Shown here piece after piece: positions 1-64,000 of a DNA stretch of 64,000 bases. The first letter of the stretch is position 1; each line of letters begins with the position of its first letter. The notes beneath the pieces are model-generated. The model did no database searches. It saw only the letters and a list, made by a program, of their open reading frames with translations, and was not told where the DNA came from. The translations under genes were made by a program, and so were the position numbers. The stretch lies in contig SUXZ01000010.1 in the NCBI GenBank assembly GCA_015060685.1, positions 6,514 to 70,513 on the forward strand, in the 5' to 3' direction. Source of the DNA: Mediterranea massiliensis. Its GTDB lineage: Bacteria; Bacteroidota; Bacteroidia; Bacteroidales; Bacteroidaceae.

Positions 1-519
1 TTCCACGCCACCGTCGATATGACGTTTCACGGTGATTCGACGAGTCTCTTCATCTACGTTCAATACCTCTTCGGTGTAAGTGATTTGTGTCAAACCAAGT
101 TTCTCTGCTACTTGAGGGCCTACTTGTGCGGTATCACCATCGATTGCCTGGCGTCCGCCGATGATAAGGTCGAAGTCGCCAATCTTCTTGATAGCTGTTG
201 CAAGGGCATATGAAGTAGCCAATGTGTCGGCACCGGCAAAAGCGCGGTCGGTCAGCAGGTAACCATTGTCCGCACCGCGGAAAAGGCCTTCGCGAATAAT
301 TTCGGCAGCTCGGCCAGGACCCATTGTCAAGATGGTAACGGTCGATCCGGGATGTTTGTCCTTCAAGATGAGTGCCTGTTCAAGGGCATTCAAGTCTTCC
401 GGGTTGAAGATGGCCGGAAGTGCCGAGCGGTTGATAGTACCGTCAGCATTCATGGCGTCTTTCCCAACGTTTCTGGTGTCGGGAACCTGTTTCGCCAATA
501 CTACGATTTTCAAACTCAT
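1..519 (-). CDS. etfB: Electron transfer flavoprotein subunit beta (3' end runs off the window)
   Basis: Manual translation from the ATG at 519 gives MSLKIVVLAKQVPDTRNVGKDAMNADGTINRSALPAIFNPEDLNALEQAL, the typical EtfB/FixA N-terminus (KQVPD, NPxD). It is absent from the ORF track because no stop falls inside the window. Confidence 0.9.
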   Translation of the reverse strand, partial: MSLKIVVLAKQVPDTRNVGKDAMNADGTINRSALPAIFNPEDLNALEQALILKDKHPGSTVTILTMGPGRAAEIIREGLFRGADNGYLLTDRAFAGADTLATSYALATAIKKIGDFDLIIGGRQAIDGDTAQVGPQVAEKLGLTQITYTEEVLNVDEETRRITVKRHIDGGVE

Positions 520-588
520 ATTTTTTAATTTTGGTATTATAATTGCACTGTTTTATATAAATAATGTGTAAAACGCACATTCAGCCGG

Positions 589-596
589 CAAATTTA
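589..596 (-). promoter_or_regulatory. Bacteroidetes sigma-A -7 box upstream of etfB
   Basis: The minus strand reads TAAATTTG, matching TAnnTTTG, 70 bp upstream of the etfB start. Confidence 0.6.
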
Positions 597-817
597 CAAA
601 AACTCTTTGAGTTGGCAATAAAAAGCATAGAAAAATGCACATTTTTGGAAGTTTTGAGCAATAATCTGGATTTATCACTAGATTATGAATAACATTTAAA
701 AACGTAAATAGTTAGGCATAATCCTATAGGCTCTTTTATATTTCTGGCTAATGAAATAAAAAAAAGCCTTAAGGGAAAATTATTTGGTGCTTGAGTCATG
801 CAAAATATCCAGAAACA

Positions 818-853
818 ATAAAGGTGCAAACCCGGATGGATTTGCACCTTTAT
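818..853 (-). terminator. Intrinsic terminator of pepC
   Basis: 13-bp perfect inverted repeat ATAAAGGTGCAAA/TTTGCACCTTTAT just past the pepC stop. Confidence 0.7.
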
Positions 854-877
854 GAAAATGTGTTATAGGAGAATTAA

Positions 878-2080
878 TTACTTAATACCTAATTTCTTGG
901 CGATAGCCTTGGGAACGGCATCTTTGTGAACAAGGATGTTCATGGTTTTGTAGCGTGCAAAGGCTTTGCTGGCATACCAAATGCCGTCGTACTTGCCGCT
1001 CTTGCCCCATGAGTTCTTCACCATGTAGTATTCGTTGCCATCTTGATCCTTGGCAATACCGTAGATAACCATGCCGTGGTCGTCGGTAGTTTCCCAATTG
1101 TCGTAAGCTATCTGACGCTCCTCTTGTGTACACCATTTTTGTGGTTGTGGCTTGGTGTTCAACTTCTTTTCGGCAGGAGTCAGCTTCAACCAATGAGCCA
1201 TGTCGCTACCGCTCAACTCTTGTGCTTTCTCAACATCGGGCATTACGGCAATACCGTTGCGGGTAAATCCGTCTTCGCTCACGTCCGAGCCCCATGCAAT
1301 GGTGTAACCATTCATGATGGCATTGTCGAATACCTCCATCAGTTCGTCGATAGGCAAGTTGTACGACAAAGCCCAACGCCAGTTGTCTTGGATTTCCAAT
1401 ACGAATTGGCTATAGAAAGGATGGTGAGTGTATGAGGTAAGTGATACGTAATCGTCAGGATTCAAACCGGTTGATTCGTAGAACGACATCGGAGTGTATT
1501 CCTTGCCGTTGTAGGTGAATGTCTCGGGAGCCTTGCCCAAATAGATTTCGTGGATGGCTTCGATGGCCTTCTTCCAAAGCGGTGTGCCTTCGGTGTCGGT
1601 TTGAAGCTTGCTATGACGGCCTCTTGCAATAGCGGCAACAACGGCATCGCTCACGGCCGAAAGTTCGGTGTGGTTACTCAATGAGTCGCCATACATCACA
1701 CCCGGACGCATCACCTCTTCGGGCACCAAACCATAGTGTTGCATGCCATAGATAACGTCGTAGAAAGAACCACCTTGCGAGAACGAGGCATCGCCATGAG
1801 TGCGGACAGCCTTGTCGGCGCGGTCAAGGTAAGTCTTTTGTACGGTGTACATTTCCGAGAAGTCGAATTCACCCTTGCCCATGCGAAGCAATTCTGCTTC
1901 AAGGAAACCGAAGGTTGAATAGCACCAGCAAGTACCGGCACGATTTTGGTTCTTAATGCTTGTGATAGGGTTTTCCTTAACAGTTGTGAATACGAAGCCC
2001 TCTTCTTGTTTGGGGGCATCTTGTGCCGAAAGGTTTAGGCTAACCAAGCCTAATGCGGCTAAAAATAATGCTTTTTTCAT
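878..2080 (-). CDS. pepC: Aminopeptidase C / C1B cysteine peptidase, secreted
   Basis: QNRAGTCWCY (QxxxGxCW), DDHGM and KNSWG catalytic motifs, plus a signal peptide. Confidence 0.9.
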   Translation of the reverse strand: MKKALFLAALGLVSLNLSAQDAPKQEEGFVFTTVKENPITSIKNQNRAGTCWCYSTFGFLEAELLRMGKGEFDFSEMYTVQKTYLDRADKAVRTHGDASFSQGGSFYDVIYGMQHYGLVPEEVMRPGVMYGDSLSNHTELSAVSDAVVAAIARGRHSKLQTDTEGTPLWKKAIEAIHEIYLGKAPETFTYNGKEYTPMSFYESTGLNPDDYVSLTSYTHHPFYSQFVLEIQDNWRWALSYNLPIDELMEVFDNAIMNGYTIAWGSDVSEDGFTRNGIAVMPDVEKAQELSGSDMAHWLKLTPAEKKLNTKPQPQKWCTQEERQIAYDNWETTDDHGMVIYGIAKDQDGNEYYMVKNSWGKSGKYDGIWYASKAFARYKTMNILVHKDAVPKAIAKKLGIK

Positions 2081-2244
2081 TTCTTAAAGGTTTAATTTTG
2101 AATGTTATTTGGAGGACAAAGGTAGTAAATTTCTTCATTTTCGTGCGATTATTCTTCAAAAAAGGATAAAAAGCATTAACTTTGGCTGATTTTTTTGTTC
2201 GGCAATGGCGAACGAAAAGCATTGTTTGATTGTTAAACCACTAT

Positions 2245-3099
2245 ATGAAACAGCAAATTACCATCACCCCTAAAACCGCTTTGGTACTCGAAGGCGGAGG
2301 CATGCGTGGCGTGTTCACCTGTGGCGTGCTCGACAACTTCATGGATCGTGGCATCCGTTTCCCCTATAGCATCGGTGTGAGCGCCGGGGCATGCAACGGC
2401 CTCTCCTACATGTCGGGCCAACGCGGAAGAGCCAAGTTCAGCAACATCGATTTATTGGAGAAGTACAACTATATCCATCCTAAATACCTGCTTACCAAGC
2501 ATAATATCATGGATTTCGACCTCTTGTTCGAAACCTTCCCCAACAAGATTATTCCTTACCATTACGATAAGTATGCCGAGTGTCCCGAGCGCTATGAGAT
2601 GGTTACTACCAATTGCCTGACCGGCGAGGCCTGTTATTTCGAAGAGAAGCACGACCCGAAACGCATCATCGACATTGTGCGAGCCTCCAGCAGCTTGCCT
2701 TTCGTATGCCCCATTGCCTATGTCGATGGCATCCCCATGCTAGACGGTGGCATTGCCGATAGCATCCCCTTGCTTCGTGCTCATAGTTTAGGCTTTACCG
2801 AGAATAATGTGGTGGTGCTTACCCGCAATCGTGGCTATCGGAAAAAGATAAAAGGCACCAAAGTGCCTCCGTTCATCTATCGCAAGTATCCGTTGTTGCG
2901 ACAAGCCATCAATAATCGTTGCAAGTTGTACAACGAGCAACTGGATTTGGTGGAGAGGTTGGAGGATGAAGGCCGCATCACCGTCATCCGTCCGCAACGT
3001 CCTATCGAAGTGGATCGTATAGAAAAAAATATCGGCAAACTGACGGCTCTTTACGAAGAAGGCTATCAGCTTGCCGAGGCTATTAGTTTTAATTCTTAA
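2245..3099 (+). CDS. Patatin-like phospholipase
   Basis: GGGMRG, GVSAG (GxSxG) and DGG motifs. The ATG at 2245 is preferred over the TTG at 2230. Confidence 0.9.
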   Translation: MKQQITITPKTALVLEGGGMRGVFTCGVLDNFMDRGIRFPYSIGVSAGACNGLSYMSGQRGRAKFSNIDLLEKYNYIHPKYLLTKHNIMDFDLLFETFPNKIIPYHYDKYAECPERYEMVTTNCLTGEACYFEEKHDPKRIIDIVRASSSLPFVCPIAYVDGIPMLDGGIADSIPLLRAHSLGFTENNVVVLTRNRGYRKKIKGTKVPPFIYRKYPLLRQAINNRCKLYNEQLDLVERLEDEGRITVIRPQRPIEVDRIEKNIGKLTALYEEGYQLAEAISFNS

Positions 3100-3100
3100 A

Positions 3101-3757
3101 TTAAAAGTTCAATCCCACGCTCAGTGTGAGGCAACGGGTACGGATGGCATCGTCGAAGCTATCATATCCCAAGTAGTTGAAATCGCTTTGGGCAATGTTG
3201 GCCAATCCCCAATCGTAGCTCAAGTCGAAATATAGGTTGCGATAACTCAAACCGCATCCCAGGCGGATACCGGCATCGAAGTGCTCGTAGGCACCGCTAC
3301 CGAATGAATTGCGCTTTTCGCGAAGTTCAAAATCCTTCGTCTTACCGCCAACGCCCATGGCAAAGAAACCTCCCAAGAAAGGCTCGATGCAAATATCCTC
3401 GGCCACCTCTTCGAATCGGTATTTGAAGACAACCGGAACCTCCAAGTAGGTCAGACGGCTTTTAATCTCTTGCTTGTTGTTGGCATCCACCTTCACGCCC
3501 TTGGCGGTAATCAGCAAACCGGGCTCGAAGTAGATGGGCATATCGTCGGAGATGGGCATGCCATACACCACGCCGAAGTTCAAGCCGGCCAACGAACCCC
3601 TGTCGGGATCCAGTCCGCTGAACGAAAGGTTACCTACATTCACACCAAGACGTACTCCCCAATAGCAATCTTCACTCATGTAGTAGTTTTGTGCTTTGGT
3701 AGTTGTAGCGCATAGAAACGCTATAAGCAATACACTGAATAATTTACGCATTTTCAT
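3101..3757 (-). CDS. Outer-membrane beta-barrel (porin family/PorT-like) protein
   Basis: Signal peptide, alternating amphipathic strands, YLEVPV motif and C-terminal LSVGLNF. Confidence 0.8.
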   Translation of the reverse strand: MKMRKLFSVLLIAFLCATTTKAQNYYMSEDCYWGVRLGVNVGNLSFSGLDPDRGSLAGLNFGVVYGMPISDDMPIYFEPGLLITAKGVKVDANNKQEIKSRLTYLEVPVVFKYRFEEVAEDICIEPFLGGFFAMGVGGKTKDFELREKRNSFGSGAYEHFDAGIRLGCGLSYRNLYFDLSYDWGLANIAQSDFNYLGYDSFDDAIRTRCLTLSVGLNF

Positions 3758-3840
3758 TATTGTTTAAGTTGTGTTATTTCGGGGTCAAAGGTAATATTTG
3801 TCTGCAAAATGACAAAATTGTTTTGGGAAATAGAACAGTT

Positions 3841-5865
3841 TTAGAGCTTTAAGCGTATCTGTATCTGTAGGTCGGCCTTGCGGTTGCTATCAATCAAATC
3901 GCTTCCGGAGCCTATCGTGTCGCGGTTTTGGTAGATGGTTTCGCCAAACTTCAGCAATAGCATCAACTGTTTGCCAAGGTCGTAGCGGATGTTGGTCGAA
4001 TAGCGGAAGCCCCGCCCTTGAAACGATGGGGTGTAGAAGGTGTGCAACAATCCCTTTTCGTAAACATACACCCGGCTATCATAGTCGTCCGTGTTGAAGT
4101 AACTACCTTGTAAGGCTACCCTAAACGGTAAGTTCGGGTGGGTGTATTGGCACATCTGGCTTACGGCGAAGCCTTGCCTTGCCTCGTAGCTTTGTTGTTG
4201 GAAACGGTTGTAGTCGATGGTCGAGCGCATTTGCCACATACCGTTGTCCCACGTCAGCCGATAGCGCAACTTATGGTGATAAATGGGCAATGTCACTTCG
4301 CCGCCGGTGCCGGTCACATCGCGCTCCTTCCGTTTGTATTGATAGGTAAGATACATCTCCCAATGGTTGCTTGGGGTGTAGGTGGCCTTTGCCCGCACAT
4401 CCGTTCCTTGCGAGGGCTTGCTGATGCGATACTTCCACCAAGGGAACGAAAAGAGGTCGATAGAGGCAAAGAAACGCCATCGGGCAAACGGACTCACTTC
4501 GGTGGCCAGGTACCATCCGTTTTCGTTGAGCGGTGCGCTTCCGTCGCCAAATGAATTGCCGAAGAACGACCAGTAGTCGTGCGAGTAGTAGCGATGAATA
4601 AGCATCGTTCGCCAATCGCTCGAGTGGTTGTATGTCAACCGGTTGATGGTTGCAAATCCATGCTTCCCTTTGGCCGCTTCGCCTTGCCAATTCAGTTGGC
4701 CCAACCGTAGCTGATAGTCGATGCCTATATTATAGAAATTGTTTCCTTGTAGGTTGTACTTGCTATACTCTTGCAAGTTGGGCAGGTAATCGTGGCTGAA
4801 GAAGTAATAGATGCCGTTCATCCCCACACTCCATCGGTTGGCATCGTATCGCAGGTTTCCGCCCATGGTTTGCATGGCAAAGGTATGTACCTTGTCGGCT
4901 TCGCTTGCCGAGCGGTGTAACCCCGTTTTATATATAGAGGTAATGTTGCCCTCTTTAAGGGTGCCGTCCATGTTGCGATACGAGTAGAAAAGGGTTGTCC
5001 GGATGTTGCGGTGTAGGCGTAGGGTGGTGGCTATGCCACTAAAGTAGTTGTACTCGTCGGTCGAGCTATGCTTGCGGATAGTGGCCGGACGATAGTAGGC
5101 ATTGCCCAACGTATATCCGCGCCCCAGGTTGAAGCTGTTTCCTATAATCAGTCCTTGCCCCAAGTTTAGCCGGTAGTTGCCCGCCACCAGATTCTCCACC
5201 CGTCCCAAGTTCTTTATTTGCAAGTAGATGCCATAGTGGTCGTACCCCTTTGCGTTGTGCTCGCCCAATAGCGGTTCGCCGGCATCCTTCTCGGCGGTAA
5301 AGCCCATACGCAAGTAATCGCCGTAGCCAAACTCGTAGCGCAACGAGTTGTATTGCTTGGTGCCTAAATACTTGTCTTTATACCCCTTGCGTGTGTATAG
5401 TGGCTCGTCCAATCGCATCATCAACTCATGATTGCCGTATCGGGCCATCGTCTTGATGCTTGGAAAACGTTTCTCCTCCTGTAGTGGCTTTACGCAAACA
5501 AACGGCTTCATCATCTCCGCCGTGCGCTTGTCCATCTCCTCTACAAGAAGCAGTTCGTTTAGCGTCTTCATCTCGCCATGCAGGTAGATGTAGGCTTGTA
5601 TGTTCTCTATTTGCGCGTCGCTCAGGAAGGGTAGTTGGCGCAACTCCTCGCGGGTGGTGCGGTTCAGGTCGATGGGGTTGGCCTGCAAACCATCCAATGC
5701 TTGCAACTCCTCCTCCCAATCATACTCTTCCAACTCGTACTCTTCGGCTAGCTCTTCGAAACTCTTTAGCCAAAGAGACGAGCCCTGTTCTTGCCCATAG
5801 CCCGGTGCGATGGATAGAAGCATCGCGACGAGCCACATGCCCAACCTTTGTGCATGCCTATTCAT
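3841..5865 (-). CDS. Helix-hairpin-helix (ComEA-like) domain outer-membrane protein
   Basis: Signal peptide, then DLNRTTREELRQLPFLSDAQIENI (HhH-like), followed by a long beta-barrel-like region. Confidence 0.75.
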   Translation of the reverse strand: MNRHAQRLGMWLVAMLLSIAPGYGQEQGSSLWLKSFEELAEEYELEEYDWEEELQALDGLQANPIDLNRTTREELRQLPFLSDAQIENIQAYIYLHGEMKTLNELLLVEEMDKRTAEMMKPFVCVKPLQEEKRFPSIKTMARYGNHELMMRLDEPLYTRKGYKDKYLGTKQYNSLRYEFGYGDYLRMGFTAEKDAGEPLLGEHNAKGYDHYGIYLQIKNLGRVENLVAGNYRLNLGQGLIIGNSFNLGRGYTLGNAYYRPATIRKHSSTDEYNYFSGIATTLRLHRNIRTTLFYSYRNMDGTLKEGNITSIYKTGLHRSASEADKVHTFAMQTMGGNLRYDANRWSVGMNGIYYFFSHDYLPNLQEYSKYNLQGNNFYNIGIDYQLRLGQLNWQGEAAKGKHGFATINRLTYNHSSDWRTMLIHRYYSHDYWSFFGNSFGDGSAPLNENGWYLATEVSPFARWRFFASIDLFSFPWWKYRISKPSQGTDVRAKATYTPSNHWEMYLTYQYKRKERDVTGTGGEVTLPIYHHKLRYRLTWDNGMWQMRSTIDYNRFQQQSYEARQGFAVSQMCQYTHPNLPFRVALQGSYFNTDDYDSRVYVYEKGLLHTFYTPSFQGRGFRYSTNIRYDLGKQLMLLLKFGETIYQNRDTIGSGSDLIDSNRKADLQIQIRLKL

Positions 5866-8299
5866 AAGAGATGGTTAAGTTGGTAAGTAATGTGGCACTT
5901 GCGCCCACCGAGCCCGTGTGTTGGAAACCACATCCGCCATGCTCGTTCCCTTCGATGGTAGCCTCTAAATCTACCACCTCTTTTACCTCCGGTGCGTGTG
6001 ATGGCGGCAAGGGGAAGCGGTTTTCGGCATGAGCCGTCAACTTATTGCCTTGTACGCATACCACCACTTGGCACCCCGTGCGATAGCAGGTAGTGGGTTG
6101 TGCCGGACTGATGGGTGTTGCCTTGCCGTTTTCGTACCTCATCAGCATGAATTCCACCGCACGGTCGTATCGGGTGGTGCGGATAATGCGAAGCCCATAG
6201 CCCGTTTGTTGCTTTGTGTCGTACTTGATGTAGATGTCCAAGTATTGCCCCGTAGCACTACCGAAGCCTTGTCCGGCCGTCTTGCAAGGTGCAAGATCTA
6301 CCGATAGTTGCATGTCGCCATACGAGTGGGTTAGTGGTGTGTATAACAATCGGGCACCCTTTACCGCTTGTTGCAAGCCAACCACCCCTTTGGCGCCATC
6401 TACCCCTTCGCCAACGAACCATGCCGGGCGTGTGTTGTCGGCTTGCCAATTGTATGCTTCGGTGTCTATAGGCTTGTATGCATCCAACGTCCAGAAGCCG
6501 GGGATGATTTCTGCTTGTTGTTCGGTGGGGAAGTGCTGAAAGTCGGTTTGTATGCTTGTGCTACCCTCTCCCTTAACGCGAATGCGCTTGCCGGTGATGC
6601 AACGTTCGGGTGCTCCTACCAGGCTTCGTGCGTGTTTGGGTGCTACCGTTGCCATGATGTAGTAACCGTTGTCTTCGGGAGTCAACGTGTAGGTTGTCAT
6701 GGGTTGGTTGTTGCGGCTCACGCCCACCGCTATGGCACCCTCTCCCTGTTTGCCTTTGCACCGATACCATGTCACCACCGAATGGTCATCGCGTCCTTGC
6801 AATGCCAATTCATATAGCACGCTCAGCATGCCTTTTTGTTGCTTGATGCGGGGCTTTTGTGTAAAGAGCGGTGTAGGTAGGAGGCTTGGTTTGATGTTCA
6901 GCACGCAAGCGGCCTCCAATCCCTCATCGGTTTGTGCCACTACATGTATCGTTCGTACCTCTTCCGTCTGGTTGTTGGGTAGTATCAGACATCCGCCATC
7001 GGCTTGCGGCTTCAGCACCACATAAGGCTTGTCTTCGGGTGCTACACGCCATTGGCACATGGCCGGTATGGTGGTGTCGGGGTAGGTAGAGAAGGCGGCA
7101 CTATACGCTTTCAGTAGCAACGAATCTTTTCCCGTTTCCAGGGTGCCCCATGCGTGCGAGCATTGCAATAGGGTGGGGATGCATGGTTGCCCATCTGTTT
7201 GTTGGTTGGTGGGGTTCCAATTATCCTTTCCGCGTAGCAGGTTATATAGGTTATAGCTATGCTCGTCCAGCTTATAGGCTTTCAATACCCCCTTGCTCGC
7301 CATCTCTACGGTGGTTGTCGGATGATTCTTCCCGATGAAGAGCGGCTTGCCGTTCAGCGTCAGGTTGTGTTGGTAGCTTCGTTGGTTGCCGATGGGGTCT
7401 TGTGTCCACCCGATGTATAGTTGCTCGTCTTCGCTTGTCCATCGGCAATCCACCATCGTTACGGGGCTACCCACCTTGACCAGGTATTGCCGTCCTTGTG
7501 TCAGGGCGTGGATGTCGCAATTCAAGAACACCGCACCCGTGTTGTGGGTGGCATAGAAGGGCTTTCCGCTAAAGAAGGTGAACCGGCAATTCAGATAGAC
7601 GGCCGTGCCGCACAGGGCATCGTCGGTACATTCAAAGTAGCAATTATCGAATAGTGCCCGCTCGGCACCGGCAAAGGGACATAGGTTCAGCCGGCTGATG
7701 AAGCGGCAATTACGGGCTACATACCTATCGCCTTTGCATATGATGAGTTGTGCCTGCACAATGGCATTGGCTCTTCGTTGGCGGTTCAGCAAAGGGTTGG
7801 GGCCGTACACCAAATCCACGTTGCAATAGTTGCCAAAGGTGATGTTCTCCACCTGAATGTCGTCTCCCTCGATGTGCATCATCGTGAAGTTTCCTTCGGC
7901 ACCGTGTGTCTGTCCGCGGTTGCTTGCCAACACCACCTCGTCGGGCGATGCGCCTAAGCCAATCAGTCTCAGATGGCTCAGCTTCAACCTGATGCCATAG
8001 GGGATGGCTTCGCCGGGTAGGGGCTTTCTTGTTTCGTTGTCATCGGGATTGTCCAACCAATATACCGATGGCACTATGCGGATGTGTAGCGGCTTGGCTT
8101 CGTTGTAGTCGGCCGGTGTTGCCTGTTGTGCTTTTTGTGCGGCTTCGAAAGCCTCTTGCATGGTTTTGAACAGGTAGCTATCGGGACGGCTTTTCTCTAT
8201 GCCGGCATCCACCAGGTAGTTGTGCCGGTCGGTTTCCGTGGCGTGTGCCATAAGCGAAAATAGCGCTACCACCATTGCGCATAAAAGATTTCTTGCCAT
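5858..8299 (-). CDS. Pectinesterase-like beta-helix protein with C-terminal beta-sandwich domains
   Basis: Signal peptide and repeats resembling the pectin methylesterase beta-helix (FDNCYFECTDDALCG, VFLNCDI, VTMVDCRW). It overlaps the next gene by 8 bp. Confidence 0.6.
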   Translation of the reverse strand: MARNLLCAMVVALFSLMAHATETDRHNYLVDAGIEKSRPDSYLFKTMQEAFEAAQKAQQATPADYNEAKPLHIRIVPSVYWLDNPDDNETRKPLPGEAIPYGIRLKLSHLRLIGLGASPDEVVLASNRGQTHGAEGNFTMMHIEGDDIQVENITFGNYCNVDLVYGPNPLLNRQRRANAIVQAQLIICKGDRYVARNCRFISRLNLCPFAGAERALFDNCYFECTDDALCGTAVYLNCRFTFFSGKPFYATHNTGAVFLNCDIHALTQGRQYLVKVGSPVTMVDCRWTSEDEQLYIGWTQDPIGNQRSYQHNLTLNGKPLFIGKNHPTTTVEMASKGVLKAYKLDEHSYNLYNLLRGKDNWNPTNQQTDGQPCIPTLLQCSHAWGTLETGKDSLLLKAYSAAFSTYPDTTIPAMCQWRVAPEDKPYVVLKPQADGGCLILPNNQTEEVRTIHVVAQTDEGLEAACVLNIKPSLLPTPLFTQKPRIKQQKGMLSVLYELALQGRDDHSVVTWYRCKGKQGEGAIAVGVSRNNQPMTTYTLTPEDNGYYIMATVAPKHARSLVGAPERCITGKRIRVKGEGSTSIQTDFQHFPTEQQAEIIPGFWTLDAYKPIDTEAYNWQADNTRPAWFVGEGVDGAKGVVGLQQAVKGARLLYTPLTHSYGDMQLSVDLAPCKTAGQGFGSATGQYLDIYIKYDTKQQTGYGLRIIRTTRYDRAVEFMLMRYENGKATPISPAQPTTCYRTGCQVVVCVQGNKLTAHAENRFPLPPSHAPEVKEVVDLEATIEGNEHGGCGFQHTGSVGASATLLTNLTISYE

Positions 8300-8377
8300 A
8301 GTTTTGCTTGCTTTGAATAAAACTTATTACTTTTGCAGATACAAATATAGATGATTTAACTTTAAACTACAAATAAG

Positions 8378-9811
8378 ATGGTTTCGTTTACATTATGTTT
8401 GCTTGCTTTGGTAGCAGGATATTTCATTTACGGCCGTTTTGTTGAGCGCATCTTTGGTCCCGACAATCGTCAGACACCGGCCACGTTGAAGAACGACGGA
8501 GTGGATTTTATGCCGTTGCCCACATGGAAAATCTTCATGATTCAATTCTTGAACATTGCCGGTCTTGGCCCCATCTTCGGTGCCATTATGGGCGCCAAGT
8601 TTGGTACAGCTTCGTTCCTATGGATTGTGTTGGGTAGCATCTTGGCCGGTGCCACGCACGACTATCTGGCCGGTATGCTTTCGCTTCGTCACGATGGCGA
8701 GAGCTTGCCCGAGATGATTGGTCGCTACTTGGGACTTACCACCAAGCAGGTGATGCGCGGATTCACCGTTATCTTGATGATGTTGGTGGGTGCCGTTTTT
8801 GTAGCCGGTCCCGCCGGCTTGCTTGCCAATCTTACCCCCGAATACATGGATGCCACCTTCTGGATAATCGTGATATTTGCCTATTACATGCTTGCCACCT
8901 TGCTTCCTATCGATAAGATTATCGGCAAGATATATCCCCTGTTTGCCTTGGCACTTATCTTCATGGCCGTGGGCGTGTTGGTGATGCTCTACGTCAACGG
9001 AGGTGCGTTGCCCGAGTTGTGGGACGGCTTGCACAACACCCATCCCAATGCCGACAATCTGCCCATCTTCCCCATCATGTTCGTCAGCATTGCTTGTGGT
9101 GCCATTAGCGGATTCCATGCCACTCAAAGCCCTTTGATGGCCCGTTGTATGACCAATGAGCACCACGGACGCCCCGTGTTCTATGGCGCTATGATTACCG
9201 AAGGCATCGTAGCCTTGATATGGGCGGCGGCGGCCACTATCTTCTTCCACGATAACGGCATGGGCGAGAGCAACGCATCGGTCATTGTAAACGACATTAC
9301 CCGCAATTGGTTGGGCACCGTGGGCGGTGTGCTTGCCATCCTCGGTGTGGTGGCCGCACCTATCAGTACCGGCGATACGGCTCTCCGTTCGGCTCGTCTC
9401 ATTGTGGCCGACTTCCTCCACCTCGAGCAGAAAAGCATGCGTAGCCGTCTGATTATCTGCATCCCTATCTTTCTTGTCACCATCGGCGTGTTGCTCTATA
9501 GCTTGCGCGATGCCGCCGGCTTCGACATGATTTGGCGATACTTTGCCTGGGTAAACCAAACCCTTTCGGTCTTCACCCTGTTGGCCGTATCGGTATTCCT
9601 GGTTAAGGAGCGTAGCGGGCACTACTACTTAGTGACATTCATTCCGGCCCTCTTCATGCTGGCCGTATGTACCAGCTATATTGCCGTAGCACCCGAAGGC
9701 TTCAAGCTATCTACCGCTTTCATCGTTCCCATTAGCGTGGCGGTGGTGCTGATTACCTCGGTGCTCTTCATGCTTTGGCGACAAAAGATGATTCATTCAC
9801 TTAAAAAGTAA
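8378..9811 (+). CDS. cstA: Carbon starvation protein A family transporter
   Basis: QFLNIAGLGPIFG, IACGAISGFHATQSP and multiple transmembrane helices. Confidence 0.92.
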   Translation: MVSFTLCLLALVAGYFIYGRFVERIFGPDNRQTPATLKNDGVDFMPLPTWKIFMIQFLNIAGLGPIFGAIMGAKFGTASFLWIVLGSILAGATHDYLAGMLSLRHDGESLPEMIGRYLGLTTKQVMRGFTVILMMLVGAVFVAGPAGLLANLTPEYMDATFWIIVIFAYYMLATLLPIDKIIGKIYPLFALALIFMAVGVLVMLYVNGGALPELWDGLHNTHPNADNLPIFPIMFVSIACGAISGFHATQSPLMARCMTNEHHGRPVFYGAMITEGIVALIWAAAATIFFHDNGMGESNASVIVNDITRNWLGTVGGVLAILGVVAAPISTGDTALRSARLIVADFLHLEQKSMRSRLIICIPIFLVTIGVLLYSLRDAAGFDMIWRYFAWVNQTLSVFTLLAVSVFLVKERSGHYYLVTFIPALFMLAVCTSYIAVAPEGFKLSTAFIVPISVAVVLITSVLFMLWRQKMIHSLKK

Positions 9812-9817
9812 TCCATT

Positions 9818-10036
9818 ATGAAGCGTAAAGTTCGTAAATCCACTTGGCTCAGTCTGGCCTTGTTTGCCTATGTATCCATCATGGCAATTTATTTCTTGCC
9901 CAAGAACGACACGATGGACACCACCCGCAAGTGGCTCACGCTTGGTGCCGGCTACCTCATTGTATTGTTGTTGTGGTTGGTAATGCGTAAGAAGGAGAAT
10001 ATGCAACGCAAGCATTGGGGCGAGGATAATAATTGA
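9818..10036 (+). CDS. Small two-helix membrane protein
   Basis: Starts 6 bp after the cstA stop, with two hydrophobic segments and a basic tail. Confidence 0.7.
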   Translation: MKRKVRKSTWLSLALFAYVSIMAIYFLPKNDTMDTTRKWLTLGAGYLIVLLLWLVMRKKENMQRKHWGEDNN

Positions 10037-10130
10037 TTTCTCTTTGCCGTAACAATCCTTTAAATAAACAAAGAACTGCGCCAAAACTCGCTTGTTTTGG
10101 CACAGTTCCTTCATCGACTCTCTATATCTC

Positions 10131-11660
10131 TTATAGCGTATAAATCCTTTCTAATTGTTGGTCGGCCCATTCAAATTCGTCCCTAATCCATTCGCCGTCT
10201 TCAAACCCGCTTGGTTGCTGATACATGATGTTCAGCAATTGCTTGTACTTCTTTAGTTGCTCGGTAGCTTCTACCTGTTTGTTTTCGCGTAGTAGCAATA
10301 GGATGCGCATCTTGGTAATGTTCACATTCTCGGTTTCCGACAAGATGTCCGATTTGTCCAGATATAGTTGGCATTCGGCATTGCTTGCGGGCGTGTTGGA
10401 TTGCTTCATGATGCTTCGCGCCACCATCAGGTAGTCGTCGGATGTGCCTAACGAATGGTTGATATTCTTCATGGCCAACCGTTGCGAATTGGTGTAATCC
10501 TTGTAATAGTCGTGCATCACGGCTTCGTAGCTGACAACGCTCATGGTGGTTTTCAAGTACTTGCGGTCTTCGGGCATGGGTTGCGGTTGTCCCATTTCGT
10601 TCAATCGGTCTAACAACGTGCTATGCTTGCCATATCGGGTAAGTGCGCTTGAACCCTTGTCGTTCAGGTATTTCTCCTTTACCTTGTGTAGTGCCGAGCA
10701 TAGTGCTTGCGGGTTGTATCCTTCGTTTTCAAGGAAACGTAGGGCGTAGTTGTCGGCCTCTATCTCTTGACTCTTCGAATAATCCATGCCCAGTTGCTTG
10801 TCTACGTTCAGGTTTATCAACCCTTGTACAAGGTCTTTGGCTACAAAGGCCATGCCCGGCACATAGTAGTCGTATCGTTCGTAGAGGTAGTTATCGGCGG
10901 CAATCGCTATTATTTCGCCCATGTGATTCCAGAACATGCTACGGTTCATGCGTGCAAAGTTCCTTTTCAATTGAATCAGCGAGTGGTCTAACAAGTAGTG
11001 GCACACTTCGCGGCTGAGCAATGCAATCAGCTCTTCCTCGGTATCGAGTGCGGTGAGCAAGCCGGTGGTTATCAGTAGTGTGTTGTTGCTTAGCATCATA
11101 AGGTCGGGCTCTGCCGACTTGATGATTCGCACAAGCGGTTGTTGCATGGATAGTTGTTGGAAGGCATGCTTGTCGGGAGTAATCTCCAGTATCAGGCATT
11201 GCAGATAGTCTTCTAAAGCCTCGTCGTTGTAGAACAATTCAGACTTCTCAAACTCTTCTATATATTTTTCGGCATCCTGTATCTGCTCTCTTTTCAGCTT
11301 GCTATTGTCATCTTGCGTATAGTGTTTGGCAAGGGGTAGTTGGGCGAGTTGCCAAAATTGGTTTTTACTCAGCTTGCCCGCTTGGAAATGCTCTTCGATA
11401 TCCATGAGCGGCATGTAGAGTTGCTTGCCGTTTGCCACGATGATGGCTTGGTAGGGTGTGTCTCCGTTATTCACTCTCTTCAATCGTGTTATAAATTGCA
11501 CTACGATGGGCGTACCCTTTTTCAACACGGTTTGGTCAATCAGTTTGTAGTCTTGTGTCAATGTGCCTTGAATGTCCAGGAAATGGGAGATTGGTCGCTG
11601 GGCAACAACGAATTGCAATGCGGCACAAAGCATGCAGGTAATAGTCAGTAAACGTTTCAT
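10131..11660 (-). CDS. M48-family metallopeptidase-like protein with a degenerate HExxH motif
   Basis: Signal peptide; EELIALLSREVCH at the HExxH position; YSKSQEIEADNYAL (M48 third-ligand motif); TPR-like C-terminus. Confidence 0.65.
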   Translation of the reverse strand: MKRLLTITCMLCAALQFVVAQRPISHFLDIQGTLTQDYKLIDQTVLKKGTPIVVQFITRLKRVNNGDTPYQAIIVANGKQLYMPLMDIEEHFQAGKLSKNQFWQLAQLPLAKHYTQDDNSKLKREQIQDAEKYIEEFEKSELFYNDEALEDYLQCLILEITPDKHAFQQLSMQQPLVRIIKSAEPDLMMLSNNTLLITTGLLTALDTEEELIALLSREVCHYLLDHSLIQLKRNFARMNRSMFWNHMGEIIAIAADNYLYERYDYYVPGMAFVAKDLVQGLINLNVDKQLGMDYSKSQEIEADNYALRFLENEGYNPQALCSALHKVKEKYLNDKGSSALTRYGKHSTLLDRLNEMGQPQPMPEDRKYLKTTMSVVSYEAVMHDYYKDYTNSQRLAMKNINHSLGTSDDYLMVARSIMKQSNTPASNAECQLYLDKSDILSETENVNITKMRILLLLRENKQVEATEQLKKYKQLLNIMYQQPSGFEDGEWIRDEFEWADQQLERIYTL

Positions 11661-11751
11661 ATATGTATTAGTTTTGTTGGTGCAAAAATAAGAAAGGGAA
11701 ATCCCTTTGACAAGCGGATTTCCCTAAACAAAAGTAGGATTTTCCCTATTT

Positions 11752-14517
11752 TTAAAATTTCTCCTTCAGGAATTGTCCCGTGTAGCTCTCGCTACATTCG
11801 GCTATCTCTTCCGGTGTGCCGGTGGCCACAACATATCCCCCCTTGTCGCCTCCTTCGGGGCCCAGGTCGATGACGTGGTCGGCCATCTTCACCACATCCA
11901 GGTTGTGTTCGATGATGAGGATGCTATGTCCGCGTGCAATCAAGGCATTGAATGCTTCGAGCAGTTTCTTGATGTCGTGGAAGTGTAGGCCGGTGGTAGG
12001 CTCGTCGAAGATGAACATCGTGGGGTCGCTCTTCTCTATGCTGAGGTAGTAGGCCAACTTCACGCGTTGGTTCTCGCCGCCGGAGAGGGTAGAGGATGAC
12101 TGGCCCAACTTGATGTATCCCAATCCCACATCTTGCAACGGTTTCAATCGTTTCACGATTTTCTTCTGCTTGTGCAAGGTAAAGAACTCAACGGCTTGGT
12201 TCACGGTCATCTCCAGCACATCGTAGATGCTTTGCTCGTGAAACTTCACCTCGAGCGTATCCTTCTTGAATCGTTTGCCATGACATGCCTCACACTCCAA
12301 CACCAGGTCGGCCATGAATTGCATCTCTACGGTGATGGTACCTTCGCCCTTGCACTCTTCGCATCGTCCGCCCTCGCTATTGAAGCTGAAGAATCCCGCC
12401 GTGTATCCCAGTTGCTTGGCAAGGGGTTGCTCGGCAAATAGCTTGCGAATCTCGTCGTAGGCCTTGATGTAGGTCACCGGGTTGCTTCGCGACGACTTGC
12501 CGATGGGGTTCTGATCCACAAACTCCACGCCACGCAACATGCGTATGTCTCCTCCGATGGAAGAGAACTCGCCCGGACGTTCGGTACATTCGTCCAGTTC
12601 GCGCTTCAAAGCCCGATAGAAGATGTTGCGCACAAGCGTACTCTTTCCGCTACCGCTAACGCCCGTTACCACCGTCATTACGTTCAGCGGGAAGCGCACG
12701 TCGATGCCCTTCAGGTTGTTTTCGCGCGCCCCTTTCAGTTCGATGTAGTTGTTCCACGGACGGCGGTGCGTGGGCATGGGGATGGTCTCTTCGCCCAGCA
12801 AGTAGCGCACGGTGTGGCTCTCGCTACCCGTTTGTAGGTCGTTCATGTCGCCTTGATACACAATCTTTCCGCCCAATCGTCCGGCGTTGGGGCCGATGTC
12901 GATGATGTAGTCGGCGGCACGGATAATCTCCTCGTCGTGCTCCACCACCACCACCGTGTTGCCCAAGGCCTGTAGTTGTCTGAGCACCTGGATAAGGCGG
13001 TCGGTGTCGCGGCTATGTAGGCCGATGCTTGGCTCGTCCAGGATGTATAGGCTACCCACTAAGCTACTGCCCAACGAGGTGGCCAGGTTGATGCGTTGGC
13101 TCTCTCCGCCACTAAGCGAGTTGCTCAGTCGGTTCAGTGTAAGGTAGCTGAGGCCTACATCCATCAGGAATCGGATGCGGCTATTAATCTCGGTCAGTAT
13201 GCGCTTGGCGACCTGCTGCTCGTGTTCGGTCAGCTTCAGTGTGTCGAAGAATTGTTTCAGTTCGCTGATGGGCAAATCCACCAACTCGCAAATGCTTCGT
13301 CCGCCCACCTTCACATAGCCGGCTTCGGGCTTCAATCGGGTGCCGTGGCACTTCGGACAAAGCGTCTTTCCCCGATAGCGTGCCAACATTACGCGGTATT
13401 GTATCTTGTATTGGTTCTCCTGCACCATGCGGAAGAAGGCATTGATGCCCTCGAAGTAGCGGCACCCCTCCCACAACATGCGTCGATGCTCGTCGCTCAG
13501 CTCGTAGTAGGGCGTAAAGATGGGGAAACCGGCCCGTTCGGCACCTCGAATCACCATGTTCTTCCATTCGCTCATCTTCTCGCCACGCCAGCACACCACG
13601 GCCCCGTCGTATACCGACAACGATTGGTCGGGTATCACCAGGTGCTCGTCTATGCCAATCACGCGGCCGAAGCCTTCACATTCGGGGCATGCGCCGATGG
13701 GCGAGTTGAAGGAGAACATCTGGTCGGAAGGCTCTTCAAACTTGATGCCGTCGGCTTCGAACTTGGTGCTGAAGCGATACAGGGCGGTGCTTCCGTCGGG
13801 TTGGTAGAAGCGAAGCAGGCACGCGCCATCGCCCTCGTACATCGCCGTCTCGGCCGAGTCGGTCAGTCGGCTGATGGCATCCTGCTGGTGCGAGCTGCTC
13901 ATGCGGTCAACAAGTAGGAACACCACATCGCCCGCCTTCTCCTGATACTCCTCTATGCGCATCATGTTGCCGTTCACCTCCAGCCGGTTGAAGCCCTGTT
14001 GTTGGTAGATGGCAAGCCGTTCGGCAAGCGTGCGTTCGCCCAAAAGGATAGGTGCAAGCACCGTGTAGCGTGTGCCTTCGGGATGTTGTAGCATACAGTT
14101 CACGATGTCCTCCACCGAGTGCTTCTTCACCTCTTGTCCGCTCACGGGGCTATAAGTGCGTCCGATGCGTGCAAAGAGCAATCGCAAGTACTCGTAAATC
14201 TCCGTCGAGGTGCCCACGGTAGAGCGTGGGTTGCGGCTCGACACCTTCTGCTCGATGGCAATGGCGGGCGGTATGCCCTTGATGAAGTCACATTCGGGTT
14301 TGCTCATGCGCCCCAGGAATTGGCGTGCGTAGCTGCTTAGGCTCTCCACATAGCGGCGTTGCCCCTCGGCATAGAGCGTATCGAAGGCAAGCGACGACTT
14401 GCCCGAGCCAGACACCCCGGTAATGACGATGAACTTATTGCGAGGAATCTCCACATCAATATTCTTCAGGTTATTGACGCGTGCCCCTTTTACTTGTATG
14501 GCTTTTTTCTTTTCCAT
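11752..14517 (-). CDS. uvrA: Excinuclease ABC subunit A
   Basis: Two Walker A motifs (GVSGSGKS), LSGGE signatures and CxxC zinc fingers. Confidence 0.97.
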
Positions 14518-14592
14518 GATGCAAAGCTAAAACAAAAAAACGACAACCTAAAAAGATTGCCGTTTCTTTTTCGATATGTTAGGTTTTTATGC

Positions 14593-15759
14593 CTATTTCA
14601 GGTTCTTCCACAAGTTGGGCAGGAAGGCATAATACAACAGGTGCTTCCATGCCACGAGGTCGTGTGCACCGTTGCTACCTACATAATAATGATGCTTAAT
14701 GCCCATTTCGTCCAGCTCGCGATGAAGCTTTTCGTGGCGAGCCATGAAGCCCGTTTCGTGTGTGCCGGCACCCACAAAAAGGTAGTCAATCTTGTCGTTG
14801 ATATCCTTGTCGTACAACGCCGGAGTCTCCTTGATTTCGATGGCCGAGCTCAGCAGGCCGAAGTTGGCAAAGAGGTCGAGGCAACGGAAGCCAACGTATT
14901 GCGACAAGCGTCCGCCCATCGATAGGCCGCTGATGGCGCGTGCATGGCGGTCTTTGATAACGTTGTAGCGCGATTCCACGAAGGGGATGATACACTTGCG
15001 ATACTCCTCCTCCATCATCGGGAAGGCCAGTTCGGTGTGCTTGGGATGCGAGCGGGTCACCATCTGGTCGTTGGGGAATACCACAATCATCTCCTTCGCC
15101 TTACCTTCGGCAATCAGGTTGTCCAGGATGAAGTTGGCCTTGCCGTGCATCACCCACGTTTCGGTCAGGTCGCCCGAGCCACCCATCAGGTAGAGCGTAG
15201 GATACTCCTTCTTGGGGTCGTAGTTGCCCGGAGTATATACAATCATGTCGCGCACACCCTTCGTTACCTCCGAGTAGTAGTAGTGCGTGGTGAGGCTTCC
15301 GTGCGGCACATCGTTCTTGGCGTCGTAGAAGGCCGGTTCGTCGCCGTGTACATGCAGGATGCTGAAAGCCGGCATGGCGGCATGTCCGGTAAAGGTGTTG
15401 TTCGGGTCAACGTTCTGCACGCCATCCACGATGAAGTAGTAGAAGTAGATTTCAGGAATCAACGGGCCGATGGTCAGTGTCCACACGCCATCTTCACCCT
15501 TCACGAAGGGCACTCGCTTGCGTGCATCGGGGCCCACGAACATGTTGCCGGTGAGCAACACCTCTTCGGCCTTCGGCGCATGCAGGCGGAAGGTAACGGT
15601 GTGGTCGTCGTGTACTTCGGGCGAGATAAGTCGCGCACTGAACGGAGTGATGTTTTCGGTGTTTTTCTGTGGTGCCCAATCCACATTCACGTGCGATTGC
15701 TGGGCTGAAATGCCGATGGCGAATAATGCCATACAAAGCGATAATAAACTCTTCTTCAT
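14593..15759 (-). CDS. Secreted esterase (CBM48-like/E-set domain plus alpha/beta hydrolase, CE1-like)
   Basis: TVTFRLHAPKA E-set start, GLSMGG nucleophile motif and a C-terminal GAH histidine. Confidence 0.85.
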   Translation of the reverse strand: MKKSLLSLCMALFAIGISAQQSHVNVDWAPQKNTENITPFSARLISPEVHDDHTVTFRLHAPKAEEVLLTGNMFVGPDARKRVPFVKGEDGVWTLTIGPLIPEIYFYYFIVDGVQNVDPNNTFTGHAAMPAFSILHVHGDEPAFYDAKNDVPHGSLTTHYYYSEVTKGVRDMIVYTPGNYDPKKEYPTLYLMGGSGDLTETWVMHGKANFILDNLIAEGKAKEMIVVFPNDQMVTRSHPKHTELAFPMMEEEYRKCIIPFVESRYNVIKDRHARAISGLSMGGRLSQYVGFRCLDLFANFGLLSSAIEIKETPALYDKDINDKIDYLFVGAGTHETGFMARHEKLHRELDEMGIKHHYYVGSNGAHDLVAWKHLLYYAFLPNLWKNLK

Positions 15760-15873
15760 GGTTTTAATTTATTTGTTTTACGTTTGGTAATGAGGTTGTT
15801 TTGCACAAAAGTAAGGGATATTTGGCAAATGACAAAGATATATTGGGTAAAAAACGTATCTTTGTCGGGATTT

Positions 15874-15967
15874 TAGTGTGTTAGTGAGTTAGTGAGTTAG
15901 TGTGTTAGTGTGTTGGTGTGTTAGTGAGTTAGTGAGTTGGTGTTGTAGGGACGCCATGGTGCGTCCG
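15874..15967 (+). repeat. Octamer tandem array (GTGWGTTR) followed by a GTAG-REP palindrome
   Basis: About 8-9 octamer units, then GTAGGGACGCCATGGTGCGTCCG at 15945-15967. Confidence 0.85.
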
Positions 15968-15984
15968 CAAAAAGATGATAAAAA

Positions 15985-17490
15985 ATGAAATATAACATGT
16001 TTAGAAAACTATTACTCTTATTGCTTGTGTCGCTCCCGTTGATGAGCATGTCGGCACAAACACATCCCAAACGCGAATTTCGTGGTGCGTGGATACAGGC
16101 CGTGAACGGACAATTCAAAGGCATGTCCACCGAGCAGATGCAACAGACGTTGACCACCCAGCTGAACTCCTTGCAAGCCGCCGGCATCAACGCCATCATC
16201 TTCCAGGTGCGTCCCGAGGCCGATGCCCTCTATCCCTCCAGCTACGAGCCGTGGAGCCGCTTCCTCACGGGCGAACAAGGCGTTGCCCCCTCGCCCTATT
16301 GGGACCCCATGGCGTGGATGATAGCCGAGTGTCACAAACGCGGCATGGAGTTTCATGCATGGATAAACCCCTACCGCGCCAAGACAACACAATCCGTCAA
16401 GCTGGCCCCCACACACATCTACCACCGGCACCCCGAATGGTTTGTAACCTATGGCGACCAGCTTTACTTCAACCCCGCCTTGCAAGAGAGCCGCGACTAC
16501 ATCTGCCAAATCATTACCGACATCGTTACCCGCTACGACATCGACGCCCTGCACATGGACGACTACTTCTACCCATACCCCATCAAGGGGCAAGAGTTTC
16601 CCGATATAGCCAACTTCCGTAGCAACCCCAACGGATTTACCGACCTGGGCGATTGGCGACGCAACAATGTGAACGTGCTGATAAAGCAGATACACCAAAC
16701 CGTGCGTGCCGCTAAGCCGTGGGTAAAGTTCGGCATCTCGCCCTTCGGCATCTACCGCAACCAGAAGAGCGCCCCCCTGGGTAGCGCCACCAACGGCCTG
16801 CAGAACTACGACGAGCTCTACGCCGACGTGCTGCTTTGGGCGCGCGAGGGATGGATAGACTACAACATGCCGCAAATCTATTGGCACGTAGGCCACCCCG
16901 CCGCCGACTATGGCGTGCTGGTAGAATGGTGGGCCAAGCATGCCGAAGGCCGTCCTTTGTTCATCGGACAATCCGTGAGCAACACCGTGCAGAATGCCGA
17001 CCCATCGAACCCCGACACCCATCAGTTGGCATTGAAGATGAAGCTACAACGCCAGTACCAGACCATCGGCGGTAGCGTGCAATGGCCCGCCGCCGATGTG
17101 GTGAACAACCTGGGCAACTACCGCACCCTGCTCGTCAACAACTACCACCGCTATCCCGCACTTCCGCCCGTCTTCACCTTCATGGACGACGAAGCCCCCG
17201 GCAAGGTGAAGAAGGTGAAACCCGTGTGGACCGCCGACGGATACATCCTCTTCTGGACGGCCCCCAAGCACAAGGACGAGATGAACCGCGCCGTGCAATA
17301 CGTGGTATATCGCTTCGACGCCAAGGAAGAGGTGAACACCGACGACCCCTCGAAGATTGTGGCCATCACGCGCGATACCTTCTACCGTCTGCCCTACGAA
17401 GATGGCAAAACCAAGTACCGCTACGTAGTAACCGCCCTCGATCGCCTGCACAACGAGTCGAAACCCGCCAAGAAGAAGGTGAAGTTGTAG
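15985..17490 (+). CDS. Glycoside hydrolase-like family 10 protein (YddW/DUF187 type) with an Fn3-like tail
   Basis: REFRGAWI, FQVRPEADALY, HAWINPYR and LHMDDYFYP motifs. Confidence 0.85.
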   Translation: MKYNMFRKLLLLLLVSLPLMSMSAQTHPKREFRGAWIQAVNGQFKGMSTEQMQQTLTTQLNSLQAAGINAIIFQVRPEADALYPSSYEPWSRFLTGEQGVAPSPYWDPMAWMIAECHKRGMEFHAWINPYRAKTTQSVKLAPTHIYHRHPEWFVTYGDQLYFNPALQESRDYICQIITDIVTRYDIDALHMDDYFYPYPIKGQEFPDIANFRSNPNGFTDLGDWRRNNVNVLIKQIHQTVRAAKPWVKFGISPFGIYRNQKSAPLGSATNGLQNYDELYADVLLWAREGWIDYNMPQIYWHVGHPAADYGVLVEWWAKHAEGRPLFIGQSVSNTVQNADPSNPDTHQLALKMKLQRQYQTIGGSVQWPAADVVNNLGNYRTLLVNNYHRYPALPPVFTFMDDEAPGKVKKVKPVWTADGYILFWTAPKHKDEMNRAVQYVVYRFDAKEEVNTDDPSKIVAITRDTFYRLPYEDGKTKYRYVVTALDRLHNESKPAKKKVKL

Positions 17491-17569
17491 GGACGCGGCA
17501 TGACGCGTCCGAAGTAGTCAAGTAGTGAGTAGTCAAGTAGAAATGTAGGGACGTAGCGTGCTGCGTCCG
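17487..17569 (+). repeat. Two GTAG-REP palindromes separated by AGTAGTCA-type octamers
   Basis: GTAGGGACGCGGCATGACGCGTCCG (17487-17511) and GTAGGGACGTAGCGTGCTGCGTCCG (17545-17569). Confidence 0.85.
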
Positions 17570-17602
17570 TGAATACGCAAATAAATCATAAACCATAAAA
17601 CC

Positions 17603-19015
17603 ATGAGAAATATGAAAAAAATCCTTTCATTTCTGTTTTTGGTAGGCATGAGCGTAGCCGTTTATGCACAAACCATCGAAAAGACATTGAAACCCCGCAT
17701 GGTGGTGCTGACCGACATTGCACCCGCCAACATCGAGCCCGACGACCAGGAATCGTTGATTCGCCTCCTATCGCATGCCGACCTCTTCGAGGTGGAGGCC
17801 ATCATTGCCACCACCGGATGGAACAATAGCAACTACCCCGTGGAGTGGATGGATACCATCTTCAACACCCTGGGCGCCTACGAAAAAGACCTTCCCAACC
17901 TGATGAAACGTTCGGAGCAGACATCCTTCCTCCCCTTGAAGAAAGAGGAGAAGAAGCAATACATCGGCTATTGGCCCAGTGTGGACTATCTGCGCAGCCG
18001 CGTCATGCTGGGTAGCGCAAAGATGGGCCGCGAGGTCATTGGCGAAGGCAACCGCTCGGCAGGTAGCGACTTCATCATCCGCTTGGCCGACGAAAAAGAC
18101 AATCGCCCCCTTTGGATAGGCGTGTGGGGTGGGGGCAACACCCTGGCACAAGCCATCTGGCAAGTAAAGCAGACACGCACCGACAAGGAGTTCAAAGCCT
18201 TCTTGCACAAGCTGCGCGTATATACCATTACCGACCAGGACGTGCCTTGGCACAAGCGCGGACAATACGCATTCAGTTCGCACGAGTGGATGCGCCAGCT
18301 TTGCGGCGACGACCTCCTCTTCATCTGGGACGAGAGCGCGTGGCTATCGCAAAACGACATCGGTAGCCGCAATTGGAACGAGTATGCCCAGCACATCCAA
18401 CGCCACGGACACCTGGGCGCACGCTATCCCAAAAACAAGTATGGCGTAGAGGGCGATACACCATCCTATCTGCACATCCTGCCCAACGGCCTGAACAACC
18501 CCTCCGAGCCAACGCAAGTAGGGTGGGCGGGCTATCATGTGTGGGACAACTCCCTCGACAAGACCACCCAATGCTACACCAACACCACGCCCGATATAAA
18601 GCGCATCTCGCAGAAGTACGAACACTACTTCTATCCCGCCATCTTCGCCAACTTTGCCGCGCGCATGGATTGGGCAAAAGAGGGTAAAGGCAACCGCAAC
18701 CCCATTGTCGTGGTGAACGGCAAGCAAGGACTGGATGCCATTCGGCTGAAGGCACGCGCCGGCCAAACCGTTGCGCTGGATGCCGCCCGCAGCTACGACC
18801 CCGACGGCGATGCCCTCAGCTACAAGTGGTGGGTGATGCCCGAATCGGGCAGCTATCCGGGCGATGTGGCGGTGGCCGATGCAAGCAAGCCGCAAGCCAC
18901 GCTGACGCTCCCTGCCGATGCCGCAGGCCACACCATCCACGTGATTTGCGAAGTCGCCGACAACGGCGAACACACCTTGACCGCCTACCGACGGGTGATT
19001 ATCACCGTGAAATAA
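17603..19015 (+). CDS. DUF1593 / nucleoside-hydrolase-like protein with a C-terminal PKD/Ig-like domain
   Basis: VVLTDI...EPDDQESLIRLL, VWGGGNTLAQA, EGDTPS and SYDPDGD motifs. Confidence 0.8.
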   Translation: MRNMKKILSFLFLVGMSVAVYAQTIEKTLKPRMVVLTDIAPANIEPDDQESLIRLLSHADLFEVEAIIATTGWNNSNYPVEWMDTIFNTLGAYEKDLPNLMKRSEQTSFLPLKKEEKKQYIGYWPSVDYLRSRVMLGSAKMGREVIGEGNRSAGSDFIIRLADEKDNRPLWIGVWGGGNTLAQAIWQVKQTRTDKEFKAFLHKLRVYTITDQDVPWHKRGQYAFSSHEWMRQLCGDDLLFIWDESAWLSQNDIGSRNWNEYAQHIQRHGHLGARYPKNKYGVEGDTPSYLHILPNGLNNPSEPTQVGWAGYHVWDNSLDKTTQCYTNTTPDIKRISQKYEHYFYPAIFANFAARMDWAKEGKGNRNPIVVVNGKQGLDAIRLKARAGQTVALDAARSYDPDGDALSYKWWVMPESGSYPGDVAVADASKPQATLTLPADAAGHTIHVICEVADNGEHTLTAYRRVIITVK

Positions 19016-19086
19016 GCCATAACAACAAATAGCCGAGCCTTAAGGCTTTCGGAACAAACCTTTAACGGACATGGATTTTTTCATCC

Positions 19087-19375
19087 CTACTAACTTCACT
19101 ACTTCACCGACTTCACCGGTGAAGTTAGTAGGGTGTTGCATATCCGCTCCTTCTTATATTGATACTGATAGGTTACTATAATTATAATATAGATATAATA
19201 TACTTATTATATACTAATATAAATATATATTTACTAATATTTATATTAATATATTTATATACATATATATAATATTATAATAATATATACAAATGAAGTT
19301 TTGAAAAATATTTTTCCTTTGTGTGTTGCTACTAACTTCACCGGTGAAGTCGGTGAAGTAGTGAAGTAGTGAAGT
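19087..19375. repeat. 39-bp perfect inverted repeat flanking an extremely AT-rich core
   Basis: 19093-19131 is the exact reverse complement of 19329-19367. The arms are built from ACTTCAC units and contain the palindrome ACTTCACCGGTGAAGT. Confidence 0.9.
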
Positions 19376-19487
19376 AATGACGTTTGCTTTAACTATCAGT
19401 TGGTCAATTAAATATCGCGCGTAGTATGTATAAAAATAATAGCTGAGCAACATTGCCCAGCTATTATTTTATTAAGTAAAGTTGTGA

Positions 19488-19676
19488 TTACTTCAACATT
19501 TGTGGGAGGTTTTGGCGGCCCCAGAAGTAGTAAACGGCCAAACCAATCCAGCTTGTAATCAGAATCAAGATGGCAACCAATAACTTCTTAACTGTGTCTA
19601 CATCCCACTTCCAAATTTCCAATACGGCTTTAACGGCGAGAACTACACCGATAATCCAAATAATAGTTCCAATCAT
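19488..19676 (-). CDS. Small membrane protein, PLDc_N-like
   Basis: Two transmembrane helices ending WIGLAVYYFWGR. Confidence 0.65.
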   Translation of the reverse strand: MIGTIIWIIGVVLAVKAVLEIWKWDVDTVKKLLVAILILITSWIGLAVYYFWGRQNLPQMLK

Positions 19677-19767
19677 AGTTGTTTTGTTTTTAATTGTTTT
19701 TAATCAATGATTATTTGCCGCAAAAATAGGGATAATTATTGAAAAATGAAAAGATTTGCATTAAAAT

Positions 19768-20166
19768 CTATTGTTGCCCCGATTTAAGTAGCTGCAATAG
19801 TTGGCTTCGTTGCAGGGAGAAGTTGGGGCTGTTGGCTTGTACATACTCCAATAGGGCGATGCCGTTTTGCTTTGCGCGCGACTTCTCTACCAATTGTTCG
19901 TTGCTCATTTCGTCGGACATTTTCAGCAGGGTCATGGCGGCAAGTTCGCACTTCCCCCAACTGTCTGCATCGCCTTGATAGCGTGCAATGATTGCATCGG
20001 CATCCAGCTGGCTTAAATCGTTGCTGGGGAGGCCTAATAGTTGGGTGGTGAGGTTATCGTATTCTGTCCAACTGCTCTTGGCGATTTTTCGTTTATTGAG
20101 CAGGGCTTGCACAATGAGGGCGATAATCTCTTGTATCATTCGTAAAAGGTAGTCTTGCTTTATCAT
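19768..20166 (-). CDS. Hypothetical helical protein
   Basis: 132-aa ORF with an upstream TATCTTTG promoter box. Confidence 0.7.
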   Translation of the reverse strand: MIKQDYLLRMIQEIIALIVQALLNKRKIAKSSWTEYDNLTTQLLGLPSNDLSQLDADAIIARYQGDADSWGKCELAAMTLLKMSDEMSNEQLVEKSRAKQNGIALLEYVQANSPNFSLQRSQLLQLLKSGQQ

Positions 20167-20256
20167 GGCGGATTGTTTTATTGGGTTGCAAAATAAACAA
20201 ATAAAGGGCGGCTATGCAAAGATAACCGCCCAAAAATAACGGGAAAGGTGGAAATG

Positions 20257-21675
20257 TTATCGTTTCCGGCCGCCGTTGTGGGTGAAGATGGTGGGTTTGA
20301 TTTTTTCCTGGCGTTCGTAGGCGAGACGCGAGGGGGTTGGGTATTCCAGCTTTTCCAACTCGGCGATGGCGGCGCGGATGTCGCTCAAGAGCATGTCGGC
20401 CATGTCGCGGCTAAAGCCTTGGCGCACCACGATGCGCATCACTACGCGGTCTTCGATGTCCTTGGGCATGGTGTAGGCGGGCACCATCCATCCGCTTTGC
20501 TTCAGGCGGTCTTGCAGGTCGAAGAGTGTCCACTTGGCCGTCTTGGAGTAGGTGGAGCACATCATCCAGATGAAGAGCGGATTCACCACCTCCTTGCCGT
20601 AGTTGGCAAAGGGCTTCATCTTGCCTATCTCTTCGTGCAGGTAGCGGGCTATGGCCATGGAGTTCTCCTGTATCTGCTTGTAGCCTTCGTAGCCCAAACG
20701 GATGAACTGGTAGTACTGGCCAAGCACTTGTGCGCCGGGGCGCGAGAAGTTGAGGCCCACTTGGGTGATGTCGGCGCCGAGGTAGTTGACCGAGAAGGAC
20801 ATCTTGCCGGGCAGGTATTTCTTGTCTTTCCAAACCACCCACCCCAAGCCGGGATAGACAAGGCCGTACTTATGGCCGGAGGTGCTGATGGAGAGTACCC
20901 ACTTGAGGCGGAAGTCCCACTTCTTGTCGGGGTTGATGAAGGGGAGGATGAATCCGCCCGAGGCGGCATCGACGTGGATGGGGATGTTGTGGCCGGTGCG
21001 CGCGTTGTAGGCATCGAGGGCGGCATCGAGGGCTTCGACATCGTCGTTGAGGCCTGTCCATGTGACGCCTTGGATGGGCACTACGCAGATGGTGTTCTCG
21101 TCGCACAAGTCAATCACGGCCTGGGGGTCGAGGGTGATTTTGTCGAGGGTGAGGGGCACGGTGCGCATCTCGATTTGCCATAGGTCGGCAAACTTCTCCC
21201 ACACTACCTGATAGCCGGTGGAGATGATGAAGTTGGGCTTGTCGGTGGGCTTGCCTTCTGCCTCACGACGCTCTTTCCAACGAAGCCAGGCGGCTACTCC
21301 GCCCAACATACATGCCTCCGACGAGCCGATGGCCAGGGCGCCGGTCTTCCACTTGCCCTCTTCGGGCGAATTCCAAAGGTTGGCCATGATGTTGATGCAC
21401 TTGGCACACATCACCGCCACGCGCGGATACTCCGTTTCGTCGATGTAGTTGATGGCGATGGCTTCGTTCATCAGCTGGGTGGCATACTTGTCCATGTAGG
21501 TGGTAACGAAGGTGGCCATGTTGAGGCGCGGCTGGGTTTGCGCAAAGGTTTCGTCCTTCACCAGCTGATAAGCTATGTCGGGGCGTGTGCCTTTGGCGGG
21601 AATCTTGTCCACGGGGGCGGGTTGTAGCATCTCTTTTGAGCCGAAGATGTCGGCATTGAAATTTGATTTTTCCAT
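20257..21675 (-). CDS. gadB: Glutamate decarboxylase (PLP-dependent)
   Basis: NMATFVTT, HVDAASGG and SGHKYGLVYPG (PLP lysine). Confidence 0.95.
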   Translation of the reverse strand: MEKSNFNADIFGSKEMLQPAPVDKIPAKGTRPDIAYQLVKDETFAQTQPRLNMATFVTTYMDKYATQLMNEAIAINYIDETEYPRVAVMCAKCINIMANLWNSPEEGKWKTGALAIGSSEACMLGGVAAWLRWKERREAEGKPTDKPNFIISTGYQVVWEKFADLWQIEMRTVPLTLDKITLDPQAVIDLCDENTICVVPIQGVTWTGLNDDVEALDAALDAYNARTGHNIPIHVDAASGGFILPFINPDKKWDFRLKWVLSISTSGHKYGLVYPGLGWVVWKDKKYLPGKMSFSVNYLGADITQVGLNFSRPGAQVLGQYYQFIRLGYEGYKQIQENSMAIARYLHEEIGKMKPFANYGKEVVNPLFIWMMCSTYSKTAKWTLFDLQDRLKQSGWMVPAYTMPKDIEDRVVMRIVVRQGFSRDMADMLLSDIRAAIAELEKLEYPTPSRLAYERQEKIKPTIFTHNGGRKR

Positions 21676-21694
21676 ACTTGTTTGGGTTTTAGGA

Positions 21695-22972
21695 TTAAAA
21701 ATTATATTGTATCATCGCATTGATTCGATGCGCTTTTCCTTCTGTGCGGTCGTAGTTGTGCCGGCTACCGTAGAGGTATTCTACGCCCAGCTGACAATTG
21801 CTGAAAGGGGTGTAGAAGGCATTTACCACCATGTATTGGGCGTATTTGTAGCCGTCGGGCCGATAGGCTCCTTCGTTGTACAGACGGCATTGGCTGGCCG
21901 AAGTGGATAGGAACAGCTTGTTGCTGATGTTGTATTGCAAGCCGCCCACAAAGCCGAGGGCGTAGGGGGCGCTCATCTCTCCGCCTTCGGGCTTGGCCAC
22001 CAGGTCGTAGCCAAAGCCGCCCAGGTCGTTCATGTAGTCGGCATAGCCGCATCCGTAGGCGGCCTGATAGTAGAAGGTGAGTTGCGGGATGATTTCCACC
22101 ATGCCGCTCAGCTGGCTTGCCCACCCGATGGCATACTTGTTTTCGGCGCTGACCAGGTTGCGGTAGGAGAGGGCGCGCAGGAGGCCCGACAAGCGGATGT
22201 GGCTCTCTCCGCCACCCCATTCGTATTGCACGTAGGCGGGTATGTCGGGGATGCGTTGCCTGATGGCTTCCGATTCTCCGGCGCGTGTGGTGTAGCTGGC
22301 GGATGGTGCCTCGATGGCGGCGGCAAAGCTCCAATGCTTGTCTAATCGGTGGCTATATTGTATCTGCATGTTGCGTGCAAACACCGCGCCCGAAGGCCCT
22401 TCGAAATCGACGGTTGGAGGGGCGGAGGCGGGGTCGCAGAAGGTACTCCATGCCTTGCCTATGCGCAATCCGCCCATCGAGATGTAGGCTTGCCTTAAAC
22501 GCATGGCGTAGCTGCCCGTATCGCCTCCACGGAAGTCGCTTTCAAGATAGACGGTAAAGTCGCCTACGGGTGTGCGCTTGCCCACCAGCTTCAGGAAGAT
22601 GCGCGAGGTGGAGGCGTCCATCTGAAACTGGCTACGCATGTCGGGTCGATTGGGGGTAGGGATGTCGGCGGTAACAAAATCGGGGTTGTCGGCTATGCCG
22701 CCCATATCTACCGACAGGGTGCCCTTCATGTAGCCGCCGATGCCTAAGGCTACACGCCCTTTCCTATCTAAGAAGAGGAAGCGGGGTGCGCGGGGGTCTT
22801 GAAAATGTAGGCCGTTGGCTTCGTAGATGGCCTTGATGGTTTCGTTGTCCGAGTGGCGCGATTCGTCGGTGATGATTACCGATGTGAAGAGGGTGTCGCT
22901 CACCACCTCTTGTGCGTGCATAGCACCTCCTGCGCCGATAAAACAGAATGCAATGAATAGTTTCTTGTTCAT
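21695..22972 (-). CDS. DcaP-like trimeric outer-membrane porin
   Basis: Signal peptide, YLESDF, MRLRQAY, GKAWSTF and C-terminal IQYNF. Confidence 0.75.
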   Translation of the reverse strand: MNKKLFIAFCFIGAGGAMHAQEVVSDTLFTSVIITDESRHSDNETIKAIYEANGLHFQDPRAPRFLFLDRKGRVALGIGGYMKGTLSVDMGGIADNPDFVTADIPTPNRPDMRSQFQMDASTSRIFLKLVGKRTPVGDFTVYLESDFRGGDTGSYAMRLRQAYISMGGLRIGKAWSTFCDPASAPPTVDFEGPSGAVFARNMQIQYSHRLDKHWSFAAAIEAPSASYTTRAGESEAIRQRIPDIPAYVQYEWGGGESHIRLSGLLRALSYRNLVSAENKYAIGWASQLSGMVEIIPQLTFYYQAAYGCGYADYMNDLGGFGYDLVAKPEGGEMSAPYALGFVGGLQYNISNKLFLSTSASQCRLYNEGAYRPDGYKYAQYMVVNAFYTPFSNCQLGVEYLYGSRHNYDRTEGKAHRINAMIQYNF

Positions 22973-23091
22973 AATTCGTTGTTTAATTTGTCCAATTATG
23001 CTTCCCCAAACAAACGGGGGGTGGAGAATGTTCGCAAAAACATTTTACCGATGCCTGTTGTTATAGGGCAAAACATAAAAACAACTGTGTT

Positions 23092-24546
23092 ATGGCAAAT
23101 CTGAGTAAATCAACCAAATTGAGTGTAGCTACACTCGCAATTATGAATGTAACGGCCGTGGTTTCGCTTCGCGGGCTACCGGCCGAGGCCGAATACGGAC
23201 TAAGTTCGGCTTTCTATTATCTGTTTGCGGCATTGGTGTTCCTGATACCTACGGCGCTTGTTGCCGCCGAGCTTGCGGCGATGTTTGCCGACAAGCAAGG
23301 GGGTGTGTTCCGTTGGGTGGGCGAGGCCTTCGGTAAGCGGATGGGCTTTGTCGCCATCTGGCTTCAATGGGTGGAGAGCACCATCTGGTATCCTACGGTG
23401 CTTACCTTCGGTGCGGTGTCGCTTGCCTTTATCGGCATGAACCATGCCTACGACATGTCGCTCGCCTCCAACCGCCTCTATACGTTGGCGGTGGTGCTGA
23501 TTATCTATTGGCTGGCCACGTTCATCTCCCTGAAGGGTATGTCGTGGGTAGGCAAGGTGTCGAAGATTGGCGGCTTGGTGGGTACCATCATCCCGGCCGG
23601 CTTGTTGGTGGTGCTGGCCATTGTCTATCTGATTGGTGGCGGCCACTCGCAACTCGATTTCTCGGGTAGTTTCTTCCCCGACTTGAGCAACTTCGACAAC
23701 CTGGTACTGGCATCGAGCATCTTCCTCTTCTATGCCGGTATGGAGATGGGCGGCATCCATGTGAAGGATGTGGACAACCCCTCGCGCAACTATCCGAAAG
23801 CGGTGTTTATCGGCTCGTTCATCACCGTGCTGATATTCGTGTTGGGCACCTTCTCGCTGGGCATCATCATCCCCAAAAGCGAGATTAACCTGACGCAAAG
23901 CCTCTTGGTGGGATTCGACCGCTACTTTGACTTTATCCGTGCTTCGTGGCTTTCGCCCATCATTGCCATCGCCTTGGCTTTCGGTGTGCTGGCCGGTGTG
24001 CTGACGTGGGTGGCCGGCCCGTCGAAGGGTATCTTTGCCGTGGGGCGTGCAGGCTACTTGCCGCCCTTCTTCCAAAAGACGAATAAGATTGGTGTGCAAC
24101 GCAACATCCTCCTGATTCAAGGCGGCATCGTGACGTTACTCGGCTTGCTCTTCGTGGTGATGCCCTCGGTGCAAAGTTTCTATCAGATACTTTCGCAACT
24201 CACCGTGTTGCTATACCTCATCATGTATCTGATGATGTTTGCGGCGGCCATCTACTTGCGCTACAACATGAAGGGTGCCAACCGTCCTTTCCGCATCGGA
24301 GGCAAAGGAAACGGCCTGATGTGGCTGATAGCCGGTGTGGGCTTCCTCGGCTCGTTGCTGGCGTTCATCCTCAGCTTTATCCCGCCCGGACAGATTGCGG
24401 TGGGTAGCAACGCCATGTGGTACTCGGTGCTAGTCATCGGATGTATTATCGTGGTGGCCGCCCCGCTCATCATCTACGCCATGCGCAAGCCTTCGTGGAA
24501 GGATAAATCGGCCAATTTCGAACCCTTCCATTGGGAGGAGAAGTAA
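23092..24546 (+). CDS. gadC: Glutamate:GABA antiporter (APC family)
   Basis: VVSLRGLP and AGMEMG motifs, 12 TM-like segments, and adjacency to gadB. Confidence 0.88.
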   Translation: MANLSKSTKLSVATLAIMNVTAVVSLRGLPAEAEYGLSSAFYYLFAALVFLIPTALVAAELAAMFADKQGGVFRWVGEAFGKRMGFVAIWLQWVESTIWYPTVLTFGAVSLAFIGMNHAYDMSLASNRLYTLAVVLIIYWLATFISLKGMSWVGKVSKIGGLVGTIIPAGLLVVLAIVYLIGGGHSQLDFSGSFFPDLSNFDNLVLASSIFLFYAGMEMGGIHVKDVDNPSRNYPKAVFIGSFITVLIFVLGTFSLGIIIPKSEINLTQSLLVGFDRYFDFIRASWLSPIIAIALAFGVLAGVLTWVAGPSKGIFAVGRAGYLPPFFQKTNKIGVQRNILLIQGGIVTLLGLLFVVMPSVQSFYQILSQLTVLLYLIMYLMMFAAAIYLRYNMKGANRPFRIGGKGNGLMWLIAGVGFLGSLLAFILSFIPPGQIAVGSNAMWYSVLVIGCIIVVAAPLIIYAMRKPSWKDKSANFEPFHWEEK

Positions 24547-24549
24547 AAG

Positions 24550-24592
24550 AAGGGGGTGCGCCAAAAAAAGTAATCTTTTGGCGCATCCCCTT
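24550..24592 (+). terminator. Terminator after gadC
   Basis: AAGGGGGTGCGCCAAAA / TTTTGGCGCATCCCCTT inverted repeat. Confidence 0.7.
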
Positions 24593-24604
24593 TAGGTTTG
24601 TAAG

Positions 24605-24704
24605 AATGTGCAAGATGCAAGGCGCTGAAATTTAAGTCGAAAGGAGTGTACTAAGGTACATGACTGAGACTTAATATTGAAAATAACGAAGCAGATTGTG
24701 CATT
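24605..24704. repeat. About 100-bp nested imperfect palindrome
   Basis: AATGTGCAAGATGC/GCAGATTGTGCATT ends, TTAAGTC/GACTTAA inner arms and a central TGTAC-TAAG-GTACA. Confidence 0.5.
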
Positions 24705-24725
24705 ATGACACACCGCCTTTTATTG

Positions 24726-25511
24726 TTAAAATAGGAATGGGAAGGTTATGCTTTGTTTCCTTTTCTCCTCTATCTCCCGTTGCATCCGTTCGATGGCCGT
24801 TTGGAAGAAGAAGGCGATGAGGTGCTCGTCGGTGCGTTCCGTTCGGATGTAGCGCAGGGCATTGATGTATTCATCCTTTTTCTCTTTGGTAATGATGATA
24901 ATCGGATGACCGGCTTTGTGTAAGATGAAATTGGAAAATAACCTACCTATTCGTCCATTACCATCGCGGAAAGGATGAAGATATTCGTAAAAGCCGTGGA
25001 AGCGCGCAGATAGAATCACGGGGTGAATCTTTCCTTCCTCCATGGCTTGTTGGGTGGATGATAGTAGTTGCGGCACTCTTCCTATCAGTTGCTCGTGTTC
25101 GCCGAAGATGGTATCGCCGGCACACATGTCTGTGGTGGTGTATTCTCCGGCTTTGGCATCGGGATAGCGATAGGATAGGGTATGCTCCATCAAGATGCGG
25201 TGTGTCTCCTTCAACAGCTCTTCGCTCAAAGGTGCCTCCGGTTGGTTAAGGAGGTATTCGTATGCGCGGAAGTGGTCGAGCATTTCGAAGGCTTCGAACA
25301 ATGTCTTGCCTTGCGGAATCACATTCAATCCCTTCTCCTTCAATTCGCGCGTGTCGTTCACGGAAAAAGAGTTGCCTTCGATGGCGCAACTATGAGCCGA
25401 AAAGAGAATCTCGTTGTATTCCCTTAAGTCGGCTAAAGCCATTCGGTCGGTCACCTTCTGTCGGTAGGCTTTCAGCACCTCTTCGTATGCTTTGATTTCT
25501 TTTTCGAACAT
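24726..25511 (-). CDS. Fic family protein (class II, N-terminal inhibitory motif)
   Basis: HPFRDGNGRIGR catalytic motif and SCAIEG inhibitory motif. The ATG at 25511 is preferred. Confidence 0.9.
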   Translation of the reverse strand: MFEKEIKAYEEVLKAYRQKVTDRMALADLREYNEILFSAHSCAIEGNSFSVNDTRELKEKGLNVIPQGKTLFEAFEMLDHFRAYEYLLNQPEAPLSEELLKETHRILMEHTLSYRYPDAKAGEYTTTDMCAGDTIFGEHEQLIGRVPQLLSSTQQAMEEGKIHPVILSARFHGFYEYLHPFRDGNGRIGRLFSNFILHKAGHPIIIITKEKKDEYINALRYIRTERTDEHLIAFFFQTAIERMQREIEEKRKQSITFPFLF

Positions 25512-25689
25512 AAACAACTCGTTTTGAGCGTACAAACTTACGTATTTAACTCCAAATCACCAAAAATGTTGGTTTGTTTTCAAATATTATTCTTCCCCTT
25601 TCCATCGGTTCTATAAAAGAATAGTATAAATGTTTGCAAATTGCATCTAAATTTATCCTTCTTCCAATATGAGTGTATTACAGAGCCAC

Positions 25690-25945
25690 AATCAGTCATA
25701 TACAGAGATAGGCTCAGTATATCATCGAGCCTATCTCTGTCATATACTGATTATACCCCCGCTCAGAAGCTATTCTGAGCTGGGGTAGTGCATATAGGAA
25801 TATTGCGTACATTATTCTTTACAACACAAACCGCACCGCGATAACTATATATCCCCCTCTTCTGAACTATTTGTTCTTCACGCCTGAAGTGTTTGTTCCT
25901 TGCGTCCAAAGTATTTGTTGTTCAGAAGAGGGGTATATATGTTAT
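25690..25945. other. Cluster of three long inverted repeats in non-coding DNA
   Basis: ACAGAGATAGGCTC/GAGCCTATCTCTGT, GCTCAGAA/TTCTGAGC with an outer TACCCC/GGGGTA, and CCCCTCTTCTGAAC/GTTCAGAAGAGGGG. Confidence 0.7.
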
Positions 25946-26174
25946 TAGTAGTGAATTGTTAGTTGAATTAATTCGACACAGTCATGCGGCTAAGTTTTGT
26001 ATCACACTTTGTTATTTGAATAAACAAATTCCTTTCCATAAATATTTTATTATAGTTGTTTACTATACTTTACTTTACTATTTATCATTATGATGTTTGG
26101 ATGGAAAATGTATTCTTTTTCTTTCTTGGATAAAATTTAAATATTATTTTTGCAAAATAAACTGTGCTAAATTA

Positions 26175-27079
26175 ATGAGTAAGGTCGTAAAAATACCAGA
26201 AGTAAAGGAAGATGTCCGAATTGGGAGTGCTTTCAATTTTTTTGTTTCAAGTTATTCGAGAAACGGAAATTTCGGAAGGTAATGTTGTTGTGTGGGACTT
26301 TCAAAACAGGACATTCTTTCATCCGTTTTTTATCGCTCCTTTGTCTATTTACAAGCAAATGAATGGGAAAACGGTAATTTACAAAATATATCGGATACTT
26401 GCAAATCATATTTTGAAAAAGTGTCGTTTGATAATATGATGTATATAGATAGGGATACGGATTTGAAAGATGCTTTGCAGGGATTTGATGATAAGACATA
26501 TAGTCCGATTTGTTGTTTTGATATGTGTGGTGAACATGTGGATTCGTTGCAGACGGTTCTTCAGAATATCATAGAGAAACAAAGTAAGATGGATAAGAAA
26601 TTGAAGGCTCCTCTTTCTTATTTCTTAGGAGAATTGATTTGTAATATCAGTCAACATGCAAATAGCGAAGTCGGATATGTGTTCTCGCAGTATTTGCCAA
26701 AAGAGAAAGCTATAACTTTGTGTATTGCCGACCGAGGAATAACCATTTATGGTAGTTATTTGAGAACTCAGAAGTATTGGATGAAATAGGAGACGATGAA
26801 GCTGTAGCTTTAAAGAAAGCCAATGAAGGTTATTCTACCAAGAATTTGCCAAACCCAGAAGATAGAGGATATGGTATTTCTTCAACAAAGGATATGCTTG
26901 TTAATGGACTTGGTGGAGCATTCTTTATGTTTTCGGGAGGTGCTTTTCATCGACATAGTCGTGAGTATTGTGACTTTACGAACTTGCCGAAAGCTTTTAA
27001 TTGGCCAGGAACTATCATCTTGATGAGGATACCGATTGAAGTGGAAGAAGGATTTGATTATAACAATTATATACAATAA
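26175..27079 (+). pseudogene. GHKL/HATPase_c ATP-binding protein split by three frameshifts
   Basis: Segments in alternating frames join into one roughly 300-aa protein with ELICNISQH (N box), CIADRGITI (G1) and RGYGISS (G2). Confidence 0.75.
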
Positions 27080-27081
27080 AA

Positions 27082-27435
27082 ATGGGAATTATGAGTAGAG
27101 TACTGAGAATTGCTGATATTATCAGCACAGACGTTCGTTCCCGTTCAAGAGCTGATATTATTAGGAACGAATTGGAAGAAAACCGTAATAATCTTATTTT
27201 GGATTTTACGGATGTAGTCTTTATGTCACGTTCATTTACAGATGAACTATATGCTATAAAGAGCGATTATCCGGATTTGGATATTCAGTTGATAGGTATG
27301 ACGGGGGTTGTTAAAGCCATGTCGGATGCGGTTAGTGCTTCGAGAGGTAAGAAGCGGATTCGGAAAGAGCAGGATGCAGTAATTAAAGAATGTAAGGATG
27401 AAGCAAGTTTGATGGAGTATTTCCTTGCGTTTTAA
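27082..27435 (+). CDS. STAS-like (DUF4325-type) domain protein
   Basis: LILDFTDVVFMSRSFTDEL STAS-like motif, 2 bp after the ATPase stop. Confidence 0.75.
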   Translation: MGIMSRVLRIADIISTDVRSRSRADIIRNELEENRNNLILDFTDVVFMSRSFTDELYAIKSDYPDLDIQLIGMTGVVKAMSDAVSASRGKKRIRKEQDAVIKECKDEASLMEYFLAF

Positions 27436-27543
27436 AATAAATTTAAGGTTGGCTAGTTTGGTCAGCCTTTTTTATGCTAATACCTTTAAACATTTTTATG
27501 GAGATTTGTGTTATGTATGTAAACTATTTACAAAACATAACAA

Positions 27544-27966
27544 ATGATAGAAAAAGATATTGCTAAGATTTCTTTGAAGGCATTGAAAGTTTTCATTAAA
27601 ACTTATCAAGCAAAATCCCCAGTAATGCTCGAATTGAAAGGGGATTTGGAAAGGGTTGTTTTTGCTCTTCAACGTGGAGATAGTAACAGTCTTATAGACA
27701 GTAACAGTTATATAGCTGGTAAATATATAATCCCTCCTCAATTGGTTTTTAAATATAAATTGAGGCGAACAACAGAAGGCGAATTAGTTTCATCTGGCTT
27801 GATTGGTCAGAAGATGGCATTGTATCAGATAGGTCATCTTTTGAAAGATGCGTTAGAATATGAAACAGTACTAACAAAAGTTTCCACAGCTTTGAATGAA
27901 ACAGCAAAAGAAGTTGCGGCTTATGGTATTGAGAAATTGATGGAAAATGAAAAGGCTACCCGATAA
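27544..27966 (+). CDS. Hypothetical protein
   Basis: 140-aa ORF in AT-rich DNA, followed by the hairpin AAGGCTACC/GGATAGCCTT. Confidence 0.65.
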   Translation: MIEKDIAKISLKALKVFIKTYQAKSPVMLELKGDLERVVFALQRGDSNSLIDSNSYIAGKYIIPPQLVFKYKLRRTTEGELVSSGLIGQKMALYQIGHLLKDALEYETVLTKVSTALNETAKEVAAYGIEKLMENEKATR

Positions 27967-28111
27967 TTGGATAGCCTTTCAATATGCCAGTTTCCTTGTT
28001 CTTTTTTACATTTCGTTTAATTTGTTCATAGATACAATGTTGTTAAAGTCTTTTTGTTTGCTGTACAGTCAAAAAGTGGTGTCCTAAGTTCGTCGTATTT
28101 CAGTTGGCTTT

Positions 28112-28208
28112 AGAAACAGCGTTTCTGATTACTTTTTGTTTGTTGGGGGATTGGAAACGATGTTTCTTGCTTCCTGTTGGAAGTTTTGGGAAAAGAAACA
28201 CGGTTTCT
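28112..28208. repeat. Three GAAAC-N3-GTTTC palindromes at exact 41-bp spacing
   Basis: GAAAC starts at 28113, 28154 and 28195. Confidence 0.65.
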
Positions 28209-28444
28209 GAAAATATAGTGCATTAGAAATAGACGGATAAACGAAAATTAACTACCTTTGTACCGATAATCAGAATATTAACATCAAAAATGGATATGCC
28301 AATGGAATAAACAGAAGAAAGAACGCTTAGGGAAAGCAGTTGTACAAGGTGCAAAGTTTCCCGTCCAAAAGTTAAGTAACAAAATTATTAATCACGGAAA
28401 AGCGTTCCGTTCGTACTTGAAAATATAGATTTGAGCTTTTAGCT

Positions 28445-28586
28445 CTTGTTCTCATCTACGTTGAATACCGCCAATATTCGTCACACGAGAACAAGCGTTT
28501 GAAGGTTCACGTTCCGTATAGGGCGTGAACCATTCGTGCTTGTATGTGTGACAGGTCACTTGGCGGTAACCTAACGTAGAAACAAG
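28445..28586 (+). ncRNA. Putative structured RNA / leader (nested long hairpin with an alternative pairing)
   Basis: Five nested complementary pairs plus CTTGTTCTC/GAGAACAAG alternative pairing. The family is not identified. Confidence 0.5.
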
Positions 28587-28631
28587 TTTCGGATGGTAGC
28601 ACGCCTTTTCCTTTTAATAAGAAATGAATTT

Positions 28632-29534
28632 ATGAAATACGTAAATAGGCTTATTGCTTTAATATTATTAATTCCTTTATTTTTGTTCTCAGCTTGTGGT
28701 GGAACAGATGATTTGCCTATGAATGGGGAAGAAAACAATGAAATTCAAGAGGAAAACTCTGTTGAAGAGGATTTGAAAAGAATTAAATCAGAACTTTGCT
28801 TTGGAGGTAAATTCGTAGAAAGAAAGTATGAAGATTTTAATAGTATGAATCATGGGTATAGTGCTGTTATTGAGCAAAAAGATTATTTTTTTAAAACTGA
28901 TGGTACAGGGTTGGTAAAAACATTTGTATTGAATACAACTACAGATAAAGGTTATACGGAGCAATCCAGTCAGTTTACATGGACTTTGTCTGAAACTAGA
29001 CCTTTTACCTTAAAATTGAAAGAAGAAAATATGGCGTCATATGTACTTGAAGAGGTAAAAGTGATGGATGGTGTGTTAAGTTTTAAAAATGGGGATTGGC
29101 AGCAAGAAATTGATTTGTATGAAGGTTTTTGTAAGAGTGATATAATTAATTATTCTGTAGATGAGTTGCAAGCATGGCATAAATATGATGGGGAATCTAT
29201 AGTTTGGATAACTCCTACAATCTTGACTGTGAATACGAAAAAAGGTATTATGAGATTTATTCGTTCGCATAAAGGATATGCAAGTTTAGGATATATACAA
29301 CCATCTTACTCAAAAGATGGTGGATCATGGCAATATTTTGATTCTCAAATTTATTTTAGAGTGTATTCTAAATTAAACAATTTTTATGACATAATTATAG
29401 ATAAGGACAAAAATAGCTTTGAAGAGAATTATTACAATAATGCTAAAATGTATTATTTTCATATTGGAAATATTTCTTCGAAATTTGAACTTTCTATAAT
29501 TGATAATGATAAAGAATATAATATAGAAAATTAA
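28632..29534 (+). CDS. Orphan surface lipoprotein
   Basis: MKYVNRL...LFSAC lipobox followed by an acidic export signal (GGTDD). Confidence 0.8.
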   Translation: MKYVNRLIALILLIPLFLFSACGGTDDLPMNGEENNEIQEENSVEEDLKRIKSELCFGGKFVERKYEDFNSMNHGYSAVIEQKDYFFKTDGTGLVKTFVLNTTTDKGYTEQSSQFTWTLSETRPFTLKLKEENMASYVLEEVKVMDGVLSFKNGDWQQEIDLYEGFCKSDIINYSVDELQAWHKYDGESIVWITPTILTVNTKKGIMRFIRSHKGYASLGYIQPSYSKDGGSWQYFDSQIYFRVYSKLNNFYDIIIDKDKNSFEENYYNNAKMYYFHIGNISSKFELSIIDNDKEYNIEN

Positions 29535-29583
29535 TAAATTAGAATTCGATTGCATTTGCAAGTTGAATTCGCCAAATGAAATT

Positions 29584-30333
29584 ATGAAGAAAATATCTTT
29601 TTTTGCACTAGCAATGATATGCTTGCTATGTGCATGTTCATCATCGGATGAAGAACTAACAGGATTAGAGGCACAATTAACTACCGAAGGATTCTTTGAA
29701 GTGTTTAGCAATGAAAATTTGGTAAAGTTTAATAAAAACCACACCTACGAATGCATTATAAAGGATTCTTTCGATGGATGGAAATACCCCCAAAAAGGAA
29801 CGTGGGAGGTTGTAAATGAGGATAATATATTAATGACATCAAACGAGTATTATAATGAACGTAACCAATATACACTGTTTGAAGTAAATATTGTGAACGA
29901 CAAGTTGATGTGTACAGGAAATGGCGGCGAATCGATTATTATGTATAAAAAACTGCCAAATCCGATTATCCCAAAAGATATGGTTGGCAAAAAACTGTGG
30001 AGAACAAAACAATCTAAAGCGAATGGAAAGGATTATGAGGTGACAGTGACACTGATTCTCAATGCCAATGGCACAGCCGTATGGACGGCAGAAAGTAATG
30101 TGGTTGTTGACCCGCATGTAACAACATTATTTAAGGCCACTACAGAATGGGTAGCAGACTTCTATGGGAATAGTTTGCATTTCTATAACTGGGAGTGGGA
30201 AGATAGACGAGCTTATGTAGGAAGTTTTTTGCCGCCCTACTACATGAAATATTGCAAGTTAAAGGAAAATGATGGAAAGGTAACAATATCCTATCTTTCC
30301 GAACATGATTGGGAAGAAGTGAATATAGATTAA
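29584..30333 (+). CDS. Orphan surface lipoprotein (possibly lipocalin-like domains)
   Basis: MKKISFF...LLCAC lipobox and SSSDEE acidic signal; KGTWEV-type motif. Confidence 0.8.
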   Translation: MKKISFFALAMICLLCACSSSDEELTGLEAQLTTEGFFEVFSNENLVKFNKNHTYECIIKDSFDGWKYPQKGTWEVVNEDNILMTSNEYYNERNQYTLFEVNIVNDKLMCTGNGGESIIMYKKLPNPIIPKDMVGKKLWRTKQSKANGKDYEVTVTLILNANGTAVWTAESNVVVDPHVTTLFKATTEWVADFYGNSLHFYNWEWEDRRAYVGSFLPPYYMKYCKLKENDGKVTISYLSEHDWEEVNID

Positions 30334-30370
30334 TTTTTATAGGCCGTGTACAAAATGTTGTGTAAATGAG

Positions 30371-30414
30371 AAAACTGGATTCAGATAAGTTCTCTTATAT
30401 CTGAATCCAGTTTT
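30371..30414. terminator. Bidirectional terminator between convergent genes
   Basis: 17-bp perfect inverted repeat AAAACTGGATTCAGATA/TATCTGAATCCAGTTTT. Confidence 0.75.
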
Positions 30415-30521
30415 TTATATACGAATATTTTGGTTCATAATTTAACACAAATTATGGACATCCCTTATTTTTTAATATGGACTAAATCTATTGTAAATGT
30501 TTATATTAGTCAGATTATGTA

Positions 30522-30980
30522 TTATTGGATGCTTCTTTGAATTTCATAAAGCATCTGCATAGATAGAGGGATTGTGTATCCATAATTCCTATAAATCTCT
30601 TGTAATTCGTGTAAATGGTAGATAAAATGGTGGATGTTTTTGTCTCTTGAACTTCCTATCTTGTGGCAAAATACGGTAGCTACCATTTTACCATCGTAGC
30701 AATCCAATGATAATTGGGGATAGTCATAAACTGTCTCGGATTTTTTACACTCCAAAAGAAATTTTGGAGTGTAAATTGTATCGCAATAATGCTTAAATCC
30801 CATAATCTCTAAAATTTCCTTTGATAATGAAATTCCTTCTAATTCAGTTGGATTTGAGTTAATTTCATTTCCATCAAACAATTGAATTGAATATTCCGTT
30901 TTATTGCAAGTTGAATTTATCAATCCAACTTGATGTGCATATTTCACAATATGCCCTTCGATAAAATTTGTTAAGGCCAT
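30522..30980 (-). CDS. Hypothetical protein
   Basis: 152-aa ORF in AT-rich DNA. Confidence 0.65.
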   Translation of the reverse strand: MALTNFIEGHIVKYAHQVGLINSTCNKTEYSIQLFDGNEINSNPTELEGISLSKEILEIMGFKHYCDTIYTPKFLLECKKSETVYDYPQLSLDCYDGKMVATVFCHKIGSSRDKNIHHFIYHLHELQEIYRNYGYTIPLSMQMLYEIQRSIQ

Positions 30981-31097
30981 AATTCTTGTCTTTTAATAAT
31001 CGCATGCAAAAATAGTAATAGAATTATTAAATACTAAATCTTAATTTAGGAAGTAAGATGATTTCTTGAAATAGAGTACTGTCTAATCAAAGCAACT

Positions 31098-31976
31098 TTA
31101 CTCTTCAATAATAATGTCGTAGCTTGCATCGAACGATTGGCTTGGGGCAAGTTGTTGCATCCATTTGCGATGTTGAAGTTCGCCTTCGTAACCAATCTTG
31201 TCGCAACGGCCATACCACGGCTCGATGCAGATGAACGGACAATCGGGATGAGGCTTGGTGGGCGACCAGATAGCTACCAACGGCGTATCGAATTGCAAGC
31301 TGAGGTAGGGCGTCTTCTCTTTGGTAAGCAACGAAACTTTCCTCAATTGCTTCTCCTCGAAGATGTATGTGTCGCAATCGAAGGTGTGGACATCTACCGG
31401 CATCAGGCCGTCGGCATCCAATTGCAATGCATGTACATCGGGCGAAACGCAACCCTTTTCAACCGGCGAGATGTACTTCAAGTCCTTGCTATTGTCGAAG
31501 GCAAAGAAACAACGCTCGTCCGTTGCGGGGTCGAAATTCGGGAAGTAGAAAGCCGGATGCGCCCCGATTTGGAAGTACATATCCGTGTCGCCTATGTTTT
31601 CCACGTGCCACTTCACGGTAACCTTGTTGCCGTCGAGTGCATAACCAATCTTCATGCGGAAGGGAAAAGGATACTTCTCAAGGGTTTCGGGCGTACTTTC
31701 CAGGCAATACTCAATGCTATCCTCGCCTTTGGAGGTGAGCTTGAAATCCATGTCGCGTGCAAATCCATGCTGACCGATTTGATAGGTCTTACCCTGGTAG
31801 CGATACTCATCGTTCCATACCCTCCCCACATTGGGGAATAACACCGGCGAGCGTCGTCCCCAAAAGCGGGCATCTCCTTGCCATAAATATTCCTTGTTGT
31901 TTTTCCGAATGCTTTGAAGCTCTGCACCATGTTCGGCAATCTCCACGGTGAGGATGTTGTTTGAAATCTTCTCCAT
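31098..31976 (-). CDS. Aldose 1-epimerase family protein (LacX-like)
   Basis: WGRRSPVLFP, HGFARD, IGAHPAF and CIEPW motifs. Confidence 0.9.
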   Translation of the reverse strand: MEKISNNILTVEIAEHGAELQSIRKNNKEYLWQGDARFWGRRSPVLFPNVGRVWNDEYRYQGKTYQIGQHGFARDMDFKLTSKGEDSIEYCLESTPETLEKYPFPFRMKIGYALDGNKVTVKWHVENIGDTDMYFQIGAHPAFYFPNFDPATDERCFFAFDNSKDLKYISPVEKGCVSPDVHALQLDADGLMPVDVHTFDCDTYIFEEKQLRKVSLLTKEKTPYLSLQFDTPLVAIWSPTKPHPDCPFICIEPWYGRCDKIGYEGELQHRKWMQQLAPSQSFDASYDIIIEE

Positions 31977-31986
31977 ACTATCTTAT

Positions 31987-32439
31987 TTATCTTCTTTTTG
32001 GTCTTAACAATTTGAATGCTTTATCTTTATTGGATTCAAAAGAGAAGGCGTCGAGGATTAAATCCATGTTTTCTCTATCGGCAATGTGTTCAGCCATAAT
32101 TTCCAATGCTTCCAGCTTATTGCTATCGAATGAAAAGAGTGATATGAGTTTGGCACATTGTCGGCAACTGAAATAATTGTCTAATACACCAACGCTGAGT
32201 ATTTCCAAACGGTCGTCATTGAACGATTTCTTTTTGATGATTTTGTACATGAATTGGAAATCGCGGTCGTTCATGATTTGATTTCTTGCTATCGGTCGGT
32301 TAGGACGATGATTTTGTTGTATCTTTTCTACGTTGATACGGGATAAATTATTGCGATTGGATGCATTCAGCAGACTGCTATCATTTCCTATCCATGCACA
32401 TATTGTGAGGATGAGGATGGTTTTTAATAATCGTTTCAT
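31987..32439 (-). CDS. DUF4476-like secreted protein
   Basis: Signal-like N-terminus; FSCRQCAKLISLFSFDSNKLEAL pattern. Confidence 0.7.
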   Translation of the reverse strand: MKRLLKTILILTICAWIGNDSSLLNASNRNNLSRINVEKIQQNHRPNRPIARNQIMNDRDFQFMYKIIKKKSFNDDRLEILSVGVLDNYFSCRQCAKLISLFSFDSNKLEALEIMAEHIADRENMDLILDAFSFESNKDKAFKLLRPKRR

Positions 32440-32595
32440 GGTGTTGTTGCTTTTGATTTGATGCAAAGATAGCGGATATTTAGTTTGCGTTGAAAGGATT
32501 TCTCCTATTTGTTGATAGATAAATCCCTATTTCCGATAGGAGATTTCCTCAAATATAAATGGCGACTCTCTTTCGAGGGCCGCCATTTATATTGG

Positions 32596-32937
32596 TCAGT
32601 TATTGTTATCTTCGTCCATTTCAATGATTATGCTATCTAAAAATTCGTCAGAAACATTTGGTATGTCACTTTTGTCATATATGTAAAGAAACGAAAGGCA
32701 TGTTTCTTCGATAGTTAAGCGAATAATGACACGCCCACCTGCACGTTTTCCTTTTCCTTTGGATGTAAAACTGATGCGTACTTTTCTCATCCCATCGCGT
32801 AGTTCTAAACCTTGCAAAGGATTGTCGATAAGCGAAGACATCAGTTCTTTAAAGTCTTCGGGTAATGAACGATAGCGTTTCTTTAGCCGCTTGAATGACC
32901 GTTGAAAATAATCCGAGAATTTAATTTCCTTAATCAT
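32596..32937 (-). CDS. RelE/HigB-like type II toxin
   Basis: FKRLKKRYRSL and RKVRI...SKGKGKRAGGRVI. It overlaps the upstream small gene by ATGA. Confidence 0.8.
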   Translation of the reverse strand: MIKEIKFSDYFQRSFKRLKKRYRSLPEDFKELMSSLIDNPLQGLELRDGMRKVRISFTSKGKGKRAGGRVIIRLTIEETCLSFLYIYDKSDIPNVSDEFLDSIIIEMDEDNNN

Positions 32938-33119
32938 AACGAATCAATGAAATTCATTGCTTCTTCTTTGCTCATTGCCTTGGCCTTTTCACACTCTCTC
33001 TTTGCACGTACTACGGATTTGGCTATGTGATAGGCATTTTCCAATTTCATCAGTCTATTCCATCTTGCATTACTCATGCGGACGGTGATGTTGCGAGTAT
33101 TCCGTTCTATGATACACAT
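32934..33119 (-). CDS. Putative cognate antitoxin
   Basis: 61-aa gene translationally coupled to and upstream of the toxin, ending SKEEAMNFIDSL. Confidence 0.7.
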   Translation of the reverse strand: MCIIERNTRNITVRMSNARWNRLMKLENAYHIAKSVVRAKRECEKAKAMSKEEAMNFIDSL

Positions 33120-33249
33120 ATTTAGCCCTCCTATATTTTATTTAGAATACAAAGATAATGACTTTCGTTGAATAATGGTTGAAAATGAGATAAAAAAAAG
33201 CGGCAACCAAAATGATTGCCGCTTAAAAATTATGTATAATCAAACGAGA

Positions 33250-36200
33250 TTATTCGTTCGACCAATCCATCTTAGTCATGCGAACATAGCTTTGATAACG
33301 CTTCTTAGCCATATCTTCGCAAGCTTGGAAGAGGTCACCGGCTTCTGCTGGGAATTGCTTCATAACAGATGCGAAGCGAACTTCACCCTTCAAGAAGTCT
33401 TGGAAGCCTTCCCACTTCGGTTCTTTCGAGTCGAGTGAGAATGGGTTCTTGCCTTCGTCTTCCAAAGCTGGGTTGTAGCGCCACAAGTGCCAGTAACCGC
33501 ATTCTACAGCAGCTGCTTCTTCGGCTTGTGCCTTACCCATACCCTTCTTCAAACCGTGGTTGATACATGGAGCATAAGCGATGATGATTGATGGGCCGGG
33601 ATATGCTTCTGCTTCGCGGATAGCCTTCAAGCATTGGCTTTGGTCGGCACCCATAGCGATTTGAGCAACATATACATAACCGTAAGTAGTAGCAATCATA
33701 CCGAGGTCTTTCTTGCGTACACGCTTGCCGGCAGCAGCAAACTTAGCGATAGCACCGAGCGGAGTAGCCTTAGAAGACTGACCACCGGTGTTAGAGTAAA
33801 CTTCTGTATCGAGTACGAGGATGTTTACATCTTCGCCAGATGCAATTACGTGGTCAAGACCGCCGTAACCGATATCGTAAGAAGCACCGTCGCCACCGAT
33901 AATCCATTGTGAACGCTTAACGAGGTAGTGGCTGAGCTCTTTGAGTTGAGCGCAAGCGGCACAACCTTCGGCAGCACCCTTCTCGATCATCGGGTTCAAC
34001 TTAGCAGCAGCAGCCTTCGATGCATCAGCATCTTCCTTGCCGGCAATCCATTCTTGAGCAGCCTCCTTGAATTCGGCAGGAGTAGCGTCGTTGGCAATGG
34101 CACCTTCGAGGATAGTTTGGATGCGAGCCTTCATCTTCTTGTTGGCAAGCGCCATACCCAAACCAAATTCGCAGAAGTCTTCGAACAATGAGTTAGCCCA
34201 TGCAGGACCTTGACCCTTTTCGTTGGTAGTATAAGGAGTTGATGGGATTGAGCCAGAGTAGATTGATGAACAACCTGTAGCGTTAGCTACCATCTGACGA
34301 TCGCCGAACAATTGAGAAATCAACTTCACGTAAGGAGTTTCACCACAACCTGAACATGCACCAGAGAACTCGAACAATGGAGTAGCGAATTGTGAATTCT
34401 TAGGACTTTGCTTGATGTCAACCAAAGCTTGCTTAGACTTCACGTTCTTCACGCAATATTCCCAGTTAGCAGCTTCGCTCAATTGAGTTTCCAATGGCAC
34501 CATCTTAAGAGCAGGACCACCAGCTTTTGGATTACCAGGACATACATCCACACAGTTACCGCAGCTCAAGCAGTCCATAACGCCTACTTGCATACGGAAC
34601 TTCATGCCCTTCAATGCAGCAGGAGCCTTGATGTCAATCATCGGTGCGTTCAAGCCGGCAGCTTCAGCTTCGTCGAGAACGAACGGACGGATACAAGCGT
34701 GAGGACAAACGAATGCACACTTGTTACATTGGATACAGTTTTCGGCTGTCCAAACCGGTACGAAAGCACCTACACCGCGCTTTTCGTAAGCAGCAGTACC
34801 TTGTGGCCATGTACCGTCTTCGTAACCCTTGAATGCAGAAACAGGCAGCAAGTCGCCGTTTTGAGCATTGATAGGACGAACTACTTCGTTGATGAATGCA
34901 GGGTCGTTGTTTTCAGCTTGTGCATCAGCCGGGAGGTTAGACCAAGCAGCATCTACAACCAATTGCTTGTATTCACCACCACGGTCAACGGCAGCATAGT
35001 TCTTGTTCACGATGTCTTCGCCCTTCTTGCCATACGACTTCACGATGAACTTCTTCATTTGTTCGATAGCCAAGTCAACAGGGATAACCTCTGTGATGCG
35101 GAAGAATGCCGATTGGAGGATGGTGTTGGTGCGGTTGCCCAAACCGATTTCCTGAGCAATCTTGGTAGCGTTGATATAGTAAACCGAGATGTTGTTGTCG
35201 GCGAAATACTTCTTCACGTTGTTAGGCAAGTTAGCGGCCAATTCTTCGCCTTCCCAGATAGTGTTCAGCAAGAAAGTACCGTTCTTTTGCAAACCGCGAG
35301 TCACGTCGTACATCTTCAGGTAAGCCTGTACGTGGCAAGCTACGAAGTTCGGTGTATTTACCAAATAAGTAGAGCGGATTTCAGAGTCACCGAAACGGAG
35401 GTGAGAGCAAGTGAAACCACCCGACTTCTTAGAGTCGTAAGAGAAGTAAGCCTGGCAGTGCTTGTCGGTGTTGTCACCGATAATCTTCACCGAGTTCTTG
35501 TTGGCACCTACAGTACCATCTGCACCAAGACCATAGAACTTAGCTTGATACATGCCTTCGCCACCCATAGCGATTTCTTCCTTTTGTGGAAGAGAAGTAA
35601 AGGTAACGTCGTCCACGATACCGATAGTGAAGCCGTTCTTAGGCTCGTTCATAGCCAAGTTTTCGTAAACGGCCAGGATTTGAGCAGGAGTAGTGTCGTT
35701 TGAACCCAAACCATAGCGTCCACCTACGATAACAGGCGCATTTTCCTTGCCATAGAAGCAGTCCTTGACATCGAGATACAACGGTTCGCCGTTTGCACCC
35801 GGTTCTTTTGTTCTATCCAATACGGCAATGCGCTTAGCAGTCTTAGGAACAGCTGCAAGGAAGTGCTTAGCCGAGAACGGACGATACAAGTGAACAGCTA
35901 CCAAACCAACTTTTTCGCCTTGAGCAGTGAGGTGGTCAATCACTTCGCGGATAGCTTCTGTTACAGAACCCATAGCGATGATTACGCGGTCGGCATCTTC
36001 TGCACCATAGTAATCGAACAAACCATACTTGCGTCCGGTGATTTCCGAAATCTTCTCCATGTATTCCTCTACGATAGCGGGCACTGATTCGTAGTAAGGA
36101 TTGCACGATTCGCGGTGAGCGAAGAAGGTATCAGGATTTTCGGCCATACCGCGAGCTACCGGCTTTTCAGGAGTCAAAGCACGGCTACGGAATTCGGCCA

Positions 36201-36804
36201 AAGCTTGTTGGTCGATAAGCGGAGCAAGGTCTTCGTTTTCCAACATCTCAATCTTTTGGATTTCGTGTGATGTACGGAAACCGTCGAAGAAGTTTACGAA
36301 AGGAACACGGCTCTTGATGGTAGCCAAGTGAGCTACACCGGCCAAGTCCATAACTTCTTGTACCGAACCTTCGGCCAACATGGCGAAGCCAGTCTGACGA
36401 CAAGACATTACGTCTTGGTGGTCACCGAAGATACAGAGGGCGTGTGAAGCCAATGTACGAGCCGACACATGGAAAACGCAAGGCAAGAATTCGCCTGCAA
36501 TCTTGTACATGTTAGGAATCATCAGCAACAAGCCTTGCGAGGCTGTATAAGTAGAAGTCAGTGCACCGGCTTGAAGCGAACCGTGAACGGCACCTGCGGC
36601 ACCACCTTCCGATTGCATTTCTTGCACCATAACTGTTTCGCCGAAGATGTTCTTGCGGCCTTGTGCAGCCCATTCATCTACATATTCTGCCATGGTAGAT
36701 GATGGAGTGATGGGGTAGATAGCAGCTACCTCTGAGAACATATACGAGATATGTGCAGCAGCTTGGTTACCATCACATGTAATGAATTTTTTTTCTTTAG
36801 CCAT
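33250..36804 (-). CDS. nifJ: Pyruvate:ferredoxin (flavodoxin) oxidoreductase
   Basis: YPITPSS, two CxxCxxCxxxCP ferredoxin motifs, GGDG and NTGGQ TPP motifs; 1184 aa. Confidence 0.97.
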   Translation of the reverse strand: MAKEKKFITCDGNQAAAHISYMFSEVAAIYPITPSSTMAEYVDEWAAQGRKNIFGETVMVQEMQSEGGAAGAVHGSLQAGALTSTYTASQGLLLMIPNMYKIAGEFLPCVFHVSARTLASHALCIFGDHQDVMSCRQTGFAMLAEGSVQEVMDLAGVAHLATIKSRVPFVNFFDGFRTSHEIQKIEMLENEDLAPLIDQQALAEFRSRALTPEKPVARGMAENPDTFFAHRESCNPYYESVPAIVEEYMEKISEITGRKYGLFDYYGAEDADRVIIAMGSVTEAIREVIDHLTAQGEKVGLVAVHLYRPFSAKHFLAAVPKTAKRIAVLDRTKEPGANGEPLYLDVKDCFYGKENAPVIVGGRYGLGSNDTTPAQILAVYENLAMNEPKNGFTIGIVDDVTFTSLPQKEEIAMGGEGMYQAKFYGLGADGTVGANKNSVKIIGDNTDKHCQAYFSYDSKKSGGFTCSHLRFGDSEIRSTYLVNTPNFVACHVQAYLKMYDVTRGLQKNGTFLLNTIWEGEELAANLPNNVKKYFADNNISVYYINATKIAQEIGLGNRTNTILQSAFFRITEVIPVDLAIEQMKKFIVKSYGKKGEDIVNKNYAAVDRGGEYKQLVVDAAWSNLPADAQAENNDPAFINEVVRPINAQNGDLLPVSAFKGYEDGTWPQGTAAYEKRGVGAFVPVWTAENCIQCNKCAFVCPHACIRPFVLDEAEAAGLNAPMIDIKAPAALKGMKFRMQVGVMDCLSCGNCVDVCPGNPKAGGPALKMVPLETQLSEAANWEYCVKNVKSKQALVDIKQSPKNSQFATPLFEFSGACSGCGETPYVKLISQLFGDRQMVANATGCSSIYSGSIPSTPYTTNEKGQGPAWANSLFEDFCEFGLGMALANKKMKARIQTILEGAIANDATPAEFKEAAQEWIAGKEDADASKAAAAKLNPMIEKGAAEGCAACAQLKELSHYLVKRSQWIIGGDGASYDIGYGGLDHVIASGEDVNILVLDTEVYSNTGGQSSKATPLGAIAKFAAAGKRVRKKDLGMIATTYGYVYVAQIAMGADQSQCLKAIREAEAYPGPSIIIAYAPCINHGLKKGMGKAQAEEAAAVECGYWHLWRYNPALEDEGKNPFSLDSKEPKWEGFQDFLKGEVRFASVMKQFPAEAGDLFQACEDMAKKRYQSYVRMTKMDWSNE

Positions 36805-36855
36805 AATCTGTTTAAATTTTGAATTATGAATTATTAATTATGATTTTCAAATATT

Positions 36856-36943
36856 CTAACTCACCAACACACTAATTATTCGCTAATCGCTCATCAAAAC
36901 CTCTTTAGATTTTTAACACCAAGGTATAGTCACCAACACACTA
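36856..36943. repeat. Left arm of an 88-bp inverted repeat
   Basis: Its reverse complement matches 38243-38330 at 86 of 88 positions. Confidence 0.92.
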
Positions 36944-36944
36944 T

Positions 36945-38123
36945 TTAATAAAGGAATCCGAACAGCCATAGCGGAATGTTGTTTCCTCTTCCCAGCTCCT
37001 GTTTGTGATGAACGTACACCACGTCGGGATTGTTTTTCACCTTCATCCCTTCGGTGCAAATCTTGAACGGTATGCGGCCGTCCACCACGAACGAGGCGTG
37101 CTTGTCGCCCTTGCTCACCTTGTGGTCTTTCCACATGCAGTTCACGAAGAACGTCTCTGCCACCTCCTTCTCCTCCACGCGTAGCGGATAGATGGAGAAC
37201 ATCAGGTTAGGGTTGTGCATCATGATTTTCGAAGGCTTCTTCGGAAACTCTTCGCCCACCGGATACACCATATTTATCAGTCGCGCGTCGGCCAGGTACT
37301 TGATGTAGTTCATCACCGTAGCCCTGGACGTTTCAATCTCGCCCGCCAGTTGGCTCACGTTCGGTGCCTTCGCCCCGTCCACGGCCAGCAGGTAGAGCAG
37401 CTTCTTTATCTTCGACAGATACTTCAGTTCAATCTGTTTAATCAGCAGGATGTCCACCTCTACCATCATGTTCATCGTCTTCAGCAGGTTCTCCGAGAAG
37501 TTTCGTTTCTCCAGGAAGAAGGGGTAGAATCCGTGGTGCATATAGTCCTGCAGATAGTCCATCGGCCTCACCTTGGCCAGTATTCCTTTGGCCAGATGCT
37601 CGTGATTCTTCATAATCTCTTCGAGCGTGTAGGCTCTGAACTTCATGCCCGTCTGCAGGTTCAGGTATTCGCGAAACGAGAAACCTCGGAGGTTGTAGCT
37701 TTTCACCACGTCGTTCAGTTGGGGGTTTTCCTCCTTCAGTCTCATCACGCTCGATCCTGTGAATACAATCTTCAGTTCGGGCAGTTGGTCGTAGCACGCC
37801 CTCAGCTCCTCGCTCCACCGGGGTTGTTTAAACACCTGGTCAATCAGCAGCACCTTTCCTCCGCGGGCATAAAACTGCTTGGCGAAGTCCAGAATGGTGT
37901 GATTGGTAAAGTAGAGGTTGTTCATGTTGATGTAGAGGCACGAGCGGTCGTCGCCGTACTTCTCCTTGGCATATTGAAGCAAGAAGGTGGTCTTTCCCAC
38001 GCCGCGCATTCCCTTGATACCAATCAGCCTGTGATTCCAGTCAATCTCGTCCATAAGGTCGCGACGTACAGGGGCATTGGTATGCTCTACAAGATAGGCG
38101 TGTGTGCGGAAAAATGCTTCCAT
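36945..38123 (-). CDS. AAA_14-type ATP-binding protein (DUF4143-like C-terminus)
   Basis: GMRGVGKT Walker A, LLIDQV Walker B and FTGSS. The start at MEAFF (38123) is preferred. Confidence 0.85.
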   Translation of the reverse strand: MEAFFRTHAYLVEHTNAPVRRDLMDEIDWNHRLIGIKGMRGVGKTTFLLQYAKEKYGDDRSCLYINMNNLYFTNHTILDFAKQFYARGGKVLLIDQVFKQPRWSEELRACYDQLPELKIVFTGSSVMRLKEENPQLNDVVKSYNLRGFSFREYLNLQTGMKFRAYTLEEIMKNHEHLAKGILAKVRPMDYLQDYMHHGFYPFFLEKRNFSENLLKTMNMMVEVDILLIKQIELKYLSKIKKLLYLLAVDGAKAPNVSQLAGEIETSRATVMNYIKYLADARLINMVYPVGEEFPKKPSKIMMHNPNLMFSIYPLRVEEKEVAETFFVNCMWKDHKVSKGDKHASFVVDGRIPFKICTEGMKVKNNPDVVYVHHKQELGRGNNIPLWLFGFLY

Positions 38124-38201
38124 TATAGGGTGTGCTATATAATTTGCGGCAAAGATACGTATTATTTGCGTATTTGCAAAGCCGAGTTTGCAAAAAATCA
38201 C

Positions 38202-38362
38202 TATCTTCGCGGGATTTTTAGTGTGTTAGTGTGGTGGTGAGTTAGTGTGTTAGTGACTATACCTTGGTGTTAAAAATCTAAAGAGGTTTTGATGAGCGAT
38301 TAGCGAATAATTAGTGTGGTGGTGAGTTAGTGAGTTTGTAGGGACGCGGCATGACGCGTCCG
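38202..38362 (+). repeat. Promoter box, octamer array, right arm of the 88-bp inverted repeat and a GTAG-REP
   Basis: TATCTTCG at 38202, inverted-repeat arm at 38243-38330, and a REP at 38338-38362 identical to the copy at 17487. Confidence 0.88.
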
Positions 38363-38422
38363 CCGTAACACGCCACCCAAATCGTCTGAAGACGGAAAAT
38401 ATAAAACAAAAATATTGATAAA

Positions 38423-39589
38423 TTGGCAATACATCTTTTCAACCCCGATACCGACCAGGCCCTGGCGCATCACGGCGCCCACTACCTGCCGTCCAAATCC
38501 ATCATCCAACTGATGGACGACCTTGCCCTGCTGCCCCTCTGGTATGCCCCTGCCGGAAGCGCCCTGCTCGTGCCGCGTGCCACCACCGTCGCCGCGCTGC
38601 CACCCGCCTTGCAGGCGTTCGCCGCTCAGGACATCACCCTGCTCACGTGGGACGAGCTTGCCGCCGCCAACGGCCATTGCATCATCCCCTGGGGTTGGAA
38701 CCTCGCCCTGCGCCACCGCCTGCTGCAAAGCGGTGTAGATGAATCCCTTCTGCCCACCGCCCGGCAGATAGAAACCCTGCGCCAGCTCTCCTCGCGCCAC
38801 ACCATCGCCCCCTTGCTCGATGCCTTTGCCGGCCGCCCTCAGTTCGTGGGGCAGGTGCAGTGCCTCACCACCCTCGAGCAGTGTCGCAGCTATGTAGATG
38901 GCCGTCCGTCGCTCCTCAAACTGCCGTGGAGCAGTAGCGGAAAAGGCCTTAACTGGTGCCGTCACGGCTTCACTCCCCTCATCCAGTCGTGGTGTGCCAA
39001 GGCCCTGCGCACCCAAGGCAGCATTCAGGCTGCCCCCATCTACCACAAAGTGTTCGACTTCGCCATGGAGTTTCACCTCGCCGCCCCCGGTCAGTGTCGC
39101 TTCATCGGCTACTCCCGCTTCATCACCAACGATAGCGGCGCCTACCAGGGCAACCTCCTTGCCTCCGACTCTCGCATCGAGCGCGAAATCCACACCTACC
39201 TTCCTGCCGGCACCCTGTCGCTGACGCGTCAACTGCTCCTTCCCGCGCTCACCGAGCTTTCGCACCGCTACCAGGGTCCTTTAGGCATCGACATGATGGT
39301 TTGTCTCGAAGAGGGCACCTACCGCCTGCACCCCTGTGTGGAGATGAACCTCCGCCTCAACATGGGCATTGTGGCCCACACCATCCACCGTCGCCACCTC
39401 CATCCCGACGCGTGCGGCCATTTCCGCCTCCACCATTTCCCCACGCCTCAGGCACTCCAGGCCGAAGCCGCCCGCCTTGCCGCCCTCCATCCCCTGCAGC
39501 TGGACGAAGGCCGCATCCTCCACGGCTTCATGCCCCTTGTACCCATCACCCCCCAAACCCAAAACCTCGCCTATCTGTTGGTGTTTTAG
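38423..39589 (+). CDS. ATP-grasp-fold protein of unknown substrate
   Basis: LKLPWSSSGKG loop, GPLGIDM and CVEMNLRLNMG (ExNxR); TTG start. Confidence 0.65.
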   Translation: MAIHLFNPDTDQALAHHGAHYLPSKSIIQLMDDLALLPLWYAPAGSALLVPRATTVAALPPALQAFAAQDITLLTWDELAAANGHCIIPWGWNLALRHRLLQSGVDESLLPTARQIETLRQLSSRHTIAPLLDAFAGRPQFVGQVQCLTTLEQCRSYVDGRPSLLKLPWSSSGKGLNWCRHGFTPLIQSWCAKALRTQGSIQAAPIYHKVFDFAMEFHLAAPGQCRFIGYSRFITNDSGAYQGNLLASDSRIEREIHTYLPAGTLSLTRQLLLPALTELSHRYQGPLGIDMMVCLEEGTYRLHPCVEMNLRLNMGIVAHTIHRRHLHPDACGHFRLHHFPTPQALQAEAARLAALHPLQLDEGRILHGFMPLVPITPQTQNLAYLLVF

Positions 39590-39745
39590 TGAGTTAGTGT
39601 GGTTGTAGGGACACGGCGTGCCGTGTCCGCAGTAGTCAAGTAGTCAAGTAGTCAAGTAGAATAGTGTGGCCATCACCAATCACTAACCGCTAATCACTAA
39701 TCACTAATCACTAACCGCTAACCGCTAACCATTCATCACTAACTA
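39587..39745 (+). repeat. Octamers, REP, (AGTAGTCA)3 and a heptamer array (TAATCAC/TAACCGC)
   Basis: REP GTAGGGACACGGCGTGCCGTGTCCG at 39605-39629 with flanking tandem arrays. Confidence 0.88.
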
Positions 39746-39950
39746 CGTTGCAAAGATACAACCCGCCAACCCCTTTTGCAACTATTTTCGCCCCTCATTT
39801 TTTTATTAACATTTGCCCTGCTCCAAATGTTAAAAGAATCCTTTCTGCCTGCCGAACGCACACCGCGCGCGCACGGAATTTTTTCCGTAAGTCTGCGCTA
39901 TGCTTTCGGTGGATGGGTGGTTTCCTTGTCGTCTTCCGAGCACAAAAAGT

Positions 39951-40144
39951 TCACAGTTATCTCAGTTCACAGTTTATTTTTCGCGCTATGCACCTCCAAT
40001 AAGCAGCGAAAAACTACTTGTAAAGATATTTCATTATATATATAATATATTATATATATTATTATATAATCATTCGGGTTCATCTTTTCTTCGGGATTGA
40101 AAGGGGGTATGCAAAAAAATAACTGTGAACTGAGATAACTGTGA
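39951..40144. repeat. 24-bp perfect inverted repeat flanking an AT-rich core
   Basis: TCACAGTTATCTCAGTTCACAGTT (39951-39974) is the reverse complement of 40121-40144. Confidence 0.9.
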
Positions 40145-40329
40145 CATTTTACCCCGAAAGTGTACGATATTGCCAAGTCTTTGTACGATTCTGCATGGTC
40201 TGTTTGCGAAATAAAGTGGTATATTGTCGCGCACGCGAGGAAATAAACAAGGCGAATAAAAATTTACGGAAATCTGCTTGCGGTTCAAAATATTATCCCT
40301 ATATTTGCAAGCACAACAATTTATTAACC

Positions 40330-40419
40330 ATGGAAATAGCAAAGGTATTAACACAAATTAACAAAATGGGGGGGGGTAAAAAATCCTACCTCATCGGCGT
40401 ATTGCGTTGCTATTCATAA
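40330..40419 (+). other. Small ORF (29 aa) with a G9 tract
   Basis: MEIAKVLTQINKMGGGKKSYLIGVLRCYS, with G9 at 40368-40376, downstream of a TATATTTG promoter box. Confidence 0.4.
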
Positions 40420-40584
40420 CCCCATAATCCCCCTTACAAGCATTTTTCTGGGCGACTTGTTGCATCTATCCCCGATGCAGCAGGCCGCTCTTTTTTTGTC
40501 GGATTTGCAAAAACGATGGGACACCATAAACCGGAACATTTTTAATAGATAAACCAATATAAACAACTAAAAAATGAATGAAAA

Positions 40585-40710
40585 ATGAAAGAAACAGTAT
40601 TTCAAGACTACGAAGCTCCACAGGTGGAGATAGTAGAAGTAGAGGTGGAACGAGGATTTGAGGCATCGGCCAAATGGTTCGGTCCTGAAGACGACTGGGA
40701 TAATCCGTAA
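40585..40710 (+). CDS. 41-aa acidic peptide, copy 1
   Basis: MKETVFQDYEAPQVEIVEVEVERGFEASAKWFGPEDDWDNP. An A-rich Bacteroidetes-type translation start and a duplicated paralogue support coding status. Confidence 0.8.
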   Translation: MKETVFQDYEAPQVEIVEVEVERGFEASAKWFGPEDDWDNP

Positions 40711-40737
40711 GTCTAACAACTAAAACAAGAACGAAAA

Positions 40738-41673
40738 ATGAAAAAGATATTTTTTGCATTGGCAGCCCTTGTGCTTGCCTTTACCGGATGCAGCCAGGAA
40801 GAGGATGCCATCCAAGTGAGCGAAAAGAAAGCCGTCAAGGTAGTGGTAAATATGGATAAGCCGGGCTTTGGCACTGATACTCGCGCCGCTCGTACCGGTT
40901 GGGAAGAGGGCGATGAAGTGGTAGTAACACTGGCTGGTCAACTTACTGCCTATGTAAAGCTGACCTATCAAAATGATAAAACATGGGAAACTGCTTTTTA
41001 TAGATATGATGAAGATGAAGAAGGGTATATAGAACTAACAGAAGAGCAGTCAGCATCTTTTATTGCAGAAATAGAAACAGCACTACCTTCTGGCTCAGTA
41101 AAAGCAGCCTATTTCTCTTCGGGTGTTTTGGGAGTTAATTATAATGAAACATATGTACACATTATAACGAAAGCCTTAACGCAAAATAAGGGCGAATGTA
41201 TCATGACTTGCGAGGATGGTGAATATAGCGTGAGTGGAGGCGCATTAACTTTGAACATCACCATGATTCCCCAAGTAGCCCAATTCACTATCAAGGATTT
41301 AAATGTAGAGGATGATTATATTGTGTGTTATGAGGGAACAATAACAGCCTATGCCAGTGGAATAATTAATGCCGATGGTGTTGAATTGAATCCCGTGGGA
41401 GCGCTCGGTGGAAATCATGGTGCTTGGGTTCATGATAATAAAGATGGCATTTCAATCTATGCCAGTCCGTGGGAAGAAGTACCGGATGGATTTCAAGAGG
41501 CAGTTATATCGAAAGGCGGTTTAGGCTTTTTTTGCTTTTTTCTTTATGATACTGCTGATAATGGATATTACCGTGATTTTCATGGAAAGAGTACCTTGAA
41601 AAATGGCGGTGCTGTGATTTTTGATGGTCCTACTACACCTGGTGCTGTAAGTTGGATTACCCCCATCCCCTAA
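40738..41673 (+). CDS. Fimbrillin-like (type V pilin-like) surface lipoprotein, copy 1
   Basis: LAFTGC lipobox with SQEED export signal; DTRAARTGWEEGDEV (TR..W..GD motif typical of Bacteroidales fimbrillins). Confidence 0.7.
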   Translation: MKKIFFALAALVLAFTGCSQEEDAIQVSEKKAVKVVVNMDKPGFGTDTRAARTGWEEGDEVVVTLAGQLTAYVKLTYQNDKTWETAFYRYDEDEEGYIELTEEQSASFIAEIETALPSGSVKAAYFSSGVLGVNYNETYVHIITKALTQNKGECIMTCEDGEYSVSGGALTLNITMIPQVAQFTIKDLNVEDDYIVCYEGTITAYASGIINADGVELNPVGALGGNHGAWVHDNKDGISIYASPWEEVPDGFQEAVISKGGLGFFCFFLYDTADNGYYRDFHGKSTLKNGGAVIFDGPTTPGAVSWITPIP

Positions 41674-41684
41674 AATAATCTCTT

Positions 41685-41716
41685 AAAGGTTGCACTTCGG
41701 TGCAGCCTTTTTTTTT
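41685..41716 (+). terminator. Intrinsic terminator of cassette 1
   Basis: AAAGGTTGCA-CTTCGG-TGCAGCCTTT plus a T tract. Confidence 0.85.
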
Positions 41717-42074
41717 GTTTCCTTCGGACGGTTGATGCTGCTCCACCCCGCTCCTGATAGGCTGTGAGAGGGGGTGCTTAAATAGTTGAAACATCGGTTA
41801 AAAACTTTCTGTATTTTTTCTTGCAAGAATGAAAATGGCATACTAATTTTGCGTGCAATCGACAGTACACCGAGAGGTGTGCTAATATTAATCTCTTAAA
41901 ACCTATATAATAAATGAAAACATATTCATTTACTGCATCTCAAGTAGTGGGTAGTTGAGGACAATACGCAATAGATGTAGCGTCTGCAAAGACGCGAATT
42001 TGCAAACGATGGGACACCATAAACCGAACATTTTTAATAGATAAACTAATATAAACAACTAAAAAACAAAGAAA

Positions 42075-42200
42075 ATGAAAGAAACAGTATTTCAAGACTA
42101 CGAAGCTCCACAGGTGGAGATAGTAGAAGTAGAGGTAGAACGAGGATTTGAGGCATCGGCCAAATGGTTCGGTCCTGAAAAAAATTGGGATGATGAATAA
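42075..42200 (+). CDS. 41-aa acidic peptide, copy 2
   Basis: MKETVFQDYEAPQVEIVEVEVERGFEASAKWFGPEKNWDDE. Confidence 0.8.
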   Translation: MKETVFQDYEAPQVEIVEVEVERGFEASAKWFGPEKNWDDE

Positions 42201-42234
42201 CAAGTATGTCTAACAACTAAAACAAGAACGAAAA

Positions 42235-43224
42235 ATGAAAAAGATATTTTTTGCATTGGCAGCCCTTGTGCTTGCCTTTACCGGATGCAGCCAGGAAGAG
42301 GATGCCATCCAAGTGAGCGAAAAGAAGGCCATCAAGGTAGTGGTAAATATGGATAAGCCGGGCTTTGGCGAAGATACTCGCCAAGCTCGTACCGGTTGGG
42401 AAGAGGGAGATGAAGTGGATGTTATGTTGGGCGGCGATTTAGGGCATCTGATAGCGCTAAAGTATGATGGAACCAGTTGGAAGGAAGTGGTGTTGTCTTT
42501 TGATGCTGCTGATGGGGAATGGGAAGAGGTCGATGAGGAAGAAGCAAATGATTATTTGGCCAATTTACCCAGCAGCGGTGACTTGAAAGCCATTTATTGC
42601 TCTTCAGGTATTAGTTATTTTGCACCAATCCCATTGGCTGCTATACCTGCTGCTCAACTTACCGGTATAAATATTTATTCTAATGCTCGTGATAATGAGG
42701 ATTACGACTATTACTTAGAAAAGGATATTCCTAATCCTTTAGGCGAATGTATCATGACTTGCGAGGATGGTACTTATAGTGCAAGCGGTGGCGTATTAAC
42801 TTTGACCATCACCATGATTCCCCAAGTAGCCCAATTCACTATCAAGGATTTAAATGTAGAGGATGATTATACAGTGGAGTATGCGGGAACAATGACAGCC
42901 TATGCTGGTGGTACTATTACACCTACCGGTGTTGAATTGAATCCCGTGGGAGAACCCTTTGATCCATATGGTGCTTGGGTTCATGATAATGAAGATGGCA
43001 TTTCAATCTATGCCAGTCCGTGGCAAGTAGCACCGGATGGAGTTAATCAGTCAAAGCTTGATAAAGTAGGTTTAGGCTATTTTTTGTTTATTTTTTATGA
43101 TGCTGATGATAATGAATATTACCGTGAATTTCCAGGAAAGACTGACTTGAAAAATGGTGATGCCGTGATTTTTGATGGTCCTACTACCGTTGGCGCTGAA
43201 GATAAATGGGTTGAACCAGTATAA
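42235..43224 (+). CDS. Fimbrillin-like surface lipoprotein, copy 2
   Basis: 58 of the first 61 residues are identical to copy 1; DTRQARTGWEEGDEV. Confidence 0.7.
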   Translation: MKKIFFALAALVLAFTGCSQEEDAIQVSEKKAIKVVVNMDKPGFGEDTRQARTGWEEGDEVDVMLGGDLGHLIALKYDGTSWKEVVLSFDAADGEWEEVDEEEANDYLANLPSSGDLKAIYCSSGISYFAPIPLAAIPAAQLTGINIYSNARDNEDYDYYLEKDIPNPLGECIMTCEDGTYSASGGVLTLTITMIPQVAQFTIKDLNVEDDYTVEYAGTMTAYAGGTITPTGVELNPVGEPFDPYGAWVHDNEDGISIYASPWQVAPDGVNQSKLDKVGLGYFLFIFYDADDNEYYREFPGKTDLKNGDAVIFDGPTTVGAEDKWVEPV

Positions 43225-43249
43225 CCCCTCTCCAAAAAAATAATCTCTT

Positions 43250-43279
43250 AAAGGTTGCACTTCGGTGCAGCCTTTTTTT
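43250..43279 (+). terminator. Intrinsic terminator of cassette 2
   Basis: Same hairpin sequence as the cassette 1 terminator. Confidence 0.85.
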
Positions 43280-43412
43280 ATATTCTAATTGTCGGCAGAT
43301 ATTGGTTTGTTCGGGTAATCAAGCAGCATTTTGTCAGCAAGTGAGTACGATATAGGAACGTACTCACCGGCTGACTTTTTGATAGTCTATGATGCTTTGA
43401 AATAAAGCCTGG

Positions 43413-43598
43413 TTATTTCTTCTTCTTTCTCCTTTTCGCCTTTCTCTTTTCCTCCTCTTTTCTCCATTTCCTTCTTTGCCATAGGTCTTGCAGATATATT
43501 ATAATGATTAATATGATTATTGCAGCAAGAAAAACCCATATTATTCTCGGAATGAGAAGACATGTAAATATAAACCATAGTAGCGCACTGATCCACAT
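43413..43598 (-). CDS. Small membrane protein with a lysine/arginine-rich tail
   Basis: Hydrophobic N-terminal half and basic tail; downstream hairpin GTGAGTACG/CGTACTCAC. Confidence 0.5.
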   Translation of the reverse strand: MWISALLWFIFTCLLIPRIIWVFLAAIIILIIIIYLQDLWQRRKWRKEEEKRKAKRRKKKK

Positions 43599-43857
43599 AC
43601 TTGTTCCTCCTATAGTTAAAGGTTTCTAAGTTTATGCAACTCGCTGATAATGTTGGCGAAGATAAAGGCGAAGAAGGCGATGATGAGGGTGGCGCCGAGG
43701 ATGTTGATTGCACGCTTGAAGGGGCGATGGGGAGGTATGGTTTCAAGTGATTAGCGACTAGCTACTAGTGATTAGTGAAATCAAAAATCATAACTCAAAA
43801 AGGCCATTCTATATTTCCATTATTCATTTTTTTTAGCCATATTTGCACCATAAATTT

Positions 43858-44859
43858 ATGAGTAACAAAGTGAGCTATATACCGCCTTTTTCTGTGAGTG
43901 CCGAAGCTATCAATCTGATTGCGCAAATATCGGCTCAAATTGAACGCTATGCCATCCGTTTAGAGCAGAGCGATGGGCTTCGTTTGCGTAAAGCTAATCG
44001 CATAAAAACCATTCATAGTTCGCTAGCTATAGAGGGTAACAAACTGACGGAAGGGCAAGTGAGCGATATTATTAACGGAAAAAATGTAGTGGCACCGCTG
44101 CGCGATATTCAAGAGGTGAAGAATGCTATTGCTACCTACGACTTGTACGATAGCTTGGATGCCTTTAGCGTGGATGATTTGCTAAAAGCTCATGGCGTGA
44201 TGATGCAAGCGCTGACCAATGAGGCGGGGCGCTTCAGACGTGGCGGCGTAGGGGTGTTTGGCGAAACGGGATGTGTGCATATTGCACCTCCGGCCGATAG
44301 GGTGCCTTACTTGATAAAAGACCTTTTTGGATGGTTGCGCAATTCGACCGACCACTTGCTTATCCGTTCGTGCGTATTTCATTACGAATTTGAGTTCATA
44401 CATCCGTTTATTGATGGAAACGGACGCATGGGGCGTTTGTGGCAATCGCTTATCTTGGGCAAGTTGCATCCGCTTTTTCAGTTTTTGCCAGTAGAGAACA
44501 TGGTGCATGCCAATCAACAGGCTTATTATGATGCCATTGGTGAGAGTAGCCGAATAGGTAATAGTGCCCCTTTCATTGATTTTATGCTTCGTGAGATTTT
44601 GCACACATTGAAACAACACCAAGGTGATGTATTGGATGTCGGAACAAATGTCGGAACAAATGTCGGTATAAACATTGGAGAAAACGAGCGAAAGTTACTA
44701 TCTATTATTGCTCATTCACCCCAAGCAACTGCTCGCGAAATGGCTGATATATTGGGTGTTACTTCACGTCAGTGTGAGCGTGTTTTGGCAACGATGAAGC
44801 AAAAGGGATTGATTGCTCGTATTGGTGCAAACAAAGGCGGGTATTGGAAAATATTGTAA
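43858..44859 (+). CDS. Fic family protein with a C-terminal HTH
   Basis: HPFIDGNGRMGR, SLAIEGN inhibitory motif, VGTN linker repeats and a winged-HTH tail. Confidence 0.9.
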   Translation: MSNKVSYIPPFSVSAEAINLIAQISAQIERYAIRLEQSDGLRLRKANRIKTIHSSLAIEGNKLTEGQVSDIINGKNVVAPLRDIQEVKNAIATYDLYDSLDAFSVDDLLKAHGVMMQALTNEAGRFRRGGVGVFGETGCVHIAPPADRVPYLIKDLFGWLRNSTDHLLIRSCVFHYEFEFIHPFIDGNGRMGRLWQSLILGKLHPLFQFLPVENMVHANQQAYYDAIGESSRIGNSAPFIDFMLREILHTLKQHQGDVLDVGTNVGTNVGINIGENERKLLSIIAHSPQATAREMADILGVTSRQCERVLATMKQKGLIARIGANKGGYWKIL

Positions 44860-44872
44860 ACGACAGAAAGCT

Positions 44873-46087
44873 ATGTATATACTTATTTTATTGTTTTTAG
44901 TATCGCTTTGCGCTTGTGGCGGTGGCCAGGGTGGGGCGGATGAGCAAGGGAACGACTCGATTGTGGCCGAGGTGCCGATGAAGTATGGCTTGCCGATTGA
45001 GGAGTTTGCCGTGACCTACGACACGATACGCACGGGCGAGACGCTGGCCGAGGTGCTGATGGGATTCGGCATGTCGCCGGCACAGGTGTACGAACTGACG
45101 CAATGCCCCGACTCGGTGTTCGACGTGCGACGCATGCGCCCGGGACAGGCGTGTGCCTACCTGTGCAACAAGGACAGTGCCGCCACACCGCGATATTTTG
45201 TCTATGAGGAGAGCCGCAAGGCGTATGTGCGCTTCGACCTGACGGACAACTACAGACCTACACGTGCCGAGAAACCGAGCGAATGGCGCGAAGGCGAGGT
45301 GGCGGGCGAGGTGAACTCGTCGCTTTGGGTGGCCATGCAGGAGGCGGAGGCCTCGCCCATGCTGGCGGTGATGTTGTCGCACATCTTCGGGTGGAGCATC
45401 GACTTCTTCGGCATCCAGAAGGGGGATGAGTTCCGACTGATTTATGCGCAGGAGTTTGTGGAGGAGGAGCCGCTGAATAATTATAAGGTGTTGGCGGCAT
45501 CGTTCAAGGCGAATGATAGCTTGGTGTATGCCATACCGTTTGTGCAAGACGACGAGGAACTTTTCTACAATGTAAACGGCAACAGCTTGGAGGGGGCTTT
45601 CCTGAAGGCACCGCTCGACTTCTACCGCATTTCGTCGCGATTTACCAACAGCCGATTCCATCCGGTGCTGAAGCGATACAGGGCGCATCACGGCGTGGAT
45701 TATGCCGCGCCTACGGGCACGCCTGTCTATGCCATCGGTAGCGGAAAAGTGATAGACAAAGGGTATCAGGCTGGTGGAGGCGGCAACTATGTGAAGATTC
45801 GCCACAACAGCACCTACACCACAACGTACATGCACTTGTCGAAGTTTGCCAAGGGGCTGAAGGTGGGCGACCAAGTGGCGCAGAAGGAGGTGATTGGCTA
45901 TGTAGGCTCGACGGGGCTTTCTACAGGGCCGCACCTGGACTTCCGCGTGTACGAGAATGGCAAGCCTGTGAATCCGCTCACTATCAAATCGCAACCGAAG
46001 AAACCCATCAGTGAGGCGAATCGCGATTCGTTTGCCGTGGTGGCCGACTCGCTGGTGAAGCGACTAACCAATATCTTAAAAAAATAA
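44873..46087 (+). CDS. M23 peptidoglycan DD-endopeptidase lipoprotein
   Basis: Lipobox LCAC, HHGVDY (HxxxD) and TGPHL (HxH). Confidence 0.9.
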   Translation: MYILILLFLVSLCACGGGQGGADEQGNDSIVAEVPMKYGLPIEEFAVTYDTIRTGETLAEVLMGFGMSPAQVYELTQCPDSVFDVRRMRPGQACAYLCNKDSAATPRYFVYEESRKAYVRFDLTDNYRPTRAEKPSEWREGEVAGEVNSSLWVAMQEAEASPMLAVMLSHIFGWSIDFFGIQKGDEFRLIYAQEFVEEEPLNNYKVLAASFKANDSLVYAIPFVQDDEELFYNVNGNSLEGAFLKAPLDFYRISSRFTNSRFHPVLKRYRAHHGVDYAAPTGTPVYAIGSGKVIDKGYQAGGGGNYVKIRHNSTYTTTYMHLSKFAKGLKVGDQVAQKEVIGYVGSTGLSTGPHLDFRVYENGKPVNPLTIKSQPKKPISEANRDSFAVVADSLVKRLTNILKK

Positions 46088-46176
46088 AAAGTATTTGTAT
46101 ATTTTACAAGAAGTGCTTATATTTGCCCTTGTAAATTTAGAATCAATCTAAGTATTAACCAAAAAAAAGAAACCTT

Positions 46177-46341
46177 ATGAAAAAGTATATTTGTACAGTA
46201 TGTAATTGGGAATATGATCCCGAAGTTGGTGACCCTGAAGGCGGTATCGCTCCTGGTACGCAATTTGAAGATATCCCAGAAGATTGGGTATGCCCTTTGT
46301 GTGGCGTAGGAAAAGATGATTTCGAGGAGGTAGCCGAGTAA
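46177..46341 (+). CDS. Rubredoxin
   Basis: Manual translation [54 protein letters not shown]; below the ORF-track size cutoff. Confidence 0.97.
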
Positions 46342-47501
46342 TGATGATTACAACGGATATCAAATACATCGGGGTGGATGACCTCGACCTCGACCTCTTT
46401 GAAAGTCAATATATTGTGCCGAATGGCATTTCGTATAACTCGTACCTGATTGAGGACGAGAAGCTGACCGTGATGGACACGGTGGACTTGCGCAAAAGCG
46501 ACGACTGGTGGCGCAACCTGGAGGAGGCACTGAACGGACGCACACCCAGCTACTTGGTGGTGCAACACATGGAACCCGACCATGCCGGAAACATTGCACG
46601 GATGTTGGAACGTTTCCCGAACATGATTATCGTTGCATCGGACAGGGCCATCAAGATGTTGCCGCAATTCTTCGAAGGAGTGGATTTCGAGGGAAAGACG
46701 ATGGCGGTGAAGGAGGGCGACACGCTTTGCTTGGGCAAGCATACGTTGCAATTTATCATGGCACCAATGGTGCACTGGCCGGAGGTGATGGTGACCTACG
46801 ACCAGACGGACAAGGTGCTCTTCTCGGCCGATGCCTTCGGCAAGTTTGGCGCGTTGGCGCACGACGAGGAGTGGGCTTGCGAAGCGCGCAGATACTACTT
46901 TAACATCTGTGGCAAGTATGGCGCTCAGGTGCAGGCGTTGCTGAAGAAGGTGGCGGCCTTGCCGGTAGAAACCATTTGTCCGCTTCATGGCCCCGTGCTG
47001 AGCGAGGATTTGGGCTACTACATCAGCTTGTACGACACGTGGAGCAAGTACGAGGTGGAGACAGATGGCGTGTTCATTGCCTTTGCTTCGATTCATGGCG
47101 GCACGGCCGAGGCTGCTCGTAAGTTGGCCGATATCTTGCGCGAAAAGGGCGCGAAGAAGGTGTCGGTGGCCGATTTAAGTCGCGACGATATGGCCGAGGC
47201 GGTGGAGGATGCTTTCCGCATGGGACGATTGGTGGTAGCGGCGGCTTCGTATGACGCGAATGTCTTTCCGCCGATGCACGACTTCTTGCACCATTTGCAA
47301 CTGAAGGGGTATCAGAAGCGTCGCGTAGGCGTTGTGGAGAATGGTTCGTGGGCACCGTGTGCCGGACGCATCATGACCGGCATGCTGGAGCAGATGAAGG
47401 ATATCGAGATTGTGCAACCAATGGTTACCATTCGCTCGCGCATGAAGCAGGCGGACATCCCTGCGCTCGAAGCGCTTGCCGAGGCGATGCTTAAGAATTG
47501 A
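46341..47501 (+). CDS. fprA: Flavodiiron protein (metallo-beta-lactamase plus flavodoxin domains)
   Basis: HMEPDH, VHWPE and SADAFG motifs; coupled to rubredoxin by TAATG. Confidence 0.92.
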   Translation: MMITTDIKYIGVDDLDLDLFESQYIVPNGISYNSYLIEDEKLTVMDTVDLRKSDDWWRNLEEALNGRTPSYLVVQHMEPDHAGNIARMLERFPNMIIVASDRAIKMLPQFFEGVDFEGKTMAVKEGDTLCLGKHTLQFIMAPMVHWPEVMVTYDQTDKVLFSADAFGKFGALAHDEEWACEARRYYFNICGKYGAQVQALLKKVAALPVETICPLHGPVLSEDLGYYISLYDTWSKYEVETDGVFIAFASIHGGTAEAARKLADILREKGAKKVSVADLSRDDMAEAVEDAFRMGRLVVAAASYDANVFPPMHDFLHHLQLKGYQKRRVGVVENGSWAPCAGRIMTGMLEQMKDIEIVQPMVTIRSRMKQADIPALEALAEAMLKN

Positions 47502-47514
47502 AAGAATGATGGGG

Positions 47515-47658
47515 TTAGTTATCTTCGTCGGGACAATGCTGCCAGCAGGCACGCAAGTCGTGGATTATCTGCTCTTCCTTGGGGAAGGCCGATTCGTATA
47601 GCTGGCGCACTTCGGCATGCAGGTGATGCGTGTGCTGGTCGATGCTTATCTTCTTCAT
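47515..47658 (-). pseudogene. Probable internally deleted GNAT acetyltransferase remnant (47 aa)
   Basis: MKKISID...RQLYESAFPKEE resembles a GNAT N-terminus and is followed at once by a short tail and stop. An upstream TACCTTTG promoter box is intact. Confidence 0.45.
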
Positions 47659-47793
47659 GATAGGCAAAGGTATGTATTTTCTTCGGATTGTGATGCGATA
47701 GGAAAAAAATTATAAAGTTTTCTACTTTATATTTTGAATAAGTAACCCGAAATGGTATCTTTGCAGTCCATATGAATATATGGTTTTAGCAAT

Positions 47794-49266
47794 ATGAAGA
47801 TAGGTTTTGACAACGAGAAATACCTGAAGATTCAATCGGAACGAATCAAGGAAAGAATCAATCAGTTTGGCGATAAACTTTATTTGGAATTTGGCGGTAA
47901 GTTGTTCGACGACAATCACGCCAGCCGTGTGCTACCCGGTTTTGAACCTGATAGTAAGTTGCAAATGCTGATGCAACTGAGTGATTACGCTGAAATCTTG
48001 TTTGTTATCAGTGCGCTGGATATCGAAAAGAACAAGATTAGAGGCGATTTGGGTATTACCTACGACGAAGATGTGTTGCGCTTGCGAGACGAATTCGAGA
48101 AGGTGGGATTCTACGTCAGCAGCGTGGTGATTACGCACTACAACGGACAATCCAGTGCCGATGCCTATCGCTCACGACTCGAACGCTTGGGAATCAAGGT
48201 GTACTATCATTATACCATCGACGGATATCCACACAACGTGGCGCTGATTGACTCGGACGAGGGCTTCGGCAAGAACGACTTCGTTGAAACTACCCGTCCG
48301 CTCGTTATCGTCACCGCACCGGGCCCCGGTAGCGGAAAGATGGCGGTGTGCTTGAGCCAGCTTTATCACGAACATAAACGCGGCGTCAAGGCAGGATATG
48401 CCAAGTTCGAAACCTTCCCCGTATGGAACCTGCCGCTGAAGCATCCGGTGAACGTGGCATACGAAGCTGCTACGGCCGACCTTAACGATGTGAACATGAT
48501 TGACCCCTTCCACCTGGAGGCTTATGGAAAGATTACCGTAAACTACAATCGCGACATCGAAATCTTCCCCGTGCTGAATGCGCTCTTCGAAGGCATCTAT
48601 GGAGAGAGCCCCTACAAGTCGCCTACCGACATGGGGGTAAACATGATTGGCTTCTGCATGAGCGACGAGGATGTGTGTTGCAATGCCGCACGCGACGAGA
48701 TTATCCGACGTTACTACTATTCGCTTTGCAAGCTGGCGCAAAAGGGTGATGGCGAAAACGAGGTGAACAAGATTTCGCTCCTGATGAAGCAAGCCAAGCT
48801 GACAACCGAATACCGACGCACTACCGTGGCCGCACGCGAGCGGAAAGAGGTGTCGGGCGTTCACTCGGCAGCTATCGAACTATACGACGGCACCATCATC
48901 ACCGCACGCACAAGTTCGTTGTTAGGACCTTCGGCGGCCTTGTTGCTGAATGCAACCAAGCACTTGGCCGGCATTCCCGACGAACTGAAATTGATTCCCG
49001 AATACTTGATTGAACCGATACAAAAAACAAAGGTGACCTATCTGCATGGACACAATCCGCGCTTGCACACCGACGAGGTGCTTGTGGCGCTTTCGCTCTT
49101 GAGCAATCACGACGAGAATTGTCGCAAGGCGTTGGATCAGTTGCCTAAATTGAATGGTTGTCAGGCACACTCTACCGTCATGCTGAGCGAAGTGGATCAA
49201 AAGATTTTCAAAAAGCTTGGCATCGGCATCACTTGCGATCCCGTAAGAAAAGGAAATAAGCATTAA
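47794..49266 (+). CDS. DUF1846 family protein
   Basis: KLYLEFGGKLFDD, TAPGPGSGK, KFETFP and RLHTDEVL. Confidence 0.88.
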   Translation: MKIGFDNEKYLKIQSERIKERINQFGDKLYLEFGGKLFDDNHASRVLPGFEPDSKLQMLMQLSDYAEILFVISALDIEKNKIRGDLGITYDEDVLRLRDEFEKVGFYVSSVVITHYNGQSSADAYRSRLERLGIKVYYHYTIDGYPHNVALIDSDEGFGKNDFVETTRPLVIVTAPGPGSGKMAVCLSQLYHEHKRGVKAGYAKFETFPVWNLPLKHPVNVAYEAATADLNDVNMIDPFHLEAYGKITVNYNRDIEIFPVLNALFEGIYGESPYKSPTDMGVNMIGFCMSDEDVCCNAARDEIIRRYYYSLCKLAQKGDGENEVNKISLLMKQAKLTTEYRRTTVAARERKEVSGVHSAAIELYDGTIITARTSSLLGPSAALLLNATKHLAGIPDELKLIPEYLIEPIQKTKVTYLHGHNPRLHTDEVLVALSLLSNHDENCRKALDQLPKLNGCQAHSTVMLSEVDQKIFKKLGIGITCDPVRKGNKH

Positions 49267-49312
49267 TGTAAAACTCAGCGTGCTGAGTTCTCAAAATAAT
49301 AATGATAAAACT

Positions 49313-50953
49313 ATGAAAAAAGATTTCTTTTGTTTGCTATTGTGCATAATGGCATGTTTGTTTACTGCTTGTGGTGGCGATGACCCCATTGATACTCCAA
49401 TAGATAAACCGGAAACGGAAGAACCCGAAACACCGGTTGTGCCGGAAGAACCCGATGGTCCCGATGAACCGGTGTGGGACGACCAAGGATGGATTACCGC
49501 TACCGAAGCCATTGAAAAGATGGGATTGGGTTGGAATCTTGGCAACACACTCGATGCTTGCGACTTTACAAAGAATTTCGGCGCGGCCGACTGGAGAGCA
49601 TGGGAAACATGCTGGGGACAACCCGTTACATCACCCGAATTGATGCAGATGATAAAGGATGCTGGATTTGGTGCCATGCGCATACCCGTAACCTGGAAAG
49701 GACACTTGGACGCCAACGGAAAGGTGGATGCAACCTGGATGAATCGCGTGAAAGAGGTGGTGGGCTATGTGCTGGATGCAGGCATGTATTGCATCGTGAA
49801 TGTGCATCACGACACCGGTGCCGATGAAAGCGCATGGCTCGTGGCAAGCATGAATAAGTATAACGAAAACAAGGCACTGTACGAAGGCCTCTGGAAGCAG
49901 ATTGCCGAAACCTTTAAGGAGTATGACGAGCGATTGATGTTCGAATCGTACAACGAAATGCTGGACGAACGACGCTCGTGGTGCTTCTCAACCTTTGCCG
50001 GAGGATACGATGCCGCCGAAGCTGCCGATGCCTACAAGGCCATCAATAGCTATGCACAAAGCTTTGTGGATGTGGTACGCGCCACCGGAGGCAATAACGT
50101 AGGACGCAACCTGATAGTAAACACTTACGGCGCTTGCAACGGTGCCGGCACATGGAATCCTCACTTGATTGATCCGCTTGTAGAGATGCAATTACCCGAA
50201 GATGTGGTTGAGAATCACCTCTTGTTCGAAGTGCATACCTATCCGAATATCGACAACTTGAACAGCGCCAAGCAGGAAGTGGCTGGTATGATAACCAATC
50301 TGAAGAAACATCTGGTGGAGAAGGGTGCGCCCGTCATCATCGGCGAGTGGGGAAACAGTAGCGACAATCCGTCGTTGGAGAATAGATTGGCATTCATTAC
50401 CGACTTTGTGAAGCAGGTAAAGGCTGCTGGCATGGGTATGTATTATTGGATGGGATTGAGCGATGCTACCGCCCGACAACTGCCGGCATTCAGTGAGCCG
50501 GAGTGTGCATTGGCTATGTTGAAAGCATATCATGGCGATGCTTACTCGCCCGAATTGCCTACGTTGAACACGGTAGATTTTGCTTATGACGTGACTTACA
50601 ACCAACAATGGGCGGAGGCGAAAGTGTGCAAGGAAAACATCAATCTGAACGATTATAAAGGCATTCGAGTTGAACTTGCCGAAGCACCGAAAAATGGTGT
50701 GCTGAGCATAAAGTGCTATGGCGAAGGTGAGGGTGTGAGCTACAACGTAGCGGTGACCGATGCCGTAACCGAACTGGAGTTTGATGCCGCTAAATTGGGT
50801 GGAAAGGCAACGCGCGTGACGTTGCAATGCATGACTACCCCTACGGTGAAGACAACCATCAAACGTGCCGTATTGATTAGACACGACGGTACAGAAGAGG
50901 TGCAGACGCCCTCTTCTTTCTGGGGATGTGAAGTGATACTTAATCAAACATAA
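49313..50953 (+). CDS. GH5 endoglucanase/xyloglucanase-like lipoprotein
   Basis: Lipobox FTAC, GWNLGNTLD, RIPVTW, FESYNE acid/base and IIGEWG nucleophile. Confidence 0.9.
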   Translation: MKKDFFCLLLCIMACLFTACGGDDPIDTPIDKPETEEPETPVVPEEPDGPDEPVWDDQGWITATEAIEKMGLGWNLGNTLDACDFTKNFGAADWRAWETCWGQPVTSPELMQMIKDAGFGAMRIPVTWKGHLDANGKVDATWMNRVKEVVGYVLDAGMYCIVNVHHDTGADESAWLVASMNKYNENKALYEGLWKQIAETFKEYDERLMFESYNEMLDERRSWCFSTFAGGYDAAEAADAYKAINSYAQSFVDVVRATGGNNVGRNLIVNTYGACNGAGTWNPHLIDPLVEMQLPEDVVENHLLFEVHTYPNIDNLNSAKQEVAGMITNLKKHLVEKGAPVIIGEWGNSSDNPSLENRLAFITDFVKQVKAAGMGMYYWMGLSDATARQLPAFSEPECALAMLKAYHGDAYSPELPTLNTVDFAYDVTYNQQWAEAKVCKENINLNDYKGIRVELAEAPKNGVLSIKCYGEGEGVSYNVAVTDAVTELEFDAAKLGGKATRVTLQCMTTPTVKTTIKRAVLIRHDGTEEVQTPSSFWGCEVILNQT

Positions 50954-52754
50954 CCCCGTTGCCGTCGGTATCGAGGGTTTGAGCTAATTTGTCGATGTTG
51001 AGGCTGCGTGCCGAGGCATCGACAATTTCTTTATATACGCCTCCCTTGCGGTAAAGTTCGTCGGGATGTCCCGATTCTTCCACACGTCCCTCCTTCATGG
51101 CATAAATCACATCGCTATCAATGATTTGCGAAATGCTATGCGAGATGATGATGACCGTGCGGTTGCGCTTGATGGCATCAATACTTGCCTTGATTTGTTC
51201 GGTGGCAATGGCATCGAGCGAAGCGGTAGGCTCGTCCAGGAAGATGATGGGCGGATTCTTTAAGAACATACGCGCAATGGCGATGCGTTGTTGTTGTCCG
51301 CCCGAGAGGAGTTGCGCCTTCGAGTCGAAGCCGTCGGGCAACTTCATTATCTGGTCGTAGATGTATGCTTTGCGTGCCGCCTCTTCCACTTGCTGGCGCG
51401 TGGCATTGGGTTGTCCGTAGCGGATATTCTCTTCGATTGAGCCGTCGAAGATATGGTTCTTTTGTAGCACCATACCGATGTTGTCGCGCAAGAATCGGGT
51501 GTCGTAATCGCGCAAATCCACACCGTCGAGCTTGATTGAGCCGCAATCGGGCTCGTAGAATTTCACTAACAGATTCAACACCGTCGATTTGCCGGCACCC
51601 GACAAACCTACCAAAGCCGTAATCTTTCCGCTTTCTATCTTCATGTCGATGTTGTGAAGTGCTTTCGTGCCGTTGGGGTAGGTGAAATCCACGCCTGCTA
51701 TCTCGAAGTTTCCTTTCACCTCTTTCGGACAATACTTGCCTGTAGGCTCGCGTTCGTCGTCGGCTTCGAGGATGTCGAAGAAGCCTTCGGCATAGATTAG
51801 TGCATCGTTCATCTGGTCGAAGATGCGTTGTAGCTGGGTGATGGGGGCGGTGACGTTGGAGAAGAGCATGACGTGATACATAATCTTACCGATGGTCATG
51901 CCCGGATAGTCTGTCAACACTAAATAGGCCGTGAGGATGATGATGAGCACGGTACCTGTTTGTCGCACAAAACTCTTCATGCCGTCGAAGTAGAACGATG
52001 TCTTGCGCACCAGCATTTGGTTGTCGGTAAACTCGGTTTGCAGCTTCCATTGCTTGTCGCTTTCTATCTCTTCGCGGTTGAACGACTTGATAACGTTGAT
52101 GCTTTCGATGATGTTCATCACTCCATGACTCTTCTGTTCGCGATACGAACGCATATTGCGTCGCCATCCTTGCAAGCGGCGTGCCTGGCGGATGGTTATC
52201 CAGATGTAGATGGGTACGATGGCCAATGCCGTGAGGCCTACGAATACGTTGGCGGCAAACATCAATATCAAGGCCAGTGCCGCACTCATGAAGAGGGGTA
52301 ACAGGTCGATGAAGAAGTTTTGCACCGTGGATGAAAGACTGCTTACACCTTGGTCGATACGTGTCTGTAGCTTGCCCGTTTCGTTGTTGGTGCGTGTAAA
52401 GAATGCCATCCGATAGCGCAACATGTGGTCGATAACCGCTTGCGACAGGTCTTTAGACACGTTGATGCGCATCTTCTCGCCAAAGTAGTGTTGTGCATAG
52501 GTAATGATGGCTGATAGCACCTCTTTTCCAAGCAACACAATGCTGATGACGGTAAGGATATGTGCCGCCTTACTCCAGACAAGCGTGTCGGTGTTGATGA
52601 GCGAATTGATGGCATCTACCGTCTTGTCCAATACCACCGCATTGATTTGGGCGATGAACGAGCCGATAAGTGTAAGTATCAGTGTTAGCACCACTAACCA
52701 GCGGTATGGCTTGACGTAGGGTGCAATTTTTCGGAAAAGGTTTATCAGATTCAT
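50940..52754 (-). CDS. ABC exporter, fused permease and ATP-binding domains
   Basis: TM domain, GLSGAGKST, LSGGQQQRIAIAR and FLDEPT. Confidence 0.93.
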   Translation of the reverse strand: MNLINLFRKIAPYVKPYRWLVVLTLILTLIGSFIAQINAVVLDKTVDAINSLINTDTLVWSKAAHILTVISIVLLGKEVLSAIITYAQHYFGEKMRINVSKDLSQAVIDHMLRYRMAFFTRTNNETGKLQTRIDQGVSSLSSTVQNFFIDLLPLFMSAALALILMFAANVFVGLTALAIVPIYIWITIRQARRLQGWRRNMRSYREQKSHGVMNIIESINVIKSFNREEIESDKQWKLQTEFTDNQMLVRKTSFYFDGMKSFVRQTGTVLIIILTAYLVLTDYPGMTIGKIMYHVMLFSNVTAPITQLQRIFDQMNDALIYAEGFFDILEADDEREPTGKYCPKEVKGNFEIAGVDFTYPNGTKALHNIDMKIESGKITALVGLSGAGKSTVLNLLVKFYEPDCGSIKLDGVDLRDYDTRFLRDNIGMVLQKNHIFDGSIEENIRYGQPNATRQQVEEAARKAYIYDQIMKLPDGFDSKAQLLSGGQQQRIAIARMFLKNPPIIFLDEPTASLDAIATEQIKASIDAIKRNRTVIIISHSISQIIDSDVIYAMKEGRVEESGHPDELYRKGGVYKEIVDASARSLNIDKLAQTLDTDGNGVMFD

Positions 52755-52815
52755 GCTGATGCTAATCTCATGTTTTTTTTGATAGATGATTTATGAATGT
52801 GCTAATCACTAACCG

Positions 52816-53820
52816 CTATTTGCGCTTGCTTTGCAGATATTCCTTGAAGAAACGGCCCGATGTAGTGGGGGTGAAATCCCAATCTTCGATAAGCGTTGGC
52901 GACCAACTGGTGTCGAAGCACCATACGGTGAACGAGATGCCTTTCTTTTCAAAATATTCGGTGATGTGGTGGCCGTAAACATCGGTCGAGATAACCGGGA
53001 TGTGAGCACCCAATTCGTTTTCCAGACAGAAACCTATTTCTGTGCAGATTATAGGATAAGTATCGGCTACATAGCCAAAGTCGGCTTCCCATTGTTCTTC
53101 CCATGGTTGGTCACGCTTCATGGGGTAGGGGTGTGATACATAGGCAATGTTGGGGCGTTCGATGGGTGCGCTGGCTACTGGTGTCAGGTCGTATGCCCAA
53201 TTGAATCCGGCACATAAGCAAACGGCATTGGGGTTATATGTACGTACGGTGTCGATGATTTGCTCTTGTATGCCTTTCCACTCTTCCCAAGTACATTCGC
53301 CGGTATCTTCGCCGGTTACGGTAGGTTCGTTGAATAGTTCGTAAAGAGCTACGGTAGGCTCGTCTTTATAGCGCGTAGCTACGGTGCGCCAAAACTTGAA
53401 AGTCTCTTCCTGGTCGGTGTTATACATGGCGTTAGTGTATTTGGCATCTTTCAAGTTGCCGATAGAGTGCCAATCCATGATGACGTACATGCCATGTTTC
53501 TTTGCCCATTCAATGCCTTGATCCATTGCCTTGAATGTTACGTCCCATCCCATGCGGTTCAGGTTGGTTGGGTGTACGGCAAATCGCACGATGTTTGCAC
53601 CCCAATTAGCTGCTTCGGCAAAGTAACGTTCGTTCCATTGTCCGTCGCCCACCAGCTTCACCGGGTCAGAGAAGCAAAGTCCTCTGAAGATGATTTCTTT
53701 TCCTTGTGGGTCGATAAACTTGTTGCCTTCTACTTTTACCCAACTTTTCGGGGCAGGTTGTGTGTTGCATGCAACCAATGCTGTTGCCATGATGCACATC
53801 ATCCAGAATACTTTTTTCAT
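52816..53820 (-). CDS. GH5 cellulase-family lipoprotein
   Basis: Lipobox LVAC, MDWH, YELFNEP, HPY and CTEIG. Confidence 0.88.
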   Translation of the reverse strand: MKKVFWMMCIMATALVACNTQPAPKSWVKVEGNKFIDPQGKEIIFRGLCFSDPVKLVGDGQWNERYFAEAANWGANIVRFAVHPTNLNRMGWDVTFKAMDQGIEWAKKHGMYVIMDWHSIGNLKDAKYTNAMYNTDQEETFKFWRTVATRYKDEPTVALYELFNEPTVTGEDTGECTWEEWKGIQEQIIDTVRTYNPNAVCLCAGFNWAYDLTPVASAPIERPNIAYVSHPYPMKRDQPWEEQWEADFGYVADTYPIICTEIGFCLENELGAHIPVISTDVYGHHITEYFEKKGISFTVWCFDTSWSPTLIEDWDFTPTTSGRFFKEYLQSKRK

Positions 53821-54013
53821 ACAATTTCAGTTTTAGGAGTGTTGGTATTGATTAATTTGGTTTGTTTTATTTCACAAAAGTAATGCTTTTCTGTAAAATC
53901 AACGGCGAAATGTGAAGATATTCGTTAAAAAGAGCGATTTTTCCGAAAATCTCCGTATATTCGCAAATTAGTACGAATCAAATAAATTGATACACCCTTA
54001 AATAGTTACCATT

Positions 54014-55681
54014 ATGAAACATTTGTTTACATGTCTGTTAGTTAGTATGCTGAGCCTTGTCAGTGTTGCTCAGCCAGTTAGAGAAGCACCTATCAAGAAT
54101 CCTATGCTATGGGCCGATTGCCCCGACCCCGATGTTATCCGTGTGGGCGATACATTCTATCTTGTCAGCACTACTATGCACTTGATGCCTGGTGCGCCCG
54201 TGATGGCTTCCAAGGATTTGAAGAATTGGGAAACGGTAGGTTATATTTTCGATAAGTTGACCGACTCGCCTAAGTATGATTTGGCATTCTCGTTGCCGCT
54301 CGACCAGCAGAAGGGCGAAGGCGTAGGTACCGTGTATGGCCGCGGACAATGGGCCACTTCGTTGAAGTATCACAAAGGTAAGTTCTGGGCGTTGCTTGCA
54401 CCGAACGAACACGGCGCAATGGGCGATACCTATATCTTTACCGCACCGAAAGCTGAAGGCCCTTGGACAATCCACTCACGCTTGCGCCACTTCCACGATG
54501 CAACACTCTTCTTCGATGATGACGACACTCCTTACATCTTCTTCGGAACAGGCGAGATGTGTCAGTTGACACCCGATTTGAAGGGCGTTGTAGAAGGTAG
54601 CTTGCGTCACTACTTCAAGCGCGAAGAGGACGAACGCGGCTTGCTGGAAGGTACTCGCGTCATCAAGCATCAAGGCACCTATTACGCCATGCTCATCAGC
54701 CAGTCGTATGGTGCAGGCTTGAATCGTCGTGAGGTGTGCTACCGTACAAAAGACTTGAACGGCAAGTGGGAGAAGAACGTTATCCTTGAAAGCCCATTCG
54801 GCGGATTCAGCTACCTGGCACAAGGCACCATCGTCGATACGCAAGAAGGCGATTGGTATGGCATCATGTTCCAAGACCGTGGTGGCGTAGGCCGCGTGCT
54901 TACCCTTTCTCCTGTCCGTTGGATTGACGGCTGGCCGATGTTGGGCGATGAATATTATAAGGTGCCCGATGTTGTTCGTCCTTACAAGAGCGGACAACCC
55001 GAAAAGCATATTGTATTGGCCGATGAGTTTGATGGCGACAAGCTTGGCTTGCATTGGCAATGGAATCATAATCCCGTAGATAAGGCATGGAGCTTGAGCG
55101 AACGTCCGGGCTACTTGCGTTTGAAGACAAGCCGCGTAGTGCCTAATCTCTACTTGGCACCTAACACGCTGACACAACGCATGGAAGGCCCTGTATGTAG
55201 CGGATACATCTGCATGGATTTGTCGAAGATGAAGGATGGCGATTGTGCCGGCTTGAGCGCATTCAATGGCGATAGCGGCGTGCTCACCGTGAAGAAGATT
55301 GGACGCAAGCTGGTGCTTGAAATGAGCGAGCAGAATGTCACCTTGACCGAACGCGAAAAGGCCGTGACCAACGTAGCCGAAAAAATGGTAGAAGGTGTTG
55401 ATATAACCAAACTTGTCGATAAGAAACAACCGAAGATCTGGTTGCGTCTCGATGGCGATTTCCGTCCCAACGGTCGTCGTGGTGGATACGATGCCGCCAA
55501 CTTCTACTATAGTGTGGATGGCGAACAATGGACACAAATCGGTACAAAGGATTATCGCATGATTTTCGATTACCGTCGTTTCTTCATGGGCACTAAGTTC
55601 GGTATATTCAACTATGCGACCAAGAAAACCGGCGGCTACGTCGATGTAGAATACTTCAAATACAATTGCGAAGAGAAGTAA
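54014..55681 (+). CDS. GH43 beta-xylosidase/arabinosidase with a C-terminal ConA-like domain
   Basis: DCPDPDVIRV, HDATLFFDDD, LLEGT and WQWNHNP. Confidence 0.9.
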   Translation: MKHLFTCLLVSMLSLVSVAQPVREAPIKNPMLWADCPDPDVIRVGDTFYLVSTTMHLMPGAPVMASKDLKNWETVGYIFDKLTDSPKYDLAFSLPLDQQKGEGVGTVYGRGQWATSLKYHKGKFWALLAPNEHGAMGDTYIFTAPKAEGPWTIHSRLRHFHDATLFFDDDDTPYIFFGTGEMCQLTPDLKGVVEGSLRHYFKREEDERGLLEGTRVIKHQGTYYAMLISQSYGAGLNRREVCYRTKDLNGKWEKNVILESPFGGFSYLAQGTIVDTQEGDWYGIMFQDRGGVGRVLTLSPVRWIDGWPMLGDEYYKVPDVVRPYKSGQPEKHIVLADEFDGDKLGLHWQWNHNPVDKAWSLSERPGYLRLKTSRVVPNLYLAPNTLTQRMEGPVCSGYICMDLSKMKDGDCAGLSAFNGDSGVLTVKKIGRKLVLEMSEQNVTLTEREKAVTNVAEKMVEGVDITKLVDKKQPKIWLRLDGDFRPNGRRGGYDAANFYYSVDGEQWTQIGTKDYRMIFDYRRFFMGTKFGIFNYATKKTGGYVDVEYFKYNCEEK

Positions 55682-55705
55682 TAACGTAACGTGATAAAAC
55701 AATAA

Positions 55706-55749
55706 AGAGGGCATGCCGGAATAACCGTTTTGGCATGCCCTCTCTTTTT
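55706..55749 (+). terminator. Terminator after GH43
   Basis: AGAGGGCATGCC/GGCATGCCCTCT plus a T tract. Confidence 0.75.
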
Positions 55750-55810
55750 TCATAGATGTTTCTTGTATTTATCCTAAGGTAATGCTATCTTTGTCATGGT
55801 TTGTTTGCAC

Positions 55811-55920
55811 GGCTCACGGCCGTGGTCTGAACGGCTCACGTCCGTGAGCCAAATCGCTCACATCTGTGAGCTGAACCGCCAACCTGTGTGAGCCAAATCG
55901 CTCACGGCCGTGAGCCGCAT
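55811..55920. repeat. Five 22-bp palindromic tandem units (GCTCAC-N4-GTGAGC)
   Basis: Units start at 55811, 55833, 55855, 55877 and 55899. Confidence 0.9.
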
Positions 55921-55979
55921 GAACAAGCCTACATAGAGATAGGAAACATCTTAGATAGTACTATAAAACATTATACACT

Positions 55980-56588
55980 ATGGCAATAAACTACGATTGG
56001 TATCAGAATCCAAAAACATCAAAACAACAAGAGGATGAAATAACCCTTCATCCACGTATTCATTACAATGGTTCAACCACTACGGCAGAGATGCGCCGTT
56101 ACATTCAAGAAGCATCCTCGCTGACCGAAGGCGATGTAGATGCCGTATTGTCGGCCTTGTCGCATTATGTCAGTCAGGAAATGGGCAATGGCAGTTCGGT
56201 ACACCTCAATGGAATCGGTTACTTTACGCCAGTTTTAGGCACCACGGAAAGGGTTACTTCTGCAACGAAAAGTAAACACTTGAAAGTGAAGCTGAAGAGT
56301 ATTCATTTCCGTCCCGACAAAGCTTTTCTTCGTCGCATGGGCGGTATTCAGATTCATTGCATCAAGCTGAACGACCCGATGGCAAAGCGCCTGACCGATG
56401 ACGAGATAGAACAAAAAGTGTGCTCCTATCTGCAAAAGCATGGCTATATACAACGTCGCGATTTGGAATCGCTCTGTTCGCTTTCCATCTCCACCGCCAA
56501 GCGTCACTTGAATCGCCTTTGCAAAGCCGGTGTCCTTGTAAACCGCGGCATGCGCAACCAACCGCTATATTATTTGAAGGAGGAGTAA
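55980..56588 (+). CDS. HU/IHF-like DNA-binding protein with a C-terminal HTH
   Basis: SSLTEGDV, VHLNGIGYF and FRPDK HU-like core; ISTAKRHLNRLCKAG winged HTH. Confidence 0.85.
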   Translation: MAINYDWYQNPKTSKQQEDEITLHPRIHYNGSTTTAEMRRYIQEASSLTEGDVDAVLSALSHYVSQEMGNGSSVHLNGIGYFTPVLGTTERVTSATKSKHLKVKLKSIHFRPDKAFLRRMGGIQIHCIKLNDPMAKRLTDDEIEQKVCSYLQKHGYIQRRDLESLCSLSISTAKRHLNRLCKAGVLVNRGMRNQPLYYLKEE

Positions 56589-56593
56589 AGTTT

Positions 56594-56749
56594 ATGGAAA
56601 AAGAAAAAATGTTGTACGAGCATTACGATGAAAAAGCAAAACGTGCAGATTGGAAAGAATCCTTTGCCAACTATGCAAAAGAAGGGGAAGACGAAATGAT
56701 GTTACCGGATTGCGTGGATAGCGAAGCGGATGAGTTGATGGATAACTAA
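56594..56749 (+). CDS. 51-aa acidic protein resembling the C-terminal half of AbrB/MazE antitoxins
   Basis: RADWKESFANYAKEGEDEMMLPD. Confidence 0.4.
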   Translation: MEKEKMLYEHYDEKAKRADWKESFANYAKEGEDEMMLPDCVDSEADELMDN

Positions 56750-56887
56750 AACTTTTTATGTTTTAGATGCTTGAATTTTACAAATAGTGACCTTTGTTGT
56801 GCAGAGAAAGAAAAATAACGAGATGGAGATTGTTATGTTTATAAAATATACTATCTTTGTGCAAACTAAATCTAATATTATTTTCTT

Positions 56888-59803
56888 ATGAATAAGGAAC
56901 ATATAGAAGAATTTTTAAAGTATGTATCAGTTCTAAAAGGAGATGAAAAAGGTGAAGCTCAATTGTTCTGTGACCGATTATTTCGTGCTTTTGGACATGG
57001 TGGAATCATAGAAGCTAATGGAACATTGGAAGCAAGGATTAAATTCGATGTAACAAAACGCACTAAATTTGCAGATTGTTTGTGGTGTCCTAAAGGACGT
57101 TCAGGTGTGTTGATTGAAATGAAAAAACGTACTGTAAAGAATCTTGAGGTTCATTTTAGTCAAGCACGTGATTACTGGCTTAATATGGATCCTAATGTTG
57201 TTATTGGGGAAGGTCATGAAAAGCCTAAGTATATTATAATGTGTAATTTTGATGAGTTTATTATATATAAAGATTGTCAAAAGGTTGATGATTTTAGGAT
57301 AAATGAACTTCCTGAACGATATACAGCTCTGAATTTCTTGTTGCCTATAGAAAAAGAACCTCTTTTTCAAAATAATATTGAACAGATTTCTCGAAAGACA
57401 GCAGATAAAATTGGTGAACTTTATCAATATCTGATAATAGAAAGGAAGGAACCTCAAGAAATAGTTCAGCATTTCATATTGCAATGTGTATTGGCTTTTT
57501 TTTCGGAGGACTTTGGTTTACTTCCACAAGGATTCTTTACTCAAATCATTAAAGAATGTAAAGAAGGAAAGTCAGATGCCTATGATTTAATAGGAGGTTT
57601 GTTTAAGCAGATGGCTTCACCTCATGAAGCACGTGGAGGTAGATTCAAAGATATAAGATATTTTAATGGAGGTTTGTTTGAACATGTAGAACCGATTGAA
57701 TTGGACCAATATTGTTTGGACATACTTTATGAAGTTGCCTTGAAAGATTGGAAACAGGTGCATCCTGCTATTTTTGGAGCTTTGTTTGAAGGTACAATGG
57801 ATTCCAAAGAACGCCATAAATTCGGTGCACATTTTACTAATGAAACAGATATGCTTCGGGTGATAACCCCGACAATTATTAAGCCTTGGAAAGAGAAAAT
57901 TGAAAAAGCCAATACGCTTGATGCGCTTAAAGATTTGTTGAAAGATATAAGCAATTATAAAGTTTTAGACCCTGCTTGTGGTTGTGGTAATTTCCTTTTT
58001 GTTGCATATCGTGAATTGAAGGAATTGGAGTGTCAGATATTTGATAAAATGAATGAATTATCTAAAGCTACAAAAAGACAGCGTGATAAACTACATTTAG
58101 GAGTCTCTCATATCAGAACAAATCAGTTTTATGGCCTTGATATCCAACCGATGGCGGTTGAAGTGGCAAAAATGACAATGATGATTGCTAAAGAGTTGGT
58201 AGGTGAGACATATAAAAAGCGTACGGCAGAATATTCTCAAGCGATTGAATTTGAAGAAACTCTACCATTGGATAATATGGATGACAATATCCTTGTTCGA
58301 GATGCTTTATTCGATGAATGGCCTGCATTTGATGTGGTAATAGGTAATCCTCCCTATCAATCAAAAAATAAGATGTCTCAGGAAATGGACTTGGTTTATG
58401 TGGATAAAGTGAGAAAAGCATTTCCTGATGTTCCTGGTCGTGCAGACTTTTGTGTTTATTGGTTCTATAAAGCACATACATTGATGAAAGAAGGACAATA
58501 TGCTGGTCTTGTTGGAACCAATACAATACGACAAAATTACTCTCGCATTGGAGGATTGGATTACATCGTAAATAATGGTGGTACGATTTTAGATTCTGTG
58601 TCAACGGAAGTCTGGTCAGGAGATGCTGCTGTATATGTTTCTATTGCTACATGGAAGAAAGGGGAAGAAAAAGGTTTGAAACAATTGGCTTTTCAGCGTG
58701 GTGATAGTCTGAATTCTCCTTTTGAGTATTATCAGTTAGAGCATATAAATTCATCTTTGAGTTTAGGTAATGTTACTAATGCAAAAACGCTTAATATTAA
58801 TAAAAATTCTGATTGTTGTGCTCAAGGACAAACACACGGGCATAAAGGATTCTTATTAGAAAGAGCCAAAGCTGAAGGAATTTTGGCTATTGATGGAAGC
58901 TATAAAGAAGTTATACATCCTTTTTTAAATGGAGATGAGTTGTTGGGAAATAAATATTCTCAACCCGAAAGATATGTGATTGATTTTAGAGGGAAAGATA
59001 TTTTTGAGGCACAAAAATATAAGGAAGCATATAATTATGTGTATCAATTAGTTTATCCTGATAAAAAGAAAAAGGCGGAAGAACAAATTAAGAAAAATGA
59101 AACAGCTTTAGCTTTAAATCCGTCTGTTAAATTGAATCATCATCATGAAAACTTTTTTAAGAAGTGGTGGAGATTATCTTATGATCGTAGTGAGTTGATG
59201 AATGTTCTTCATGAAATTAATAGATATATTGTTTGCTCACGTGTTACCAAACGGCCAATTTTTGAATTTATATCATCAAAGATAAGTCCAAGTGATGCTT
59301 TGTCTGTATTCCCAATGGAAGATGATTATTCATTTGGCATATTACAATCAGAAATTCATTGGGAATGGTTTACCGCGCGTTGTTCGACTTTAAAAGGTGA
59401 TTGGAGATATACATCAGAAAGTGTATTTAATTCTTTCCCATGGCCACAAGCCCCAACAAAAGTACAAGTAAAAAGAATTGCAGATTTAGCAAAACAACTT
59501 CGAATGAAGCGTAGGGAAATTATGGATAAGAATGATACTACCTTACGTGATTTGTACAGAACGATAGAAATAACTCCATATAATCCAGTCTCAGAAATTC
59601 AAGATAAACTTGATATAGCTGTTCGTGAAGCGTACGGAATGAAAAAGAAAGATGAAATCTTGCCTTTCTTGTTGAATCTAAACCACACTTTGGCTGAAAA
59701 AGAAGAAAATGGTGAAGTTATTCAAGGACCAGGGTTGCCTTCTTTTATTAAAGATGCTTCTGGGTTTATTAGTGATGATTGTGTAAAGATGGAGAAGGAA
59801 TGA
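56888..59803 (+). CDS. MmeI-like type IIG/IIL fused restriction endonuclease and N6-adenine methyltransferase
   Basis: N-terminal ADCLW...LIEMK (PD-D/ExK), DPACGCGNF (motif I), GNPPY (motif IV) and a C-terminal TRD-like region. Confidence 0.88.
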   Translation: MNKEHIEEFLKYVSVLKGDEKGEAQLFCDRLFRAFGHGGIIEANGTLEARIKFDVTKRTKFADCLWCPKGRSGVLIEMKKRTVKNLEVHFSQARDYWLNMDPNVVIGEGHEKPKYIIMCNFDEFIIYKDCQKVDDFRINELPERYTALNFLLPIEKEPLFQNNIEQISRKTADKIGELYQYLIIERKEPQEIVQHFILQCVLAFFSEDFGLLPQGFFTQIIKECKEGKSDAYDLIGGLFKQMASPHEARGGRFKDIRYFNGGLFEHVEPIELDQYCLDILYEVALKDWKQVHPAIFGALFEGTMDSKERHKFGAHFTNETDMLRVITPTIIKPWKEKIEKANTLDALKDLLKDISNYKVLDPACGCGNFLFVAYRELKELECQIFDKMNELSKATKRQRDKLHLGVSHIRTNQFYGLDIQPMAVEVAKMTMMIAKELVGETYKKRTAEYSQAIEFEETLPLDNMDDNILVRDALFDEWPAFDVVIGNPPYQSKNKMSQEMDLVYVDKVRKAFPDVPGRADFCVYWFYKAHTLMKEGQYAGLVGTNTIRQNYSRIGGLDYIVNNGGTILDSVSTEVWSGDAAVYVSIATWKKGEEKGLKQLAFQRGDSLNSPFEYYQLEHINSSLSLGNVTNAKTLNINKNSDCCAQGQTHGHKGFLLERAKAEGILAIDGSYKEVIHPFLNGDELLGNKYSQPERYVIDFRGKDIFEAQKYKEAYNYVYQLVYPDKKKKAEEQIKKNETALALNPSVKLNHHHENFFKKWWRLSYDRSELMNVLHEINRYIVCSRVTKRPIFEFISSKISPSDALSVFPMEDDYSFGILQSEIHWEWFTARCSTLKGDWRYTSESVFNSFPWPQAPTKVQVKRIADLAKQLRMKRREIMDKNDTTLRDLYRTIEITPYNPVSEIQDKLDIAVREAYGMKKKDEILPFLLNLNHTLAEKEENGEVIQGPGLPSFIKDASGFISDDCVKMEKE

Positions 59804-59806
59804 AAT

Positions 59807-61696
59807 ATGAATAGAGGACTTGTAGAATATTTAAACGAATATACGATTAATCCAGATCCTCAATATGCCATTATGATAAATGGGAAATGGGGATGTGGGA
59901 AGACTTTTTTTATTAAAGATTGGCTGAAGAAATACGAAGATGATAAAAATAATGTGGATAAAATTCTTAAACCCATATATGTTTCTTTATATGGATTGAA
60001 AGAAATTGAACAAATTACATCTGCTATTAATAGAGTCTTATATCCATATATGTATGGAAAACTAGCAAATATTGGTAAAGCTGTGTGGAAGTGTGCCTCT
60101 GCTTTGGTTTTTAAGCAAGAAGTCAATTTGAATGATGATAAACAAAATGATATTTCTATAAATATAGGTTTGGACTCTTTGTCTATATTGAAATCTGATG
60201 ATGAAACTATAAAATCTGATAAATTTCTAATTTTTGATGATATAGAAAGATGTCAGGTTGATATGACTGAGTTATTAGGATATATAAACTACTTTGTAGA
60301 GCATTGCCATTGTCGTGTTTTGATTATTGGGGATGAGAGCCAATTAGGAAAAAAAGACAAAGAAGTTTTTGAGAAATTTAAAGAAAAAACGATAGGAAGG
60401 GAGTTTTTGTTAAGAACAGAATTAGATGCAGCTATTGATTTTTTTGTAAAAGAACTAAATTATCCGTTCTTCATTTCACATATAAAAGACATAAAAAAAA
60501 CGTTTGAAATAACTGAATGTAACAATTTACGCATTCTTAGACAATGCTTGTGGGATTTTTTTCGTTTAAAAGAATTAGTAGAATACAATGAAACTGATTA
60601 TTACGAGCAAGTAATGACAAGTTTACTCTGCTCTTTTATTGCTGTTTATTGTGAATATAAAGGAGAAAACAATATCGTATTGCGGAAATGGAAAGATTAC
60701 AAAAAGGCATTAATTAATACTGAAAATGATAAAGATGCAAAGGATGTAATAAAATCAATGATGAATATTCAAAATAAATATAGTGCGTATCCATCATTTA
60801 CAGTATTTCCGATATTTGATTTTGATATTGTAGATAGAATAATCGTAAATATTGAGAGTGGAATATCTATAGTTGATTTCGTTAATAAATTAATTATCCC
60901 CAAACCAATAGATAGAAAGCCCTCATGGGAAAGATGTCATGAAGCATTAATTATGTCCAATGATGAATTTGTCATATTCTATAACGAGTTGATAGATGAT
61001 ATTGTAAATGTTAAGGTCTTAAATCTAAGAGATTTAGGGAATTCTATAGCATATATTTCTTTTTATGAGATAAAAGGAATCTGCTCTTTGAGCGACCAAC
61101 AAATAATGAACATAAATAATGCATTGCCTAAATATTTAGAGAAGTTTAAAACATTAGAAGCTTGTTATGATGGAGTTATGGCATTTAGAACGGGTATAAA
61201 TATATTTGTCTCAGATGTTGAAATGCCGTTATTATCTCGTTTATGTGAGTGCTTTTATTTAGAATTTGAAAGACGTAAAAGAGAAGATAAAAATGAGCTA
61301 ACAAAACTATTAGAAAATTTAAATGATCATAATAGTGAAGTTTTGTTTGAACTCAATAGTGCAGCTTTGCCAGACAAAACTACAACGTATGATTCGGTTT
61401 CAATATTTCATCTTGTAGATATTGATTTGTTATTTTTATCAATTAAGAGTATGGGTAATAAAGGTCGACAACATTTCAATAGCTTTATTCGTCAAAGATA
61501 TAGGCTTAATAGTAATCTTGGGAATTGGATTCATGAAACTCAAGATGATATTGCTCCTTTGGTAAAACTCAAAAAGAAAGTAGATGAAGAAATCCCTAAG
61601 CGGGAATTAGTAGATAAGTATTCATTAGAAATGATTTCGAATTCTATACTCGGTGCAATAAGGAGATGCGAAGGTGATAAGAAAGCACAAAATTAA
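59807..61696 (+). CDS. KAP-family P-loop NTPase
   Basis: GKWGCGKT Walker A, YVSLYG, LIFDDIER Walker B and EKTIG. Confidence 0.82.
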   Translation: MNRGLVEYLNEYTINPDPQYAIMINGKWGCGKTFFIKDWLKKYEDDKNNVDKILKPIYVSLYGLKEIEQITSAINRVLYPYMYGKLANIGKAVWKCASALVFKQEVNLNDDKQNDISINIGLDSLSILKSDDETIKSDKFLIFDDIERCQVDMTELLGYINYFVEHCHCRVLIIGDESQLGKKDKEVFEKFKEKTIGREFLLRTELDAAIDFFVKELNYPFFISHIKDIKKTFEITECNNLRILRQCLWDFFRLKELVEYNETDYYEQVMTSLLCSFIAVYCEYKGENNIVLRKWKDYKKALINTENDKDAKDVIKSMMNIQNKYSAYPSFTVFPIFDFDIVDRIIVNIESGISIVDFVNKLIIPKPIDRKPSWERCHEALIMSNDEFVIFYNELIDDIVNVKVLNLRDLGNSIAYISFYEIKGICSLSDQQIMNINNALPKYLEKFKTLEACYDGVMAFRTGINIFVSDVEMPLLSRLCECFYLEFERRKREDKNELTKLLENLNDHNSEVLFELNSAALPDKTTTYDSVSIFHLVDIDLLFLSIKSMGNKGRQHFNSFIRQRYRLNSNLGNWIHETQDDIAPLVKLKKKVDEEIPKRELVDKYSLEMISNSILGAIRRCEGDKKAQN

Positions 61697-61711
61697 TTTA
61701 GTTAGTGTAAC

Positions 61712-62695
61712 ATGGAAAAGGACGAAATAGTAATATATCAATCGCAAGACGGAACAATAAAAGTAGATGTTTTGTTTGAGGAAAAGACGGTTTGGCTGAC
61801 GATGGATCAGATGACAGTCTTGTTTGGAAAGTCGCGCTCAACAATTAATGAACATATTCTGAATATATTCAAAGAAGAAGAACTAATAGAGGAGGATAGT
61901 GTAAGAAAAATCGGAAATTCCGATTTTTCTACCAAACCAACGAATTATTATAATTTGGATGTAATAATATCCGTAGGTTATCGAGTGAAATCCAAACAAG
62001 GTACACAATTCCGTATTTGGGCTACTCAACGCTTGCAAGAATATATTTTGAAAGGATTTTCCATTAATGACGAACGCTTCAAGACGGGTTCTTCAATGAA
62101 TTATTTCAAGGAATTGCTTGAACGTATTCGGGAAATTCGCCTATCTGAACGGGTGTTCTATCAACAGATAAAAGATATTTATGCTACAAGTATTGATTAT
62201 GACCCAGCAGATGAAATGACGCTTTCTTTCTATAAAGAGGTACAAAACAAATTGTTGTGGGCAGTAAGTGGAAAAACTGCTGCCGAACTCATATATTATC
62301 GTGCCAATGCTTCGCTTCCGTTGATGGGTTTAACTTCTACAACATATCCAGAAAAAGTACTGAAAGCGGATATTACTATTGGAAAGAATTATCTCAACGA
62401 GGAAGAAATAAAGATGTTGAAGCTGATTGTAGAACAATTTTTAGCTTATGCGGAAACACAAGCCTTAGCTCACAGGCCGATGTATATGCGTGATTGGGTG
62501 GAAAAGCTAAAATTGGTTCTTACTCTTAATGAAAAGAGTGTATTGGAAGATGCAGGACACATCTCTCATCAATTAGCCGTAGCAAAGGCTGGTGAGGAAT
62601 ATGCTAAATATAAGGAAATTCAACAATCCTTGGAACATTTGAATAGTATTAAAGAATTGGATGAAGATATCAAACGTTTGAAAGGGAATTATTAA
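61712..62695 (+). CDS. rhuM: RhuM family (virulence RhuM-like) DNA-binding protein
   Basis: TVWLTMDQMTVLF, YNLDVIISVGYRVKSKQGTQFRIWAT and QNKLLWA. Confidence 0.88.
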   Translation: MEKDEIVIYQSQDGTIKVDVLFEEKTVWLTMDQMTVLFGKSRSTINEHILNIFKEEELIEEDSVRKIGNSDFSTKPTNYYNLDVIISVGYRVKSKQGTQFRIWATQRLQEYILKGFSINDERFKTGSSMNYFKELLERIREIRLSERVFYQQIKDIYATSIDYDPADEMTLSFYKEVQNKLLWAVSGKTAAELIYYRANASLPLMGLTSTTYPEKVLKADITIGKNYLNEEEIKMLKLIVEQFLAYAETQALAHRPMYMRDWVEKLKLVLTLNEKSVLEDAGHISHQLAVAKAGEEYAKYKEIQQSLEHLNSIKELDEDIKRLKGNY

Positions 62696-62761
62696 TATTT
62701 GAAAAATTAAATAACACCAAACAATTTAGTCAGGTTAATTGTTGTATCAATAAATAATAAT

Positions 62762-63427
62762 TTGTTTAATCCTGAAAAAATGTGTTTGGTTAATTTATTA
62801 AGTTCAAATTTGTATCAGAATTTGGTATTAACGGTAACGGTTATAGTTACCATTTGTGTTTATTATGGAAGGAAGCGGCAATATTTGCGAAATGCAGTAC
62901 TTATTTTGACGCTTCAGATTAGAAACATTGAAGAGAATATTGAGTGCTTGATTGCTGAAGGGGTAATAGGGAATCAACTTCAAGAAAGAGCATTGCATTA
63001 TTCTACTATTATTTATGAAGAAAATTATTGGCTAAAATATAATCATCTTATAGCCGGTCGTGTTGATACACAAACTTATGGTGTCTTAGATAATTTTTAT
63101 AAGATAGCTTTTAAGATAAGAGAGCAACAATTGATGATAAAGAATAAGTTATTGCAATCAATGGATTATAAAGGAATGTACTATTATAATGGAATATTTT
63201 CAAGGGTGAATGGTATTTTGGACAAACCAGATGGTGTAGGTAGTGATAAATTGTTGGATATTTGTAAAAGAGAAGTTTCTCTTATTCAAGATCTATATAA
63301 TCATGATATAACTAACCCACCTGCATTTATTCAGCTGGAATTAGTAAGAGGACTATCCAAAAAGCTAGAACAATATCATAAAATTACAGATGGTGTTGCA
63401 TTTTCAAAATTGCTTCATTTGAAGTAA
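62762..63427 (+). CDS. Hypothetical protein with an N-terminal membrane anchor
   Basis: 221-aa ORF with the hydrophobic stretch LVLTVTVIVTICVYY; start uncertain. Confidence 0.65.
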   Translation: MFNPEKMCLVNLLSSNLYQNLVLTVTVIVTICVYYGRKRQYLRNAVLILTLQIRNIEENIECLIAEGVIGNQLQERALHYSTIIYEENYWLKYNHLIAGRVDTQTYGVLDNFYKIAFKIREQQLMIKNKLLQSMDYKGMYYYNGIFSRVNGILDKPDGVGSDKLLDICKREVSLIQDLYNHDITNPPAFIQLELVRGLSKKLEQYHKITDGVAFSKLLHLK

Positions 63428-63574
63428 CATTATTGGAATCCAACTGCAGGAAATACTAACGAATAAATACTAGTTAGTCTTAATTCTTATGGTAGTGTGT
63501 GGAATTAATCGGAATTTCCGATTTTTCTAATTAAAAAGGCGATGTACCGAAGTGGTGCATCGCCTTTATGATTT

Positions 63575-64000
63575 TTATAGACTATCGTAGTCTTGACTGA
63601 AGGTGTCGGCTTGGTTCAAATCGCCGGTGGCAAGGCCTTTCTTCAACCAACGCACGCGTTGGGCAGAGGTACCGTGATTGAAGGCATCGGGTACGGTGTA
63701 TCCTTGTGCTTGCTTTTGCAGGTAATCGTCCCCAATCTTCGAAGCAACGTTCAAACCCTCTTCAATGTCGCCATTCTCCAACGAGTTGAACATCTGGTTG
63801 TCGTGATATGCCCAGATGCCGGCAAGGAAGTCGGCTTGCAACTCAAGGCGCACACTGATGCGGTTGCTCTCTTTTTCGCTTACACGGCTCATCTGTTGGT
63901 GTGCCTTGTCGAGGATACCCAACAGGTATTGTACATGGTGGCCCACTTCGTGAGCAATGACGTAGGCATAGGCAAAATCACCATCGGCACCCAACTGGCG
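63575..64000 (-). CDS. Neutral zinc metallopeptidase (YpfJ-like), 5' end outside the window
   Basis: [12 protein letters not shown] (HExxH), ELQAD and HGTSAQR; terminator hairpin at 63535-63567. Confidence 0.9.

Follow-up and report, generated by a model that had tools for sequence, protein, structure and literature searches.

The two 41-residue open reading frames (A and B) of the window, by which we mean the whole 64-kb stretch of DNA analyzed, are most probably translated precursors of a Bacteroidales counterpart of the LPP RiPPs, coupled to pilin-like lipoproteins; the comparative data lead us to place the probability of this reading at roughly two in three. Both ORFs are real genes of a very large, unnamed peptide family of gut Bacteroidales. 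An earlier note on this DNA had proposed that they encode RiPP precursors, and this proposal gains support from purifying selection on the shared head of the peptides, from at least ten locus types that carry RRE machinery, and from a match to the LPP systems in both gene set and precursor. The pairing of the peptide genes with lipoprotein genes is previously undescribed, and it is this constant lipoprotein partner that sets the family apart from the RiPP systems known so far.

Two Peptide Genes in a Tandem Duplication

The coordinates and translations given earlier for two 41-residue ORFs with a 35-residue common part and a differing 6-residue tail were reproduced (Table 1). Residues 1–35 of the peptides are identical and the last six differ; both carry Y9-E-A-P-Q-V14, and neither has a signal peptide. 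The search for further copies with a profile HMM, run on the six-frame translation of the window and complemented by tblastn, returned these two copies only.

Alignment of the DNA identified the peptide–lipoprotein cassettes A and B as a recent tandem duplication. Near-identical sequence extends from about 95 nt 5′ of each ATG through the ORF and the spacer into codons 1 to ~60 of the lipoprotein gene, and the peptide ORFs show one synonymous difference in 105 nt. The last six peptide codons contain 8 base changes in 18 nt and are flanked on both sides by identical DNA, with a 7-nt indel immediately 3′ of the stop codon. Because both ORFs lie inside one tandem duplication, their 35-residue identity is no sign of selection. 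Within the window, this identity is a by-product of duplication; the architecture of constant leader and variable core that the earlier note had read from the pair holds at the level of the family. A terminator-like hairpin closes the upstream unit, so cassette A begins a new transcript; according to the terminator scan, nothing ends transcription between each peptide gene and its lipoprotein gene, so that the peptide gene occupies the 5′ portion of a shared transcript.

Table 1. Features of the two peptide–lipoprotein cassettes (window coordinates).
Feature	Position	Strand	Description and basis
Terminator-like hairpin and T-run closing the upstream unit	40456-40484	+	Terminator scan, sequence
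Conserved A-rich 5′ region, cassette A (putative promoter/5′ UTR)	40512-40584	+	Near-identical to 42003-42074
Peptide gene A	40585-40710	+	41 aa, MKETVFQDYEAPQVEIVEVEVERGFEASAKWFGPEDDWDNP; ORF list
Peptide A predicted leader	40585-40665	+	Residues 1–27; family motif statistics, codon analysis, LppA analogy
Peptide A YxxPxV motif	40609-40626	+	Inside predicted leader
Peptide A predicted core, SAKWFGPEDDWDNP	40666-40707	+	Begins at family-invariant Ser; analogy to LppA F(-3)E(-2)T(-1)↓..S
Lipoprotein gene A	40738-41673	+	311 aa; lipobox LAFTG↓C, post-Cys acidic residues, prosegment strand, DTR; predicted type V pilin (FimA/Mfa) fold
Terminator hairpin 3′ of lipoprotein A	41685-41710	+	Terminator scan; identical repeat 3′ of lipoprotein B
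Conserved 5′ region, cassette B	42003-42074	+	DNA alignment of A and B
Peptide gene B	42075-42200	+	41 aa, MKETVFQDYEAPQVEIVEVEVERGFEASAKWFGPEKNWDDE; ORF list
Peptide B predicted leader	42075-42155	+	ORF list, family motif statistics, codon analysis
Peptide B predicted core, SAKWFGPEKNWDDE	42156-42197	+	ORF list, family motif statistics, codon analysis
Lipoprotein gene B	42235-43224	+	329 aa; paralogue of A
Terminator hairpin 3′ of lipoprotein B	43250-43275	+	Terminator scan

A Large Peptide Family Conserved at the Protein Level

The family comprises at least 947 clusters (50% identity) of 33–50-residue peptides with a common, almost invariant head of 20 residues, Y-E-A-P-Q-V-E-[IV]-[IV]-E-V-E-V-E-[KQR]-G-F-A-x-S, followed by acidic, Gly/Pro/Trp-rich tails of 6–30 residues that are variable. 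Among 212 peptides, P and G are kept in all 212, Y in 211, F in 210, and V in 207. The Ser that ends the head is present in 205 and replaced by Thr in a further 6; it is preceded by small residues, the adjacent position being A, T, V, or G with no conserved Thr. The two window ORFs are intact, possess every family-invariant residue, and keep the class motif FGPE(D/K)(D/N)W, and the same peptides occur unaltered on at least 24 contigs from different samples.

The peptides match no family in Pfam or NCBIfam, apart from a sub-threshold similarity between a Bacteroides uniformis-type peptide and the N-terminus of DUF7021. One B. uniformis peptide is present on more than 1000 contigs; a family peptide of this species reads MEKKNFIENYEAPQVEIVEVEVEKGFATSFGGEDGQWS. 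A PDB sequence search with the peptide profile gave nothing useful, a literature search on the motif strings found no paper, and the system is not mentioned in a study of Bacteroidales RiPP mining (PMC10352776) or in an RRE survey (PMC12710340). A scan of genome contigs with a low-complexity pattern from the peptide alignment confirmed at least one locus. The viral contig scan produced no match, which indicates that the family is not a phage feature. Gut metatranscriptome contigs span the conserved peptide-coding part and the 5′ end of the lipoprotein gene, these being mixed-community data that may contain DNA.

The conserved stretch might instead be untranslated and work as nucleic acid, for instance as a recombination site or a regulator in the 5′ UTR of the lipoprotein gene, or serve as a regulatory uORF with an irrelevant product. 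Its location near the start of the lipoprotein transcript, uninterrupted by a terminator, would suit such a role, as would the identical DNA within the window and the unusual DNA invariance of the lipoprotein 5′ end. The codons argue otherwise. Across 42 distinct DNA versions, synonymous variation occurs at all 20 head codons, and the invariant Ser, a position left free in the search pattern behind the codon analysis, is encoded by AGT or AGC in 17 versions and by TCN in 23. This free exchange of synonymous codons, with AGY and TCN both in use at the Ser, places selection at the level of the protein; purifying selection on the head, which the precursor reading in the earlier note presupposed, is thus present. 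Start codon, frame, and stop are also maintained across hundreds of clusters of 33–50 residues, and two loci found via their lipoprotein and not their peptide (L015 and L017) keep the head despite many synonymous changes. The ORF is predicted by gene callers and is annotated by NCBI as a hypothetical protein in some genomes. An RNA element in particular was rejected on the codon analysis together with the lack of any Rfam family at threshold, and an untranslated role is altogether highly improbable.

A Pilin-Like Lipoprotein Gene Follows Each Peptide Gene

What the earlier account of the neighborhood missed is the constant partner of each peptide gene. Of 57 metagenome loci that could be evaluated, 56 have a lipoprotein gene next in line, 4–70 nt downstream, with a distance of 158 nt in one broken assembly; the same adjacency was seen in every locus reached by other routes, and in the window the lipoprotein genes begin 27–34 nt 3′ of their peptide genes. 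Lipoproteins A and B are 58% identical by BLASTP and 62% in a MAFFT alignment, with near-identical blocks alternating with diverged ones. A 329-residue member of the 90%-identity cluster of lipoprotein B is annotated in a Mediterranea massiliensis MAG. At the DNA level, the 5′ end of the lipoprotein genes is oddly invariant.

The AF2 model of lipoprotein A is all-beta (pLDDT 84.6). In Foldseek, the five best matches (E values from 2e-5 to 6e-5) are Bacteroides structures of fimbrial proteins or putative adhesins, and Mfa2 comes seventh. No curated sequence model reaches threshold for this protein, and the match to the NCBIfam Mfa1 N-terminal model is weak. Based on the lipobox (LAFTG↓C), the DTR↓A sequence, and the all-beta fold of the model, the window lipoprotein is classified as type V pilin/fimbrillin-like. 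Across the family, the lipoproteins range from 274 to 1065 residues and have unrelated C-terminal domains.

For four classes, the type of tail corresponds to the type of lipoprotein, across differing N-terminal “lineage” prefixes; peptides with the prefix MKETVFQD, for example, span three lipoprotein classes and carry class-specific tails. A finer co-variation of tail and lipoprotein within a class was rejected, as the tails of L002 and L014 are near-identical despite the diverged lipoprotein of L014, which is 45% identical to the A copy; that of L002 closely resembles A over its sequenced 5′ part.

A Putative Processing Operon at Homologous Loci

The search for RRE-bearing enzymes that the earlier note had recommended was successful when extended to homologues: PqqD-family RRE genes lie 3′ of the peptide–lipoprotein pair. 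The operon occupies this position in 24 of 61 homologous loci, with at least ten distinct locus types overall, and encodes a PqqD protein (RRE), an NTP_transf_5 protein, an MsbA-like ABC exporter, an HprK/PEPCK-fold kinase, and an S26 peptidase. The NTP_transf_5 and exporter genes are found in most but not all clusters, being absent from L079 and partly absent from L081 and L083; the RRE gene is also present in L015, L079, and L083. When loci were sampled from the kinase side, peptide and lipoprotein genes lay upstream in two of three, and L081 has machinery without an adjacent precursor. One machinery locus abuts a capsule locus.

Several properties identify the operon enzymes. The PqqD and NTP_transf_5 (PF14907) assignments rest on Pfam matches with E values of 5.7e-10 and 5.4e-40, and in B. 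uniformis NCBI names a “PqqD family peptide modification chaperone” and an “S26 family signal peptidase.” The PqqD proteins are 59–66% identical to that of L015 and the kinases 57–58%. The RRE has an invariant L-N and an invariant D-A-x-x-W, whose Asn and Asp may correspond, by position only, to the LppB residues that hold P and Y of YxxP; against PDB sequences, the PqqD profile gave only a weak match, to the lasso RRE TfuB1 (E 0.06). The kinase, from a family of at least 8000 clusters (90% identity), contains the P-loop GESGTGKST, and its AF2 model (pLDDT 90.5) matches PEPCK and HprK/P in Foldseek at a probability of 1.00. Its sequence matches are weak (TIGR04352, E 0.006–0.02; faint precomputed ScmC hits), and PDB sequence searches with the kinase and S26 peptidase profiles gave nothing useful. 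The exporter best matches PglK/MsbA. The S26-like protein (145–182 residues; Pfam S24, E 0.008; TIGR02227/02228, E 5e-4) carries the motifs G-x-S-M-F-P and H-R-I and lacks a membrane segment at its N-terminus, and 39 residues separate its Ser and His, the same spacing as in LppS S29/H68.

Within the 64-kb window, tblastn and profile HMM searches detected no PqqD/RRE, kinase, or S26 peptidase gene, and tblastn detected no NTP transferase or MsbA-like exporter; the ABC gene at 50940-52754 matches a generic ATPase domain only. What the earlier note said about the absence of adjacent enzyme genes (PqqD/RRE, radical SAM, peptidase) therefore holds over all 64 kb for the RRE, the kinase, and the S26 peptidase; an unrelated M23 peptidase gene is located at 44813-46087. 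Because none of the operon enzymes is encoded in the window, its cassettes are orphans and are presumably processed in trans.

Given this absence, and given that the lineage has further loci of the orphan kind, the window copies could be unprocessed. The lineage might have lost the operon, leaving the peptide genes as relics whose products are unprocessed or unmade and which are kept by the transcript that they share with the lipoprotein genes. The absence of machinery from 64 kb is consistent with such a loss, as is the syntenic locus of a related genome (L015), which has the operon exactly where the window has the second cassette and a Fic gene, and every locus with the MKETVFQD prefix seen so far is an orphan. 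However, relics would not be expected to retain intact ORFs with all invariant residues and the class motif, or to recur unaltered on at least 24 contigs from different samples, and the class-specific tails that accompany one prefix in three lipoprotein classes point to continued selection. The machinery of L081, which has no precursor gene adjacent to it, likewise counts against decay, as does the usual arrangement of RiPPs, in which one operon serves several scattered precursor genes. We consider it distinctly unlikely that the window genes are relics.

In composition, the operon matches the gene set that makes linear polyphosphorylated peptides, or LPP, in Bacillota (Popov et al., Nat Commun 2026; PMC13381572). 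The LPP set consists of the precursor LppA, the RRE LppB, the HprK-like kinase LppK, the archaeal-type signal peptidase I LppS, the NTP transferase LppN, and the MsbA-like exporter LppD. Experiments on that system demonstrated that the RRE binds YxxP, that the signal-peptidase-I-like enzyme removes the leader in an RRE-dependent manner, and that a conserved Ser is polyphosphorylated; in LppA, with the motif YxxPxVLxHQxIxFETxxS, the cut falls after T-1 and Ser3 is the polyphosphorylated residue (PMC13381572).

A lipoprotein gene between precursor and RRE is without LPP precedent, so the operon could serve the lipoprotein instead. The peptide would then be an accessory factor of the pilin-like lipoprotein and no natural-product precursor: its amphipathic V-E-V-E-V-E strand would fill the type V pilin groove in a donor-strand or cap-like manner, or the peptide would escort the lipoprotein, and the operon would be the maturation or export device of the pair. 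In line with this idea, adjacency to the lipoprotein gene is nearly universal whereas adjacency to the machinery is not, the class of the tail goes with that of the lipoprotein, the lipoprotein combines a type V pilin fold with an N-terminal strand that can be cleaved off, and alternating hydrophobic and acidic residues suit an edge strand. Yet the head is invariant while the lipoproteins differ widely in length and C-terminal domains, from which it follows that the partner of the head should be a conserved protein. The PqqD proteins and the kinases are conserved, to the identities given above; the peptide lacks a signal peptide; and YxxPxV with a PqqD RRE, and F..S with an S26 peptidase, are leader signals with experimental precedent (PMC13381572). 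A purely accessory role is accordingly judged unlikely.

A Model for Maturation and Its Implications

By analogy to LppA, LppB, LppK, and LppS, the YxxPxV strand of the head would dock on the PqqD-type RRE as an extra beta-strand, and the kinase would phosphorylate the invariant Ser. The RRE would present the junction to the soluble Ser/His signal-peptidase-like enzyme, with the cut most likely at F(-3)-E/A(-2)-x(-1)↓S(+1). This cleavage would release SAKWFGPEDDWDNP and SAKWFGPEKNWDDE with a phospho-Ser, to which the nucleotidyltransferase might make further additions, and the mature peptides would leave the cell through the ABC pump. For the two orphan cassettes of the window, an operon at another site in the genome would supply these enzymes in trans.

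In the least supported step of this scheme, the mature peptide would act with the adjacent lipoprotein by binding, capping, or decorating it. That the two act together is the most likely outcome, since tail motifs are specific to the class of the adjacent lipoprotein across lineages. More specifically, we tentatively suggest, at less than even odds, that peptide and lipoprotein form one functional unit in which the phosphorylated, cleaved, and exported class-specific core binds or is attached to its cognate lipoprotein; there it might, for instance, cap the groove, switch assembly, or decorate the surface with charge. If so, this RiPP would be a dedicated adhesin subunit or cofactor and not a diffusible antibiotic or signal, and, with hundreds of tail and lipoprotein classes per gut community, it could be a major unrecognized determinant of Bacteroidales surface diversity.

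More generally, the enzyme logic of the LPP, so far described from Bacillota, appears here as a very large gut-Bacteroidales family that includes B. uniformis. The lipoprotein partnership and the match between tail and lipoprotein class provide a concrete cell-surface and adhesin context for LPP-type peptides that was beyond the reach of the work in Bacillota. For annotation, thousands of easily missed ORFs of fewer than 50 codons become recognizable genes, and the family explains why many such ORFs sit far from any enzyme.

Comparison with Known Systems

The window lipoproteins resemble FimA/Mfa type V pilins (JCSG structures BF1858, BT0320, and BACOVA_04982, and Mfa2) in being lipoproteins whose N-terminal strand leads into an Arg (DTR↓A). 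The model of lipoprotein A matches these structures at a Foldseek probability of 1.00 but with low TM-scores (0.29–0.38); unlike for the pilins, sequence models stay below threshold and no pilus operon partners are nearby. Classical fim/mfa loci are not known to carry a small peptide gene upstream.

Phosphorylated (and glycosylated) lasso peptides of the paeninodin/pseudomycoidin type from Firmicutes share with the family a discrete PqqD-type RRE, an HprK-like kinase, a nucleotidyltransferase, an ABC exporter, and a [Y/W]xxP leader motif. In contrast, the family loci examined have neither an Asn-synthetase-like lasso cyclase nor a B2 cysteine protease, their leader peptidase is of the S26 type, and their peptides lack a conserved C-terminal Ser. 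A lasso peptide was rejected because cyclase (macrolactam synthetase) and B2 protease are missing from the window and from every complete homologous cluster; no conserved Thr precedes the family Ser in the manner of the lasso leader Thr at -2. GG-leader bacteriocin, lanthipeptide, and radical-SAM precursors were likewise rejected, given that there is no GG motif, that only one of 212 tails contains Cys, and that such enzyme genes are not nearby. Cassettes of TIGR04352 (“HprK-related kinase A”) and PF27840 (“ScmC”), which are defined by genome context, also place a P-loop HprK-like protein beside a PqqD-family protein, but no family match comes near the curated cut-offs. These cassettes have radical SAM/SPASM enzyme genes as partners, which are absent at the family loci.

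The closest counterpart is the LPP system, described in about 80 Bacilli genomes and called “restricted to the Bacillota” (PMC13381572); the family belongs to the Bacteroidales. Its head has an acidic VEVEVE strand not found in LppA, the distance from Y to F is 16 residues versus 13, and the Ser follows F by 3 residues versus 5; owing to this different spacing, the cut site and the phosphorylation site proposed above are extrapolations. Family cores have 6–30 residues, compared with 45 in the LppA studied, and no lasso cluster is co-located. A gene for a type V pilin-fold lipoprotein always lies between the family precursor and the RRE, many cassettes are orphans, and some clusters (L079, L081, and L083) are short of the NTP transferase and exporter.

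Like LPP precursors, the window peptides are short, with a YxxPx[V/L] leader and a variable C-terminus. A discrete RRE, an S26-like peptidase, and an HprK-like kinase, missing at the window locus, occur in homologous loci, and the NTP transferase and exporter, equally missing there, occur in most homologous clusters. The same five-protein core set stands beside family homologues, the homology being drawn from Pfam families, fold, and motifs and not from direct alignment to the Lpp proteins. In both systems, a short precursor combines a conserved N-terminus, which in the family starts with YxxPxV and ends with F..S and a conserved Ser, with a variable C-terminus. The family peptidase is a soluble Ser/His enzyme whose Ser–His spacing equals that of LppS, and the family RRE keeps an invariant Asn and Asp at comparable positions. 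Finally, LPP clusters adjoin capsule loci (PMC13381572), and so does one machinery locus of the family.

Two tandem cassettes in the window

Two 41-codon open reading frames with identical first 35 residues, which the earlier note had proposed as RiPP precursors, were confirmed in the window sequence. Each is followed, after a spacer of 27–34 nt, by a lipoprotein gene. A terminator scan found hairpins bracketing the pairs, and because no hairpin separates the peptide gene from the lipoprotein gene in either cassette, each pair looks like a single transcription unit.

Alignment A1 identified the two gene pairs, cassettes A and B, as a tandem duplication, with near-identical DNA that begins ~95 nt 5' of the peptide start codon and reaches roughly codon 60 in the lipoprotein gene. 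The 35-residue identity is thus a by-product of duplication and silent on selection. The informative part of the comparison is the last six peptide codons, where 8 substitutions are surrounded by otherwise identical DNA; a 7-nt indel lies in a similar setting just 3' of the stop codon. The lipoprotein paralogues are mosaics in which near-identical blocks (for example, 41190-41320 versus 42745-42875) alternate with strongly diverged or indel-rich ones, as expected from recombination between surface-protein alleles. Their first ~135 nt, encoding the signal peptide and prosegment, are almost invariant in DNA in 8 of 8 loci (alignment A3), including the homologous loci L015 and L017, though the adjoining upstream peptide genes of these two differ at many synonymous sites. 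This suggests gene conversion, a recombination anchor, or nucleotide-level constraint.

Upstream of cassette A, a 29-codon reading frame with a run of nine G sits downstream of a TAnnTTTG-like motif, just before the terminator. One metatranscriptome contig has one G fewer, and the tract may be length-variable. Farther upstream, sub-threshold Rfam matches to plant miRNAs are spurious products of an A/T-only palindromic low-complexity tract (tatatatataatatattatatatat...).

Features of the window and of homologous loci (L numbers); positions without a locus are window coordinates
Feature	Position	Strand	Remarks
AAA_14 ATPase gene	36945-38201
388-aa protein gene	38423-39589		no Pfam match; conserved beside syntenic L015, 38% identity
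A/T-only tract	~39950-40146
29-codon ORF	40331-40420		nine G at 40368-40376
Terminator-like hairpins	40456-40484, 41685-41710, 43250-43275		terminator scan
Peptide gene A, 41 codons	40585-40710	+	product MKETVFQDYEAPQVEIVEVEVERGFEASAKWFGPEDDWDNP
Lipoprotein gene A, 311 aa	40738-41673	+	lipobox LAFTG↓C
Peptide gene B, 41 codons	42075-42200	+	product MKETVFQDYEAPQVEIVEVEVERGFEASAKWFGPEKNWDDE
Lipoprotein gene B, 329 aa	42235-43224	+	lipobox LAFTG↓C
DNA-invariant lipoprotein 5' ends	40738-40872, 42235-42369		A3; also L002, L005, L014, L015, L017, L001
Fic/winged-helix protein gene	43843-44859
M23 peptidase (Csd3-like) gene	44813-46087
AraC/TPR regulator, large protein, and small ORF	L002 5191-9539, L005 3164-7483, L015 4015-7732, L088 2-2615		upstream of cassette
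Tyrosine recombinases	L046 881-2086, 10513-12978; L079 5209-6558		Arm-DNA-bind_5 / Phage_int_SAM_5 / Phage_integrase
Machinery only (PqqD, ABC, kinase, S26) beside capsular polysaccharide locus	L081 1-6781 and 7092-10294

A large peptide family under purifying selection

The search for further copies suggested earlier yielded none within the 64 kb, by tblastn or with a family HMM run against the six-frame translation, and a large family outside it. A word-indexed search recovered 31 small proteins of 35–51 aa with the same conserved N-terminal head and different tails. Profile searching across 1.84 billion cluster representatives extended the family to at least 947 clusters at E <= 0.001, nearly all of 33–50 aa. 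Over 212 distinct sequences, the head consensus is Y-E-A-P-Q-V-E-[IV]-[IV]-E-V-E-V-E-[KQR]-G-F-A-x-S (Y in 211, P and G in all 212, F in 210, Ser in 205), preceded in most by 1–10 variable residues. The tails (6–30 aa, median 14; mean charge -2.6) abound in G, D, P, N, and E; 71% carry an aromatic residue among the last five positions, and Cys is essentially absent. The peptides match no model in Pfam or NCBIfam, and literature searches found no paper containing the motif. The B. uniformis-type peptide (L024 and others) shows a weak similarity, below threshold (E 0.0056), to Pfam DUF7021 over positions 1-37 of 123; longer proteins carrying the head may exist.

A search for a degenerate DNA pattern encoding the head gave 61 loci in metagenomes, many from human gut, and no match in viral contigs. 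Across 42 distinct DNA versions, every head codon, including those of the YxxP-VEIV segment for which selection had been at issue, varies synonymously. The invariant Ser, left unconstrained by the pattern, is encoded by AGY in 17 and TCN in 23. L015 and L017, reached via the lipoprotein rather than the peptide, keep the head despite many synonymous changes. Such variation with a constant head indicates purifying selection at the protein level. It contradicts an untranslated DNA or RNA element, a reading of the conserved stretch that is accordingly rejected as very improbable; Rfam gave no family at threshold. Gut metatranscriptome contigs that span the conserved coding stretch and the 5' end of the lipoprotein gene, and that continue into other family tails, weakly suggest that family members are transcribed.

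A pilin-like lipoprotein partner

An open reading frame with a lipoprotein signal start (274–1065 aa) follows the peptide gene in 56 of 57 evaluable metagenome loci, at 4–70 nt (158 nt in L050, one fragmentary assembly), and in every locus found by routes other than the DNA pattern. In the sole exception, L025 (peptide at ~6394, reverse strand), a terminator hairpin comes next and no lipoprotein gene lies within 600 nt. At least 197 proteins of Bacteroidaceae and Bacteroides MAGs, all annotated as hypothetical, belong to the window lipoprotein family. An AlphaFold model (pLDDT 84.6) resembles fimbrial and 'putative cell adhesion' proteins of Bacteroides (BF1858, BT0320, BACOVA_04982, BACOVA_02677) and Mfa2, which predicts a type V pilin fold. 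Consistent with this fold are the lipobox, the acidic residues after the Cys, an N-terminal strand, and DTR↓A. Larger partners carry extra C-terminal domains, LRR/BspA or other, and the B. uniformis partner is annotated 'cell surface protein'.

When the lipoproteins were clustered, four classes had several members, and a distinct tail motif characterizes each: ...FGPE(D/K)(D/N)W... in the window's class, ...I-D-D-M-P-Y... in the 274–290-aa class, ...YP...P.E.P[LW] in the 283–311-aa class, and ...G-E-D-G-x-W... in the large cell-surface protein class. The N-terminal prefix follows lineage, MKETVFQD occurring in three lipoprotein classes and MKTNE[FI]L in two. The tails are therefore class-specific conserved motifs and not neutral junk, suggesting that the mature peptide works together with its lipoprotein, or the match may reflect plain co-inheritance of ancient gene pairs. 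That the peptide is an accessory or donor-strand factor for this pilin-like partner is unlikely. The I-D-D-M-P-Y motif (L028, L067, L073, L077, L086) resembles, perhaps by coincidence, the acidic tip (D-D-D-I-P-F) at the C-terminus of bacterial SSB.

Putative modification operons at homologous loci

On its left side, L015 shares synteny with the window (PFOR, AAA_14 ATPase, 390-aa protein). Its peptide–lipoprotein pair is followed by genes for PqqD (89 aa; Pfam E 5.7e-10), NTP_transf_5 (E 5.4e-40), an MsbA/PglK-like ABC exporter, a P-loop protein, and a small S26-like peptidase with motifs G-x-S-M-F-P and H-R-I and no membrane anchor. The P-loop protein model (pLDDT 90.5) matches PEPCK and HprK/P in Foldseek (probability 1.00), and the family of this kinase by itself comprises at least 8000 clusters at 90% identity. 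In B. uniformis, NCBI names include 'PqqD family peptide modification chaperone' and 'S26 family signal peptidase'. Tblastn with the five L015 proteins located the operon immediately after the pair in 24 of 61 metagenome loci, spanning seven peptide/lipoprotein types. Sampling from the kinase side recovered L079 and L083, with peptide and lipoprotein upstream of the machinery (L079 without NTP transferase and exporter), and L081, with machinery only. Together with the family and the selected YxxP head, these adjacent RRE–kinase–peptidase operons support the precursor reading.

Complete loci can be flanked by Bacteroides-type tyrosine recombinases, which hints at mobility or recombinase-controlled expression. 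Upstream of several orphan cassettes (pairs without the operon) lie genes for an AraC/TPR regulator and for a large protein (either ~830 aa, weakly matching MACPF, or 437 aa), as well as a 78–112-aa ORF overlapping the peptide start codon; all three are absent from the window.

As noted earlier for PqqD/RRE and peptidase genes beside the peptides, the candidate modifying enzymes are missing: tblastn and profile HMMs found none of the five operon genes in the 64 kb. Other loci of the 'MKETVFQD' lineage are likewise orphans. Window copies that are mere relics in a lineage that lost the operon are slightly less probable still than an accessory factor; as precursors, the window peptides would be served in trans.

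Comparison with known systems

Among known systems, phosphorylated and glycosylated lasso peptides of Firmicutes come with a trio of PqqD RRE, HprK-like kinase, and nucleotidyltransferase (PMC8498205, PMC7533575). Closer are the linear polyphosphorylated peptides (LPP), a class defined in Bacillota in 2026. Their LppA precursors (35–200 aa) are conserved at the N-terminus (YxxPxVLxHQxIxFETxxS) and variable at the C-terminus; the RRE LppB binds YxxP, the HprK-like kinase LppK polyphosphorylates core Ser3, and the signal-peptidase-I-like LppS (catalytic S29/H68/D93) cuts after T-1, dependent on F-3, E-2, and T-1 and only with substrate presented by LppB (PMC13381572). The core set also includes an NTP transferase, LppN, and an MsbA-like exporter, LppD. 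The authors consider the class restricted to Bacillota and its role unknown, and mention neither Bacteroidota nor lipoproteins (PMC13381572).

The five-gene set and precursor logic are common to both systems. The Bacteroidales peptidase has the same 39-residue Ser–His spacing as the LPP peptidase, and the capsule adjacency of L081 recalls the proximity to capsule loci described for LPP clusters of Bacilli. The invariant L-N and D-A-x-x-W of the Bacteroidales PqqD proteins may correspond to LppB N33 and D70, judged by position alone, LppB not being in the alignment. F-E-A↓S of the window peptides resembles F-E-T↓ of LppA.

By analogy, the observed families, selection, neighbourhoods, and partner folds would fit a pathway in which the PqqD RRE captures the YEAPQV strand, the invariant Ser is phosphorylated by the kinase and its phosphate possibly extended by the nucleotidyltransferase, the S26-like enzyme cleaves F(-3)-[A/E](-2)-x(-1)↓S(+1), and the ABC pump exports the product. 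The predicted window cores would be SAKWFGPEDDWDNP and SAKWFGPEKNWDDE; the exact cut site and acceptor are uncertain because LppA has other Y–F and F–S spacings. The system is best classed as a new and very abundant LPP-like form in Bacteroidales. It differs from LPP in that a pilin-like lipoprotein is an obligatory partner and in its scattered orphan cassettes.
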